Assembly (NCBI GenBank): GCA_054600435.1 | Contig: BAAIJX010000003.1 | Span: 620,001-684,000 of the forward strand | Length of the DNA: 64,000 nucleotides | Reading direction: 5' to 3' | DNA from: Neophaeotheca triangularis | Lineage: Eukaryota | Shown here: piece by piece, positions 1 to 64,000 of the stretch | How the letters are laid out: each line of letters opens with the position of its first letter | Numbering within the stretch: position 1 is the stretch's first letter | Position numbers and translations under genes: made by a program | The notes under the pieces: model-generated | Databases searched by the model: none | What the model saw: only the letters and a program-made list of their open reading frames with translations | Told to the model about the DNA's origin: nothing

Positions 1-230
1 CGTATGCTGTCATCCTCCTTTGACTCGCCGAGTCGGTCGTGCTTCTTACCGAAGACACTCTTGCGAAGTGCGTTGCCCTCCCAGCGCTTCTTGCGGCCGT
101 CGCCTTGTGCTGCGTCTCCAACTTCGCTGTTTGCTCCGGTGGGGTTGGATTCCGAGTCTGTGTAGTCCGGGGTATCGAGAACGTCTGGCATACTGGCATC
201 GCCAGCGCCCAGGGTATCGGCGCCGCTCAT
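1..230 (-). CDS. 5' end of ISWI-family chromatin-remodelling ATPase (runs off the window)
   Basis: Manual translation from ATG 230: MSGADTLGAGDASMPDVLDTPDYTDSESNPT...RKSVFGKKHDRLGESKEDDSIR, matching the N-terminus I recall for Pezizomycotina ISWI (TPDYTDS...FGKKHDRLGESKEDDSIRRF). Not in the ORF track because it is truncated. Confidence 0.8.
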   Translation of the reverse strand, partial: MSGADTLGAGDASMPDVLDTPDYTDSESNPTGANSEVGDAAQGDGRKKRWEGNALRKSVFGKKHDRLGESKEDDSI

Positions 231-342
231 TGTCGAGGCAATAAGGTGTGTGGTAGTCGGTGGAGCTCAGTCGCGCCTCGCGCCTTATGCGGCCTCGTCC
301 GACCCTCCCAAAGCTCGAACTTTTTCGAGCGCGTCTCAATTA

Positions 343-356
343 ACGCGTCTACGCGT
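343..356. promoter_or_regulatory. Tandem MCB-like elements (ACGCGT x2) upstream of the ISWI gene
   Basis: ACGCGT at 343-348 and 351-356, about 115 nt upstream of the ATG. Confidence 0.35.
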
Positions 357-880
357 TTTCAGTAGTTGGAATTGAATGAAGGGTCAATTGCCGGTGTGTG
401 AAGAGCTGGTGGATGGCGTATGGGAGATGGTGAGCGTGTCTGAAAGAGAGCGTGACGAGTGTGAAAGGTCTGTGGGGGAGAGTGGAAGGTGGAATGGTAG
501 ACGTACCGTAACTTACATGTCCTAGCGCGATTTGAAGTGCGGGAAGGGACACCAGCCAATCGAAGCCAGACATCCAAGCCTTCCGCAGAGCCTCTCTGTA
601 GACCGCAGGTGCAGGCGAGTGAATGCCTTCAGAGAGATACTCCCACCACACACATACAATGCACACATATAATGCAGCTAAGACTGTAACAAACGAGTAC
701 AGGACATAGCTACGCTTTATACTATTCAGCTGCACCAATTTTGCATACAGCCATGTAACGCCGATCGATCATTGCGCCGTAGCCCTGACTAGCCGGCAAG
801 TGTTCATAACATATTCGTATCGCCCTTAGCACGAGTCGCCACGATGCCCGCAAAGCAACGTAAGAAGGGGAGAAGATTCC

Positions 881-2335
881 ATGAAGGGACGAGCTGTTGA
901 CTTACAGGATGCAGACCACCCAACAACAAGAGCATGGCTCCATGGCCTCTCTAATCCCGAAGATGTCAGAGCCAGCCGTTCAGACCAACCCAACTACTGG
1001 CTCTCACATCCGCAAAACCTAATCAGCACCACCAACATCCACAATATCTCCCTCGGCACAGGCGCTAGCATCTACCAATCCAACATCCTCCCTGCCATAG
1101 AAACGGCCCAGGACGAGGTAATCCTCGTAACTTGTTTCTGGGCGCGCTCACGCACGCTCGACATGCTTAACGCCAGTCTACGCAAACTCTCCTCCAAAGC
1201 GCAGAGCGAAGGCCGCCACATCCGCATTCGTATATTTTTCTCCTCGAGCTCTCTTTTCCAGAAACTGCTGCATACTTCCTCGCTGGCGGGGAAGGTGTAC
1301 GGGCCGGAGACGTGGCAGAAGAAGTTTGGGTTACCCTCGAAAGATGAAATCCCAGGGCTGGACTTGTCGATTAAGAGCATTTTCTTGCTACCTTTTAGCG
1401 TTATGCATCCGAAGTTTGTCGTCGTTGATCGCGAGAGGGTGTTCCTACCGAGTTGCAACGTCAGCTGGGAAGACTGGTTTGAGGGCTGCGTAGAGCTGAG
1501 TGGCAAGATTACGGAGCAGTTCCTGATGTTCTGGTCGAAATTCTGGAACGGCGACCAGGAGCAAATTGCGTGTGAAGACCGGTCGTCCAATGAACGCGAT
1601 ACATCATACCTCCAATCTAACAGTGTTCGAGAAGCGGCGGGCGAGCTCCTGGCCCAGGAAAACCTCACACTCAGTGGTGTCAGTGCCGTCTTCCTACCCT
1701 CACCGCATCATCGCAACCCGCGCTTCGTGCTACCTTGGCAGGAATGTCCACCACCTCCCCCAACGCCCCTGAATGTTTTCATCCTCGCAGCGCTGAACGG
1801 AGCGCAGACGCACATACGCGTACAAACACCCAACGTCACCGCACCCCCCGTTCTATCAGCCTTACTGTCCGCACTTCGCCGCGGCGTCGATGTCGAAATC
1901 GTCACAAGCGAACGACTCATGATACTGGAGCAGCTGATACTAGCCCAGAGCACGACACCCCGGTGCGTCAAGAAGCTCATCAAAAGGCACTCAGCACTCC
2001 GCGACCAATGGAATCAGAGCAGCCAAACTGGCGACTTTGCGGAACTAGAGGCAGGCAGCTTGCTCAAGCCCGGACGGCTGCATGTCTCATATTATGTGCC
2101 TCGCTCTTACCAGGGAGAAAAACCGCCTCCAGAGCCCGTGCAGTCGCATTTCAAGTGCATGATTGTTGATCATGACATCACGATCCTTGGGAGTGGGAAT
2201 ATGGATCGCCCTTCTTGGTATTCTAGCCAGGAGTTGGGTGTAGCGTTTATGGACTCTGGCTTTGCGACGACTGTGGAACAGGCTGCTAGAGCCGCGTTGG
2301 AAGGGCGGCTTAAGCTTGTGCATGATAGTAAGTAA
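881..2335 (+). CDS. Phospholipase D superfamily protein with two HKD motifs (cardiolipin-synthase-like group)
   Basis: HPKFVVVD and HFKCMIVD...GSGNMD (HxKxxxxD) motifs in a 484-aa ORF. Confidence 0.85.
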   Translation: MKGRAVDLQDADHPTTRAWLHGLSNPEDVRASRSDQPNYWLSHPQNLISTTNIHNISLGTGASIYQSNILPAIETAQDEVILVTCFWARSRTLDMLNASLRKLSSKAQSEGRHIRIRIFFSSSSLFQKLLHTSSLAGKVYGPETWQKKFGLPSKDEIPGLDLSIKSIFLLPFSVMHPKFVVVDRERVFLPSCNVSWEDWFEGCVELSGKITEQFLMFWSKFWNGDQEQIACEDRSSNERDTSYLQSNSVREAAGELLAQENLTLSGVSAVFLPSPHHRNPRFVLPWQECPPPPPTPLNVFILAALNGAQTHIRVQTPNVTAPPVLSALLSALRRGVDVEIVTSERLMILEQLILAQSTTPRCVKKLIKRHSALRDQWNQSSQTGDFAELEAGSLLKPGRLHVSYYVPRSYQGEKPPPEPVQSHFKCMIVDHDITILGSGNMDRPSWYSSQELGVAFMDSGFATTVEQAARAALEGRLKLVHDSK

Positions 2336-2463
2336 GCTCTAAGCGGCAATGTAAGGGTCAAGTGTCCGATTGTCCAATAACTTCTTTGACCACAAATTGC
2401 ATGGTTGTTGCCGTTTCGGTGAATAGTCACCGCCGTTAGCAAGTGCCATGGTTGCAATGTATG

Positions 2464-3429
2464 CTAAGGTAGCTCTGCTCTTGGTCTTGGTGCGGCATGC
2501 TGCGCAGTTGCCGGGTCCAAATTTTGTGATGAATACCGAGCGTGGCCAGCTTGATCTGATTGGTGGGTGGCAAAGATGGGAGTCTGTCCGGACAGGCGCT
2601 CGGGCTCAGTATAGTTTGTGTTCTCGTCGCCAAGAGGCACGTCAGGCCTGCTGCTCTGTCCCATCGGTTGATTGACCGAGTGCTCCTCTGGCTCAGCGAA
2701 ATTATGATGGCCTTGGAAAGAAGTCCTAAAATTGGAGGGCTCGCGCTCCCAATGCGAGGAAATTCTCGGTGCCGCAGAAGCCACACCCACACGCTGCTGC
2801 TGCCCATCCTCCTGCGGCAGCTCCGGCAGCGGCTTATTCCTACTAGCCTCCGTGCCCCTAGAGCCCTGCCTACTATGCCCACTACCACTCCCAACCCCTT
2901 CCTCCATAACTCTCGCCACCAGCTTCTCCTTCAAGGCTCCATGACTCTTCCGTAGATTCCCCTTAATAAATCCGGTCAACAGGAAATTACACCGCATGTC
3001 CACATCCTCGCGGTAATACAGACCCTCCCTGGGCGCCTCGAGCCCCAATTCTCGCTCCTCTCTCGGCTCTCCCGGTTCGTTCCCACCTACCGTCCACTTG
3101 CCCCTGATGTCCAGCCCGCTCGGCGCGTAGACGTGGGTCTGGCAACCCGACGGCACGTCGTAGAAGCAGGCCTTGTACGTGACTGTGCCGGACGCGAGGT
3201 TGTAGGGCAGGTAGTTGATGGTGTCTGTGATTTCGTACCAGGCGCAGGCGGTCTCGCGCTCATCTTCTGGCGCGGAAGCGTGAGGGGTTGTGGCGGTATA
3301 GTTTTGGACTAGAGGGTTGAGGGTTATGAGGGTGCCGTGGTCGTGGAGGGCGCGGATGGCTTGGGCGCGAGTTACGGAGGGTGGGAGAGGGGTTATGACT
3401 GTGAAGACGGTGCGTTTGGTGAGGGACAT
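2464..3429 (-). CDS. Conserved fungal protein, DUF7053-like N-terminal domain plus disordered tail
   Basis: 321-aa ORF; TVITPLP...LHDH...ITLNPLV, WYEITD and REDVDMRCN are typical of this fungal family. Confidence 0.65.
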   Translation of the reverse strand: MSLTKRTVFTVITPLPPSVTRAQAIRALHDHGTLITLNPLVQNYTATTPHASAPEDERETACAWYEITDTINYLPYNLASGTVTYKACFYDVPSGCQTHVYAPSGLDIRGKWTVGGNEPGEPREERELGLEAPREGLYYREDVDMRCNFLLTGFIKGNLRKSHGALKEKLVARVMEEGVGSGSGHSRQGSRGTEASRNKPLPELPQEDGQQQRVGVASAAPRISSHWEREPSNFRTSFQGHHNFAEPEEHSVNQPMGQSSRPDVPLGDENTNYTEPERLSGQTPIFATHQSDQAGHARYSSQNLDPATAQHAAPRPRAELP

Positions 3430-4111
3430 GATGGGTTGTCGGGGCTTGGTTGTCTTGCAAGGCGATATTTATGTGTGAAAGGTGCTTCTTTGTTGAAGAA
3501 GAGATTGGATGCAGGTGTTGTTCTGTTATGGAGCTGCTTAGAGAGGGATATCATATTTTATATCATTGTGCTAAGCACGATACACCGTCGCAGGTAAGCG
3601 TCTTGTTGGTGTTGGTTGCGTTTGTCAAGTGTCTCGTTTGTCTATATTTGTCTTGCAGGCGAAGTACGTGCAGGGCTACATAGCTACATAGCAACATATT
3701 ATTATTGTTGCCCTGGTTTGTGGTGGAGGTGTTGTTGGAGCAGCTTCAGCCTCCTCCACAACTCAGCCACAGCATGCCCAGGTGGCCACTGCTCACACAC
3801 GCGCCCGGCTCGTGCCTTGCGCGCCAACGGGAAACGGGACGGGAGGCTTAATTACATGACGGCGGTGACGGCATGATGCAAACTCGTTGCAGGGCAACAC
3901 CTTGGAAGCCCAGCGTAAGGTAGGTAGTACTTACTCCAGGTTGGAAACGGTCCAGGCCATTCGAATCTGAATCTTTACAAGTTTGGAAGGAACGAGATAA
4001 GTTAGGGAAAGTACCTCGCTTTAACTTATTATCAGTACACCTCCGACATCCATCCATCCTCCCTCCCACCCTCCCGCACCACAACTACCCCCGTACCATC
4101 AGCAAACGAAC

Positions 4112-5605
4112 ATGGTCTGGGATCAAATCGAGGCGACACCGCCTCATCTATCCTATTTGCTGATCTCGACCTTTCTGATCAGCTACTGCCTCTTCTCCAC
4201 CTTCATCCGCAACCGCCTCCATCTCAGCGAGCCGCCCATCGCCTTGCTGATTGGCATAGTCCTGGGCCCGCGAGTTTTAGGATGGCTCAATCCCGCTGTC
4301 TGCGGCGTAATAGGCTGCTCTGACCGGCCGGACAACCAAATTGGCGGCTGGGGCTGGGGCGACGATATTGTTCAAGAGGCCACTCGTGTCATTGTCGGCA
4401 TTCAGGTCTTCGTCGTCGGTGTCGAGCTGCCTAAATACTACGCGAGCCGCCATTGGAAGTCCGTCGCGATGCTGCTGGGACCTGTTATGACTTTCAGCTG
4501 GTTCATTTGCGCCGCCATTGTTTACCTGATATTTCATACCAGTTTCAAGACCGCTCTTGTGGTTGCCGCCTGCCTGACCCCCACGGATCCCGTACTTGCC
4601 GCCAGCATTATTAGCAACAGCCAGTTCAGCACCCGCGTGCCCAAACGCATTAAGGACATGCTTGCCGCCGAGTCTGGCTGCAACGACGGCATTTCCTTTC
4701 CATTCCTCTACGTGGGCCTCCAAGCCCTCACCTCCTCAACCACTGGTGAAGCTGTCAAAGAGTGGTGGCTTCTTACCATCCTGTGGCAATGTGTGTTCGG
4801 CGCAGCAGTTGGCATGATTCTCGGCACCTTCTTCAACAGGGTCCTGCGCTTCTCAGACGACAGAGGCTATATCGACCGCGCAGGCTTCGTAGTCTTCTAT
4901 CTCTTACTCGCTGTCCTGAGCGTCGGTATCGCCAGCACTCTCGGCAGCGATGATTTCCTAATCGCCTTCGGCTGCGGTTATGGTTTCGCACGCGACGGCT
5001 GGTTTGCCAAGAAGACGAAAGACAGCAACGTCGGCGATATCATCGACCTCATGCTGAACAGTGCAATGTTCGTCTACCTAGGCGCAATCATCCCATGGCA
5101 CGCCTTCAGCCCGACGGGCATGACGCCTTGGATCACCCCCGGGCGACTCGTTGGTTTCCTCGTGCTCGTGCTGCTGTTCCGCCGCATTCCGATCATGCTT
5201 GCAACCTACCGCTGGAACCCTGACATTCGTACGTGGCGTGAAGCTCTGTTTTGCGGCCATTTCGGTCCCATGGGCCTCGGAGGCTTGTTTCTCGCCATTG
5301 AGGCGCGTGCAGTCCTGGAGACCGGAAGCTCTTTGCCGATGCCCCACCCACCGGAGGCCGGGCGGCCTTACACCGAGACTGAAATTGCGATCGAGACCGT
5401 ATGGCCGCTCGTATGCTTCATTGTAATGGGCTCGACGCTAGTTCACGGGCTGAGTGTTTTGGCGCTCAGCATTGCTAGTCACTTCAAAAGGCCCAAAGAC
5501 CAGCGGGCGGGCGTTCTGGCTGCCGAGACGGAGCCTTTGGCAGGTATGGTGCACGAGGATGGAGATGGAGAGAGCGAGCCTGAGGACAGCGATGTGGAAG
5601 CTTGA
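4112..5605 (+). CDS. CPA1-family Na+(K+)/H+ antiporter (Nha1/Sod2-like)
   Basis: Many TM segments; TPTDPVLA, AESGCNDG, SDDFL and GHFGPMG motifs. Confidence 0.9.
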   Translation: MVWDQIEATPPHLSYLLISTFLISYCLFSTFIRNRLHLSEPPIALLIGIVLGPRVLGWLNPAVCGVIGCSDRPDNQIGGWGWGDDIVQEATRVIVGIQVFVVGVELPKYYASRHWKSVAMLLGPVMTFSWFICAAIVYLIFHTSFKTALVVAACLTPTDPVLAASIISNSQFSTRVPKRIKDMLAAESGCNDGISFPFLYVGLQALTSSTTGEAVKEWWLLTILWQCVFGAAVGMILGTFFNRVLRFSDDRGYIDRAGFVVFYLLLAVLSVGIASTLGSDDFLIAFGCGYGFARDGWFAKKTKDSNVGDIIDLMLNSAMFVYLGAIIPWHAFSPTGMTPWITPGRLVGFLVLVLLFRRIPIMLATYRWNPDIRTWREALFCGHFGPMGLGGLFLAIEARAVLETGSSLPMPHPPEAGRPYTETEIAIETVWPLVCFIVMGSTLVHGLSVLALSIASHFKRPKDQRAGVLAAETEPLAGMVHEDGDGESEPEDSDVEA

Positions 5606-6015
5606 TCGACGGCGAAACGACATGCACTTTTCAGACATTTTGCTTTCCCATGCACCGTTTTGAGAAGAGCGTGGCCTAAGATTGCTGTGGGCACAGCTCG
5701 AACAGCGGTATAGTTCCTGTACGATACTATCTATTTCTTAATAAGAAGTTCCGATCATGATGCTTCGAGGAAAGCTGCACATTTTCGAGTGGCTCACTTC
5801 AGTTCAAAATGCAGACACTAGATCGGGCATCGCAGATGCAGTGACGCGGTTCGCCAAATGTGTCGCCTTTGTTCTCTATCCAACGGCGTTATTTATACGA
5901 ACCATCGAGAGTTTATAGCAGATAGCTAACTCAACAAAGAAGTTGGTCTCGAAGCATAGCATCATTGTATGGCAGCCTTGGCGTGGAGGAAGAAGGGGTC
6001 GCCAAGACGCTCTGG

Positions 6016-6128
6016 CATTCCAGCGCAGCCTGCTGAAAGGCTATGGAATGGGACTACTCCTGAAGCAAACAAAAGACTTGTGCGGCTCATCGTCGGATCG
6101 ATGGTCACTCGGCCTACGTCTAGGAATG
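6016..6128. promoter_or_regulatory. Three AbaA/TEA-type response elements (CATTCC) in the wetA promoter
   Basis: CATTCC at 6016-6021 (+); GGAATG at 6045-6050 and 6123-6128 (CATTCC on -); 210-320 nt upstream of the wetA ATG. Confidence 0.55.
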
Positions 6129-6337
6129 TTGAGGGGCTGGGATGGGAGGTTACAATAGCTTGATGCTGCGATAATTCTGATCTGACAGCTCGCTACAACA
6201 ACAACATTGTGCTACTCTTCGGTCTTCTGCCATTGTACGCACTACCAACACCAATCCAGGCCAACCGGTGACCCTCTTATCTACCTCATCGCCTCCGTCG
6301 TTCGCTCCAGACTACCATCGACGAAAACCTACGGTCC

Positions 6338-8188
6338 ATGTCAAGTGAGAGCGCTCCTCACACCAACAGCAGCGTCATGGCCCATGTACAATGCCAGATG
6401 CGGCCAGAAAACAAAGAACCCCAACCAGAGTGGTCATCGATTTGCAACAATGTCTTTGACCAATACCTCGACGGCGACGACCCCTTTGACTTCGACGCCG
6501 TGACGCACGAGCGAAGCAGCTCGAACGACTCTAGCGCCCTGTTCAACTTCTCCGGCGGCTCGGAACAAAGCAACGTCACGGGCGGCACGTCGCCAATACC
6601 TGCCTGGGGCGAGTCGGTTGTGCAAAGCATCGAGGCTCCCGACGGACAGGCTGCCAGACTCCAGCCGGAACCCAAGGCTCCCGTTGACTTCTGGGCTCGC
6701 ACCCTCAAGGCTCTGGAGCAGAACGCTGCCGCATCGGAGAAGCAGCAGCGTCAGCAGGTCTTGCGTACAGCAAAGTCTCACCCCGACTTTCTCAGTCTGG
6801 GCGGCCATCCTTCACCACCTGCCATTCCGGTCTCAACGCCCAGCCAAACGCTTTCCGTCCAGCGCCAACGCCATCGCATGCCTGCAGGAGCCACGAGCAA
6901 CCGCAATACCACCCGTCAGCCCAGCGCCGTCCGGTCAGTCTCCCGTGGCCGACCGCTAGGTGTAGCCAAAACCGGCGGGAGCTCCAGCAACCGCAAGATC
7001 AGCCTGTCGCCCACCAAAATGATGACACCATCGCGCTACCGCGCAGCCTCGCGCACAGGCTTCCGCGACGTCTGGGCCCAGCGCGTTGTCAGCGGCATGG
7101 ACAAACACGATATCCGTGTACCAACATTGATGCATCAGGGTCTACCGGTTTCGCCTCCGCATTCAGGGCATCTGATGCAAGAGGACGAGTTCGCAGTCTT
7201 CGGCAGCCCTGAGCGCGGGTATGCCGGTAATGGGTACTACGAAGACCAGATGTCGCCGTTGGCGGTGAATTTCCAGCAGCAAGCGAGGCTACATACGCCT
7301 GCTAGGTCGCCGATGCTGAGTCCAAGGAGTCGGGACGTGGACGGGTATTTCGTCGAGGCGGTGCCGCAGATCCCGCCCAATCCTTACATGCCACGAACCG
7401 TGCCTTTGAACGATACCACGCCGTTGTATCCTGAGCGCACATCTTCGCTCGCGCCGAATAGACTCCAGGCCTTTGACTTTGGCTTCTCAAGTCCTCATGA
7501 AGAGCTCGATGCCTGGGGCGCGGCTTCTTTCAGCGAACCAACGTCGCATCCTTACTACCACCGCGAGCACTTCTCGCAACAGGCAGACCCTTTTGTCGGC
7601 GCTGAGAACCCCGTGCCTGGGTCTCCTGTTTTCGAGAGCGCTGGGCTGGGTATAAGTTGCGATCCGTCGCTCGTCTCAAACTTCACCGCGGTCACAAACA
7701 ACTCCTCGGTGCCAACGGAGATGTACCAACCGCCTCAAGCACTCATGACACCTTACCACATCCCTACGCAAGCAAGTAAAACCGAGCCCAACACCCCGCA
7801 CAACCGCCGCCGTCGCCACGCACGTTCGAGATCCTACGCCGACTCGCCTTCGCCCTCACCCACACCCACAGCTCCGCGTTCTCGCCAGCGCTCTTCCTCC
7901 CGACGTGCAGTGTCCCGCCACCGCCGCACAAAATCCTCAACCGTCACCCCAAGACAGGCGCAAAACGGCGCATCGTCGCAACAAGGCGGTTTCGTAAATT
8001 ACACTCCCAACGACAAAGGCAAGATCCTCAACGGCGTCGCGCCGTCGGGTTCTTCGAAGACGAAAGCCCGGCGCGAAAAAGAGGCTGCCGACAAAAGGCG
8101 CAAGTTTAGCCAGGCGGCTGCGCAGGCTGTACTGGAGCTGGGAGGGGATTTGGATAGTCTTGCTAAGGCGGGGCTGTTGGCTAGTTAA
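6338..8188 (+). CDS. wetA: Conidial maturation regulator WetA
   Basis: C-terminal ESC1/WetA domain FVNYTPNDKGKILNGVAPSGSSKTKARREKEAADKRRK; S/P-rich body. Confidence 0.85.
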   Translation: MSSESAPHTNSSVMAHVQCQMRPENKEPQPEWSSICNNVFDQYLDGDDPFDFDAVTHERSSSNDSSALFNFSGGSEQSNVTGGTSPIPAWGESVVQSIEAPDGQAARLQPEPKAPVDFWARTLKALEQNAAASEKQQRQQVLRTAKSHPDFLSLGGHPSPPAIPVSTPSQTLSVQRQRHRMPAGATSNRNTTRQPSAVRSVSRGRPLGVAKTGGSSSNRKISLSPTKMMTPSRYRAASRTGFRDVWAQRVVSGMDKHDIRVPTLMHQGLPVSPPHSGHLMQEDEFAVFGSPERGYAGNGYYEDQMSPLAVNFQQQARLHTPARSPMLSPRSRDVDGYFVEAVPQIPPNPYMPRTVPLNDTTPLYPERTSSLAPNRLQAFDFGFSSPHEELDAWGAASFSEPTSHPYYHREHFSQQADPFVGAENPVPGSPVFESAGLGISCDPSLVSNFTAVTNNSSVPTEMYQPPQALMTPYHIPTQASKTEPNTPHNRRRRHARSRSYADSPSPSPTPTAPRSRQRSSSRRAVSRHRRTKSSTVTPRQAQNGASSQQGGFVNYTPNDKGKILNGVAPSGSSKTKARREKEAADKRRKFSQAAAQAVLELGGDLDSLAKAGLLAS

Positions 8189-8305
8189 CAAAGGGGGATT
8201 ACAATATCGGGATAATTGGATTTTATGTGATGTGATGTGATGTATGTACTTCTCTATTGAGCTTCACGAATTTGATATTGTATCGGCTTGTTAATATCTT
8301 GTAGT

Positions 8306-9245
8306 TTACCGTTGAGAACAGAGGCCGTTCTCGAGGAACGGAATGAGCTCGTCCAGCCTATCAGACCCCCGAGCAAGGGGCATTTTGTCAACTCACGGTT
8401 CTAATAATCTTTCAACGTCATAGTGCCAGGGTCAGCAACTCACCTACTCACAACGACATCCGTCCTCTCATCCTGCTCCAACTCCTCCTTCCCCTCACTC
8501 CGTAGCAAAACTGTCAACGCACCCGCCTCATACCCCGCTTCCACATCATCAACACTGTCCCCCACCATAATCAACGGCAACAACCGCTCTCTCGCCGGTG
8601 TCTCCGGCATTTCCGCCGAAGCCACAATCCCCCACTCCCGCGCAATATGCAACAAACCAGCCGGACTAGGTTTCGGCGGCCTAAAATCCCTCGTAACTAC
8701 AGGCGCGAACGCATTAATGTGCTCGGGCAAATGCGTCGTCAGCAAGTGATTGACCGGCGCGTCGAAATTCCGGGTACAGATTCCTTTGCGGATGGCGTGT
8801 TTGTCGAGATATTCCATGAGGGTTACCAGCCCTGCTTGCGGGACTTGTTGCGACATTGCGCGGCGCTCGATGGCTTGGATGGAGGCGTGGGCGCTTTCTT
8901 GCTCCGCTGGGGGGAGGGAATGGATGTGTGTCAGGATGTCGGTGGTCTTGGGGATGCAGAGGGCGGCGCGCATTTCGGTGAACCTTTGTTTTTCGGGGGT
9001 TCTGGTTAGGGGTGAGTGCATTAAGGGAGGTTGGGTTTGTGTTCACATGTGGTTTTGCGGTTCGCCTTGTCGGGGTATTGGATTAGGATGGGTTGGTTGT
9101 TGGAAGCTAATTGAGAGTTACGGTTGGCTAGCTACGTACATAGAGTCCCGTCCATGTCGAAAATGATGCCTTGGAGCTTGTGAGTGCTATTGTCCCTCGC
9201 ACTGCCGTCCAGAGGGGCGAATCGGTGTCGACTGGTTCCTGCCAT
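8306..9245 (-). CDS. HAD-superfamily hydrolase (YOR131C-like), 4 exons
   Basis: Spliced reading: MAGTS...GIIFDMDGTLC / EPQNHM / FTEMRAAL...ICTRN...PPKPSP...MVGDSVDD...VVSR / LDELIPFLENGLCSQR*; HAD motifs I-IV; GT-AG introns. Confidence 0.88.
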
Positions 9246-9597
9246 TGTGGCAAGATCTGCCTTGTGTTGCTTCAAGATTGTTGTTCCCGGCCTGAAGGTC
9301 AGTAGCGCCCTACGAGAAGTACACGTGAATATCATGAGAAGTACGGTGAGGATCGAATGTAAACGAGCTGTGAATAGTCTAAAGGTGATATCCAGATGGG
9401 CCGATATCCTTCTTGACGTCGACGTCGTCGTCCGCCGATAAGATTAGATAGGGATCTTATCTGCTGCACGCACTGACCATGCAGTTTAGCTACACCTTCG
9501 AGGTGACCTTTCGAAACATCCTCCACTTTGCGCCAACCTTCATCCGCCAACGAAGGCACCCTCCACACGTACAAGAACTCACAAGACAGTCGCAAAG

Positions 9598-10459
9598 ATG
9601 CCAAAATATAAGTCTATTCCTTTTTCAACTGGAAAACAGCACTTACTGACCAATTTGCACTCTTCTGTAGGTCCCACCCTCACCCCGAGCCAATTCCGCG
9701 CATTGCGACATTCGCGACCTCCCTTGACCTTCTCTAACGCGCTTTACAGGCGACTACTGCGATGTCTATCTCACCCACGACTCCATGAGCGTGCGCAAGG
9801 CCCACAACAGCGGTCGCAATCATCTCCGCAACGTTGTTGAATACTATCAGCGTACGTTCAAGCTACAGCGAGCTCCTGGCAACAAATCTAGACATCAGAT
9901 GCACTAACAACGGGTCCCCACAGGCATCAGCCAAGAGCAGGCCCAGCAGGTGATCGATAACATCACAAACGCCTATGAAGAGGCCGGTCAAGGCAGCAGC
10001 AACCCTATGATCGGGGCCCAAGCACCAGGCAGCATGCCAGCATTTCCTCCTGGTTTCCCCGCCATGCCCAACATGCCTGCCGGTGAGTCTTCCGAGTCCC
10101 CCTCGTCCTCGAGCGAAATGGCTGACCTGAGTATTGCCGACAAAGGCATGCCTCCTCTCAACTTCGCGCCGCCTCAGGGTATGCCCCCCGGCTTCCCACC
10201 TGGCGGTATGCCACCACCACCAGGGGGAATGCCGCCGGGCTTCCCGCCTCCTCAGCAAGGGTCCGCCAACTCGCCCTTTCCACCGGGTGGTATGCCATTC
10301 CCTCCGCCAGGTGGCATGCCTCCGGGTTTTGGCGCCGCCGGCAGCCCCGCGCCTGGCCCTGCTGGCTCGCCCCCAGCGGGTATGCCACCGGGCTTTGGTG
10401 GACCGCCTCCGGGCATGAATGGGCCATCAGGTGGTCAGAGGGACGGACGTGGATATTAA
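9598..10459 (+). CDS. YHC1: U1 snRNP protein C (U1-C/Yhc1 homolog); exons 9598-9607, 9661-9666, 9750-9851, 9924-10082, 10146-10459
   Basis: Spliced product [39 protein letters not shown]... is the U1-C zinc finger, followed by the Pro/Gly/Met-rich tail. Confidence 0.93.
9608..9660 (+). other. Non-canonical AT-AC intron (53 nt) with U2-type signals
   Basis: Starts ATAAGT, branch TACTGAC at 9644-9650, ends TTGCAC; its removal restores the U1-C frame and the FF residues. Confidence 0.8.
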
Positions 10460-12056
10460 GCTCGTTTCAGCATAGCAAGGCGTCTGGCGAAAAGACCGCG
10501 GAAATGCGGTGGGAACGGAGCAGCGGCGTTCGGGTGGATACTGGGGCTTAGCCCCTCAGCAGCATAGCGATCAGTATCAAGCATGGCGAGTAGCCAAAGT
10601 TTTCGTCAATAAGCGGTTCTACAGGGTTTGTTGTTATCGTGGAATGCTAGGTCATGTATGGCTCTTCTACCCAAGGCTGTGTGGTTGTCAGCTAAGGACC
10701 CATGCGGCTAACTACATGGGCGCGCAGCTGTTGCCATTGCTCACCATCTTCTCCCTGGCAGAGAAATAGCTGTACGCCTCACCTTACTCGTTGTTAAGAT
10801 ACTACAGGGAGTATCACTGTCTGGCTCCACAAGCAGTGAGGTTACATTATTAACGTGCGTACATAGAACCCGGTGCTTTCCCCCGACCCTGCAGGAGCTC
10901 AAGAAAACATCTATGTTATTCCCTCTAGCCATCGTTGCCGCCTATAATGACCCTCCAGCAACACTGCGCCCTTAATCTGAGCCACAACCACGGAAGAGGC
11001 TTCAAGATTGGGAAGACAATACCCCACCTTCGTACGTACTATGAAGCGCTGATAGCTTTGGCCACCCGCCAGGGACGCCGTGTCCTCGATTTTTAGAGCC
11101 CTGGGCTCACGCTGGCGGCCATGCGTGCATAAAGGATGCCACCTCTTTGCCCGCTCATGTACAGCAGAGTAGCCCGTCGATGAGAGCCATGTGTTTGTCC
11201 TGAGTTGTTGAGCCGCCGGGATCTGGCTGTTGGCTTAAATAACGCATTTGCCTACGGGAGTTTGCTGTCGATTGAAGCAATGCTGCCGACATCCAGGACG
11301 TATTACTGACACCTGAAAACTTGTCTAACCTCTGACCAGAACCTCATAAGCGACGTCAGGGCCCTCAGGTCCGATCAGCCGTTACAGCCTGCAGCAAAAT
11401 CGTCCTTCCAGCGCGGGCTGCTTCTGCTTTTGCATTGGGCATAGCAGTATTGTGCATTGCCTTCTTTGCGTGACTGGGTGGAGATTTTGAGTTGATGCGG
11501 CGCTGAGACCGTGGCTGTGGCACCGAGGCGCAAAGTCACCGATGAAGCGGACTCAGAAAAGCAGAAATGCAGCACTCTCACAGAAGTGCATAATGAGACG
11601 GACGCGCTCGAAGGTCTGGCTCCAGCGACTTCCAGGAACATGAGATTAATGGGAAGCCATGGAGATCAAACGTTTCCCTATGTGCTTTGCCTGATACCGT
11701 CTGCCAGAAAATGTACATGATGTGGCACGCAAGCGACGAGGCGTACGTAGTGGATCGTCAAGATGGAAGCCTTCGTGTACCCAAAACGGTTTGAGGTGAA
11801 GTCGAAGCTGGAAAGTCGCTTCCAGTCACTGCACGTGACGCTGAAATCTTGGCACGCGCACCAACCGGAGCTGTGAAGCTGGCCCGCAAAATTGTTGGCT
11901 TTCACGACTTCACGATTCGATTCTACCTCTTCACCACCTCCATCACCTCACCACACTTCCCTTCACAGTAAGCAGTACTGCCATTAGGACACCGCGCACC
12001 GACAGAGAATTGACAGTGAAGCCAGCACCTCACCACCCCTCCCTCCAACCACCACA

Positions 12057-13250
12057 ATGTCTGAGCAGCTCGTCCTCAGGGGTACCCTGGAGGGTCACTC
12101 CGGCTGGGTCACCAGCTTGGCCACCTCCCAAGAGAAGTATGTTGAATAGGCAGAGTAAAGGGGATGGACAAACAGGGCTAACCGATCGGTAGCCCCAACA
12201 TGCTTCTTTCGGGCTCTCGCGACAAGACCCTCATCATCTGGAACTTGACCCGCGACGACACCTCGTACGGCTACCCTAAGCGCTCCCTTCACGGCCACAA
12301 CCACATCGTCTCCGACTGTGTCATCTCCTCTGACGGTGCTTACGCTCTTTCCTCTTCGTGGGACAAGACCCTCCGCCTGTGGGAGCTCTCCACCGGTGTC
12401 ACCACCCGTCGCTTCGTCGGCCACAACAACGACGTCCTCTCCGTCTCTTTCTCCGCCGACAACCGTCAGATCGTCTCCGGCTCCCGTGACCGCACCATCA
12501 AGCTGTGGAACACCCTCGGTGACTGCAAGTACACCATCACCGACAAGGGCCACACCGAGTGGGTCAGCTGCGTCCGCTTCTCCCCCAACCCTCAGAACCC
12601 CGTCATCGTCTCCGCTGGCTGGGACAAGTTCGTTAAGGTATGTTACAACACTCCGTTTGCTATTGCTAGGTGGATATGATGTTTCTTCAAGTATTTGCTA
12701 CTTTAGAGCCTTCGGGCCATGAAACACACTTTTGCCTTCACCGGCGCGCTGATCCTCAGTCCAAACCACGCATCAATTTCAGAAGAGCCAGTCACAGAAA
12801 CAACGCTGACTTGCTATTCCTCAGGTCTGGGAGCTCGCTACCTGCCGCATCCAAACCGACCACGTCGGCCACACCGGCTACATCAACACCGTCACCATCT
12901 CCCCCGACGGCTCCCTCTGCGCCTCTGGTGGCAAGGACGGTACCACCATGCTTTGGGACCTCAACGAGTCCAAGCACCTCTACTCTCTCACCGCCGGCGA
13001 CGAGATCCACGCCCTCGTCTTCTCTCCCAACCGCTACTGGCTGTGCGCTGCCACCAGCAGCAGCATCATCATCTTCGACTTGGAGAAGAAGAGCAAGGTT
13101 GATGAGCTCAAGCCTGAGTACATGGAGGTTGGCAAGAAGAGCCGTGAGCCTGAGTGTGTCTCTTTGGCTTGGTCCGCTGACGGCCAGACCTTGTTCGCCG
13201 GTTACACCGACAACAAGATCCGTGCCTGGGGTGTTATGAGCCGTGCTTAG
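12057..13250 (+). CDS. ASC1: RACK1/Asc1/CpcB G-beta-like WD40 ribosomal protein; introns 12137-12192 and 12638-12824; probable 5'UTR intron 11968-~12025
   Basis: [24 protein letters not shown]...LSGSRDKT...[14 protein letters not shown]...[11 protein letters not shown]; strong codon bias. Confidence 0.97.
12672..12755 (+). ncRNA. Intronic box C/D snoRNA, U24/snR24-like
   Basis: Box C ATGATGT 12676-12682; guide TATTTGCTACT 12692-12702 as in yeast U24; D' TAGA; box D CTGA 12749-12752; GGA/TCC terminal stem; yeast ASC1 hosts U24 in its intron. Confidence 0.85.
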
Positions 13251-13651
13251 ATTAAGTACAGTATGGCGGTGAAACGCGGTGAGACGCACGGAGATGCTCG
13301 ATACGAGGATCGCTTGGTGTTGTGAGCAAGTTGGCTAGCGCCTGCGACTTCCGATGAAAGGTCTAGATGCGCGCGTGCTCGGTCGATAGTAGACTACCCA
13401 ACAGTTCATTCATTCAGTGTTCTATCTAGTTCTAGTGTGACTGATTGTGGAAGCGTAAACTGCAATCTATAGATCGAACACGCACGTGTTCTCGCGTTGC
13501 TTATCTCTTATCAGCGCGTCAGCGTCACCTCGACCATCTGCATGTCTTGTGTATGTAACCTTAAGACCCAATATCCTCCTACAAGGTATACCGCCAGCAA
13601 CCGAGCATGTGAAATCAATACCAAATCTGCTTTGCAACGGATAGCACCAAC

Positions 13652-14136
13652 ATGGCAGCCACTATACCCAAAAACAGCGTCTGGTCCTCGATGGGCTACG
13701 CGCCACCCCGCGGGCCCTGTAACCACAAAAGCGGCCTCATGTCCCCCGCCTGCCCCTGCCTGCGCTTCATGCTGCACCCCGTGAAAGTAGGTCCCAGCAG
13801 AATACACACAAGAACGTTTCCCCCTTTTCTCATCTTCACTTTCACACGTTCCTCGTGTACACCAATGAGCTACTGACTTTTCCCCACCAGGCGGCCACGA
13901 GTTTCGAGTGCGATGGCTGCGCCCACCACGCTTCTTTCCACTCCATGGAGTCGCCGGCTGATGAGGCTACGGTTGCTAAGTGGAATGAGTTGGCTAGTCG
14001 GGAAGGGGGCGGGGGCCAGGTGGTGATAGGAGCGGCGCGGAAGAGGAAAAAAATTGCTGCGGTTGGCTCTGGGACTGGGAATGGGACTGGGAATGGGAAG
14101 GGCGGTAATTGGGATGTCGTCGAAGTTGTTGACTGA
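13652..14136 (+). CDS. Small Cys/His-rich fungal protein (intron 13787-13890)
   Basis: Spliced ...GPCNHK...CPCLRFMLHPVK / AATSFECDGCAHHASFH...; GTAGGT...TACTGAC...CAG intron joins two ORFs in frame. Confidence 0.7.
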
Positions 14137-16358
14137 ACTTGCTGTGTCTCGCGGTCTTTGTGGTTTGCTAGGATGGGATGTGTTGCTTGCTCTTGCCTGC
14201 CTAGTTGGATGGGACCAGTAGCGGGTACAACCCAGCGATTCGACACGCTGGCCGCTAGGATGACCCGGAGACCCGACTACGTACTCATTGACAGGGTGAA
14301 GTCCTAATGTCGGACCCGCGACTTTGGCTCCGGACACTGACTGCACACAGCAATTCTTGGCCTCCCCGCTACATTGCGACGGCGACATGAACACTAAGCA
14401 TGTCACCAAGTGCCACTGGCCTGAAAAAAAAAAGGCTCTCGAAGCAAGTGCCGCAATTCTCAGAAACAATTGCAAAAGGCGCTACATCCGTAGGAGAGAG
14501 TGGCGTGGCTCAAGAGAAGCAGTAAGAGCAGCAGTGGTAGAAGGGCAGTCACTACCAACAGAGTGTTCATGGAAGAAGATGCCTAAAGGCACTCTTTGGT
14601 TTGAAGCTGGAAGCGCGATTCTGGCTGCTTAGACCAACTTCGACTGCACCCCTGTAACGATAAAAGCATGCAGATTTCAAAGCCTGTAAACCATTTTCGT
14701 TACTCCTCTCTGTCCGCGATCAAGCATATGGGAATTACCTCTCGAAGCTGACCATCACGGGAGCAGCATTGGCTTATGAATACCGAGTCAGCAAACTGAG
14801 ATGCTGCTGCCGCCTGTGGACAGGGCTCGTTCTTTGACGTCGAAAGTGAACGTTGTACATCCATAGCGATGGTGCGCTTATGTTCTATCTTGTTTCTTGA
14901 CCGGTTTCAATGAGCAGTTGCTGGAAGCATGAGGAGAGAGGCAAAGCAGGAGCAAGAGGTCTTTGTATTCGAGCTGTCCTCAGAAAGGTCCAGTCCTCGA
15001 ACGCATGACTTAAATGCGTCGATCCAACGTATCGCAGAAGGATGCCGAATCCGTTGCTGTTGAAAATGGGACACGGAGGCAGGCATTGCTGACCCGTCGT
15101 GACATATGACTCTTATCGGGATGAGACAGTCGATGCCGGTTGGATAAGTCGGGCAGGGCAGCATGGATGAGAGACTAATCATCCTGATGAGAGCACTTAC
15201 GTTCTATATCACTCATTGTTATATCTTCCATTGCATTCCTCAAATGTCAACTAGAAAAGAAAAGCCTCAAGTAGGTAGGAGACCGCATAGGTACGGTACC
15301 CTCGAAAGTTCGGCTCGGAAGCCAACGCCCACGCCAGCGCGACCAGCCACCGCCCGAGCCGGAAAGCAAGACGTCGCGCCGACGCGGCCCTACATCCCAC
15401 AGCCAGCCACCCTCTCCGATCCCTCTCGCCAATCGTCTCACGCAAATGGACCAAGAAAGTCATCAGAGATCCTTCCCTTATGGGCGGGAAAAAGACAATA
15501 ATACGGCAAAGGGCAAACGGCGAGCGGGAAAGCGGGCTGGACCGCGAGGACATTGCTGTCGTGGCACGAGTTGGTGAGGGCGGAAAGCAGCACGAGGCTG
15601 CAGACTACTGTGAGAAGTAACATGGGCATTCTGCATCCCATGATTTGGCGGTCGATGGCTGTCGAGGGCGATTGGCGGCTTTGTTATGATGCCTTACCTT
15701 GCAACCTTGGTAGGTACTTACCTTACGGATTCCCCCACCTGTGCTTTCGACGCGAGCCGGAGAATATAATGATGACCCCGGGATGCTACCACCACCCTAC
15801 CTGCTTGCTGCTTTTGCTATGCTGCTATGCGGGCGGAGCGTTTACAACATGCGTTTGCGCGCATGCATGTACCTTGTGTTTTTGGTGGGACTTGGTATGC
15901 GTGATTACCGTAAGGCTACCGTCGTGGCGGTCGTAGTGTGGCTGGTACTCTACGAAGATAGTGGAGCGTTGGACGTGGGCTTCTCAAGCGTTCCGTAAGA
16001 ATAGACGTGAATTCGTTTTTTGTTAGTTAGGTAGTTTGCCTGGCTTTCTTTGTAAGCCGTCACAGGCTGCGACGAAGAAAGCTCTTGGGCGGTGAAGACG
16101 CGCTAAAGAGGCGAATGATAGAGTAGGTAAGGTAGCGTGAAGAGTTGGCGGCGACTTGTATCGTCGAGCTGGCGTTGCCGGGTGAGCCAACTGGTACTGG
16201 TACTAGGCTACCTTAGGTACTACTGGCAAGTTGCAACGGCAACGGGTGACGGTCGTCCGTTTGGGTGGCCCTGGATGGGTGGCGCCTTCCGAAAGTTTCG
16301 ACTTTTGAGTGGTTCAGCAGACATGGACGTGGATCCCTGTGGCTCCACCCAACACCTG

Positions 16359-16384
16359 CTCTCTCTCTCTCTCTCTCTCTCTCT
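16359..16384. repeat. (CT)n microsatellite
   Basis: Seen directly; a second (CT)n tract lies at about 16731-16754. Confidence 0.9.
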
Positions 16385-16729
16385 GTCACCGGTTGCATCA
16401 GGCAGAGGAAGAGCTTAAGAGTGAACGCAAGTCCAAGTAAAAGATACCGTAGTTAGCCAAGAGAGCTTTGCTTTGCTTTAACTAGCTATCGTTGACGTCT
16501 TCTGTCGCTACATGTAGTTTTCAATCAATCGTCACTCTTCATTTGATTAATCAACACATTTCATCACACAAGTGACAAAACCCGACCATCGACCCCTGCC
16601 CTGCCTGTTGCGGGGAACTCGAGCCAGCGCCCGCCCGCCGCCCGCGCCAGCGCAACAGCACCGAAAGTCTGTCGCCAGCTCATTCAGATCACCCTTCCAA
16701 GCCTCCTTCCAACACCCGACGACCGCCCT

Positions 16730-16760
<31 letters not shown>

Positions 16761-17132
16761 CCTGCTCTCAACCTCGCCCGAGCTATTCCAACCGGTAGTT
16801 TCACCCAAATTGTCCCAAGCTGCTGGAATTGCAGAGGCCTCACTATCTTTATTTCCGGACCTGGTCGCCTGAGGCAGTCGTAACGTTAGCAGTACTGTAG
16901 TACGGAAGCGCCTCCGAAGGCTGTGCGACAACAATCACTCCCACTCTGTCTCTCGGCCGCGTTTGCACCCTCGCTCCGCCGCCCACGCGCTGCGCAGTCA
17001 CTGGAACCTGGTTGACTCCCACTGCGTGCTGCCGACCGTTGACATACCGTCACTGCCATTCGCCGAAAAAAAAAAAGTCTCCCGTGATGAGCACTTCAAA
17101 CAGCTTCACCTCATCCCTGGCACTTCTTTGAA

Positions 17133-20100
17133 ATGGGGCTCGATACTCGCCGCCCTCCTCTCCCCGCGCCCACTGACGCATCTTCCCTGGACGACACTAC
17201 CAGCGCACTTGGCACTGACGTTGTTACCAACGTCTCCAAAAGGACCGACAAGACCAGCTATTCTGTACCCGAAGACGGCAGAGCGATTACTATCAACACC
17301 GAAAAGGCCCGAGGCAACCGAGACCACGGCTTGGGCGGACACCGTAGAAAGAAGAGCCAAACTAGCTTACTCATCGAATATTTCGAGGCCGCGAAGAAGG
17401 GAGACAACGTCAAGAGTAAGCCGAGTGTGCGCGTTCGCGTCACACCAAGCTCGAAGAAGAGACGAGGCGACGTTGGCGAGGGCGACTCAGTTAAGATTAC
17501 TGGCATCGGCAAGGATCGCAAGCCCAGTTACACCCGACGGATATCGCTGGGGAGTAGCAGGCAGGCCGGGGCTGGTGCGCACACCGCTCTGGAAGGAACA
17601 GAGGTCAGCCAATCTTCTGGGAGCAATCTTAGTGGTCAGCCGCCGATCGAGGTCGAGGTGATGGGTAACGACAGCGAGTTATCGACGGGCAAGTCGTCCC
17701 GCGGCCTGCTTTATGCCCAAAACGAGTCGAATATCTCTTCTCTCCCACCGGAGAGTATGCTCGAAGGAAGTGAAGAAACCCAGCGCAGTCGCAGCATCGA
17801 CCGCATAGGGGACGAAGAGTCTTTGGCCGACGACGGGGGCGTGGATCATCTAAAAGCGCCGACTAGAAGTCGAAGTAGGAGCTTGAGCCGCGAGCGCATC
17901 ACGCAGAAAGTCATGGAAAAACTCGGTCAGCAGCAGCAGCAGCAACAATTCAGCAAGCCTCGCAAATCCAGCAAATCCAGCAATGATCGTAGCACTAGCC
18001 GAGACTACGATTACTCCCGCGAGCGAAGGAGACGGTCTTCGAAGAGCAATCAGCTTGAAGGTGACGCCGTTAGCGGCGCAGAGTCGAGTTTGCTCTCCAA
18101 GCCCACGGACAGCCAACTATCCTACCGGTCTGGCACATCGCAAGGCTCGCGAATCTCGAACAACCCAAAGCTGCTGGAAATGGTCGAGGACACCATTAAG
18201 CGCATGATACTTCCGGAAATCGACTCTATACGAGAAAACCAGCGTACCGATCGCAACAACCGTTCGTACAAGGACAAGAGGAGCGCCTCGATTCCAATAA
18301 AAGAAGGATATGAGCCAGGAAGCGTGGAGCGGACAGTGTCAAAGTCTTCGAGCACGCCCAATATCACTGGTAGGCCAAAAGTCGTTCTTAACCAAGATGG
18401 CGATGATCCCGGAACAGTACTATCACGCGGTGACTCAGAGCGGGTTAAGTCGCGCAAGTCTAGTCGAGATAATAGCGAGCGACCATCCAGTCGTCGTTCT
18501 TCCGGTGGGCGTCGCTCCTCCTACGGCTACGACGACGAAGAATCTGTTCGCCACAAGTCGAGCAAGAGTAGCCGCGGTCTCAGGGATGTCGCTGCTGCCG
18601 GTGCCGCAGGCGCCGCTGGCGGCGCCCTCACATCCGCTGCTTTGAAGCATCACGAATCTCAAAGTGATACCCACGATACCCACGAGAAGCGAAAGAAGCG
18701 CAGCAAGTCTCGAAGCAGCCGTAGCAGGTCCGCTAGCATTGCCGAAACTACCGAAGATGCTTACGGGAAGGAGAGGGAGGCGATTCCGCCCATGCCAATG
18801 GCAAGCCGCATTGGCGACTCGGATCTCACACGGGACAGTATCCTGTCTTCGGCGACAGAGGGCCAAGAATCGACAATCTCCCCTGATATCCGCACGCCGA
18901 TCCGCGAGGTATCACGTGGAAGCCTCGGAGAGGCTATGTCGCCCTCGTCTGCTCGTACACCTACAGGGGACTCGCCTGGTGGTCTTGGCATGAGCCACGC
19001 GAACAGATCTCTCGATAGCCCGAATTCTATTTCGAACAGAGCCAGACTCGCTGGGCTTGCGGCTGCTGGACTCGGAGGTGCAACTCTAGCGAAAGGTGTT
19101 TCGGACCATCGGGATCGACAAGTGGATGCGGACGGCTATGGGACTCAGTCTCCTCGACGGGACTTGGGCAGTCCTGCTCAAAGCGTCTCGAGCCTGCGCA
19201 AGCAGTACGATGACGACCCTCTGATCCCAAGTGGGCTGCGTCCTCGTAGTGCGGCATCTCGCTCATCGGGCGGACACTCTCAAACTAAGCATTCGTCAAA
19301 GACATCACTCAAGTCAACAGATTCATCGCCCAGGAACAAGCTCACGAAGTCGCGCAAGACTTCAGACCAAACCGGAGGAGACGAGTTCGTTACGCCTATG
19401 GAAGCGCCTCAGCCAGGCACACCGGGCTATATTCGGGAGGGCACCAGGACTCCGAACGGCGAGAGCGTCGACGAGTGGTATGATCGACAGCACGCCGAGA
19501 ATGACAGGTATCGCAACTCTTTGGACGACGAAACTACGAACCGAGACTCCTACCAGACCAACTCCGACTCTTACGGTACCAACCGTGGCTCCTTCCAGTC
19601 AAACAACGATTCTTATCAGACCAATCGTGACTCATACCAGACAAACCCATATCCCGAAGATTCTAAACGCTTCACGAACTACACGGACGAAAGCTATGAT
19701 GAAGGTCCAGCAGACAAGACCTCGTCGGCGCAGAACTTGCAAGGTGTCGGCGCAAATCCGGAGTATGTCCACACGCCACAGGGTGTGGAGTCGAACGTCG
19801 CTTCCCTTGTTGGGCCTTCAACTGTAGATGGCAGCGGTCTACAATCGTCTCTCTATAGCGAGCAAGGCAAGAGAAGAAGTGGCACTGAAGCCTACAGCGA
19901 CCGCATGAGCGAGCACTTGCGCGACATGGGCCATGATGAAGACAAGTCTGCTATGTACGAAGGCTCAACTGCCAGTCAGAACGAGCCGAGTCAAAACCGC
20001 TGGTCTGCCATTAAGAACCAGGCCAAGGCTCTCTCGTCTGCTTCCGACGCGAGTCCCGATCGTGTGGCCAAGATGAGCTCGCCTCAGCAAAGTCCGGCAA

Positions 20101-22892
20101 GGAGCATGCGAGACAGCAGGTCTATGGACGAATCGCCTGTGAGATTGGGTGCCAGTGGCATACCAGTTGCGGACGATCCCTTGCCTGAAATTGGCCATTA
20201 CGACTCGAAATCCGATCTCACCACCAATCCGTCCATCATTCAAGGGCCTCTTGGTGGCGAGGCATCAGGCAAAGGCGAATGGCCTTATACCCCTTCGCCA
20301 CATCGCTCAACGCAGAAAGAGCTCAGTAGCAGGGGTAGCAGGGAAAGTAAGTCGGCACAGAGTCAGCGCAGCGGTCACGGCAACGGGACTGCTTTGCTGG
20401 GCGCTGCTGCTGCTGGTGCTGCTGGGCTCGCTGCCGGTCACGCTATGCGGAAGAAAACAAGTAACACTAGCAGCGCGTCAGGGTATTCAAAGGGTCGCGA
20501 GGCCGGTGTGGAGGATGGCTACGACTACGACCGACGTTCCACACCATCCAAGTCCGGCCAGGGTTACGAAATCGATCGAGAACAGACACCTACCAGTGCT
20601 GTCGACATTCGTGATGAGGGATATGTCACCGATGCTCGAGGTGCTAGGTCTGTCGGTGCCATCACTCCCAAGGGAGAACAGCACCAATATGGTCGCAATG
20701 ACATCGAAGAGTTCAACCGTACTATGGATGCCCAGGACCTTGGCGATGAGGAGGATCCTTTCGTTGGCAATGAGACGCGACCTCGCCATCTCAGCGGTGA
20801 CTCTCACGGAATGGCGCCGACCTACGACAGCGCCACGGGCCAGGGCAAAGATCACATCGAGTCCAAGGATATCGTCGCGCTCATGGATCACCTTACCGTC
20901 AGGGATGCTCAAAGGAATGCTCGTGATACCGAGATCTTGGTCACGTTGGTTCGCAGCGCTGCCGAGATGAGACAGAATTTCGACGAGATGAAACGTTACA
21001 TTGCCGAGCAGGACAAGTTGATCATGCAGAATACCGATCGTGGCGCGGACATGACTATCAAGCAGGTCCTTGGTGGTCCGCGACCGCAGCCTAGCAGCTC
21101 CCCGAGAACATCCCGAGAGCAGGCGAAGTCGTACAATTCGCAAGAAGATGTTCAAACTAAGCGCAAGGGCATGCTCCGACGTGCTCTCAAGGGTTTGACA
21201 GGAGGCAAGAGTCACAACGACCTCGCCAAGGTTGAGGACATGCTCATGCAAATTCTGGACAATGTCGAAGATCTCAAGCATCAAGGTGTTCCACGTCAAC
21301 CTATGGATTCGTATGCCAGCGACAGCTTGAACTCGTACGAGCAGTTGCGAAATGCCCCTGATTCTGGCTATGAGCCCGAAGGCCACGCGGGAACGAACAG
21401 CACGCCGAGCAACTCTGGCCACTTCGCCATGACGCCTCGGAGTGAGAAGCAGCAATTTCACTCTGGCTACAATGGTCGACCAGGGTCGGAAAACAGAGTC
21501 AGCACGGTTCATGAGGACGACGAGGACGAATTGGAGCCACACGAGATCAACGCTTTAAACCATCAATTCGAAAACAACGAGCGGATGATTACGCCCACGC
21601 AAGAGAGCTTTCGCAACGGGCAGCTTTCCCCGACGAAGAGTTCACCGCGTTTCAACGCACAGCCGCAAGAGCTTACGCCGAGGAGCGCTGACAAACAGCG
21701 GAAGCATACTTCGAGTGGCTCTTCAGCCTATGGAGCTCCAAAGGTGTCGAGGTGGTCAAAAACAACCAGCTCTTCTGCTGCGCCAGACTCGGCTACTCTC
21801 GATAGCTCAAACTTGACTCGGAATGCTGGACCACAAACAGCAGCCTCGAGGTCAGGCTCTTCGCTTGGACAGCTCTCTGACGAGCGGTACTCTTTGCAAG
21901 ACGATGATCGTCTACGCTCGACTCAATCTCTTGCTCGAGAACAGGAAACCCGCAGCGTTCGCAGTCAAGCAAGCAGGCTAACCCGAACGCCCTCTCCGCT
22001 CATCCCATCGGAGGCCTCTTACAGCCGCAGTTTTGATGACGAGGGTCCACAAACCTCCCCAGAACAGCACGACTCAGACTATGCTTTCGACGATCCCAAG
22101 TACCAGGCCCACCGCAACTCACTGCTGCTGCAACACCCCCAGCCGCGTGCGGGCCCAACGCCTCGTCACCAAAACACCCTCGAGAGCCAGGCGCAGCAAT
22201 ACGACGGCCCACCCGGCACCGACAGCGACCTCTCACAACGCACCGTCAGCGACTTCGACCCCGCAACCTGGGGCTCCTCAGGTACAGCAGCGCTGGCCCG
22301 CAACCGTTTCGTCGAGCCCGATGTCCAGAGTCCCGGCAGCAAAGACGATGGCCCCTTGTTCCCACAGAAGTCGCAGCCGTCTAGACAGCAGCCACAACAG
22401 CCACAACAGCAAACAAAGCCACAAAGGCGTGAGTATGAGGACGACGAGGAAGAGGACTGGCAGCCACAATACAGCAACAGCGGATACGCGAAGAACCCAA
22501 GTCGCATGTACTACACCTCGCCGCTGGGAAGCGGCCACTTGCTTGAGCCGATCGAAGAAGTACGGTACTCTCTTGAGACGGACAGCGGACATGTAAGCTC
22601 ACCGCCCTTGACACCACCCCCAAAGCCATTCAACAGTAACTCGCCGCTAATCCCCAAACCCCAGCTTTCCCCCGAACCGGGTGTCAGCGCTTCCCGCGCC
22701 ACAAACGGCCGCTCCGCTTCCAACGGCGGCGCTCGCAAGATCACGGGCCCCAGGCCCATGGGCAGCCCAAGGAGCCCGCAACCGCAGGCGCAGACTTCTA
22801 AGCGCGAGCAGCCGCGACGTGAAAACAATGGGCTGGGGACTGTGAGAAGGAAGCCGGTTAGGGGGACTAGTTTTGATTCGGAAACGTTTTGA
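17133..22892 (+). CDS. Large (~1,900 aa), mostly disordered conserved fungal protein with a central coiled-coil block; probable in-frame intron 22593-22664
   Basis: Single long ORF; conserved-looking blocks SQTSLLIEYFE and KDIVALMDHLTVRDAQRNARDTEILVTLVRSAAEMR; GTAAGC...GCTAAT...CAG 72-nt intron. Confidence 0.8.
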   Translation: MGLDTRRPPLPAPTDASSLDDTTSALGTDVVTNVSKRTDKTSYSVPEDGRAITINTEKARGNRDHGLGGHRRKKSQTSLLIEYFEAAKKGDNVKSKPSVRVRVTPSSKKRRGDVGEGDSVKITGIGKDRKPSYTRRISLGSSRQAGAGAHTALEGTEVSQSSGSNLSGQPPIEVEVMGNDSELSTGKSSRGLLYAQNESNISSLPPESMLEGSEETQRSRSIDRIGDEESLADDGGVDHLKAPTRSRSRSLSRERITQKVMEKLGQQQQQQQFSKPRKSSKSSNDRSTSRDYDYSRERRRRSSKSNQLEGDAVSGAESSLLSKPTDSQLSYRSGTSQGSRISNNPKLLEMVEDTIKRMILPEIDSIRENQRTDRNNRSYKDKRSASIPIKEGYEPGSVERTVSKSSSTPNITGRPKVVLNQDGDDPGTVLSRGDSERVKSRKSSRDNSERPSSRRSSGGRRSSYGYDDEESVRHKSSKSSRGLRDVAAAGAAGAAGGALTSAALKHHESQSDTHDTHEKRKKRSKSRSSRSRSASIAETTEDAYGKEREAIPPMPMASRIGDSDLTRDSILSSATEGQESTISPDIRTPIREVSRGSLGEAMSPSSARTPTGDSPGGLGMSHANRSLDSPNSISNRARLAGLAAAGLGGATLAKGVSDHRDRQVDADGYGTQSPRRDLGSPAQSVSSLRKQYDDDPLIPSGLRPRSAASRSSGGHSQTKHSSKTSLKSTDSSPRNKLTKSRKTSDQTGGDEFVTPMEAPQPGTPGYIREGTRTPNGESVDEWYDRQHAENDRYRNSLDDETTNRDSYQTNSDSYGTNRGSFQSNNDSYQTNRDSYQTNPYPEDSKRFTNYTDESYDEGPADKTSSAQNLQGVGANPEYVHTPQGVESNVASLVGPSTVDGSGLQSSLYSEQGKRRSGTEAYSDRMSEHLRDMGHDEDKSAMYEGSTASQNEPSQNRWSAIKNQAKALSSASDASPDRVAKMSSPQQSPARSMRDSRSMDESPVRLGASGIPVADDPLPEIGHYDSKSDLTTNPSIIQGPLGGEASGKGEWPYTPSPHRSTQKELSSRGSRESKSAQSQRSGHGNGTALLGAAAAGAAGLAAGHAMRKKTSNTSSASGYSKGREAGVEDGYDYDRRSTPSKSGQGYEIDREQTPTSAVDIRDEGYVTDARGARSVGAITPKGEQHQYGRNDIEEFNRTMDAQDLGDEEDPFVGNETRPRHLSGDSHGMAPTYDSATGQGKDHIESKDIVALMDHLTVRDAQRNARDTEILVTLVRSAAEMRQNFDEMKRYIAEQDKLIMQNTDRGADMTIKQVLGGPRPQPSSSPRTSREQAKSYNSQEDVQTKRKGMLRRALKGLTGGKSHNDLAKVEDMLMQILDNVEDLKHQGVPRQPMDSYASDSLNSYEQLRNAPDSGYEPEGHAGTNSTPSNSGHFAMTPRSEKQQFHSGYNGRPGSENRVSTVHEDDEDELEPHEINALNHQFENNERMITPTQESFRNGQLSPTKSSPRFNAQPQELTPRSADKQRKHTSSGSSAYGAPKVSRWSKTTSSSAAPDSATLDSSNLTRNAGPQTAASRSGSSLGQLSDERYSLQDDDRLRSTQSLAREQETRSVRSQASRLTRTPSPLIPSEASYSRSFDDEGPQTSPEQHDSDYAFDDPKYQAHRNSLLLQHPQPRAGPTPRHQNTLESQAQQYDGPPGTDSDLSQRTVSDFDPATWGSSGTAALARNRFVEPDVQSPGSKDDGPLFPQKSQPSRQQPQQPQQQTKPQRREYEDDEEEDWQPQYSNSGYAKNPSRMYYTSPLGSGHLLEPIEEVRYSLETDSGHVSSPPLTPPPKPFNSNSPLIPKPQLSPEPGVSASRATNGRSASNGGARKITGPRPMGSPRSPQPQAQTSKREQPRRENNGLGTVRRKPVRGTSFDSETF

Positions 22893-23933
22893 AATGCTCC
22901 CATGTAAGAGGGCGTGAAGGGAGGACAGGAGGAGGTGAGCTGTGCAGGAGTCGGGGATGGAAATGAAAAGGGCGTGGTTGAAGGGATGGGAGGAGTATAG
23001 GAATGGGTGTTGTGCCGACACTACTGAGATGACTACGACTGTTGCGCCTGAATGCCGATGACGATGATGATGATGGCGTTTGGGATCTCAACAACCTTTC
23101 TCCCCTTTCTTCTTTGAAAGCGGTTGCGCGTTCTCGCGTGTCGTATACCCCCTTTCGTTTGCTTGCGGCATTTTTTTCCCCCCTCCTTTTGCTTAGTTGG
23201 CTGGGGATGGGGTAGATAGTGCGTAGTGTAAGCGGTGTTGTACTCTTCTATTCAGTCTTGCAGGTGTTTGATGCTTTGCTGTTTCACGGGCGACGACTAT
23301 GAACCATCTAGATGGCCCTTCCTGAGCAACGACTGAATGTCACGTGGAATCCAAATAGATAGAGAGAGAGAGAGAGTCTGACTGGCCGGAGCCTTCTTCC
23401 CGGAGTAACGTCCGGTCATTAGCGCGTGCATCTTATCGACCAATAACTGACTCTGCTGCAGTAGCAGGGCATGAGCGGAGGCTGGGCGCCACGGACTTCA
23501 CAAGGCGATCGGGACGCTAGGAAAAAGGTTCCCGACGACGTCAGATGAAAGTTTTGAGTGGCTGTCGATTGCTTTTTTCGTGTATTCAGGTGGCGGTGCG
23601 GTGCTACCGGATGACGCTGGCAGCAGTCATAATACTCATCACCCACTGAATAATGGCACACGCGTGGTCTAACAAATCCGTCTCATCACATCAAACACTC
23701 GTCACGCGTTTGGGAGCGAGGAAGTCAGGAGGGAGTAGAGGCACTTGTAGCGAAGTTTTGCTTTCAACAGTACCTACCCTACCTACCCTACCCTACCTTT
23801 AAGTTAACCCTGTAGTGATCCATCAACTCCATCTTCTCCACTACCTCCCATCAACCTACTGTATTATTGTATTCAACTTCAAACTCAATTCGCTTCCTCC
23901 GAACAGCCTACAGCCCTACACGCTCCAACAATA

Positions 23934-25009
23934 ATGTCCTCCTCAGACGGGGCCAGCGTAGACATCGGATCCACGCGATCAGCTTTTCAGGCAGTCTTCG
24001 CTCTCGATGTCAGCACCGCAGGCATCGCCCTAATCCTCCTGGGCCTGGCGAGCCTGCCGACATTCAAACGCCTAAAAGAACGCCGCCTCTCCATGCCAAC
24101 CAAGCGAAGTGGCTCAGATACACCTCTGAAAACCACGCTGGGAACATATCTCTTCCTCTGGCCCGCTCTCTTCTGCCTCGCCGCCGCCTACACCTTTCAA
24201 TTTGTCACGGATTTACTCCAATCCAGCGGGAGCATTCAATACAATGGCGACCTGCAACTCAAAGCGCGTTTCCCTGTGGAAAACAACAGCTACGGGTACA
24301 GCACCTCGGTCCTCTCCTTCGCAACCTCCCTAGCCCTCATCTTCACAACTATCCTCCTCAACGGCGGCGTTTGGATCCACTCCAACCATGTCACCTCTAA
24401 CGGCACAGGCGTCAATGGCCCCGGCACCATGTCCAAGATCGTCAACACCCTCGAGCTCCTCCTCATGCTCGCCATCGGTCTCGCCGCTTGGGGCCGCGGC
24501 ATGTACGTCCGCGACTCTCTACAGGAAGGCTCCCGCACCTGGTCGGACGCCGTCGACAACGACCTCCCCGCCCGAGCGCTCTACACGGCTTTCCGCTGCG
24601 TCGTCATCGCGGCCTCCATCAGCGTCTCCATCGAAGTCCTACGCCGCTACGCCTTCGTCAAGAACAACAGCTCCAAAAACGTAAGCCACAAGCCCAGAGC
24701 AGCCTCCCAAATCCCATACACTCACTAACAAGCCACCTCCCCTTTTAGTCCTCCGAGCGCAAAAACCTCGTCCGCTTCGCCGTAGTAATCGTGCCCCTTA
24801 TCTGGATCCGCAACGTCTTCATCGTCGTAGACATTGTCCTGGTCTACATCAACACCAGCGGCTGGTCCACGGCTTCCAACTTCGCTCTCGTCTTCTTGCT
24901 CATCATCTTCGGGCAATTGGCCAACCTCACCATCTTGGCCATGGTCTTCTGGGGCGCTTGGCGCATGGGCAAGACGTTGAGTGTTTTTGGTGATCAAATG
25001 TCTTCTTGA
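23934..25009 (+). CDS. Multi-pass (about 7 TM) membrane protein of unknown function; intron 24681-24748
   Basis: GTAAGC...CTAAC...TTTTAG joins ORFs 23934-24728 and 24791-25009 in frame; several hydrophobic helices. Confidence 0.7.
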
Positions 25010-26712
25010 TCGGGCCAATAATGGGAATAGAGAGGAGTTTGCTGGGCGCGGTCAGACTAGTTGGGATTTGCATTTGTCTTAGCGTTCAGCGAGTTTGTGG
25101 TTGATGGGATACAGAATGGGTCAATGGCGGCGGGCACACAATGGAACAGGCGTCTCAGGCGAGGATTGGGGGGACACATCGTTTCGGAATTGCTCCAGGG
25201 AATAGGAACTTCGGTCCTTTGCTGGCAATGCCGAGCTAAAGCAATCTAGCAATCCGCAGTGCAATGTAATCGAGCTCGGCTCATTGACAACCATCCATAC
25301 GCTGCTGTCCCGTATTACTGGAGATCCTACGCTGGACCAAGAAAGGCGCACGAGGAGGGGAGAGGGGGCCTGGGGTTAGGCCTAAACTTCTCAGCACCAT
25401 CACACTGGCTGTATTGTTTAGAAAAGCAGCCTACACAAGAAAGCCAATCAAGAAGCCAAGAACAGTGACCTTGCTTTCCACCCCTCTCCCCCGGAAAAGA
25501 AAAGAAGAAAACCCCCCTCCCCGCTCTGGCGAGGTGCACGTATCATCCACCGCCACCAACAGCCTACTGGTAGATTGGGCCAATGAAACACGACAAGCAC
25601 CACCCAAGTACCCGCGCCCAACGAACCAGGCCTGCAAGTTAAGACCGCGAGGAAGCAGTGCCGCTCCGACGAGCCCGCGACTCCCAAACCAACCTTGTCC
25701 TCTTGGGCCGCCGTTTCCGAGGCCATCCGCCATGCAGGACCTAGACTCCCACGCGGCGAGTTTTCGAATTTCTGGGCTTTTTCTGCGGGATTTGCACGAA
25801 CCCTTGGGTTTTGTGAGCGGGGGATAAGGGGGTATGGGAGCGTTTGCTGGTTTTTTTTTTTTTTTCTTGTTGTTGTTGGTACGATGGCGTGGGTTTGGGG
25901 GGAGTTTGGCCGGGCGGTTTGAGGCTTGTGTTGAGGTCACCGAGATGGTGGGTTCGGCTCTGGGAATGTTCATGGATTTGGCAGAGAAGGTGTGGGGTCT
26001 TACTTTGTCGAACTGGATCAGGGGTATTCCCAGCGAGAAGGCTGTTGAGGGGGTTTTGATGTGGCTGCGGGGAGTTTGAAGGACTGTGAGGGAGCCTGAG
26101 CTGGTGCTGGTGCTGGTGCTGGTGCTTGTGTTAGTCGTTTTGGTCCATGATGTTTTCTAGGGCAGGGTCCTGGGTTGATTAGAAGGTCCCAGTGGCCGGT
26201 AGGTTCATGGCTAACAGCCACCGACCTCAAAAACAGCAAAAAGAACCCTCTTTTCCCGTTAAGTACTGAGGGAGAAACACCATTTAAATGCACCCGATAT
26301 TTATATGTATATTAGGCTGGTTTTTACTTATCCAGTGGCGGCGCGAGGAATCGAACCCACGCCGGAACTTGAGGCAGCTAACCATGAGGAAGCGTTTGAC
26401 GGCTTAACCCCGACCCCTCCCAACTACCTCGTGTTTTTTCAATCCGGTCACCGAAGTTTGGAGCCAAAGCTTACAAATCTTGCTGCACCTGTTGTATATG
26501 TTGTTTGGATTATTTTGGTGGCTGGGATTGGTGAGTCGGACCTTGGCATCTTCACAAGGGGCGAAGGTGGCATTCATCTTTGGAATTTCGGAACGGAGCA
26601 TCGATACGGCATTGCTTGAGGATGAGAAGTAGTTCAGAGATCGAATCGGGAAGGGGCAAAGCGCTCGACCAGAGCTCACTGCACGAAAGGCAATTCGTGC
26701 TATGCAAGTCTC

Positions 26713-28092
26713 TCAGTTGCAACTGTCTCGACCGGTCTGTAAGAGCGCCTGAGTCTCCGCATCGTCTTGACGGCGAAGGGAATATCCCAGACTCGAACGT
26801 CGCCTGACCCTCTCAACTAAAACCGGCAAGCGAAGTCCCCAATGCCACAACAGACCAGCCAAAAAACCCGCCGCATCATTCTTGAAAGCCAAACAGCCCG
26901 CGGTCGTCACGAGCAGTACCATCCAGCGCTCACCTCTTTCCCGCTCGTTGGCCTGCCTAGTCTTGAAAACCACACTGCCATCCTCCCTCTCCTCTTCCGC
27001 CCGCTCCCACAGATCTAAACCCTCGCCCACACTCTGCCCGACTTTCGCCAATTCAACGCCAGCAGCCAGGACCATGATGCCGAGTAGACTCTTAGGGAAA
27101 TGCTGGAGCAGAGGAACGATGGCATCGCCGACAAAGAGTCCTACCAGCAGTTTCGCGAGCCCGAGGAGAATGATGCTCGCACCACTCCGTGCACCGAACC
27201 GGTATTGACCTGCCAACCCGCCAGAGCCGTGGCAGATGGGCATGGCACCGAAACTGCAGCCGACGAGGTTTGCGAAGGCGATGGAGAGCCCGAGTGCTGT
27301 GGTGCTTGGGGGTGGCGGGAATGTCGGGAAAAGAGAAGCGGACAAAGACGTCACGGCTAGGACACTGTTGAGGGTTGTGAGCGGGAGTTGTGGGATTGCT
27401 GCTTCGATGGCACCCGTGCGCCAAGTAGTGCTGTTGGTGGGAATCGAAAAGCTGGGGCGCCAGAGCGTCCAGGTGTAATTGTCGTGGTTTGGGTCGGTGG
27501 TGTTGACCATCGCGGCAATAACGATGGCTATCGTGGTGACTACGAGGGCGTAGGGCACTCTTGGCAGTAGTGCTGCTATCAGCAATAGTATGAAGGCTCC
27601 TATTGCCCAGACCCTGTTGTCGTAGCCAGGGGCTGTCCAGTCCAGAGGCAGGATAAAGCTTGCTCCTGCCGAGATGGCGAGACTGAGTCCTGCTCCTACT
27701 TGAATACCTTTGACGACTGGCACGGGAACAACACGATTCAGCCATCTCAGTAGACCAGAAGCGCTGAGTATGAGCACGGCGATCGCTACTGTCAGACCAG
27801 ATGCCGCGGTCTCGTCTTGGGTGAAGTGCTGGCTTATCGCAATTGATGCGATGGCTTTCATGGGCTGAACTGGCAAAGGGACACCGAATGTGACACCAGT
27901 GACGATGTTCGCAAGGCCGGAGAATACCAGGGTGCTGGAAAGACTGATGGACCTGTTGACGGTAAGAGCTATCATGAGAGGCAGTAGCGTGCCTAGGTCT
28001 CCCAACGAGCCAGCGATCTCCTGGAGTGGCGATCTAAGGAGAGTCTGAACGTTGTGGCGATGTATCTCGCGGAGTTGGTCGAACACCGCCAT
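26713..28092 (-). CDS. MOT1-family molybdate transporter
   Basis: GSLGDLGT, PLPVQPMKAI and FGAMPICHGSGGLAGQYRFGARSG signature motifs; ATG at 28092. Confidence 0.88.
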   Translation of the reverse strand: MAVFDQLREIHRHNVQTLLRSPLQEIAGSLGDLGTLLPLMIALTVNRSISLSSTLVFSGLANIVTGVTFGVPLPVQPMKAIASIAISQHFTQDETAASGLTVAIAVLILSASGLLRWLNRVVPVPVVKGIQVGAGLSLAISAGASFILPLDWTAPGYDNRVWAIGAFILLLIAALLPRVPYALVVTTIAIVIAAMVNTTDPNHDNYTWTLWRPSFSIPTNSTTWRTGAIEAAIPQLPLTTLNSVLAVTSLSASLFPTFPPPPSTTALGLSIAFANLVGCSFGAMPICHGSGGLAGQYRFGARSGASIILLGLAKLLVGLFVGDAIVPLLQHFPKSLLGIMVLAAGVELAKVGQSVGEGLDLWERAEEEREDGSVVFKTRQANERERGERWMVLLVTTAGCLAFKNDAAGFLAGLLWHWGLRLPVLVERVRRRSSLGYSLRRQDDAETQALLQTGRDSCN

Positions 28093-28816
28093 AGTTGTGA
28101 TCAATGATTTAAATCGGCTATCGGTGTTTAAGCGTGATGATGGTCGAGCCTCGATAAGCAGCGAAGAAATATCATGCTATTAGGTTGGGAGCAAGAATGG
28201 ATGGGGGATGCGAGGATGACGATGACCAAAATATCTTAAGTCATAGGTTCGTGGGCTAGATATGTTGCAGGGTGTCTTGGAGCAGTCTGTAGAAAGTGAA
28301 TAATGAAGCAAGGCCAAGCTTCGAGTTGAGTCCAAGTGAAAGTAATCGGCGGTCCGTGCACGCCGACTGACTAGCACGCCTCAGGCATTTGCCCTACCTT
28401 CCCTTCGTCTCGAATCCTCATCTGATCGCCATGCTAGTACGGTATCTTAGGTAGGTAGGCGGTGTGTTTCATCGACAACTTGCACAACACATGCTCGCTG
28501 CTGGGATTGAGCGACGTTAGCGAACCTAGGAGACAGAGGCATGTGATTGAATAAATTTGACCAAGGCAACCGCATTGCCCGATGTCGCTCGGCAAGACAT
28601 GCACCGACGACCCCGCCCATCGCCAGTCCGGCTACAGCGACAACATCCACTCAAGTGGTCAATGACAATATTGCTGTAGGTATACTTGATCTCTTTGGAC
28701 TATAGCTGCTTTGGAATCGGCAATCCGTTGTCTCCAAATCCGCAAGACCCTCTAGAATTCCCTACGTGGAGTAGCGAAAAGACAAATACCTTTATTTTCT
28801 GGTCGTGGTCATCACA

Positions 28817-29725
28817 ATGCCGATTCACGATCTTAGTGGCAAAGTCGTCCTGCTCACGGGGATTGGCTGCGTAGGCGAAGGCTGGGGCAATGGCACAACG
28901 ATCGCAACGGTATTTGCTCGTCAAGGCGCCGTCATCTTCGGCTGTGACCTAAACCTAGACGCTGCGAATAAGGGAGCTCAACAAATCAGGGATGACGAAG
29001 AAGTAAAGAAAAGCTCAAGGAGTGTTGGTAGTAGCGTTGTCGATGTATTCCAGAGTCCAACCGTGAGTGGCTCATTTGAAGATGGTCGTGGGCCTTATGC
29101 TAACATCAATCAGAACGTAACGAAATCCGACCAATGCCAGGCCTTTGTCGACGCTTGCCTCCAGAAACACGGCCGCATCGATATTCTCGTCAACAATGTC
29201 GGGAAGTCAGAGCCAGGGGGACCGGCAGAGATGACCGAAGAAGTGTGGGATGCTCAAACCGACGTCAACCTCAAATCGGTGTATCTGATGTGCCACCTCG
29301 TCCTTCCGCTGATGGAAAAGCAAGAAACAGGCGGATGCGTGCTGAACGTCAGCTCCGTGGCTGGTTTGCGGTATATTGGCAAACCCCAAGTGGCGTATGC
29401 AGCGACCAAGGCGGCGATCATCCAGTTCACTAAGACGACTGCTGTCATCTACGCGCAGCGCACTCAGGGAAGAGTCAGGTTGAACACCGTTATTCCCGGG
29501 TTGATCAACACACCTCTCGTATCGGTGTTGGCGAAAAAGTATGCTGGAGGGGATGAAGAGGGGTACAGAAAAGTCAGAGATCAACAAGTGCCCATGGGTA
29601 GGATGGGAACGGCTTTTGACGTCGCGTACGCTGGCCTCTTCCTCTGCTCTCCTGAAGCAAACTACATTACCGGTCAAGAAATTGTTGTCGACGGGGCGAT
29701 TACAGACAGTACTGGCAGGATCTGA
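28817..29725 (+). CDS. Short-chain dehydrogenase/reductase (classical SDR); probable 51-nt in-frame intron 29063-29113
   Basis: TGIG...GNG cofactor loop, NNVG, NVSS, YAATK catalytic motif, ITGQEIVVDG. Confidence 0.9.
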   Translation: MPIHDLSGKVVLLTGIGCVGEGWGNGTTIATVFARQGAVIFGCDLNLDAANKGAQQIRDDEEVKKSSRSVGSSVVDVFQSPTVSGSFEDGRGPYANINQNVTKSDQCQAFVDACLQKHGRIDILVNNVGKSEPGGPAEMTEEVWDAQTDVNLKSVYLMCHLVLPLMEKQETGGCVLNVSSVAGLRYIGKPQVAYAATKAAIIQFTKTTAVIYAQRTQGRVRLNTVIPGLINTPLVSVLAKKYAGGDEEGYRKVRDQQVPMGRMGTAFDVAYAGLFLCSPEANYITGQEIVVDGAITDSTGRI

Positions 29726-30372
29726 GGGATTATGGGGTGATTAGATCTTACGAGATTTAATGTCTCCGCAAGTGCTGTCTTGGGATGTAGAAATTCTCAA
29801 GGCTCAGTTGCCAAAGTCTTTTCCACGCCACAGTCTTTTTCACGCGAACGAGACCAATTTTGACGGTCAATTGAGCCAGACCAAGTCTGGTGCAGTATAT
29901 ATAGCTCCTGTCGACTCTCGTTATAACACAATACACTTTTAATTTGACCTTAGGGGTCCTCGTTGCATTTGTATGTACCGCCAATGGAGCGGAAGGACGG
30001 CGATACATTCAGTAATTTTGTAGGGGAATCTCAACTCATCCAATCGCATGCTATGTTGACACAATCAGCAAGCGTTCTGGTCTGTTGCAGCAGAGGTGAA
30101 GATTGTAATAAATGTTGGTCGTCTACCTCCATACTATCAGAGTGTTGAGGGTGAGGTCTGGCCCGGCAACCGTCTGGAGTTAGAGGCCGACATCGGCCCA
30201 AGGCCATTGGAGCTTTGACACGCGTGAAACTCAAGAAACTCAGGACAGCCTGGAATTTTTGCTGGACTCATTCAACACCCTCACCCATACCCTGATCCTC
30301 TCATAAAGAAGCCGTTAATCAGCTCAGTCCAACCCTCCATTCGTTTCATTCCCATCAACCACCACTACCACA

Positions 30373-31736
30373 ATGTCCGCCTCCCGTGGTGCCAGCAAAG
30401 CCCTGCGCGCCTCCGCCAGGCAATTGAGCACTGCGCCCCGTGTGCAGCAGCGCACTTTTGTTTCCGCCGTCAACGCTGCTTCCAGACCCAGCGTTGCGCC
30501 TGCGTCTCGCACCGCTTTCGTGCAGCAGACGAGGGGCAAGAAGACTGTCGACTTTGCCGGTGACAAGGAGGTCGTTTACGGTGAGTCACCCGAACTAAAG
30601 CCATTGGCATGAAGACAGCCGGAGAGGAGGATATCCATGCAGTAGACCAGGACGCTGACTTGAAAGCGAATCAGAGCGCGCCGACTGGCCCAGAGAGAAG
30701 CTCCTCGACTACTTCAAGAACGACACCCTCGCTCTGATCGGTTACGGCTCGCAAGGCCATGGCCAGGGGCTCAACCTCCGCGACAACGGCCTCAATGTTA
30801 TCGTGGGTGTGCGGAAGAACGGCGCAAGCTGGAAGGAGGCCCAGCAAGACGGCTGGGTGCCTGGCAAGAATCTCTTCGACGTCGACGAGGCTATTGGCAA
30901 GGGTACCATCATCATGAACTTGCTCAGTGACGCTGCGCAGAGTGAGACTTGGCCCCACATCAAGCCCATGTTGACCAAGGGCAAGGTGAGTGGATAATCG
31001 TAACAGCTACCCTTGGGAAACTGGAAACTGACATTTTGTCCAGACTCTCTACTTCTCCCACGGTTTCTCCCCCGTCTTCAAGGACCAGACCAAGGTCGAG
31101 GTTCCCTCTGACATCGACGTCATCCTCGTCGCCCCCAAGGGCTCTGGCCGTACCGTCCGTACTCTCTTCCGTGAGGGCCGTGGTATCAACAGCTCCGTCG
31201 CCGTCTTCCAGGACGTCACCGGAAAGGCCGAGGAGAAGGCCATTGCCCTCGGTACCGCCGTCGGCTCCGGCTACATGTACAAGACGACCTTTGAGAAGGA
31301 AGTCTACAGCGACCTTTACGGCGAGCGTGGTTGCTTGATGGGTGGTATCCACGGCATGTTCCTTGCACAATACGAGGTTCTCCGTGAAGCCGGCCACTCC
31401 CCCAGCGAGGCCTTCAACGAGACCGTTGAGGAAGCCACTCAGTCTCTTTACCCTCTCATTGGTCAGAACGGCATGGACTACATGTACGCCGCTTGCTCAA
31501 CCACGGCTCGTCGTGGCGCCATCGACTGGAGCAAGCGCTTCAAGGAGACCCTCAAGCCTGTTTTCCAGGATCTGTACAAGAGCGTCAAGGACGGTGAGGA
31601 GACTAGGCGTACTATGGAGTACGCTGGTCGTCCCGACTACAGGGAGGCTTTCGAGAAGGAGATGGAAGAGATTAGGGAGATGGAGATCTGGCGTGCCGGC
31701 AAGGCTGTCAGGAGCTTGAGGCCCGAGAACGCCTAG
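30373..31736 (+). CDS. ILV5: Mitochondrial ketol-acid reductoisomerase; introns 30581-30674 and 30986-31043
   Basis: Mitochondrial presequence; LIGYGSQGHGQGLNLRD, FSHGF, VAPKGSG, SDLYGERGCLMG, ACSTTARRG. Confidence 0.97.
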
Positions 31737-32270
31737 AGTGTGAGAAGTGTGAAAGGGGATTCACTAGAAGGCAAGAGGGTTTGGACCGATATCGCAGGTG
31801 GTATTGCAAACCAGCTTGCGTGGTGGAGGATGCAGTACCGGTGCGCTCTCGAACTTTGAGCGCGCCTGTAAAGTATCTGGGCAGGTTTCGAGGCTTTTTG
31901 TTTCTTTGGCTTACTCGGGGCACGGGCTGGTCTGTACTGTACATGGGTTTGGCGCGAGCTTACTTGCCCTCTTAAAAGCAGTTAAGGAGGGATGTGTATC
32001 TCGTCAGCCGAAGATGCTCTTGCTTTGCAATCCGCGCATCCCTTCTTTCTCAGTTCGCATCCTAGTCCATCTCATTTCCAAGCAAAAACTTCACAACCGC
32101 TCGTTTAGCTCAGCGTCGTCGTCGAAGGGCGCGGAAGCCTGGGATATGTTCACCATCACCTGGCCTAGCGCGACATGCTCAGTTTGCAGAGCCGGACTCA
32201 AGCACAACCTCTACCACCACTTTCCATAAAACCGCAGGTGAAGTACATAGTAACACCGCCTCCTCCCCAC

Positions 32271-32783
32271 TCAATCCGTCTCGCTATCTTCCGGCTCGCG
32301 AACCGTATCCTTAAGCTCCTGTGACACGCGAAAAAGTCAGCACAACCGTCTCCCCACCCAACTCCGTCCAGCCCATGTCCTCCTCCCTTTCCCACCGACA
32401 CCGCAACACCCCTGGGACCAGGCAGCGGGGAAAGACTCACCTCCTTCAACAACACTTTCAACTCCTCGTGCTTGCCGCTTTTGATCAGAGCATGCTCGTC
32501 GTCGATGTCTTCGATGATGAATTCGTGATTGTGTTGGCGGTCGATTTTGTCGATGATGGCTTTGATGCTCGGGTCGCATTCGACTAGGACGCCTGTGGGT
32601 GGAGGGGGCGGTGGTTAGGAACATAGGATTCTGGAGCAGGAGTTTAAGGGGATGTGTGGTGGCGCCCCGCGAGAGGGGGAGGGGGGGTGTTAGGATTGAG
32701 GTACGAGGTAAGATCGCGTGAAAGAGGCATTGCTGTGGGATGAAGATGGCGGATTTGCTTTTACCTGCTACTGCACGCGGCAT
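32271..32783 (-). CDS. TFB5: TFIIH subunit Tfb5/p8; exons 32765-32783, 32441-32592, 32271-32318
   Basis: Spliced MPRAVAGVLVECDPSIKAIIDKID...FIIEDIDDEHALIK...ELKDTVREPEDSETD* (72 aa); GT-AG introns. Confidence 0.9.
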
Positions 32784-33320
32784 GGTGGCCGCCGAGGGGA
32801 GGAACTTGAGTTCTGGTGTTTGGGATCCACGCCCCTGGCTGTCTGGTGTCGGTGCTAAGACGTGACAAGTCTTTTTTTCCCTGTGGACCCTTCTACTATC
32901 TCTATCGCCCCAGTAAGCTTTAGTGTTTCTCGCGCAAATGATAAGAAGAAATGATCCTGATATTGCTCCCTACACAGCGATCAAATAGAAGTTGAACGTT
33001 ATTGTAATGGATTCACGAGTGGTACCACGTGATATCGCGTTGGAACGCGGGGAAGTGCTGCGTTCCCATTGACTTCTTCACATCTGCCTCTCATTGCGCT
33101 AGTGATTTTGTCGTTGTACAACACCGCTAGGCCATCATTCCGGAAATCGTACTTTGCGTATCTTCTTGCTTTCTATGCGTTCTCGCTTCTCTGCTCAGCG
33201 CGCGTCTTGTCTTCTCTCTCACCTCTCCCTGCGAGTCCTTCTGTTCTCTGTACAGCCCTTCTCTCTCCTCATCTCCCCATCAGGCACGAATTTCTGTACC
33301 TCACAGACTCGCCGAAATGG

Positions 33321-34765
33321 ATGTCACCGCAGCACCAGCGAAGCGAGCTCGAGGAGCTGGACGACACGCCCAACAAGCGTCGCATGAAGCGGACCAAAGT
33401 CTTGCATGAGCGCACGAAGCTGCTGCACATCTTAAGCACGGAGGAGCGATCGTTACTCGCCTGTCCAGCAAAGGCTCTTGGACTTTCTCGAACCGAAAGA
33501 CATGATCAACCTCTCCCGCACCTGCAAGCCTTTGGCAACGCTGTTTAAAAGAGCTGTCGAGACCAAATGGAGAATCAACACCCACCTGCGACGCTTTGTG
33601 CGGGACCCGTTCAAGTTCCGCGAAGCCTTGGGCAAGTGCGATGGGCTCATCGCTGGAGGCTTCGCATTGCAGTTCTTTGATAGGGTCTACTGGCCGGAGG
33701 CTGAAATGGTAAGTACTGTCCCAGCGAGTGTTAAAATTGAGAACTTGCCAGTATTGGCCCCATAGACGCTAATCGTGCGTGTTCAACAGCGTGTCTTCAT
33801 CACCAAGGGTCGCGATCAACCTCTCGTAAAGCATTTGACGGAACACGAGGGCTACAAGTTGGTACAACAGCGAGAGTTGCTAGGCTTGGTGCCTCTCAAA
33901 CAAGAATGGGAGCCTGACGAAGCTATGGTGAGTAAGGAGGTGAATATTCAACCGAGCTTTAGTTGACAGGCGTCAGATGCATATCTATCAACGACAAACT
34001 GACTACGGGTCGAAATGGGTGCAACTGACCCTATGCACAAAGTCTCCCCTCTACACAATAATCACCGGGCTCTATATGACTATTCAGGTCAACGTGATTA
34101 CCTGCAACCGAGCCTATTCGCTATTTCCCCGGGAGACATTCTTCAAGCGCTCTCAAAGAAATGGACGACTACTTCGGTCGACTGCTAGTCAGGTATGAAA
34201 AGCACGGCTGGGCCTCAGGACTCCTCGACACCCAATTCAATGAGAATGAAATGATAGCACTCGACCAGAATCGTTATGTAAGCGATTCTTTTAAGTTACT
34301 CGGACAATTCCGATCCAGCCAGCCGTTGAAGGCATCGACATTGCCCGAAATTATGTACTCGAGTCCTGCTGATTTGGCGTAGAGGATTTCGACCCAGAAC
34401 CTATTCATGAACTAGAGACAATGTCACTACCACTTTTGCGAGCGTCTTGCAGGGACCTCGCGCACCCAGTGCTGAAACATACCAACACCGTCTTGAAAGA
34501 CATCCAAGAACAGCATTACGAGAGCTGCGCTGTGCGTCTGGACTTCCTAGGCACCCTTGGACTCTTGAAATGCAAAGAAGAACATAGGCCGGAAGGAGGT
34601 CTTCTAGCACAGACGTACCAGTACGCACCGCCCATCACAACTCATTGTAGTGTTGATGGGCTCTCCGATTAGTTGTGGCGCCAAATCCTGCCGGAAAATT
34701 GGCAGTACTACGATGCATTGATACCGCGACTCATAAAAGAATTCCATGCGTCGATTCTAGTATGA
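33321..34765 (+). pseudogene. Degenerate F-box-like gene of the fungal 'GGFALQFFDR' type
   Basis: F-box-like LLDFLEPKDMINLSRTCK and LIAGGFALQFFDRVYWP; intact-looking introns at 33709 and 33928; frame breaks near 33452 and 34150 without splice sites; in-frame stops at ~34380 and 34670. Confidence 0.6.
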
Positions 34766-35696
34766 TGCGACGCCGTAAAAAGACACGCTGTTGATGCGAA
34801 TCCGACGTCGCTGCAAGGCTTTCGGTACCGCCATCTCTCGTCTTTGCATGGCCGAGCGTGCCGCGCGGAAAGCCATGGTGCTCTCATTCATACCCTGAGC
34901 GGAGCCACCGACTACCTCTCTTCCCACCCATCAATCTTATGTCTCCACCACCGACGATAGAACTACTTCTCACTACCCGCGTCATACATCGGCAAAAAAA
35001 AAAAAAAAAAAAAAACCGCGGAGCTCAAGTCAGCGAGCCATACCTCACGGCCCAGCACACAACATCGGAAAGAAGATAGCGAGCCATGCGACAAGGCAAC
35101 CTTCCAGTCCCCTTCAATCTCACCACGGCCAGCTTGTACTCTTTCTTACTCTTTGTCTTGTCGATTTAAGCAGATTCGATCATATAGTAGCCGGAGAGAA
35201 AACGTCGTATCCACATCCCACACGACCAGTCAGTCCGCAAATCCCCTGAAAAAAAAAAAAAAGCACCAGTCCTACCTACCTACTACCACCCCCCGCTGCC
35301 CGAGTTGTCTACAATGATGATTACAGTTGAAATGTGTCTGTCTCTTGGAGTTGGTCAATTAAAAGCAAAAGATTTGATTATACAAGTAGCTGAAACATGA
35401 ACGGTGTATCCTTTTTCCCATATCCCGTAACAATTAAAATTTCATCCACAAAACCGCCCCAGACCCTTCTGTGTACCCCCGACCCTACAACGCCTCGCTG
35501 CCCGAATCGTCACAAGATTATGGGAGGGAAAACAAAAGCCGTCAAGATACAAGAATCCCAGCCCCACAGAATGCCCACCCAATACCAAGCCATGCAGTCG
35601 TAAATTCATAAAAAAAAAAAAAAAAGCTCAGCTCGCAGTCTCGCTTCCCTGCAGCACCCACTCGTGCGGAAGAGAGCGAGTGACAAGCGACTCCCA

Positions 35697-38600
35697 TCAC
35701 AAGCAAACCGCCAGAACCAGACTCCCAACCCCCACCAGCAAACCAGAAACCCCCATGACCAAACCCCCGCGGCTAGCCGCGCCCTGCAACCCAGCCTCTT
35801 GTCCCGTAACAGTGGCGGTCGAAGACGCGACTTCAAGGCGCCCTTCCCCGTCTCCCGTGATCGTGGCAGTCACGTACCGGGTTCCTCTCGTCATGGTCGC
35901 GGGAAACAGAGTCTGGTACCGCGTGGCCGTGACAACGCCGTTGGCGTCGACACCCTCGATCAGCAGTATCGTGGCTTGGGAGCTGAGTGAGACGATGAAA
36001 GTCTCGCCGTCGATGATGACGGTTTCCTCGCCGTTGGGAGTTAGCGTTTGGCCGGAGATGAGGTACGAGGTGCCGTCGCCGGGTAGGGCGGTGAAAGTCT
36101 CGCCGCCGATTGTGAGTATCGGGGCCGCTGTGGGGCGGTAGTAGGCTTCGGTGCCGGTGGGCGCGAGTTGCGAGGTTTGCGTCGTGCCGTTTATGATGTC
36201 GTAGAGTTGGTTGGCGGCGGGGTTGAGGGAGAGAGTTTCCGCGCCGTTGGAGCCGGGGAGGGTTATAGCCCCGCCCGGAGTCAGTGTTTGGCCGGAGATG
36301 ATGTAGGTGGTGCCTTCGTTGGCGCCGTAGGCTTGACCGTTGATAGTGAGGATGGGGCCGGCGGTGATGGTGGCCTGAGCTTCGCCGGTTGCGCTGATAG
36401 TTTCGGTTTGCCCGTCGATAACTACTGAGGAGGCGTCTGAGGCTAACGAGATTGTCGTCCCGGAGACTGTGATCTCGCCTCCCGGTGTTAGGACTTGTCC
36501 GTCAATGTTGTACACTCCTGCGGCGTTCGCGGCGTATGCGTCATCTCCGACGACGAATGCGGCACCTTGAGTAATCATTGGAGATGCCAAGGTGCTCGTT
36601 TGCCCATTGATGACAACTTCCTGACCAGCCTCGTTCAAGCTGACTGTGGTGCCAGACACGACCGCGGTACCGCCAGGCGTAAGGGTCGCATCGGGGCCGA
36701 GGTTATATTGCGTCGCAGCGTTGGCGGTGTATGTCTCGGAGCCGATGGTGATGTAAGGTATCGCAGAAGCAGGATTTGTGCCGCCATTGGTAGCTTTAGC
36801 TTGAATGCTCGAGGAAGAGCCATCGATTACCAGAGCACCACCACCAGGGGCAAGAGACAACACTGTGCCATCATCCATAGTGACAGCGGATCCGCCTGCC
36901 TGGAGAGTTTGATCACCTGGAAGCACGAAAACCGGGGCGTTATTGTTAGCAGTGATGGCCTGACCATTTACTTCCATGACAGTAGGTTGGGCACCAGAGC
37001 CGGTAAAAGGCACCGTGCTGCCGTCGACCACAACGGCAGTGGGGTTTGAGGGGACGGAATAGACGGTGCCATCGACTGTAATCGGTGCACCACCAGGAAC
37101 AGCAGTTTGTCCATCAACAACGAAAGCCGATCCGTACCCGGCAGTGGCCATGTTGCCGTCAACATCGATGACTGGCGCCGGGGTGGGGCCTGACACAAAT
37201 TGGCGGTTCACACCATCGACCGCAACCCCATCCGGACTGACAGAAACCACATGGCCGCCCTCGGTAATCGCAGGTCCCCCTGGCTGAGCAGTCTGACCTC
37301 CAACCACGACGGCCGAGCCTTGCGTTGCAGTGACAGTCTCGTCCCCAACGGGGAAAACAACAGGTCCACCACCAGATCCAGATCCAGATCCAGATCCATC
37401 GTAGTTGTCGGAAGCACCTGCGCCAGTGCTACCAGAGCCGGACCCACCATCATCATTACCCTTAGAGCCACTGCCACCATTTTGTCCATTCGCGTCACCT
37501 CCCTGATGACTTCCCGGGGACTTTCCATTGCCATCGTTTCCATTGCCATCGTTTCCATTGCCATCGTTTCCATTGCCATCGTTTCCACTGCCGCTGTCCT
37601 TACCAAACCCACCAATACCAGCCCAAATAGCCGAAGCAGCCGGGTCATCCCCATCCTGACCCTGCGCAGCGGTCAAGACGTCCAAAGCATTACTCGGCCG
37701 ACTGGCCTGAATAGCGCTCTGAATAGCAGAAACCAAGCCTCCCAGACCAGCAGAATCGCCGCCTTGCTGTTGGTCATTAGAGCCGGAGCCAGCTTGCCCG
37801 TTATCGTGCTGGTGCGAGGGGGGAGCCGTCTGTTGCGCTTGCGAAAGCGCATCTACCGCTGTTGCCGTGATGCGCTGGCCCTCGAACGAGGCCGTGACGA
37901 CTGTGGCGGTCGGGTTGACGGGGATGATGAGCGTGCGTTCCGATGATTCAACGCGGGCTTTGAACTCAATCCTGCTGAGCCCTTCTCCACTGCCGCCTTT
38001 CTCTTGCGACATGGCTGTGCTGCCAGCGCCGCTCATTCCGCCCATGCCACCCATTCCGCCAGTGTCTTCTGGCTGCTCCGGGCGAGGCGTTGGACGAGGG
38101 GGAATGTAAGTAGGCACGTCCAATTCAGTTTCTGAGACTTCGACGCGTGCAGAGAGGACGTTGAAGGGCCTAGTACCGCTGCCGGTCGTTGTTGGTTGTT
38201 CTTGGGAAATTTGAGGCGGGAGGGTTGCGCTCGGCACCTCGAGGTCGCCCATCGATCTTGCGACTGATGCCGCAAGCACGCCCTGGGCTTGGTAAACCTT
38301 GTTGACGACAATGTCGACCGTGGGTTCAGCGGCCCAGTTTCCAGCTTCCGCGTTGTTCAAGTCACCGTTGTTGAAGCTGAGGAGGCGTAGGAAATTGGGG
38401 TGCACGTCGCCTATCACATTTTGTCCGACCATCATTTGCCCGTCAAGGTCTTCGTTCCCTTCGTATTCGAAGCTGACGGCAGTTGGGAGGGTATATTGAC
38501 TAGTGGTATGTGGACAGACCACACTGCCGTTCGACATGTTGGTCGGGTTCGCAGTCATGACCTCGTACTTGTGGAAATACACGAAAGGCACACCGGCTGG

Positions 38601-40400
38601 GAAGCTGCTGTTGCCGCCATTGGGCACCTTCACGGCGGGTCGCGGCGGTTGTGTGGTCTGCAATGATGGGAGGGTGCCATTACCGGTCTTCACGTTGGCC
38701 TGAGCTACAGCGCTTTGGCTAATGAGTCTAGTAGCTGCAGCAGTGGGGGTGGGGGTCGAGACGCAATTGAATGTCTGCCATGTGTGGGTGGTGTTGAACA
38801 CAACGGTAGGTGCATTCCAATAGGTGCAGCTCGGAAGCTCCATCGCGCTAGTGATATTGAAGGGTGTTGCCGCCGGTAACAGGGTCCAGCCGGTCCGAGT
38901 GTCGTTTTGATTGAACAAGATAGAGTAGGTCGAAATGGCGTAGCTGTAGGTGTGCGTCCACCACCACTCCAGCGAAGCATCCAACACATTGACAGTCGGA
39001 ACGCCGTTGCACTTGGCTGAAGGGACGGTGCGGCTGGGAGCGGGGGTGATGGTTTCCATCATACCACCAGTCCCAGAGTAAGAGCCAGTTGGGAAAAAGC
39101 CAGGAGGAGACATGGGGTTCGGTGGGATATGGCCGGTCGGAGAGACATACCCGGATGGCTGCCCGTATCCAGACGGCGGGGCCTGACCTGACGCCGATAC
39201 CGGCCTGACCGGGACATCCTGCTGAGTACTTGAAGGAGGCACACCGTGTGTTCTTGTCGTTCTCTCTACGACCGTGTAGGGTGCTGTGCCTTCGTTGCTA
39301 GGTCTCTGGCCAGTGGGAGCTGCTGTTCCTGAACCTTGGCCTACAGAAGGAGGGGGGAAGACACCGCCGGCGTCGGTTGGTTGATCCGCCTGGGTCGGTG
39401 AGGTTTCCACTGGACTAGCATAGTCGTTGCTCGAGGGAGCAGTGACATATACCCTTGAGGATTCGTAGAGAGTGAAACTAGTAGCTTCCACCCCTTGCAC
39501 GGGTTCAGAGGACGTTCTCACTTCAGCTCCTGTTCCAACGGGCAGGGGCGCGACACGAATGGGCTGCGAGGCAGAAGGTGTTTCATACACAGACGAGGCG
39601 TTCACCAATGGAGCAGTTTCCTCGACAGTGTCGCTCTCGACAGGGCGAGCAGGTGCAGTTCCTGGTGCATCAGGAGTGTCGTGGTGTCCTGGCGACGGAG
39701 AGTTGACCGGTGCAAGGGTGTGCGTACTTGTTACGCTTTCTGTAGGTACAGCGGTTGCATAGAGGGTACTGGCGGGCGCCTCCTCTCCTTCATCAGAAGC
39801 GTACGGTATGGGCGCAACGGTCAGCGCTGCGGTGTCATTTGGAGGCTCTGGAAGCTGCGAGGGGTCGTCGGAGTGCGTCGTCGCAGGGGCAGTGGTCTCT
39901 TCGATGGGTGTAGCGACAGGCAGATCAGTCTCCTCTGGCATCGGCTGGTCGTTGTATGCTGACGTGGGAGCAGCTTCGTAGGCATCTTCGGTTGCCGTCA
40001 CATAGACTACGCTCTCCACGATTTCATTTTCAGCATGCACGTTGCCCTCGTCCGGAGCCGGTTGACTTTCGTACGGCTGCAGTGGAGCAGCACCATCATT
40101 ACTGTCGCTAGCCGTGACATAGACTGTGCTATGGACGAGGGAAGTCGCGATGTTTGTGTGGGTTTCTGCCGGAGCCTCCACAACATCCGCAACATTTGTT
40201 CCTGAGGAATCTCCAGCCTCTTCAATCACCGTAACATGCTCCGCGCCGTCGCCTTCCACACTCGAAGGCGAGCTGGGCGAAAGTGTCCTGTTTTTCGAGT
40301 TATCCGCGTAAGGTTCTCTTCGTTGCCTCTGTCCCCAGCCAGCCTGTGCCCAACATGTTTCCACCACCAACCCGGCGACAGCCAATGCTTTGAGATGCAT
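35697..40400 (-). CDS. Large secreted, probably GPI-anchored, S/T/G-rich cell-surface protein
   Basis: Signal peptide MHLKALAVAGLVVETCWA; many (I/V)xGQTLTPGG-type repeats; C-terminal small residues plus hydrophobic tail (GAASRGGLVMGVSGLLVGVGSLVLAVCL). Confidence 0.85.
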   Translation of the reverse strand: MHLKALAVAGLVVETCWAQAGWGQRQRREPYADNSKNRTLSPSSPSSVEGDGAEHVTVIEEAGDSSGTNVADVVEAPAETHTNIATSLVHSTVYVTASDSNDGAAPLQPYESQPAPDEGNVHAENEIVESVVYVTATEDAYEAAPTSAYNDQPMPEETDLPVATPIEETTAPATTHSDDPSQLPEPPNDTAALTVAPIPYASDEGEEAPASTLYATAVPTESVTSTHTLAPVNSPSPGHHDTPDAPGTAPARPVESDTVEETAPLVNASSVYETPSASQPIRVAPLPVGTGAEVRTSSEPVQGVEATSFTLYESSRVYVTAPSSNDYASPVETSPTQADQPTDAGGVFPPPSVGQGSGTAAPTGQRPSNEGTAPYTVVERTTRTHGVPPSSTQQDVPVRPVSASGQAPPSGYGQPSGYVSPTGHIPPNPMSPPGFFPTGSYSGTGGMMETITPAPSRTVPSAKCNGVPTVNVLDASLEWWWTHTYSYAISTYSILFNQNDTRTGWTLLPAATPFNITSAMELPSCTYWNAPTVVFNTTHTWQTFNCVSTPTPTAAATRLISQSAVAQANVKTGNGTLPSLQTTQPPRPAVKVPNGGNSSFPAGVPFVYFHKYEVMTANPTNMSNGSVVCPHTTSQYTLPTAVSFEYEGNEDLDGQMMVGQNVIGDVHPNFLRLLSFNNGDLNNAEAGNWAAEPTVDIVVNKVYQAQGVLAASVARSMGDLEVPSATLPPQISQEQPTTTGSGTRPFNVLSARVEVSETELDVPTYIPPRPTPRPEQPEDTGGMGGMGGMSGAGSTAMSQEKGGSGEGLSRIEFKARVESSERTLIIPVNPTATVVTASFEGQRITATAVDALSQAQQTAPPSHQHDNGQAGSGSNDQQQGGDSAGLGGLVSAIQSAIQASRPSNALDVLTAAQGQDGDDPAASAIWAGIGGFGKDSGSGNDGNGNDGNGNDGNGNDGNGKSPGSHQGGDANGQNGGSGSKGNDDGGSGSGSTGAGASDNYDGSGSGSGSGGGPVVFPVGDETVTATQGSAVVVGGQTAQPGGPAITEGGHVVSVSPDGVAVDGVNRQFVSGPTPAPVIDVDGNMATAGYGSAFVVDGQTAVPGGAPITVDGTVYSVPSNPTAVVVDGSTVPFTGSGAQPTVMEVNGQAITANNNAPVFVLPGDQTLQAGGSAVTMDDGTVLSLAPGGGALVIDGSSSSIQAKATNGGTNPASAIPYITIGSETYTANAATQYNLGPDATLTPGGTAVVSGTTVSLNEAGQEVVINGQTSTLASPMITQGAAFVVGDDAYAANAAGVYNIDGQVLTPGGEITVSGTTISLASDASSVVIDGQTETISATGEAQATITAGPILTINGQAYGANEGTTYIISGQTLTPGGAITLPGSNGAETLSLNPAANQLYDIINGTTQTSQLAPTGTEAYYRPTAAPILTIGGETFTALPGDGTSYLISGQTLTPNGEETVIIDGETFIVSLSSQATILLIEGVDANGVVTATRYQTLFPATMTRGTRYVTATITGDGEGRLEVASSTATVTGQEAGLQGAASRGGLVMGVSGLLVGVGSLVLAVCL
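37522..37587. repeat. Perfect 15-nt tandem repeat x4 encoding GNDGN
   Basis: TTTCCATTGCCATCG repeated four times inside the surface-protein ORF. Confidence 0.9.
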
Positions 40401-41076
40401 AGTCTCAAGACCACTGCCGTCAAATGGAAATAGCGAGCGTAGAAGAGGAAGAAATTAAAAGGCTTGGAAGCGAAAGTCGAGTCTATCTCATGCTGAAGCA
40501 GGGATGATGAACTCGGAAGCGTTTCCTCCTCGAGTCGAAGCCGGAAGTCGTTCTTTTCGAGTATAAGACGAAGGAAATCAGCGAGTGTTGAAACGACGGT
40601 GGGTGATGGCCTGCAGCACGACGACGACGATGGTCACAATGGCGGCCACGAGCGGGTGAGGGTATAGGTAGTGTTAGGATGAGGATGAGGATGAGGATGA
40701 GGATGGTCGCAGTCAGTCGTAGACTACCGGACTGTAAGGTAAGGTACTGTAGTTTGGAGGTGATGATGAGTGAGACGAGGCGAGAACCAAGACGACGCGG
40801 CTCCACTGCTGCGGTACAAGTCGCAGTTGATCGCCGGCCATCTGCAGGCTTATGCAGGCTGTGCGTATAATAGGTAGCCAAATAGGTAACAAGACGATGA
40901 GACTGGCGGACGAGAGCGAAAAGTGTGGGAAGACGACGGGAGGTCTGGGCGGAGAAGAACAGGCTTGACCCTAGCTGACATGGCCGTACTAGACTAATGA
41001 AGTCGTAGTAGATTTACTAGTAGTAGTTGACTACTGCTGCCAGCCGTAGGTAGTAGTACTCACGATGGAATCGTTG

Positions 41077-41090
41077 CTACTACAACTACA

Positions 41091-41143
<53 letters not shown>
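41077..41143. repeat. (CTA)n microsatellite
   Basis: Seen directly. Confidence 0.95.
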
Positions 41144-41533
41144 CACTATTGCGGCTTCTTTTTGTCGCGTGATTGTGAAACATGTAGAGAGAGGACGGGG
41201 GCGTATATAAGGCCTCCGTTGCAGTTGCGAGCCAGACTTCCAAGCTAAGGTTGTCATCTTTTACACACCTCACATGCGATGGGATGAGGTGGATAGCGGA
41301 CCGTCGCACGCGTAATAATGGAAGAGGAAAAAGACGGGATAGTTTTTAGCATTATTCTTTCCCGTCCGCTTCGGCGACAGAAAAGGGAGCAAGCGCGAAC
41401 AAGCTGGCTGAATCGGGCAGGAGTAGACGAAATCGGTATGCACAGTCGGGTAGTAGCAGTAGCACAGTAGTAGAAGGTAGAAATAATACTGTACAGTAGT
41501 AGGTAGCGTCGAGGCCTACCGCGCCTCTTTGGA

Positions 41534-41573
<40 letters not shown>
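41534..41573. repeat. (ATT)n microsatellite
   Basis: Seen directly. Confidence 0.95.
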
Positions 41574-41575
<2 letters not shown>

Positions 41576-42597
41576 ATTACTCTTGATTCTTTACATATGC
41601 TTGAAATGATGCCTTCTAGCTGCTTGCCCGTGGACCTGCCTGGATCTTGTATGACTGCCGCCAAGCCGCGTCTTTCAAAACAACTCCGCGCGGAGTAGGT
41701 AGGTCGTGGTATTGGCAGTGACTTCACCCGTCGAGTCAATCGAGTGGCTTCAAAGTCAACGTCAACGTCAAGCCCAACGGTTTCGTTTTAACTTCCATCC
41801 CGGAATCACCGAACAAGCAGACTTTCGGCCATGTCTCCTGACAATAATAATGATAATAATAATAATGATAATAAAATGATAATGGCAATAATAATGGTGC
41901 AAAATAGCAATTCTTTTCGACATAATGTACGACGCCCGCGTGTGGTAGTAGTACTAAAGTCGGCCAGTGGCAGTGCGAGTGCAAAGGTACAGTACATATG
42001 TACTTGTACTATTAATTCAATTTGTTAAGCTCGCCCGCCCATGCCGCCGATCGCTCTCGCTCGTCTTCTGCAGCCAGCCGGCCAGCGTTCCCGACTTTTG
42101 AACGCTTGCCCTATTCCAGCATAGTCACGTGTAATGCCTACTGTGATAACCTTAGTCAGCAGTCACTCACTCTGAGCATGCCCGTCGCCCGTCGCCCGTC
42201 GCCCGTCGCTCGTCGCCGCCCGTCGCCCAGGCCCCAGAGTCCGGAGGGGTTCGTCGGTCCCAGGTCGTGACTCGTGACTTCCATGTGACTTTGCATCGGA
42301 ACCGAACTTGCCTTCTCGTGTTTCTCTACGACCGTCTACCTACCCGGGCTAGTCTCTACTAACATTATTAGGTACAGTACGGGTAGTACCTTAGTACCAC
42401 TCTACCTTCGCCTTTCTGCTTCTGCTTCTGCCTCTGCCTCTGCCTCAAACTGCCTCTTTCCGCTTACTTCCCCTCTTCATTATTGCACGTGTGTCGTGAT
42501 ACAGTAACTATCTGGCAAGTAGGATGCTGCGTGTTGGAACAACTTGATCGACTAAACACCCTCCCTCCCTCTGCACAATCGCCGCTGCGAGCCCATT

Positions 42598-44736
42598 ATG
42601 CTGTCGTCTCTGCAACGTTTGCTATTGGCTTTTATCCGCCTAGCAGTCGTCGTCGATGCGCAAGCCGTCGCTGGAAAAGCGCTGGACATCAGACAGAATG
42701 ATCTGAGTTTGAGCGACTCGGCCGCCCCTGTCGTCTTCACGCCGGATCAGAATTGGGACGGTATCGACGGACGTTGGAGTAGTTTTACCCTCCGCGTCGG
42801 CACCCCGGAACAGTTTGTACGAGTCTTCGCTTCCTGGGCAGGATATCAGACATGGGTCATCATCCCCGAAGGATGCCAGGCTGCCGCCGACTATGATGAC
42901 TGCAAGGATGAACGGGGCTGGATCTTCAACGAGACCGAGTCAAGCACGTGGGACGAGAGAGGCACTTTCGCGCTTGGCATAGAACAGAATTTAGGACTCG
43001 ACTCGAATGCTCGATTTGGCTTTGACGATGTAGGCCTTGGTGGTGCCGGCGAGGGCGGACCCAAGCTCGAGAACACTACTATCGGTGGAGTTGCGACGGA
43101 TAAATATTGGCTGGGCCTGTTTGGCTTGCATCCCAAGCCTACGAACTTTACCGACTTCAACGAGGGTGTACCGAGCTATATGACGCTTCTGAAAGAGCAG
43201 GGCGTAATACCGAGCATGTCTTTTGGCTTCACGGCGGGCGCGCACTACATGTACAGTGTCGGCGAGTATGCGTCTCTCACTCTCGGTGGTTTCGACAGTT
43301 CCAAATTTGTTGAGAATGATGTGGAGTGGACCTTTGCGCCGGACAATGAGCGCGACACTGTTGTCGCTATTCAGCAGATCACCACACCGTCTACTATCGA
43401 ATCGAACCCCGAAGCGGTCCTTCTGCTACCGGATCCCATTTATGCCTACATCGATGCCACTGTAGCAGAGATTTGGCTTCCGGAGACCGCTTGCGAGGCA
43501 TTTGAGTCTGAGTTTGGTATCGAGTACGACGAGGAACTCGATCTCTACGCCATCAACGATACGCTCCACGATGATTTGAAAGAGCGCAACGCCAATGTCA
43601 CCTTCACTTTAGCGGAAGAATTGGATGGCGGCGACAAAGTCGAAATCACCCTACCGTACGCTGCCTTTGACCATTCGGCACGGCCACCTTACGCATCAGT
43701 CACCAATACAACGAACTACTTCCCGCTTCGTCGCGCCGCCAACGACACTCAATACACTCTTGGACGCACCTTTATGCAGGAAGCGTACATTACGGTCAAC
43801 TGGGAGACTTTTCGCTTCAACGTGTCTCAAGTGGACTGGAACCGGAACGCTGGACAGAACGTGGTGACTATTCCATCTATGCAAAGCGCCCGTGTCGCTG
43901 CCGAACAGACTGAGGATTTCGAGCAAGATTCTGGCGGTATCAGTGCAGGTGCTATTGCAGGCATCGTGGTTGGGGTGGTTGTGGCTCTCGCCGTCATAGG
44001 CCTGGCCGTCTTTTTCTTCCTGCGTCGCAAGCGCAGAAGGAGCTCTGGCGAGCAACTTGATGAAAAGACCGCCCCGCCGTTGGATACCGATGCTCAGTCG
44101 CAGGGCAATGTAGTACCCAAGGCAGAGCTGCAAGGCTCAGAGGCCTTCCACCCACCAGTATCCTACTACGATCAAGACATCAAAGCCTGGGTCACATCGC
44201 CAGCAGGCTCATCAGCACCAGGCACACCATCATCGTCGTATCCCAATTCAAACAGCCGTGGCTTCTTCCCCGGCAGCACGGTCGCCGGCAGCCCTACCAC
44301 ACCTACAGCAGGCGAAGGCACCCACAGCAGCTCGCAAACAGGTTACAGTAACCCTTTCGCGACGCCCGTGAGCGAAGCCGACAGCAAAGCCATCCACGTC
44401 TTCGAGATGCCGGGCGACATGCCCTCGATAAGGGAAAAAGACGGCAAACAGCTGTCGGAGAAGGAAGCCCTCCAGCATCGCGAAGCCCTCTACAACGGTG
44501 TTGACTCCACGCCCCCCGAGTCGGCGGTGGAAGAGGTGTCACGAGACTTGCCGCCGAGAAGAGTCGACCCGGAGCATGTTGTGCGTGCTGAAGGCGGCAC
44601 GCTCGATGGCTCGACGATTGCTGGTTCTCCTGTCACGGCTGGAGAGGGGACATCGTCAACCACTCGACAACATCGCGCATTTTCGTTCGAGGATGATGGA
44701 TCTGGGCGGGCGACTTACACTAACTCGACCCAATGA
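42598..44736 (+). CDS. Type I membrane pepsin-like (A1) aspartic-peptidase-domain protein
   Basis: Signal peptide; WDGIDGRWSSFTLRVGTPEQ, SLTLGGFD, IDAT...IWLP, LGRTFMQEAY; TM helix then RRKRRR and a long cytoplasmic tail. Confidence 0.85.
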   Translation: MLSSLQRLLLAFIRLAVVVDAQAVAGKALDIRQNDLSLSDSAAPVVFTPDQNWDGIDGRWSSFTLRVGTPEQFVRVFASWAGYQTWVIIPEGCQAAADYDDCKDERGWIFNETESSTWDERGTFALGIEQNLGLDSNARFGFDDVGLGGAGEGGPKLENTTIGGVATDKYWLGLFGLHPKPTNFTDFNEGVPSYMTLLKEQGVIPSMSFGFTAGAHYMYSVGEYASLTLGGFDSSKFVENDVEWTFAPDNERDTVVAIQQITTPSTIESNPEAVLLLPDPIYAYIDATVAEIWLPETACEAFESEFGIEYDEELDLYAINDTLHDDLKERNANVTFTLAEELDGGDKVEITLPYAAFDHSARPPYASVTNTTNYFPLRRAANDTQYTLGRTFMQEAYITVNWETFRFNVSQVDWNRNAGQNVVTIPSMQSARVAAEQTEDFEQDSGGISAGAIAGIVVGVVVALAVIGLAVFFFLRRKRRRSSGEQLDEKTAPPLDTDAQSQGNVVPKAELQGSEAFHPPVSYYDQDIKAWVTSPAGSSAPGTPSSSYPNSNSRGFFPGSTVAGSPTTPTAGEGTHSSSQTGYSNPFATPVSEADSKAIHVFEMPGDMPSIREKDGKQLSEKEALQHREALYNGVDSTPPESAVEEVSRDLPPRRVDPEHVVRAEGGTLDGSTIAGSPVTAGEGTSSTTRQHRAFSFEDDGSGRATYTNSTQ

Positions 44737-45225
44737 TTTTTAGCGAGACTGATTTGGTATTGATTTAGCGTGGTGTCTGGTGCAAATGGGATTCAAGGAT
44801 ATGATGATGTTTGACGAGGTCTCTCAAGTCGGGGTGACGATGCTGTAATATTTAGACATTTGGAAAATACTCAAGTTATCGCTCACATACTACTCACCAT
44901 ACCAGTCCTTCCAATGTCTCATCTCGACGTTCACTTCCAAGATGTCATGATGTCCACCCCTATTATGAGCACGTGAGGCAAAAGCCACTCCAGAATTGTT
45001 CCTGGCGAAGAAATCCCAAAGCCGCCCCACCTGTTACATCATCCCATCGTCGATGAGGGGCAGACATGGGCAACATCCACACACTTTTCGCACACCTTCA
45101 TCAAAAGCCCCTCCATCAACACCTAGTCACACAAACCCACCCCCCAACAACAGTGATAACACAAACCCAGCAACATCAACACGAGCTCTCAACCCCACCA
45201 CCAAAACCCACCAAACCAAGCAAAC

Positions 45226-45911
45226 ATGTCCGAAGCCTACAAGGGAGTCGACCCCAACGTCCTGGCCAAGCAGGCCGAGCAGGACCTCGCCAGCGACGGC
45301 GCAAAGAGAGGCCATGAAAAGGGCGACACCAGTACGTCCACACACCCATAGAAAAAGAAACGCAGGGCCAGTCCGGGAGGGGAACCACCAAAGGCCCCAG
45401 CAACAGAAGGAACCCAACAAGACTAGAAAAGAAAAGAAAAAAAACTGACATTGTTTCTCCTTCTTCCCCCGCCAACAGCCGCCGAATCCGGCGTCGACAC
45501 AGCCGCCGCCAGCAAGTTCCCAGGCTCCGAAGTCAAGATCGGCTCCGCCGCTTCCGGCGCCGGCGACAACCGCGACATCCCCCTCAGCGAGGGCGGCAGC
45601 ATCGACCCCGTGACTGGGCAGTAAGTCCTTTCCCCCCTGCCCGCCCCCTTCCGTCAAGAAAAGAAAGAAAAGAAAAAAAAAGCAGCCCCCCTTCACCAAC
45701 GACCGATTGCGTTAACACGTCAAACAGACCCACCAAAGCTCGCGATTTCGAGGGCAAGGGCGGCCCCGAGGACAAGAGGCAGGAGTACGTTGAGAACCAG
45801 GGCGGTAACCAGGACATTGGCAGCAATGTCAGGCAGGGCGGCGACACCAGCAGGCCCCCGAACGACACCCCCAACCATGCCGTTGGCGGTACTGGTCACA
45901 GCACTGCGTAG
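45226..45911 (+). CDS. Small Gly-rich hydrophilic (hydrophilin-like) fungal protein; introns 45332-45478 and 45621-45727
   Basis: Spliced MSEAYKGVDPNVLAKQAEQDL...T / AESGVDTAAASKFPGSEVKIGSAASGAGDNRDIP...GQ / PTKARDFEGKGGPEDK...; canonical splice sites and biased codons; absent from the ORF track. Confidence 0.8.
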
Positions 45912-46347
45912 AGGATTCAATTGTTAGCTTGAGTTGTGATCTGAGTCGGCATAGCTATTTCATTTTCCTCTACAGGTAGACGTGAAAGTTTTTTTCTTTC
46001 CATGGGGGAGAGATACCTAGCTCTTGTGGTAGTGTGGATGGTGCGTTGTCATGAGTCGTTTGTGAGAGTTGAAAGGGTGATTTGAGCGAGAGCACACCCA
46101 CCCGCCCATTTGGGGGGTGTCTACTCGTCCATGTGCTTTGGTCTGTTCCTCTAAATCCCAAGTGGTATCTGATCAGCTTCTCGATCCCAAGCTCTGAAGC
46201 TCTTCTCCCCTCCTTGCCATGTAAAGCACAGCGATCTCGTCACGACATCACGGCGCCCGCGCCATGCATGAAAATAATCCCATCCACATCCCGGATAACA
46301 AACTCCTCACCCACAACCCCACCTCCTCTGCGCATCGAACCCAAACC

Positions 46348-49020
46348 TCAATAAAACCCCCTATCCCTCTGACTCCTCACGGGCACATAAGCCGTGGGAG
46401 TGGGCAGACTCCGCCCATGCGGCCTCGCCCCATTCACAGGCGAAGGCCCCAAATCAATACTCCCAATCTCCTGCGCCAGCGCATCTTCGCCGCTCGCGTA
46501 CCCACCATACCCACCACCGCCACCATACCCCATCATCTGCTGCTGCTGCTGCTGCAAAGGCAGTTTAGGCGGTAGCCCCGGCGGGCCCCCGTCGCCGTAA
46601 AATCCCCGCGCGTCGTAGAGGTTTTGGTAACTGCGATGCCTGCCGATGCCCGGGCTGGCTTCGCGGAAGCGCGCGCTGGGCGAGTAGCCCTCTTGGGCGT
46701 AGGGGTTGGGGATTGGGGGAATGCTACTGCCGGGAGGGCGCTCGGGAGTGCCGTTGCCCGACTTGGGCATGGCTTGTTGCGCGGCTTTCATGCGGACGTT
46801 GATCTTGGTGTCACGGGAAAGGTTTTTGCCGCCGCCGCTGCCGAGAGGGGTAGAGTTTGCGGTTGGAGAGTGGCGAGGGCCGAAGTCGCGGTCGCGGCCG
46901 AGGCCGTAGGTTTTGGAAGGTGTTTTCTTTTCGGGTTCTGGCGCCCAGGAATCGACGGGGAGGTGGTCCGAGGGGTCGATTTCCCGGCCGTCCCAGCCGA
47001 CTATGGAGCCGTTGGGTTGTTGGCGGCTGTCGGACGTGGAAGGAGCGTCGCGGTAGGGGTTACGGGGTTGGCTGGGAGCTGGGCTTCGGGCTGTCGGATT
47101 GTGGATGTCGAAGGAGTCGGGGGAGAAAGGGATGGAGGAGGTTGGCGATGGTTGAGGGGAGACGGATTTTCTCGGCGGCATTCCGCTTATGGGTGTCTGT
47201 CCTGATCGTGGGTCTTGTCGTGATGTTGATAGCGGGCTGTTATCCGAGGACTCAAAAGACTGCACAGGATGGCGCAGTGTGTATGGGTTGCGTGCGCTCG
47301 AAGGTCTTAATGCAGGCAGCCCAGCGCCGGGCGACATGCCTCCAGCATGAGGGGGCTGCGGTGGCTGTCGAGTATCTAAAGCGGCCGGATATTGAGGCTG
47401 CTGGTACAGATCGCTGGAGGATGCCGAGTGTTGATGCCCGCCGTAAGGATTTGGGCTCCGCGCTCTCGAGACTTCCTGGGATAGCGGATGTGGTCTCGGC
47501 GGTGTCACTGCATAGGCATCAGCAACGCTGTGACGGTGAGGGATCGGTTGTCTTGGTGGCCATTGCTGAGGCGAAGGTGTCTGACCCGGCACCAAGCTGA
47601 GCGGCGTGCCATTGATCCCTTGCTGATGCGGTGGTGTAGTAAAGTCATCACCGGATTGGCTGCGATTGGGTGGCGTGTATTGAGCATTGCCGTAGCCTCG
47701 AGGAGAGCCATTCTGAATGTACTGCTGTCGGCCATTGGGCGTCCAAGGCGCTCTATTGGGAGACGGCGTCGCCTGGTGGGAGTTCGGGTTGTGGTAGTGC
47801 GGCACTTCGGGTGCGCTGTTGCTATGCATTGGTGGAGGAGGCGGGGGAGGCTCGTCTTCATCTTCCATGTACGCTTGTCGTCCCGGCGGGGCATTTTCGT
47901 AAGGATTCTCCCATCCGGGTGGCACGTCATTCCGCCTCTGCCGCAGATTTTGGTGCTGATAGTCGAGATCCGGAATTGGTTCGGGGTAGTCTGTCCTCAA
48001 GTGTGACGGTTCCTCATAGCCGGGATTCTCCTGGTGCACATGAGGTACGACGGGCGCTGAATGTGAATGCGGCAATGTAGCTTGAGGAAGAGGCCTGGTC
48101 TGCTGAGGTAATGGTTGTGTTTGCCGCGCGGCATATATAGGTTCCGTTGGCACCGAACCTCGTTGCCTGTTGCTAGGAGGCAACTCGGGCAGGAAATCTG
48201 GCTGCTGAAGCTGACCATATCCATTCGGATCAAAGGGTGTCTGGCCTTCCAGCTCTTGCGGTTCCTCGTGGTAGTTTTGCGATGGTACCTGAGGCTCGCC
48301 GTGGTGGCCATGAGAAGGGGGCAGCTGATTGGTGTAACCATGCTCGACCGCAGCATAATTGATTGATTCCGGAGGCAGAGAGTTTTGTCTGGGCGGCGTG
48401 CTGTATTCTCTTGTCCCATGCCTCACCCTTACGGGCTCCCTCGGCCCAGGGATTGCATCAGTGTTAATACCCCTGGGTCCACTGGGATTCGTTGGCAGAG
48501 GCCTTCTCTTCACCTTGGAAGCCGCTCCCGCCTCCGCAGGCTTCTCAGGTTTCGGTCGAGTGTCGTAGTATGTCATCTCTATCCTAACCTCGCCAGCGTA
48601 CTTGCCCTTGCAAGTCAAGCCCTGCCAGATATCGCCTTGCCCACCGCCCTGCTTCAGAATATCCGTCAATTCCACCAGCGCCTCACCAATCAAATCCGTC
48701 CGTTTGTCCTCGCTGAAGATGGACACCTTCAGACTGTGGTAGTCCGGCGAGTCGTGAACGGTGAATCGCAGTTCCTGATCCCACTTGGGAGTTTGCCCGC
48801 CACGCTTGTCCGTCTCGGTCTTCTTTGCGTCCTTTCCCAATCTCGCTGCGCAAAAGGGGTTCTGCTTGCCCATTGTCTTTCTGTTCGGGAGGTTCTTCGC
48901 GCGATCCACGATGACGACTAGGGTACCAATCTCGGGACCGTCGACGGTCATGTCGGCGAAGATGCCTGCTGTGTGTTGGTGCATGCCGTGGGGGCCGCCT
49001 GAGTTGGCTTTGGTGGCCAT
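46348..49020 (-). CDS. C2-domain cytokinesis protein, Inn1/Fic1-like
   Basis: GTLVVIVDRAKNLPNRKTMGKQNPFC...RGGQTPKWDQELRF...GEVRIEMTYY, followed by a Pro-rich tail. Confidence 0.85.
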   Translation of the reverse strand: MATKANSGGPHGMHQHTAGIFADMTVDGPEIGTLVVIVDRAKNLPNRKTMGKQNPFCAARLGKDAKKTETDKRGGQTPKWDQELRFTVHDSPDYHSLKVSIFSEDKRTDLIGEALVELTDILKQGGGQGDIWQGLTCKGKYAGEVRIEMTYYDTRPKPEKPAEAGAASKVKRRPLPTNPSGPRGINTDAIPGPREPVRVRHGTREYSTPPRQNSLPPESINYAAVEHGYTNQLPPSHGHHGEPQVPSQNYHEEPQELEGQTPFDPNGYGQLQQPDFLPELPPSNRQRGSVPTEPIYAARQTQPLPQQTRPLPQATLPHSHSAPVVPHVHQENPGYEEPSHLRTDYPEPIPDLDYQHQNLRQRRNDVPPGWENPYENAPPGRQAYMEDEDEPPPPPPPMHSNSAPEVPHYHNPNSHQATPSPNRAPWTPNGRQQYIQNGSPRGYGNAQYTPPNRSQSGDDFTTPPHQQGINGTPLSLVPGQTPSPQQWPPRQPIPHRHSVADAYAVTPPRPHPLSQEVSRARSPNPYGGHQHSASSSDLYQQPQYPAALDTRQPPQPPHAGGMSPGAGLPALRPSSARNPYTLRHPVQSFESSDNSPLSTSRQDPRSGQTPISGMPPRKSVSPQPSPTSSIPFSPDSFDIHNPTARSPAPSQPRNPYRDAPSTSDSRQQPNGSIVGWDGREIDPSDHLPVDSWAPEPEKKTPSKTYGLGRDRDFGPRHSPTANSTPLGSGGGKNLSRDTKINVRMKAAQQAMPKSGNGTPERPPGSSIPPIPNPYAQEGYSPSARFREASPGIGRHRSYQNLYDARGFYGDGGPPGLPPKLPLQQQQQQMMGYGGGGGYGGYASGEDALAQEIGSIDLGPSPVNGARPHGRSLPTPTAYVPVRSQRDRGFY

Positions 49021-49950
49021 GTTGTGCGGGTTGGCCTGGTCGACAAGTGTGGGCGTGGTGTCGTTGTTGTCGTTGTTGTAATCGAACCGGCTCCGTCATG
49101 TATCAATGTGAGGGGGAGCCTTGTTGATGCGGCTGCCTGGTAGCGAGTGAAGAAATGTCGTACCTCAGTTCCCCGAACCTCGAAGCTTAACGATGGAGTA
49201 AGTTAGAGTAAACAAGGCCCCGCTATGCGAGATTCGAACGGCTAGGTAGGTATGTCGTAGTAGGTGGATGTCATATGCGAACCATACGATACCTTACTAT
49301 CCCAATTTAGCGACGGGAGTAATAACAAGTAAACTGACAAGGAGCGAACAGATCCGGCGTACAGCGTCCGACGTCAGCTAGTTGGGAAAAGTGGTGGCAG
49401 AGGTGGTTAGGTAGGTAGTAGGTATTCACTATTCACACTTAAGGTTGGAGAGCTACTGCATCTTTACTGCAAGCTGCTGCCTTGGGTGCTCCCGGCTTTG
49501 GTTTTGGTTTTGGTGGCTGAAGCCAGGGCGAACGGGGTCAATAATGTGGCTGGGCACTTGTTGGCTTCCGCTTGCCGGCTTGTCTTCTGTTTTTCATCAA
49601 GTCCACGCCTCGTTTTCCATTAATGTCCACGCGTCGCTACTGAATACTGGTAGGAGTTATTGCTCGCTTCGACGCCCTTTCTCGGATAACGGGCGGCATT
49701 AATGCTGATGCCTGGAATCGTTGAAACCCCGCTCCTAGGAGGCATTGGAGGCACTGGAGGCATTGGACCCATTTGATAGGACTTCCACCGAACATGGCCG
49801 TGCTCATGCAAATGCTTTCAATCTACACAAAAGACGGCGTGACGGACAGCGACGAACGCCGCACAAGAAGGTAACGGGTCGGCTGAGCAACCGTCAAATA
49901 AGACTCTGGGGGTATCATAAGCAATCGCACATCAAACCCTTCCCAGACCC

Positions 49951-51002
49951 TCACCCCAAAACCCGCCAGTCAGCACCAACAACCCAATCCCCCCCCTCAA
50001 CTTTCACTTCCCACACAGGCGCTCTCACACCAACCACCACTCCCCTCTCCAACACCTCCCCGCTCCTCTCCAACGCGGGCAACCAAAGCCTCACGCCTTT
50101 GCCCTCCCCATCCAACCCTCTCACAAACCTCACCACGCTCCCCCCACCCACCCACTCAACCCTCACCTTCAACACAAATTCCTCTCCCCTCAAATACCCC
50201 TGGCCTCGTCGATTTTGCGCGGCCCCCTGCCCAGTCTCGACAACCCACTGCTGCAGCGTAGCCGCCAGACCGCCAGGAACGAATTTCTGCCCGCGGCGAT
50301 GAGGCGAGAAGGCTTCTGGGAGGGGCTCGGAGGGGGTCTGCTGCGTAGCGGGTGCTGGGGGGCGGAGAAAAGCCGGGCGGGACGCGAAAGCCGTACTGGG
50401 TGCGGGACTTGTTCGTATGGCATCCGCGAGCTTGAAACGAGGGGTGCTCTTTGCCATGGAGTCTTTGAAAACGGCTGCGCGTTGGGGGGTGCGTGCCGCG
50501 GTTTCGGGGAAGTCTGAGGCGTCGAGGCGTCTTCGTTTGGGCGAGTGGGGGAGAGTTTGGTCCCGTGGTTTCGTTGGTCGCGATTCACTAGCGTCGATGG
50601 TGGCTGAGTCCTCGTCGCCGTTGAGTAGCATTTCTTCGCCATCGTCGTAGCTGTGCACCTCCTGAACGTCCTCGCGCTGTTTGCCACTCTGTCGAAAGCC
50701 CTGTGCAGGCGCGGCCTTCGAAGGTTGCTGCGTGGCCAGTTGAAGTCTGCTCGCCACAAACCGCGGCGTGCGCGCAAACTGGCTCGAGGTCACATCCTTC
50801 TTGGCTCTCAAGTCTTCGTCGACGCGTTCGTGGACCTCTTCGCGAAGATTGGATGCTTGGGGCTTGCTGGCTTTCTTTGGTGAAGGCGCGCGTTTTTGCG
50901 TGGGTTTAAGGAAGCGGTGGGGTGATTGATTCTTTGTGTACATATGTCAGCCCTTATGAGTGACCTTTCTTATGGTATTGAACTTACCGTTGGCGGTTGC
51001 AT
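49951..51002 (-). CDS. Conserved hypothetical protein; 15-nt first exon (MQPPT) then a GTAAGT intron
   Basis: ATG 51002; intron about 50934-50987 (GTAAGT...GCTGAC...AAG); C-terminal FSPHRRGQKFVPGGLA and beta-rich WEVKV...W..GADW. Confidence 0.65.
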
Positions 51003-51597
51003 TATGAGGTGCCTTTATTGGCGCTGAAAGTATGTTTGGGAGACGTGACAAGAGTACTAGAAGTACGCCTCGACGTCACTCGGCTCGTGCGGTTGTTTTC
51101 GCCAGTGTTGAAGTCAGATGCGGTGAGCACACTTGAATTGATGGATACAAGAGGACTAATAATACCAAAAGCTGAGAAGATGTTGCGTTCATCTGCGCAG
51201 TCACTCTTTCCACATCCGACGCGCTTGCCGTTCGCGGGCTTTGTTTTGATACGACTTCCATTGCAAGTACTTACCAACCGCTTATCCCACAGACACAGCA
51301 AAGATAACGTGAGTCGATAGCGTCAAGTCGTAAACACGTTGATACCGACGACGAATTTACCCTAATCCGTCACGCCCTTTTCCAATTACTCTGACCTTCG
51401 CGCTCAAAAGAAAGCCCCGATCCAGCGGGCGGCCTCTTAGACACTCAATTTTTCCACGCGCTCCGCTACGCTATCGACTGTTGACCCTTCAGAGCTTGCA
51501 GAATCGAGACTCTGAATGGCATCAGGCGGCTGCGAGAAAGCCTGGACGAGCCACTGAATCTGTACCTCATTAGAACTCGCAGAATTATGCGTCTGCA

Positions 51598-52997
<1,400 letters not shown>

Positions 52998-54395
52998 GAT
53001 CGCTGCTGTTCAGGAATGTCGGTGGTAGGAGGGACTCGAGCTTGAGGGATAGGGATATCGGACGGAAGATACGATTGTTGTTTCAGAATAGGGCGCGGAT
53101 GTGATAGCAGAGTGCTCTACTGCATGTGGGTGGAACGTCAATACCGGTGAAGTCAAACCCCACTTCTTCAAGCGATTGAGAGACGGCGGCTCGGCGGTGG
53201 TGATGAGAGGAGTGTTAGCAGAGGAACGTGGAAGAAATGCTGAGAGTCAAAGAATGGGAGACAGTAGTATTTGGGCAAGGCTGAATGCCCGGTATGTGCA
53301 AGTGGTATGCTTATTTCTTTGTAATGTCGGGGCAGGAGAACAATGATGAGCGTCTGCATCCGGGCAGCTCGAGTCGCGATACCTCCAGCTAGCAATGGGA
53401 CTCAGCGAGGGGCCAGCGATTGGTGGGGGGGGGGGGGGACAATGTTTGTGTTTGTGGACCCCGTTGTGCCTGCCTGTCCTGTCCTTGGGCGGCAAGTGAG
53501 GCTATTGGCGGCTGCCTTTATTACATTCGTATTCAATATCATTATTATTATTATTATGACAGTAGTATAAGGTATGTGCCTTTGAGGCCGCCCGAGCAAG
53601 CGGCTAGGTATATAACGTTGGAATCGAGCGACATGCACCGCGAAACTCTTTGATTCCGCCCCTGTCTACCTGACATACAATCCACACAGAGTCCGTCTTA
53701 GCTACCGCTACCAGTTCTGAAGACGCAAGGTGCTGGGAGATGGAATGCTGTCATTACATGAGACTGGATAGTACGACACTCCCGGCTCAGAGACGTACTA
53801 CCTAGGAGGTACTTGCTGGTCCGTGAAAAACAAGGTCACGGGTAACCGATGCTTGCATTAGCAAGCTGCAAATGCCTACAAGCGTGGCAATAATAATATA
53901 CAGAGGTTCTAGATAGCCGACGCAAGGGTATGTGGGCATTCCGAGTCGTCTTTGATATTATTATTGCCCTAATAGATCAGGGACATTGCAGTTCGATTAT
54001 TATTGATAACATACACGAGGAGTTTGACATGGATTTCTCCACGTGATACTTGGTAGATACGAGTACGACTGCCCTGTACGAGGGACGGGAGGTACAGTGT
54101 ACACCAATCACCCCGCTGCTTGCCAAGGATTCAGAGTCTAAGAGGTAGTAAAGGCATCACAATCAAGCATTTGGGTAGACCGGGGCTTCGTCGCTTTGGG
54201 AAGGTAGTAACTGTATGCACCTCACCTTTATCTCGAGTCGGATTAGGCACAGCAGTAGTACTCAACCCTTCTGCATATGGGCAGGTTATTGTCATCTGGT
54301 AAAGTATAAAGCTACCGCAGCTTCTCGTATGTGTGCCACTTTGGCTTTCTTTGCACGCTTTCCTGGAGAGTCCATCCATCAATAATAACTTAGTT

Positions 54396-56865
54396 ATGCG
54401 GAACGTGAGTTGTATCTATCTATCTAACTCGCCTCTTCCTGCGGAAGCTAATGCCAGGACAGACATCTACATTCCTCTTCGGCGCCTTGGCCTCGACCGC
54501 GCTTGCAGTCGATCCTCCCAGGGAGCCACAGCAACCTCGCGGCAATGGCACGAAGCTACTGACATGGAATGATACTCTGGGTGCGGATGCCGGAGCATTG
54601 CGTCCCTCAAGCATCTCCGTCGACTGGTATTCCGGCGGCAGCGAGGATGGCCAGTACATCTACGAAGGCGACGATGGCTCTCTGGTCCTTGAGAACTTTG
54701 TCACTGGTGACAGCGAGACGTTTGTCCCCGCCGATCAAATACCAGAAGACTACTACGACTACTTCATCCGCCCCGATCAGTCGCAGGTCCTTTTCGCAAC
54801 CAATTACACGCAGGTCTACAGGCATAGCTATCTGGCAGACTACTTTGTCGTCGACCCTGCTGGCGGCGAGACTGTCCCTCTAGTTGAGGATCAAGCTGGT
54901 GATATCCAGTACGCCGCTTGGGCACCGAGTGGCGATGTCATTGCATTCGTCAGGAACAACGACATCTACATCTACAACAACACCGAAGTCACCCGGGTCA
55001 CTAACGACGGCGGCCCCGACATGTTTAATGGCATCCCCGATTGGGTGTACGAAGAGGAAATCTTCGGCGATCGCTACACCCTCTGGTTCAGTCCGGACGG
55101 CTCCTACATCGCTTACCTTTCATTCAATGAGAGTGGTGTGGGCACTTTCACTATCCCCTACTACATGGACGGTATGGAAGTGGCTCCACAATACCCGGAA
55201 GAACTCGACCTTCGTTACCCCAAGGTCGGCACGACCAACCCTACTGTGCAATTCAACCTTCTGGACATGTCGACGCTGAACATCCAGCAAATCCCCACCA
55301 CTGCTTTCGAACCCAACAACACGATCATTGGGGAAGTCGCATGGGTCACCGAGGGACATGACACTTGCCTCTACCGTGTGTACAACCGTGTTCAAGACCA
55401 AGAGCGGATCGTCAACGTCGATGTCGAGGCCGGCACCACTTCAGTAGTCCGTGAACGCGACGCTACCGATGGATGGCTTGACAACAGCCTCGCTATCAGC
55501 TACGTTGGCTCCCTTTCTCAAGGCTCTTCGCCCTCCAGCTACGGTAAAGAATCTGCCGAGAACACGACATACTACGTGGACCTTTCCGACCAGGATGGTT
55601 GGGCCCATCTGTATCTTTTCCCCGTCAATGGTGGTGACTCCATCCAGCTTACGGATGGCGAGTGGGAGGTCACTAGCATCCTCTCGATCGATTCACAGCG
55701 CAGCCTCATCTACTACGCCTCGACGGAGCATCACTCCACCGAAAGACACATTTACTCGGTCAACTATGAGACCCTTGAGAAAAATGCGCTGGTGGATGAC
55801 GATGTTTCAGCATACTGGTCCGCTTCATTCTCCGGGCAGAGCACTTACTATCTCCTCAACTACCTAGGCCCAGATGTGCCGTACCAAGAGCTTTACTCCG
55901 TCAACGACACCTCCACCCCGATCCGCGCGGTCACAAACAACACTGCACTGGTCGACACCATCGCCGAATACAATTTGCCGAAGATCTCCTATTTCGAGCT
56001 TGATCACCCCGACGGCTACTCCCTGAATGTCATGGAGCGTCTACCCGCCAACTTCGACGAATCCAAGAGCTACCCAGTCCTTTTCACCCCTTACGGCGGA
56101 CCCGGTGCTCAGGAAGTGAGCAAGCGGTTCCAAAGCCTAGGCTGGAACGCCTACATTACCTCAGACCCAGAGCTCGAGTACATTACCTACACCGTGGACA
56201 ATCGTGGCACGGGCTACAAAGGCCGCGAGTTCCGCGCAACCGTAACGCGCCAACTAGGCTACCTCGAGCCCCGCGACCAAGTCTGGGCCGCTGAGCAACT
56301 GCGCGAGGCCGACTTTGTCGACTCGAACAAAATCAGCATGTGGGGCTGGAGTTTCGGCGGCTACCTGACTGCTAAGGTGCTAGAGCTGGACAGCGGGGTC
56401 TTCTCTATGGGCTTGATCACGGCCCCCGTCTCCGACTGGCGCTTTTACGACTCCATGTACACAGAGCGCTACCAGAAACTGCTCTCGGAGAACGAAGCGG
56501 GCTACAACCTGACAGCCGTCCGCGACGCCACTGGTTTCAAGAATGCCGCTGGTGGCTTCGCAATCTACCACGGCACTGGAGACGACAATGTGCATTACCA
56601 AAACACGGCTGCGCTCGTCGATCTTATGGTCGGTGCTGAGGTCAGCTCCGAGCAGATGAGCATGGTCGCTTTCACGGACTCGGCGCATTCGCTTCAGTAT
56701 AATGGGGCGCCGACTTACCATTACAAGGCGTTGACTCGGAGGCTGTATTTGGAGAAGATGAGGGAAGTTGGTGCGGAGGAGGTGCACCAGTGGAGCCGAA
56801 GGGGTGCTGAAGAGGAGGATAGGGCTTTTGGTGGTGCTGTGGCGCTTGATGCTCGGCCCAAATGA
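54396..56865 (+). CDS. dppIV: Secreted dipeptidyl peptidase IV (S9B); probable start exon MRN 54396-54404 with intron 54405-54462
   Basis: DWVYEEE, GWSFGG (Ser), DDNVH (Asp), DSAH (His); the spliced start gives signal peptide MRNTSTFLFGALASTALA. Confidence 0.93.
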
Positions 56866-57207
56866 GCGGACGTTCAGTTTGTCTCACAAGTGGATATAGT
56901 TGTGAAGTCTGAATGATACTGGCTTGAAGGCACATAAAAGCACTTTACAGGTGCATGTGGCTTCAATGTCCATGGCCATACTCAGAAGCACATTACGAAG
57001 GATTGAATTCATGAACATAGGCTTCACAAAGTCAGAACGCTGATTGTCGATGAAAAAGAGCATCAAAATTGCTATGTAGTCGCGATCTGCTATCAGACCC
57101 TCTGCTACATATCGTGACATTTGTTTTCCGAGTCTTTTCCCGCATTCTGTAATTGAAAGGCGTGACGATTGCCATCAACCTCATCTCTAAGCGCAGGCAA
57201 GGCCCGC

Positions 57208-57993
57208 CTACTCTCCAGTTGAGCTTCCGGGCGCAGGCACAGATGTAGGATCAGCGACAAAGACGACATCGACCCGGTGCTTCATCTTGACCTCCTGCGC
57301 CTCGAAATCAAGCTCACTCTCGTCCTGAGACAACTGCTCGCCGCCACCAGAAGCGCGCCCGACACTACTACCAAACGAACCTGAACCCTCCGCCTGCAGT
57401 AGCCGCTTGACATACACCGGACGGGTCGAGGGCCCACCGCCCTCGTGCAATTCCACTGGCCGCAGATTGATACAACCGAGCACGCGGCAATAATCCTGCG
57501 CCTTGGCCACGGCGTCCCGTGAAGCCTCCCGTCGCAGCCGCGAATGGTAGCTCTTTTCCGTTTCGCGCCGGAGTGCCCATTGCAGGCTGTTGATCTGGAC
57601 ATGAGGCAAGACAGTCAGCTCGGTGCTAAAAGGCCCCAAGGCCTCGAAGTCTTGGAAACGAACGTCGAAGCTGACGTGGGCTTTGTAGCTGCGTGGTCCT
57701 TCGGTTTTGGTTTTGGCGTCGTACGGAATGTGAGACGTCGCCGATAGGGAGGTTTTGGACCAGTGCGCTACGGCTGCGGTGGTTTTGGTTTCGCCCGTTT
57801 CGTTCTGCGGTGAGAGCGAGCGGAGCAGGGTTTGGATGTTTTGGGCTGTTGTTATGACTTCGTCGGAGACTGTGGCTTTGTCGGGGCCGCTGCTGGTGAC
57901 GGTTACGTTGAGGAGGGCGCGCTCGGCTTGGTGTGAGACTTCTGCTTCGCCCTGTACGGAGACTTTGAAGGTGTGTGCGGACTCGTGGGACAT
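57208..57993 (-). CDS. SIMPL/DUF541-domain protein
   Basis: VSVQGEAEV...AERALLNV, VRFQDFEAL, LRREASRDAVAKAQDY, VDVVF; ATG at 57993. Confidence 0.75.
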   Translation of the reverse strand: MSHESAHTFKVSVQGEAEVSHQAERALLNVTVTSSGPDKATVSDEVITTAQNIQTLLRSLSPQNETGETKTTAAVAHWSKTSLSATSHIPYDAKTKTEGPRSYKAHVSFDVRFQDFEALGPFSTELTVLPHVQINSLQWALRRETEKSYHSRLRREASRDAVAKAQDYCRVLGCINLRPVELHEGGGPSTRPVYVKRLLQAEGSGSFGSSVGRASGGGEQLSQDESELDFEAQEVKMKHRVDVVFVADPTSVPAPGSSTGE

Positions 57994-58512
57994 GGTGGCT
58001 TTTGAGGGTGGCCTGGGTGGTAATGTTGTGGCCAGTTTGATTTGAGGGTTGCGATTGGATTGAGATTTCTTGCAGCGTACTTGTCTATAGATCAAGGTGA
58101 TTGCGCAGACTTTTGAGGTGTCTTGAAACGAGAGCGATGCTGTCTGGAAGGAATCACAAAATATATACCATACTCGCTGCTCTCAAGGCAGCAGCTGCGC
58201 CACCTGGTGCTTGGTGCCTGGCCGAGTCTCAATGTCCTACCGTGGTAGTCTACTGGTGGTTTTGCAGTCACATTCACTGGGTGCGATCAAATGCTGCTGT
58301 TGCCTGCACAGCGCATACCTTCAGACACTATGCTAACATGGAGGGAAAAGGGGTACCCCATCGCTGACAGCACTGCTGCGGTCGCCGGATTCGGCTCGGA
58401 CATACAGCTCTCGTAAATGCCGACGTCATGTAGCGACTGATGTTCATCTCGCCTTCAATAAATGTTCGACACTTTCCCTAGCATCCCTGTCACGTTTTTG
58501 AATTTGGGCACC

Positions 58513-59199
58513 ATGTCTGCAAAAGTCGGAATGATACGGCGTCTATGGTACGGATGGAAGTCTCTGAAGCTACCATGGCGACGGCAATTCCTCGTTGGCG
58601 CAGACCTCTCCGGAAACACCTTCTGGGAATTCAAGGACCACATGAACGCATCGCGAATGAGGCGGATTGTACGCTACAACCCTCGAACACATTATGGAGA
58701 CGTCAAGATAAGCCGTAAGTTGCGGAAATTACCGATTGAGACTATGCTCCTAGACTGACAAGGCTCAGCACAATGGCATCAATGGCTTCGACATACGAGG
58801 CCAGAAGCGCCCACCATACAGGAGCAGCAATACGACGTTGCGAGGCAGGAGCAGATGAAGCAATTGGCCGCGAAAGCAGATGAACGATGGAATAGCGTAC
58901 CCTCTTTCCTCGACTCGCCGAAGAAACAGCAGCCGGCACCCGCTATCGGGGTGCAAGATCTAGGAGGATATGTACAGCAAATAGAGCCTACCGAGAATGA
59001 GGGTGTCAAGAGTGCTGTGGATGATGCAGACAAGGTTGAGGCATCTAGCGAGGGCAAAGCGAAAGACGAAGGCAGATTCAAGGGACCGTCAAAGGAAAAG
59101 AAACCAAAAGGCAACCCGTGGCAGAAGCAACAGGGAGCGCCGAGCGAGAATTGGCAGCCACAAGAATGGTCGCCGGGTGCTGCTGCACGACGGGGTTGA
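58513..59199 (+). CDS. NDUFA12-family complex I assembly factor (NDUFAF2-like); intron 58715-58768
   Basis: WKSLKLPWRRQFLVGADLSGNTFWEF...MRRIVRY...ISP / QWHQWLRHTR..PT; C-terminal WQPQEWSP. Confidence 0.85.
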
Positions 59200-59246
59200 A
59201 GGAATCGATTGCGAGTAACATTTGTACAACTATTCAGCGACACCTT

Positions 59247-61231
59247 TCAAGCGACCTCAACCCGAGCACTTTTGCTCTTCTCGCTGTCCTCTCCGTACAC
59301 CACCTGGTCGGGGTCGTCGAGTGCTTTGTCGACATACTCGTGATTCTCCCTGAGGAAGCCGAAGATTTCGTCCATCTGGTCCATGCGCAGCCCGCGCGTT
59401 TCCTGGATGAAGAAGAATGCGTAGATTGCGGCGAAGATGAGCATGGTGGCGAAGAAGATGTACACGCCGTATTCCATGGACGTGTACATTGATGGGAGGG
59501 CTTTGGTGACTGCAAATACAAGGTCAGATGTGCCTGGTATCTCGCGAAATGGAATGCTTTGGAATGAACATACCAATAAAGGTCCACAGCCAGACTGACA
59601 TGCCAGCCCATGGTCCGGAGATACTACGCAGCGAACTAGGGAATATTTCGGAAGAGATGATCCAAGGGAGGCCATTTGCACCGAAGCTCCATGCTGCTCC
59701 GAAGATCATGATGGCGGCCGTGGCCGCTTTACCTCCAGCGACTGTGCTTGCGCTCTGCTCGACGCCTGGCTGTGGGTTTCCAAGCGCGATGTAACCGGCA
59801 AGGTAGTACTGGCAACCAGCGCAGCAAAGCGAGGAAATAATCCAGGGCCACTTTCTGCCAAAAGTATCTATGAAAAAGGTGAAAAAGATGATAGATCCGC
59901 CGGCTTTGATAAGACCGTATACGCCTGTCCAGAGAGTAACATCTGTAAGGCCAATGGATGTGAAGATCGTGGGTGAATCTTCCGCCCTGTCAGCCAGCGC
60001 TCAACCTTTTGAACATTGGCTTGGATAACGACTTACAATAGTTGATTGCAGCAGCGCCACTCCAGCCTATTTCATGATCAGCAACTGCTCCCCAGCCATT
60101 CGAAAGGACCAACGCACCTTGCCACATGAACATGATGAATACCAGCGCGAATCGGTTACGCATGCCCTTCATCGACGACTCTTTGATGGCGCCCTTGAGG
60201 AACGCCCCGAAGGTAGGCCTGTTTCCAGTTGTGACGGATCGCTCGTGGTCTATCTGTCCCTTGATGAAAGCGACGTCCTGGGCAATGTAAATGTGGTCGA
60301 TTGGTAAGTTGCGATAGAAGCTGAGGGATTTGAAGGCCTGCTCGTCCCGGGCCTGCTTCAAGAGCCAAACTGGTGATTCGCGCAGAAAGGGGATGCCGAG
60401 GGCCAAGAGGCCCGCTGGGATGAGCTGAACGCCCACTGCCATGGCGTTAGGTATGTTCATCTTTCTGCACCACCTTTGGACGTACTCGGAATCCGCCATG
60501 CCATGCTCTTATCCGGCGAAATGTTGTGCACAATGCCGTAGTTCTACCCGTTGTAAGCCACTGGGTCAGATGCTGCGCAGATGCTCCACTTACGATCCAA
60601 AATCCAATGACAGCACCAATCTGGTAGGATGACTCGAAACTGTTTGTCGTCAGCAAGACTCATGTTCCAAAGGAATTCTTCACGACGACCTACAATCCAG
60701 TCAGACGACCTCGGATCGCGGGCGGAGCCAGCTCGGAAGTATAGATTGGGCAGACAGCAGCAATGCCACCGACTCCCAGGCCAGTCAGAAGCCTCCCGGC
60801 ATACACTAGCCCCAGCTGGTCCGTTGGCACAGTACACAGAATGGCGCCGACAATGAAGATGGCGTTCGAAATTATAACAGTCATCTTCCGACCGAGGAGT
60901 TCCAGCGAGAAGAACATGAACAGCGCGCCGAAGAAACCGCCGGCAGAATCTGTCCAACCGTCAGTACCATACCCTCGTCTCTCGCTCGCAATCAGCGACA
61001 CCCACAGATGCTTGTTAAATTGCTGCTCACGCTGTTCTTCTCCGACTCAGACATGTCGACGAGGCCAAAATCGCGTTCGAACGACTCTTGCGTGATGGTC
61101 GTTCCAATGAAAGCGGAATCGTACCCATAGGCCATGACGCCCAGGGAGATGATGAGCGAGGCGGCATATACTTTCCAATTGTACACCTCCGGAGGCGTAG
61201 GCCGATCTTCCTTTGCCCGCTGGAAACCCAT
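59247..61231 (-). CDS. MFS sugar-porter, quinate permease (QutD)-like; 8 exons
   Basis: EDRPTPPEVYNW, YGYDSAFIG, LGRK, SELAPPAIRGRL, ESPVWL, SEIFP, ETRG; seven GT-AG introns traced by hand. Confidence 0.9.
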
Positions 61232-62027
61232 GGTTGGAAGTAGTAGGTAATCTTCCTCAAACGCAACGAAAATAGAGCTTCTTGTGAATTATCGCAATGG
61301 CCGGCCTTGAAATGATGCAGCAATTGAGACGCACGCAGTGGACGTTCGGTAGAGACTACAGATGTATATAGTTCATCGGTCCACTCGTTCACGGACCCAG
61401 ACTTGGGATTTTGACTATAACAATTCCCGTTCCACGTGAGATCTAGTCAGTTTTTGCGGAGATGATCCATGTCGCAGCTGGGGCATGGCTGTGGGGTGTC
61501 GCCACAGGTGGATCAAGACATGAGCTACGAGTCGAATCGACTTGATAGCCGTGCCGACAGGCGACGAGGTACCGTGTAGTAGTGCCGCAATAATAATGGA
61601 AGCTTTTACGAAAATATTGGCGATCGCTTCATCAATGCCGAGTCGGGTTATTTTATTTTGACTTTAACGGTTAGCTAAGGCGATCGGCTCGCGTCGCGTC
61701 GGCTGCGTAGCTCTAGCGACGTCCAAAGACCGAGCTTCAACCTCGTCGTAGGTCGGCTCTGGCATATCGATCAGAAGTATGGCAACGACACCACCATCGA
61801 CGGTGATACCGGTCGCCTGGCACGTTGGTCGTTGTTGTGCAGCACATCCGTGACCCGCGCCCTTGTGGGGTTCAGTGGTGTGCTGGTAGCCGGGGTGGAT
61901 CACTGAAGGTAGGCCAGAGTTGCAATAGAAACATCGTCCTTTCCTTGTTTCCTGCATCACTGTACATTTTCGTCCACTCACATCCCATCCCACGGACTTT
62001 CGCCTACCCTTACCAATAGCAAGAATC

Positions 62028-63077
62028 ATGCCTTCCAACGAAAACGGTGTCGGCGCAGCACGGCCGTCGAGCGCAAAGCCCTACCCTCCTGGTGTCCACG
62101 TGCCATCTCTGACCTTCTTCGACGCCTCTACGCGCCAGGAAATCGATTGGCAAATACAGAACAAGCACCTGGACTTTCTGGTCCGCTCGGGTGTTCATGG
62201 AGTTGTCCTAGCTGGTACGAACGGCGAAGCAGTCACGCTCGGACGTTCCGAGAAGAAGGAGCTCGTCCAGGCGACAAGGAAGCTTGCGAATGACGCTGGG
62301 AAGAGGAACATGCCCATCACGCTGGGTACAAGCGGCGGTACCACTAGGGACGTCTTGGATGACTGCACTGCGGCCAAAGAGGCTGGCGCGGACTTCGTTC
62401 TAGTTTTGGTGCCTTCATTCTTTCACTTCGCTATGGTAGGCGATGCGATTTGCGAGTTTTTCGAGGAGGTTGCGGACCACAGTCCAATTCCCGTGGTAAT
62501 ATACAACTTTCCTGGTGTGGCTGCTGGGCTGAATGTGAGCTCTACGCAACTAGATCGATTGGCCAGACATCCGAACATCGTCGGGGTGAAGGTACGGCAA
62601 ACGCAGGAGCACCTTGGGCGCCACGACGGCAAACGCTGACACTTCTGGCAGTTAACTTGTGGTAGTATTGCCAAGGTTACAAGGGCCGCGGCTACGTTTG
62701 AGCCATCTCAATTTTCTGCCCTCGCAGGCCAAAGTGATTGGCTGATACCAGCACTTTCAGTTGGAGGTACTGGCTGCGTAACAGGCGTTGGCAACCTGTA
62801 CCCTGAAGTCTGCGTCGCGATTTACGACCTGTACATGACCGGAAAGATGCAGGAAGCACAGAGGCTGCAGGCTTCCCTTTCGATTGCTGAGCTCGGATTC
62901 GGGGACGGTGGCATCAACGGTACCAAATGGGTGGTTGGCGAGTTGCTTGGCTACCCTGAGGAGTCGAGACATTGTCGGAGACCATACCCGCAGTTCACCA
63001 GCAAGGAAAAGCGCTCTTGGATATTAGATCAGGTCAGAGCTGTGGAGGAAGAGGAGCGCCGGCTTAGTGTCAAGTAA
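62028..63077 (+). CDS. DHDPS/NAL-family class I aldolase; intron 62592-62651
   Basis: PPGVHVPSLTFF, GTNGE, YNFP and Schiff-base Lys in VGVK/LTCG. Confidence 0.9.
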
Positions 63078-63127
63078 TCACTGCGTTCCGGGTTGGCATT
63101 GATTGGCGTCAGGGGTGTTCTGAAGGC

Positions 63128-64000
63128 TCACACCACGGCAAAGGACATGTTGAATAAGTCGACAGACGCTTGACGAACATCAGCTCTTTGCTTCGTTGTG
63201 TCCTGTCTCCTGTGAACCTCTTCCAGCACATCAGCAATGGGTTTCGCATTGCTGGCAACGCTCTGCATTCCACGGATAGCACCGATCATAATTCTTCGTT
63301 CTTCTACGTCCTCTTCTTCACAACATGCCATGAGCAAAGGCCAGATAAAGTTCACCGGTAATGGTTCGTTCGACTGCTCGAACATTCGAACAATGCGCTT
63401 AATTGTTGCCCTTGCTTTCAGAACTTCAGCCGTAGCCGGGAGGTGCTTGTGTGCCACTCTGTGTAGATGTATGTAGCCAGCTTGATAGTTCGCGAAGTAG
63501 GTCCGGTAGCTACGAGTGATCGCCGTCGCAATGTCCTTGGCCAGATGCTTTTCGTTGAGATTTCCTGCAATAGCATGGTCCATTAGAGCTGGCCGCTGTA
63601 CTTCCAACGCTGCAAGGTCTTTCAGGATGATTGAGGCCTCGTGGAAAACCTCTGTCTCGTCTGCTACGGTGTTCCTCGCTCGGTGCCAAGGGTCTATGCG
63701 GCTCACTCTGGCCATTATAGACTGTACACGCTGGTAAAAGACCAAGCCTGGCGTGTACAACATGTCGAACAGGATCTCTTCAATTTCTTGATTGACGTCT
63801 CGAAGAACATTGTTGGATGTTAACTCACTGCTGGCCTTCTTTGGCGTCTCGGGCGAGTAGTTCTCGTGGTCGGTTTCGGTGAGAAATATTCCGTCCCCTC
63901 CAGCAGACGATGCTCTCCCATCAACAAGACGGATCCACGATATAAGTCGCTTTTCGTTCAAGGTGAGCTCCCGGGCCTTGTACAACCGAAGTAGTCCTGC
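63128..64000 (-). CDS. C-terminal part of a fungal-specific transcription factor (Fungal_trans_2-type, probably Zn2Cys6); 5' end outside the window
   Basis: WIRLVDGRASSAGG, IHLHRV and WPLLMACCE motifs; open frame to the window edge. Confidence 0.7.
   Translation of the reverse strand, partial: AGLLRLYKARELTLNEKRLISWIRLVDGRASSAGGDGIFLTETDHENYSPETPKKASSELTSNNVLRDVNQEIEEILFDMLYTPGLVFYQRVQSIMARVSRIDPWHRARNTVADETEVFHEASIILKDLAALEVQRPALMDHAIAGNLNEKHLAKDIATAITRSYRTYFANYQAGYIHLHRVAHKHLPATAEVLKARATIKRIVRMFEQSNEPLPVNFIWPLLMACCEEEDVEERRIMIGAIRGMQSVASNAKPIADVLEEVHRRQDTTKQRADVRQASVDLFNMSFAVV

What the first reader, a model, noticed from the sequence alone, without database searches (positions are those of the whole stretch)
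9598..9760. U1-C gene has a non-canonical AT-AC first intron plus a 6-nt micro-exon: possible splicing feedback element
Seen: ATG CCA AAA T | ATAAGT...TACTGAC...TTGCAC | TCTTCT | GTAGGT...CTAAC...TTACAG | GC GAC TAC TGC. Removing 9608-9660 (AT...AC) and 9667-9749 gives MPKFFCDYCD, the U1-C consensus. The only nearby GT donor (GTCTAT, 9612) gives a frameshift, and retaining intron 1 gives a premature stop. Both ends are altered, which a single sequencing error would not explain. Known: Dikarya lack the U12 spliceosome; the signals here (ATAAGT, TACTGAC) are U2-type; A/C terminal pairs rescue each other in yeast splicing; U1-C stabilises U1:5' splice-site pairing. Inference: a gene for a 5'-splice-site recognition factor is gated by a +1-mismatched donor, which could tie U1-C output to U1 snRNP status through retention and NMD. 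I cannot confirm that this is undescribed.
Basis: partly seen in the sequence, partly recalled or inferred. Interest (0 to 1): 0.85.

Follow-up and report, generated by a model that had tools for sequence, protein, structure and literature searches.

The report
Conserved AT-AC intron in fungal U1-C
The gene for the splicing protein U1-C in this black yeast starts with a rare intron that begins with AT and ends with AC, followed by a six-base exon; RNA confirms it, many related fungi share it, and it explains why the gene is so often mis-annotated.

Summary
Exons 9598-9607, 9661-9666 (TCTTCT), 9750-9851, 9924-10082 and 10146-10459 give an in-frame 196-aa U1-C protein starting MPKFFCDYCD (Pfam zf-U1). 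One metatranscriptome contig, 95-99% alike, joins 9583-9607, TCTTCT and 9750-9851.

Intron 1 (9608-9660) therefore has unambiguous AT...AC ends, with U2-type signals: ATAAGT and TACTGAC, 11 nt before the AC.

The window matches the deposited Neophaeotheca triangularis protein letter for letter. That deposited model is wrong.

The same AT-AC intron occurs at the same codon position in 5 metagenome loci and about 18 mis-predicted proteins. These come from Dothideomycetes and Eurotiomycetes. Sordariomycete- and Leotiomycete-like relatives have GT-AG there. No AT-AG or GT-AC mixture was seen.

The feedback idea is untested, and its sign is doubtful. Two transcript-like contigs of a relative each keep one of the two introns.

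I read this as a U2-type (type II) AT-AC intron, probably held in place because single reversions are harmful. It may also block skipping of the 6-nt exon.

This scan's notes report the same thing in two other genomes. Five literature searches found no paper describing it.

The parts
9479..9481 (+). Upstream ATG used by the deposited (wrong) gene model. If it is transcribed, it opens a 57-codon upstream ORF that overlaps the true start.
   Evidence: exons 9479-9611, 9750-9851, 9924-10082 and 10146-10459 translate letter for letter to P0058 (235 aa). The upstream ORF was read from the spliced form in the same call.
9598..9607 (+). Coding part of exon 1 (ATG CCA AAA T). It ends in phase 1 of codon 4.
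   Evidence: The RNA contig covers 9583-9607 and ends this exon at 9607.
9608..9660 (+). Intron A, 53 nt, with AT...AC ends. The 5' site is ATAAGT (9608-9613). The branch motif TACTGAC is at 9644-9650 with branch A at 9649, 11 nt before the last base. The 3' end is GCAC.
   Evidence: It is skipped in RNA contig X2 record 2. It contains no ATATCC and no TCCTTAAC-like motif.
9661..9666 (+). 6-nt micro-exon TCTTCT. It supplies the rest of Phe4, all of Phe5 and the first base of Cys6.
   Evidence: table 5c, shows these six letters between the two sides of the joint 9607/9750.
9667..9749 (+). Intron B, 83 nt, GT-AG. The donor is GTAGGT, the branch motif CTCTAAC is at 9732-9738, and the acceptor is ACAG.
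   Evidence: It is skipped in RNA contig X2 record 2.
9750..9851 (+). Exon 3, holding the rest of the U1 zinc finger ([33 protein letters not shown]).
   Evidence: Pfam PF06220 zf-U1, E = 2.5e-17. RNA contigs X2 and X3 cover it.
9852..9923 (+). Intron 3, 72 nt, GT-AG (GTACGT ... CACTAAC ... CAG).
   Evidence: The joint 9851/9924 appears in contigs of runs X2 and X3.
9924..10082 (+). Exon 4.
10083..10145 (+). Intron 4, 63 nt, GT-AG. It is in frame and has no stop codon.
   Evidence: The joint appears in the run X1 contig.
10146..10459 (+). Exon 5, the Pro/Gly/Met-rich tail, with stop codon TAA.
   Evidence: RNA contigs X1 and X2 cover parts of it.

Best explanation
This is the U1-C (Yhc1/SNRPC) gene of Neophaeotheca triangularis or a near-identical strain. 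Two phase-1 introns lie only six bases apart in codons 4 and 6, leaving a 6-nt exon between them.

The first intron is a U2-type ('type II') AT-AC intron. Its 5' site is the U2 consensus with only G1 changed to A (ATAAGT). It has an ordinary fungal branch site (TACTGAC). Its last base is C instead of G.

Inferred mechanism, not tested here: U1 pairs with positions +2 to +6, and branching proceeds normally. In the second step the major spliceosome accepts the AC that sits 11 nt after the branch point, because A(first) and C(last) can replace the G-G contact between intron ends. The second intron is then removed as a normal GT-AG intron; it may also be removed first. Either order can occur.

The AT-AC state is old. 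It is shared by several orders of Dothideomycetes and Eurotiomycetes. I think it persists mainly because it is a trap: reverting either end alone gives AT-AG or GT-AC, which would cripple an essential single-copy gene. Under this reading it is spliced constitutively and has no dedicated regulatory role.

A practical result is that gene predictors systematically mis-model the N-terminus of this gene.
For: Shown here:
- The model is in frame and restores the invariant MPKFFCDYCD N-terminus. Pfam zf-U1 matches at E = 2.5e-17.
- An RNA contig joins 9607, TCTTCT and 9750.
- The deposited N. triangularis protein P0058 equals a different model of this same DNA that lacks Cys6.
- Of the 80 metagenome loci kept from 309 relatives, 19 carry an intron at these positions. 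Five have AT-AC at exactly this position (L016, L020, L037, L062, L066), 12 have GT-AG, 1 has GC-AG, and 1 has only the second intron.
- All 6 AT-AC introns, window included, are 50-57 nt long, have ATAAGT (5) or ATATGT (1), and have a CTRAY branch motif 11-12 nt from the end. The GT/GC-AG introns are 51-151 nt, with that distance 3-25 nt.
- Read-through gene models give the same picture (120 proteins). An AT donor is implied in 12. AC plus micro-exon plus GTAGG is implied in 10. A GT donor is implied in 6. Where both ends are visible there are 8 AT-with-AC, 6 GT-with-AG and 0 mixed.
- Further cases were read by eye: Penicillium atrosanguineum, P. oxalicum, Polytolypa and Aureobasidium.
- L062 is Chaetothyriales-like: its neighbouring centractin gene is 91% identical to that of Cladophialophora.

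From the literature:
- Ascomycota and Dikarya lack minor introns (PMC10639083 and PMC2846911, passages).
- U2-type AT-AC introns have a strong /ATAAGT consensus, and an engineered AT-AC intron splices in yeast (PMC5029451, passages).
- Type II AT-AC introns are rare: 15 in human (PMC1557818, passages).
Against: - The RNA support for this window is one low-depth contig (depth 2.6). Only 25 letters lie on exon 1, and the source is a 95-99% alike organism in a metatranscriptome. The tool warns that such joints can be unreliable.
- Splicing by the major spliceosome is inferred. The whole genome is not held, so the absence of U11/U12 snRNAs could not be checked. Rfam found nothing in the 64-kb window, which says little.
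- The 'neutral trap' part has no direct support. Conservation of the exact termini, of a 50-57-nt length, of TGCAC before the micro-exon in 4 of 6 (GCAC in 5 of 6) and of GTAGGT after it in 5 of 5 could also reflect selection for a function.
- L074 is a Patellaria-like Dothideomycete with GC-AG at this position. The state has therefore changed more than once, which a strict trap makes harder.
- L037 and L045 suggest that partly spliced RNA can be abundant.
- Protein-based inferences rest on amino-acid signatures, not on DNA.
- The 80 loci are biased towards contiguous N-termini by the way they were ranked.
Confidence: 0.55

Rival explanations
1. Anti-skipping lock. A 6-nt exon between two GT-AG introns is easily skipped. 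Here skipping (exon 1 joined to exon 3) stays in frame and gives MPKC-DYCD. Making the upstream intron AT-AC means its donor can complete splicing only with an AC end, not with the AG acceptor of intron B. The micro-exon is then forced into the mRNA. Under this reading the AT-AC pair is selected as a fidelity device.
For: - Joining T9607 to GC at 9750 keeps the frame and the CxxC spacing (sequence; one search gives the coordinates).
- Nine deposited models in GT-type lineages are exactly this skipped form, MPKC-DYCD: Trichoderma x3, Colletotrichum, Golovinomyces, Thielaviopsis, Drechmeria, Geosmithia and Pseudogymnoascus (read by eye). Skipping is therefore at least what canonical-site logic predicts there.
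- Most AT-AC cases keep intron B. These are the window, L016, L020, L066, probably the L037/L045 gene, and 10 proteins with the HS[SF]VG signature. Most GT-AG loci have lost B: 11 of 12, plus the GC-AG locus.
- Incompatibility of splice-site classes is an accepted principle for U2/U12 pairs (PMC1874599, start of abstract only).
- As an unchecked lead, a scan note (e1-7522992) reports another fungal AT-AC intron next to a 12-nt micro-exon.
Against: - AT-AC also occurs without intron B, in L062 and in Microthyrium P0048. The lock is not needed there, although B may have been lost later.
- GT-AG plus micro-exon exists and presumably works: L059, P0034 and P0022.
- The association is confounded by phylogeny: AT-AC lies in Dothideomycetes and Eurotiomycetes, GT-AG in Sordariomycete- and Leotiomycete-like lineages.
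- No skipped transcript was seen. 0 of 80 loci have the skipped form, and all 9 MPKC models are genome annotations, not RNA.
Confidence: 0.2
2. Autoregulatory sensor. The +1-mismatched donor makes U1-C pre-mRNA splicing unusually dependent on U1 snRNP or U1-C activity. Unspliced or partly spliced RNA carries an early stop and is degraded or retained, which ties U1-C output to the state of the U1 snRNP.
For: - Retention of intron A gives a stop after 35 codons.
- L037 and L045 are 97% identical over 947 nt. They share the 5' leader, start within 18 nt of each other and end within 2 nt of each other. L037 keeps only intron A (AT-AC). L045 keeps only intron B. They are most simply two partly spliced transcripts of one gene type.
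- No fully spliced twin of L037/L045 is among the 80 kept loci.
- U1-C is thought to help weak 5' sites (PMC6280755, passages).
- Human U1C and U1-70K are linked by an alternative-splicing switch (PMC3798272, title and start of abstract only).
- The AT-AC state is conserved across two classes.
Against: - Nothing here measures dependence on U1-C.
- Taken simply, the circuit is positive feedback (less U1-C gives less splicing gives less U1-C), not homeostasis. An extra inhibitory step would have to be assumed.
- The window's own RNA contig is fully spliced.
- Sister lineages manage with GT-AG, GC-AG or no intron at all (60 of 80 loci are contiguous).
- The region has no significant RNA structure (z = -0.85).
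- L037 and L045 could be genomic or nuclear pre-mRNA. Any short intron whose length is not a multiple of three gives a stop when retained.
Confidence: 0.15
3. Relic of a U12-type intron. This concerns origin, so it is compatible with any of the readings above. Under it, the ancestor had a minor-spliceosome AT-AC intron at this position, and the intron was converted to U2 dependence before Dikarya lost the minor spliceosome.
For: - The AT-AC termini, the short constant branch-to-3' distance of 11-12 nt in 6 of 6, and one ATATGT donor (L016) recall U12-type features (the U12 features themselves are recalled).
- The minor spliceosome is ancestral in eukaryotes and survives in some early-diverging fungi (PMC10639083, passages).
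Against: - There is no ATATCC and no TCCTTAAC-like branch site in the window intron.
- Sordariomycete- and Leotiomycete-like relatives have GT-AG with ordinary U2 signals at the same position. AT-AC may therefore be derived within one clade.
- I found no statement that SNRPC carries a U12-type intron (passages say nothing on it).
- No DNA of early-diverging fungi could be examined.
Confidence: 0.08
4. Artefact or different gene structure. The AT and AC would be assembly errors, or the true mRNA would use the deposited model (ATG 9479, donor 9612) or the in-frame donor at 9671.
For: - The deposited model exists.
- The 9671 donor model is in frame. Analogous models were deposited for Aureobasidium and Rhizodiscina.
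Against: - Both alternative models lose the invariant Cys6 of the zinc finger.
- The RNA contig shows 9607, TCTTCT, 9750, not 9611/9750 or 9670/9750.
- The same AT...AC pair recurs in independent loci and species.
Confidence: 0.02

Closest known systems
U2-type ('type II') AT-AC introns of animals (human SCN4A and SCN5A; Sheth et al. 2006, PMC1557818, passages read; Wu & Krainer 1997 as cited in PMC6280755)
   Same: AT...AC termini. A 5' site equal to the U2 consensus except at +1 (/ATAAGT, as stated in PMC5029451). No U12-type 5' site or branch site. Conserved over long evolutionary distances. Very rare.
   Different: This one is in a filamentous-fungal lineage without a minor spliceosome. 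It sits in a gene for a 5'-splice-site recognition factor. It is only 50-57 nt long, with the branch point 11-12 nt from the AC, and it is followed directly by a 6-nt exon. U2 dependence is inferred here, not shown.
AT-AC splicing in Saccharomyces cerevisiae: the engineered A1/C-last intron (Parker & Siliciano 1993, as cited) and the nested RPL30 AT-AC intron (PMC5029451, passages)
   Same: A fungus lacking the minor spliceosome can splice AT-AC. The first and last intron bases compensate for each other.
   Different: The RPL30 event accounts for 1-2% of transcripts, has a 5' site unlike ATAAGT, and is not needed for the protein. Here the AT-AC intron must be removed to make the only functional mRNA, and it is conserved across classes.
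U12-type AT-AC introns (minor spliceosome)
   Same: AT-AC ends and a short branch-to-3' distance.
   Different: No ATATCC 5' site and no TCCTTAAC branch site. The host clade lacks minor introns (PMC10639083 and PMC2846911, passages).
Unproductive-splicing control of spliceosome genes, such as the human U1C/U1-70K switch (PMC3798272, title and start of abstract only)
   Same: A core U1 snRNP gene whose expression could be set at the splicing step, with retained forms carrying early stops.
   Different: No alternative productive/unproductive switch or dependence on protein level has been shown here. The element would be a terminal-dinucleotide pair rather than a cassette exon.
AT-AC type II introns hypothesised in xylanase genes of filamentous fungi (mentioned in PMC1557818, passage)
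   Same: Filamentous fungi with presumed U2-type AT-AC introns.
   Different: A different gene family. I did not see the primary data, and no micro-exon or cross-class conservation is mentioned in the passage.

Membership tests
U2-type (type II) AT-AC intron | The intron begins with AT and ends with AC, and the junction is unambiguous. | tested here: met
   The RNA contig runs 9607, TCTTCT, 9750. The flanking bases forbid sliding the junction.
U2-type (type II) AT-AC intron | The 5' site fits the U2-type consensus except at position +1 (/ATAAGT). | tested here: met
   ATAAGT lies at 9608-9613. 5 of 6 AT-AC introns have ATAAGT and 1 has ATATGT. The consensus is as quoted in PMC5029451 and the method is as in PMC1557818.
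U2-type (type II) AT-AC intron | Removed by the major (U1/U2/U4/U5/U6) spliceosome. | not testable with these tools
   Inferred from the literature: no minor introns in Ascomycota or Dikarya. The whole genome is not held. Rfam gave 0 hits on the window.
U12-type AT-AC intron | An ATATCCTT-like 5' site and a TCCTTAAC-like branch site. | tested here: not met
   Neither motif is in 9608-9660. The branch motifs in the 6 AT-AC introns are CTRAY.
U1-C / Yhc1 / SNRPC protein | An N-terminal U1-type C2H2 zinc finger (Pfam PF06220) with Cys6, Cys9, His24 and His30. | tested here: met
   Exon 3 alone hits zf-U1 at E = 2.5e-17. The spliced model has C6, C9, H24 and H30, which are invariant columns of alignment A1. 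The homologues are named U1 snRNP C or Yhc1.
Micro-exon | A very short internal exon bounded by two real introns and present in the mRNA. | tested here: met
   The six letters TCTTCT lie between the two sides of the joint in the RNA contig (table 5c). The same 6-nt exon (TCTTCT, TCTTTT or TTTTCT) occurs in L016, L020, L066 and L059.
Autoregulatory unproductive splicing of a splicing-factor gene | An unproductive isoform exists at appreciable level. | tested here: inconclusive
   None was seen for the window. L037 and L045 of a relative look like partly spliced transcripts, but their RNA origin is only inferred from their coincident ends.
Autoregulatory unproductive splicing of a splicing-factor gene | The isoform ratio depends on the level of the encoded protein or its complex. 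| not testable with these tools
   This needs U1-C depletion or over-expression experiments.

The most novel reading that the evidence does not exclude
The AT-AC pair is a selected device rather than a frozen accident. It has been kept since before Dothideomycetes and Eurotiomycetes diverged, in the gene for the protein that clamps U1 onto 5' splice sites.

It could do either or both of two things. It could make the donor of intron A chemically incompatible with the AG acceptor of intron B, so that the 6-nt exon cannot be skipped. It could also make production of U1-C mRNA a read-out of how well the cell's spliceosome handles a +1-mismatched site, with partly spliced, stop-containing RNAs as the off state.

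If so, 'terminal-dinucleotide incompatibility within the major spliceosome' would be a new way to enforce or gate exon choice in organisms that have no minor spliceosome.
Probability: 0.25. Interest if true: 0.8.

Novelty: new member of a known kind. Interest (0 to 1): 0.6.

Why it matters
Annotation. In the two protein lists I examined, 97 of 225 U1-C homologues (61 of 120, 36 of 105) do not have the conserved MP(K/R)(F/Y)(F/Y)C directly before DYCD. A few of these are partial or variant sequences. The deposited protein of this very organism lacks a zinc-binding cysteine. Knowing the AT-AC intron and the 6-nt exon fixes these models.

Evolution. This is a clean natural example of coupled change at the first and last bases of an intron. 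Where both ends could be read, the window, 5 loci and 8 proteins are AT with AC, and 13 loci (12 GT, 1 GC) and 6 proteins are GT or GC with AG. None is mixed. It occurs in a clade without a minor spliceosome, with tightly fixed geometry: 50-57 nt long, branch point 11-12 nt from the AC.

Mechanism. It offers a tractable system, in culturable and non-dangerous fungi, to ask two questions. Do incompatible intron termini protect a micro-exon from skipping? Does a core U1 snRNP gene sense spliceosome performance through its own odd intron?

Tried and rejected
Rfam on the 64-kb window gave 0 hits, which is not informative.
- The first protein search with the 33-aa exon-3 peptide was too short. I repeated it with the 59-aa open frame 9728-9904. 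The first locus search with the same peptide was too short. I repeated it with alignment A1.
- RNA runs: only 3 metatranscriptome runs hold a small share of the stretch. Introns A and B, the 5' flank before 9583 and several exon parts have no cover. That absence shows nothing about retention or about the transcription start.
- RNA structure of 9585-9765: MFE -33.7 kcal/mol, z = -0.85, and 32 of 200 shuffles fold as well. There is no evidence for a structured element. I did not pursue a small hairpin pairing UGCA with UGUA around the micro-exon.
- A route to the same mRNA through nested canonical GT-AG splicing (stwintron-like) was considered and rejected. The final junction has no G, and the ends cannot be slid.
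- GTCTAT donor at 9612: a frameshift from ATG 9598. Donor at 9671: in frame but loses Cys6, and RNA does not support it.
- Looking for a fully spliced or a micro-exon-skipped twin of L037/L045 among the 80 loci: none found. The set is only the best 80 of 309.
- Class assignment of L037/L045 by tblastn with named U1-C proteins was ambiguous.
- Literature: searches found no paper on an AT-AC intron in a fungal U1-C gene. PMC3091305 was a false hit (KS-AT-ACP domain strings). PMC9887622 says nothing on SNRPC introns.
- Scan notes by place and by sequence gave nothing.
Full report
**What is in the sequence**

ATG is at 9598 and exon 1 ends at T9607. Next comes a 53-nt segment, 9608-9660, that starts ATAAGT, contains TTACTGAC and ends GCAC. 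The six bases TCTTCT (9661-9666) follow. Then comes an 83-nt GT-AG intron (9667-9749; GTAGGT ... CTCTAAC ... ACAG), and exon 3 starts with GC GAC TAC TGC.

Joining 9598-9607, 9661-9666, 9750-9851, 9924-10082 and 10146-10459 gives a 591-nt open frame and a 196-aa protein beginning [17 protein letters not shown]. Exon 3 alone hits Pfam zf-U1 at E = 2.5e-17. The homologues are named U1 snRNP C or Yhc1. In an alignment of 18 of them, residues 1-25 are invariant, including M1 P2 K3 F4 F5 C6.

The junction cannot be moved by even one base, because the flanking letters differ. The removed segment is therefore unambiguously AT...AC.

The GTCTAT donor at 9612 gives a frameshift from ATG 9598, and retention of intron 1 gives an early stop. 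Two things were missed:
- A GTCCCA donor at 9671 gives an in-frame product that lacks Cys6.
- An upstream ATG lies at 9479.

**RNA evidence**

No run of the organism itself was offered. Three metatranscriptome runs hold small parts of the stretch. Laid on 9300-10700, run X2 has one 214-nt contig (depth 2.6, four other letters). It lies on 9583-9607, then has the six letters TCTTCT, then lies on 9750-9851 and 9924-10004. These are precisely the predicted joints, with the micro-exon in between.

Contigs of X2 and X3 confirm intron 3 (9851/9924), and X1 confirms intron 4.

Caveats: this is a single low-depth contig. Only 25 letters lie on exon 1. The likeness threshold was lowered to 90. The source is 95-99% alike, not identical. 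The contig does not support the deposited model (9611/9750) or the 9671 donor.

**Whose gene it is, and the annotation error**

Among the homologues, P0058 is named by its source as a hypothetical protein of Neophaeotheca triangularis. It equals letter for letter the translation of 9479-9611, 9750-9851, 9924-10082 and 10146-10459. The window is therefore this species or a near-identical strain (Dothideomycetes, Neophaeothecales).

The deposited model is an artefact of insisting on GT-AG. It starts at an upstream out-of-frame ATG, uses the GT at 9612, and loses the first zinc-finger cysteine.

This is general. 61 of the 120 best homologues (classified) and 36 of 105 further ones do not have MP(K/R)(F/Y)(F/Y)C directly before DYCD.

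**Relatives: DNA**

A metagenome scan with an alignment of U1-C proteins matched 309 relatives. The best 80 were kept, and the ranking favours contiguous N-termini. Of the 80, 60 are contiguous at this point (cDNA or intron-less), 1 is truncated, and 19 carry an intron.

At exactly the same position, after ATGCCNAART:
- 5 loci have AT...AC (L016, L020, L037, L062, L066).
- 12 have GT...AG. Four of these, L052-L054 and L056, are near-duplicates.
- 1 has GC...AG (L074).
- 1 (L045) has only the second intron.

L016, L020 and L066 also have the 6-nt exon (TCTTCT or TCTTTT) and a second intron starting GTAGGT, like the window. L059 has the same architecture with GT-AG and TTTTCT.

All six AT-AC introns, window included, share these features:
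- They are 50-57 nt long.
- They start ATAAGT (5) or ATATGT (1).
- They have a CTRAY branch motif 11-12 nt from the last base.
- They end YAC.

The GT/GC-AG versions are 51-151 nt long, with that distance 3-25 nt as the script measures it. No AT...AG or GT...AC combination was seen.

**Relatives: read-through proteins**

Mis-predicted models that read through the introns betray the DNA underneath. The signatures are:
- MPKYK or MPKYM (or CxNIS in the other frame) means T|ATAAG or T|ATATG.
- MPKCK (or CxNVS) means T|GTAAG.
- HSSVG or HSFVG means CAC|TCTTYT|GTAGG.
- ...VFC means AG|TCTTCTGC.
- ...LFC means C|TCTTCTGC.

In the first 120 proteins, an AT donor is implied in 12. The AC-plus-micro-exon-plus-GTAGG signature is implied in 10. 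A GT donor is implied in 6. Where both ends can be read there are 8 AT-with-AC, 6 GT-with-AG and none mixed.

Named AT-AC carriers are Rhizodiscina, Saccharata, Microthyrium and Neophaeotheca (Dothideomycetes) and Penicillium sp. (AC end).

Reading by eye adds more:
- AT-AC: Aureobasidium sp., Penicillium atrosanguineum (ATATGT), P. oxalicum, and Polytolypa (Onygenales).
- GT-AG: Gaeumannomyces (Sordariomycetes).
- AG acceptors: Diaporthe and Nemania.

By tblastn:
- L020 is Penicillium antarcticum-like.
- L016 is Penicillium-like.
- L077 (GT-AG) is Rhynchosporium-like.
- L042 is Apiospora-like.
- L027 and L041 are Xylariales-like.
- L074 (GC-AG) is Patellaria-like (Dothideomycetes).

L062 (AT-AC, no second intron) lies next to a centractin gene that is 91% identical to that of Cladophialophora and 86% to those of Exophiala and Cyphellophora. 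It is therefore Chaetothyriales-like.

The AT-AC state thus spans at least five orders of Dothideomycetes and three of Eurotiomycetes. The GT-AG state is what I see in Sordariomycete- and Leotiomycete-like sequences. One ancient switch plus at least one later change (L074) is the simplest history. I did not build a tree.

**What kind of intron it is**

The 5' site is the U2 consensus with only +1 changed, and the branch site is the ordinary fungal CTRAC. The window intron has no ATATCC and no TCCTTAAC-like motif.

Passages in PMC10639083 and PMC2846911 state that Ascomycota and Dikarya have no convincing minor introns or U12-type splicing. [quoted passage not shown] PMC1557818 counts only 15 such introns in human and mentions that some fungal xylanase genes were hypothesised to have them.

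I therefore file this as a U2-type (type II) AT-AC intron. U2 dependence is inferred: the genome is not held, so the snRNA check could not be run.

The likely mechanism, from recalled yeast genetics and spliceosome structures, is as follows. The first step tolerates A at +1. The second step needs the non-Watson-Crick contact between the first and last intron bases, which A and C can make in place of G and G. The fixed 11-12-nt spacing fits a 3' end that must be found by position rather than by an AG.

**Function**

My best reading (0.55) is a constitutively spliced intron kept by a mutational trap. Either single reversion gives an incompatible pair in an essential gene.

Two functional readings stay open.

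(a) Lock against skipping (0.2). Joining exon 1 directly to exon 3 stays in frame and gives MPKC-DYCD. Nine deposited models in GT-type lineages are exactly that. An AT donor cannot finish on the AG of intron B. AT-AC cases mostly keep intron B, while GT-AG cases have mostly lost it. However, this is confounded by phylogeny, two AT-AC cases lack intron B, and no skipped RNA was seen.

It has one new observation in its favour. L037 and L045 are 97% identical over 947 nt. They share the 5' leader, begin within 18 nt of each other and end within 2 nt of each other. They differ only in that L037 keeps the AT-AC intron and lacks intron B, while L045 lacks intron A and keeps B. They look like two partly spliced transcripts, both with early stops. 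That would also show that either intron can go first. No fully spliced twin is among the 80 loci.

Against (b): nothing ties this to U1-C level. The simple circuit is positive feedback. The window's RNA contig is fully spliced. The region has no significant structure (z = -0.85).

A U12-relic origin (0.08) could not be tested for lack of DNA from early-diverging fungi.

**Novelty and verdict**

Five literature searches found no description of an AT-AC intron in a fungal U1-C gene. Subscription journals and supplements that I did not open may hold one.

The scan's own notes report the same feature in two other genomes (e1-7639716 and e1-7650731). They also report another fungal AT-AC intron next to a 12-nt micro-exon (e1-7522992). 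These are unchecked AI notes and do not count as independent support. My own calls reproduce their main claim on this window.

The kind of intron is known. This instance is new: its position in U1-C, its depth of conservation, its fixed geometry and its pairing with a 6-nt exon. It is a real, tidy and useful finding with an open functional question. It is not a new class of element. Interest 0.6.

Noticed in passing
window 9479-9611 joined to 9750: The deposited protein of this organism (P0058) is built from an upstream out-of-frame ATG and the GT at 9612. It lacks the first zinc-finger cysteine, and the RNA contig contradicts it.
   Followed up: yes
window 9479-9481: If transcription starts upstream of 9479, the spliced mRNA carries a 57-codon upstream ORF that overlaps the true start codon at 9598. 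The transcription start is unknown, because the RNA contig begins at 9583.
   Followed up: partly
window 10083-10145: Intron 4 is 63 nt, in frame and without a stop. Retention would insert 21 residues rather than truncate the protein. The one RNA contig there shows it spliced.
   Followed up: partly
window 9656-9672; L016, L020, L066, L062: Beyond the AC itself, GCAC precedes the micro-exon in 5 of 6 AT-AC introns (TGCAC in 4 of them). GTAGGT follows it in 5 of 5 loci that have intron B, and the protein signatures show the same as '...VG'. GT-AG lineages vary here (GTATGT, GTAAGT, GTACGT). This is unexplained. A 4-bp UGCA/UGUA hairpin is possible but not significant.
   Followed up: partly
L037 and L045 (whole contigs): Two 97%-identical, transcript-like contigs from different records each keep a different one of the two N-terminal introns. 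L045 also has a 1-nt deletion in the coding tail relative to L037.
   Followed up: partly
L074: A Patellaria-like Dothideomycete locus has GC-AG (GCAAGC...CCAG) at the intron A position. The terminal dinucleotides at this site have therefore changed more than once.
   Followed up: partly
proteins P0142, P0146, P0149, P0153, P0158, P0164, P0211, P0212, P0224: Nine deposited U1-C models read MPKC-DYCD. In these, exon 1 is joined directly to exon 3 and the 6-nt exon is skipped. They are probably prediction artefacts, but skipping is in frame and keeps the CxxC spacing.
   Followed up: partly
L062 3-779 (minus strand): A centractin (Arp1) gene lies about 0.4 kb upstream of, and divergent from, the U1-C gene in the Chaetothyriales-like contig. 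The window does not have the same neighbour: it has a different open frame on the minus strand at 8440-9042.
   Followed up: no
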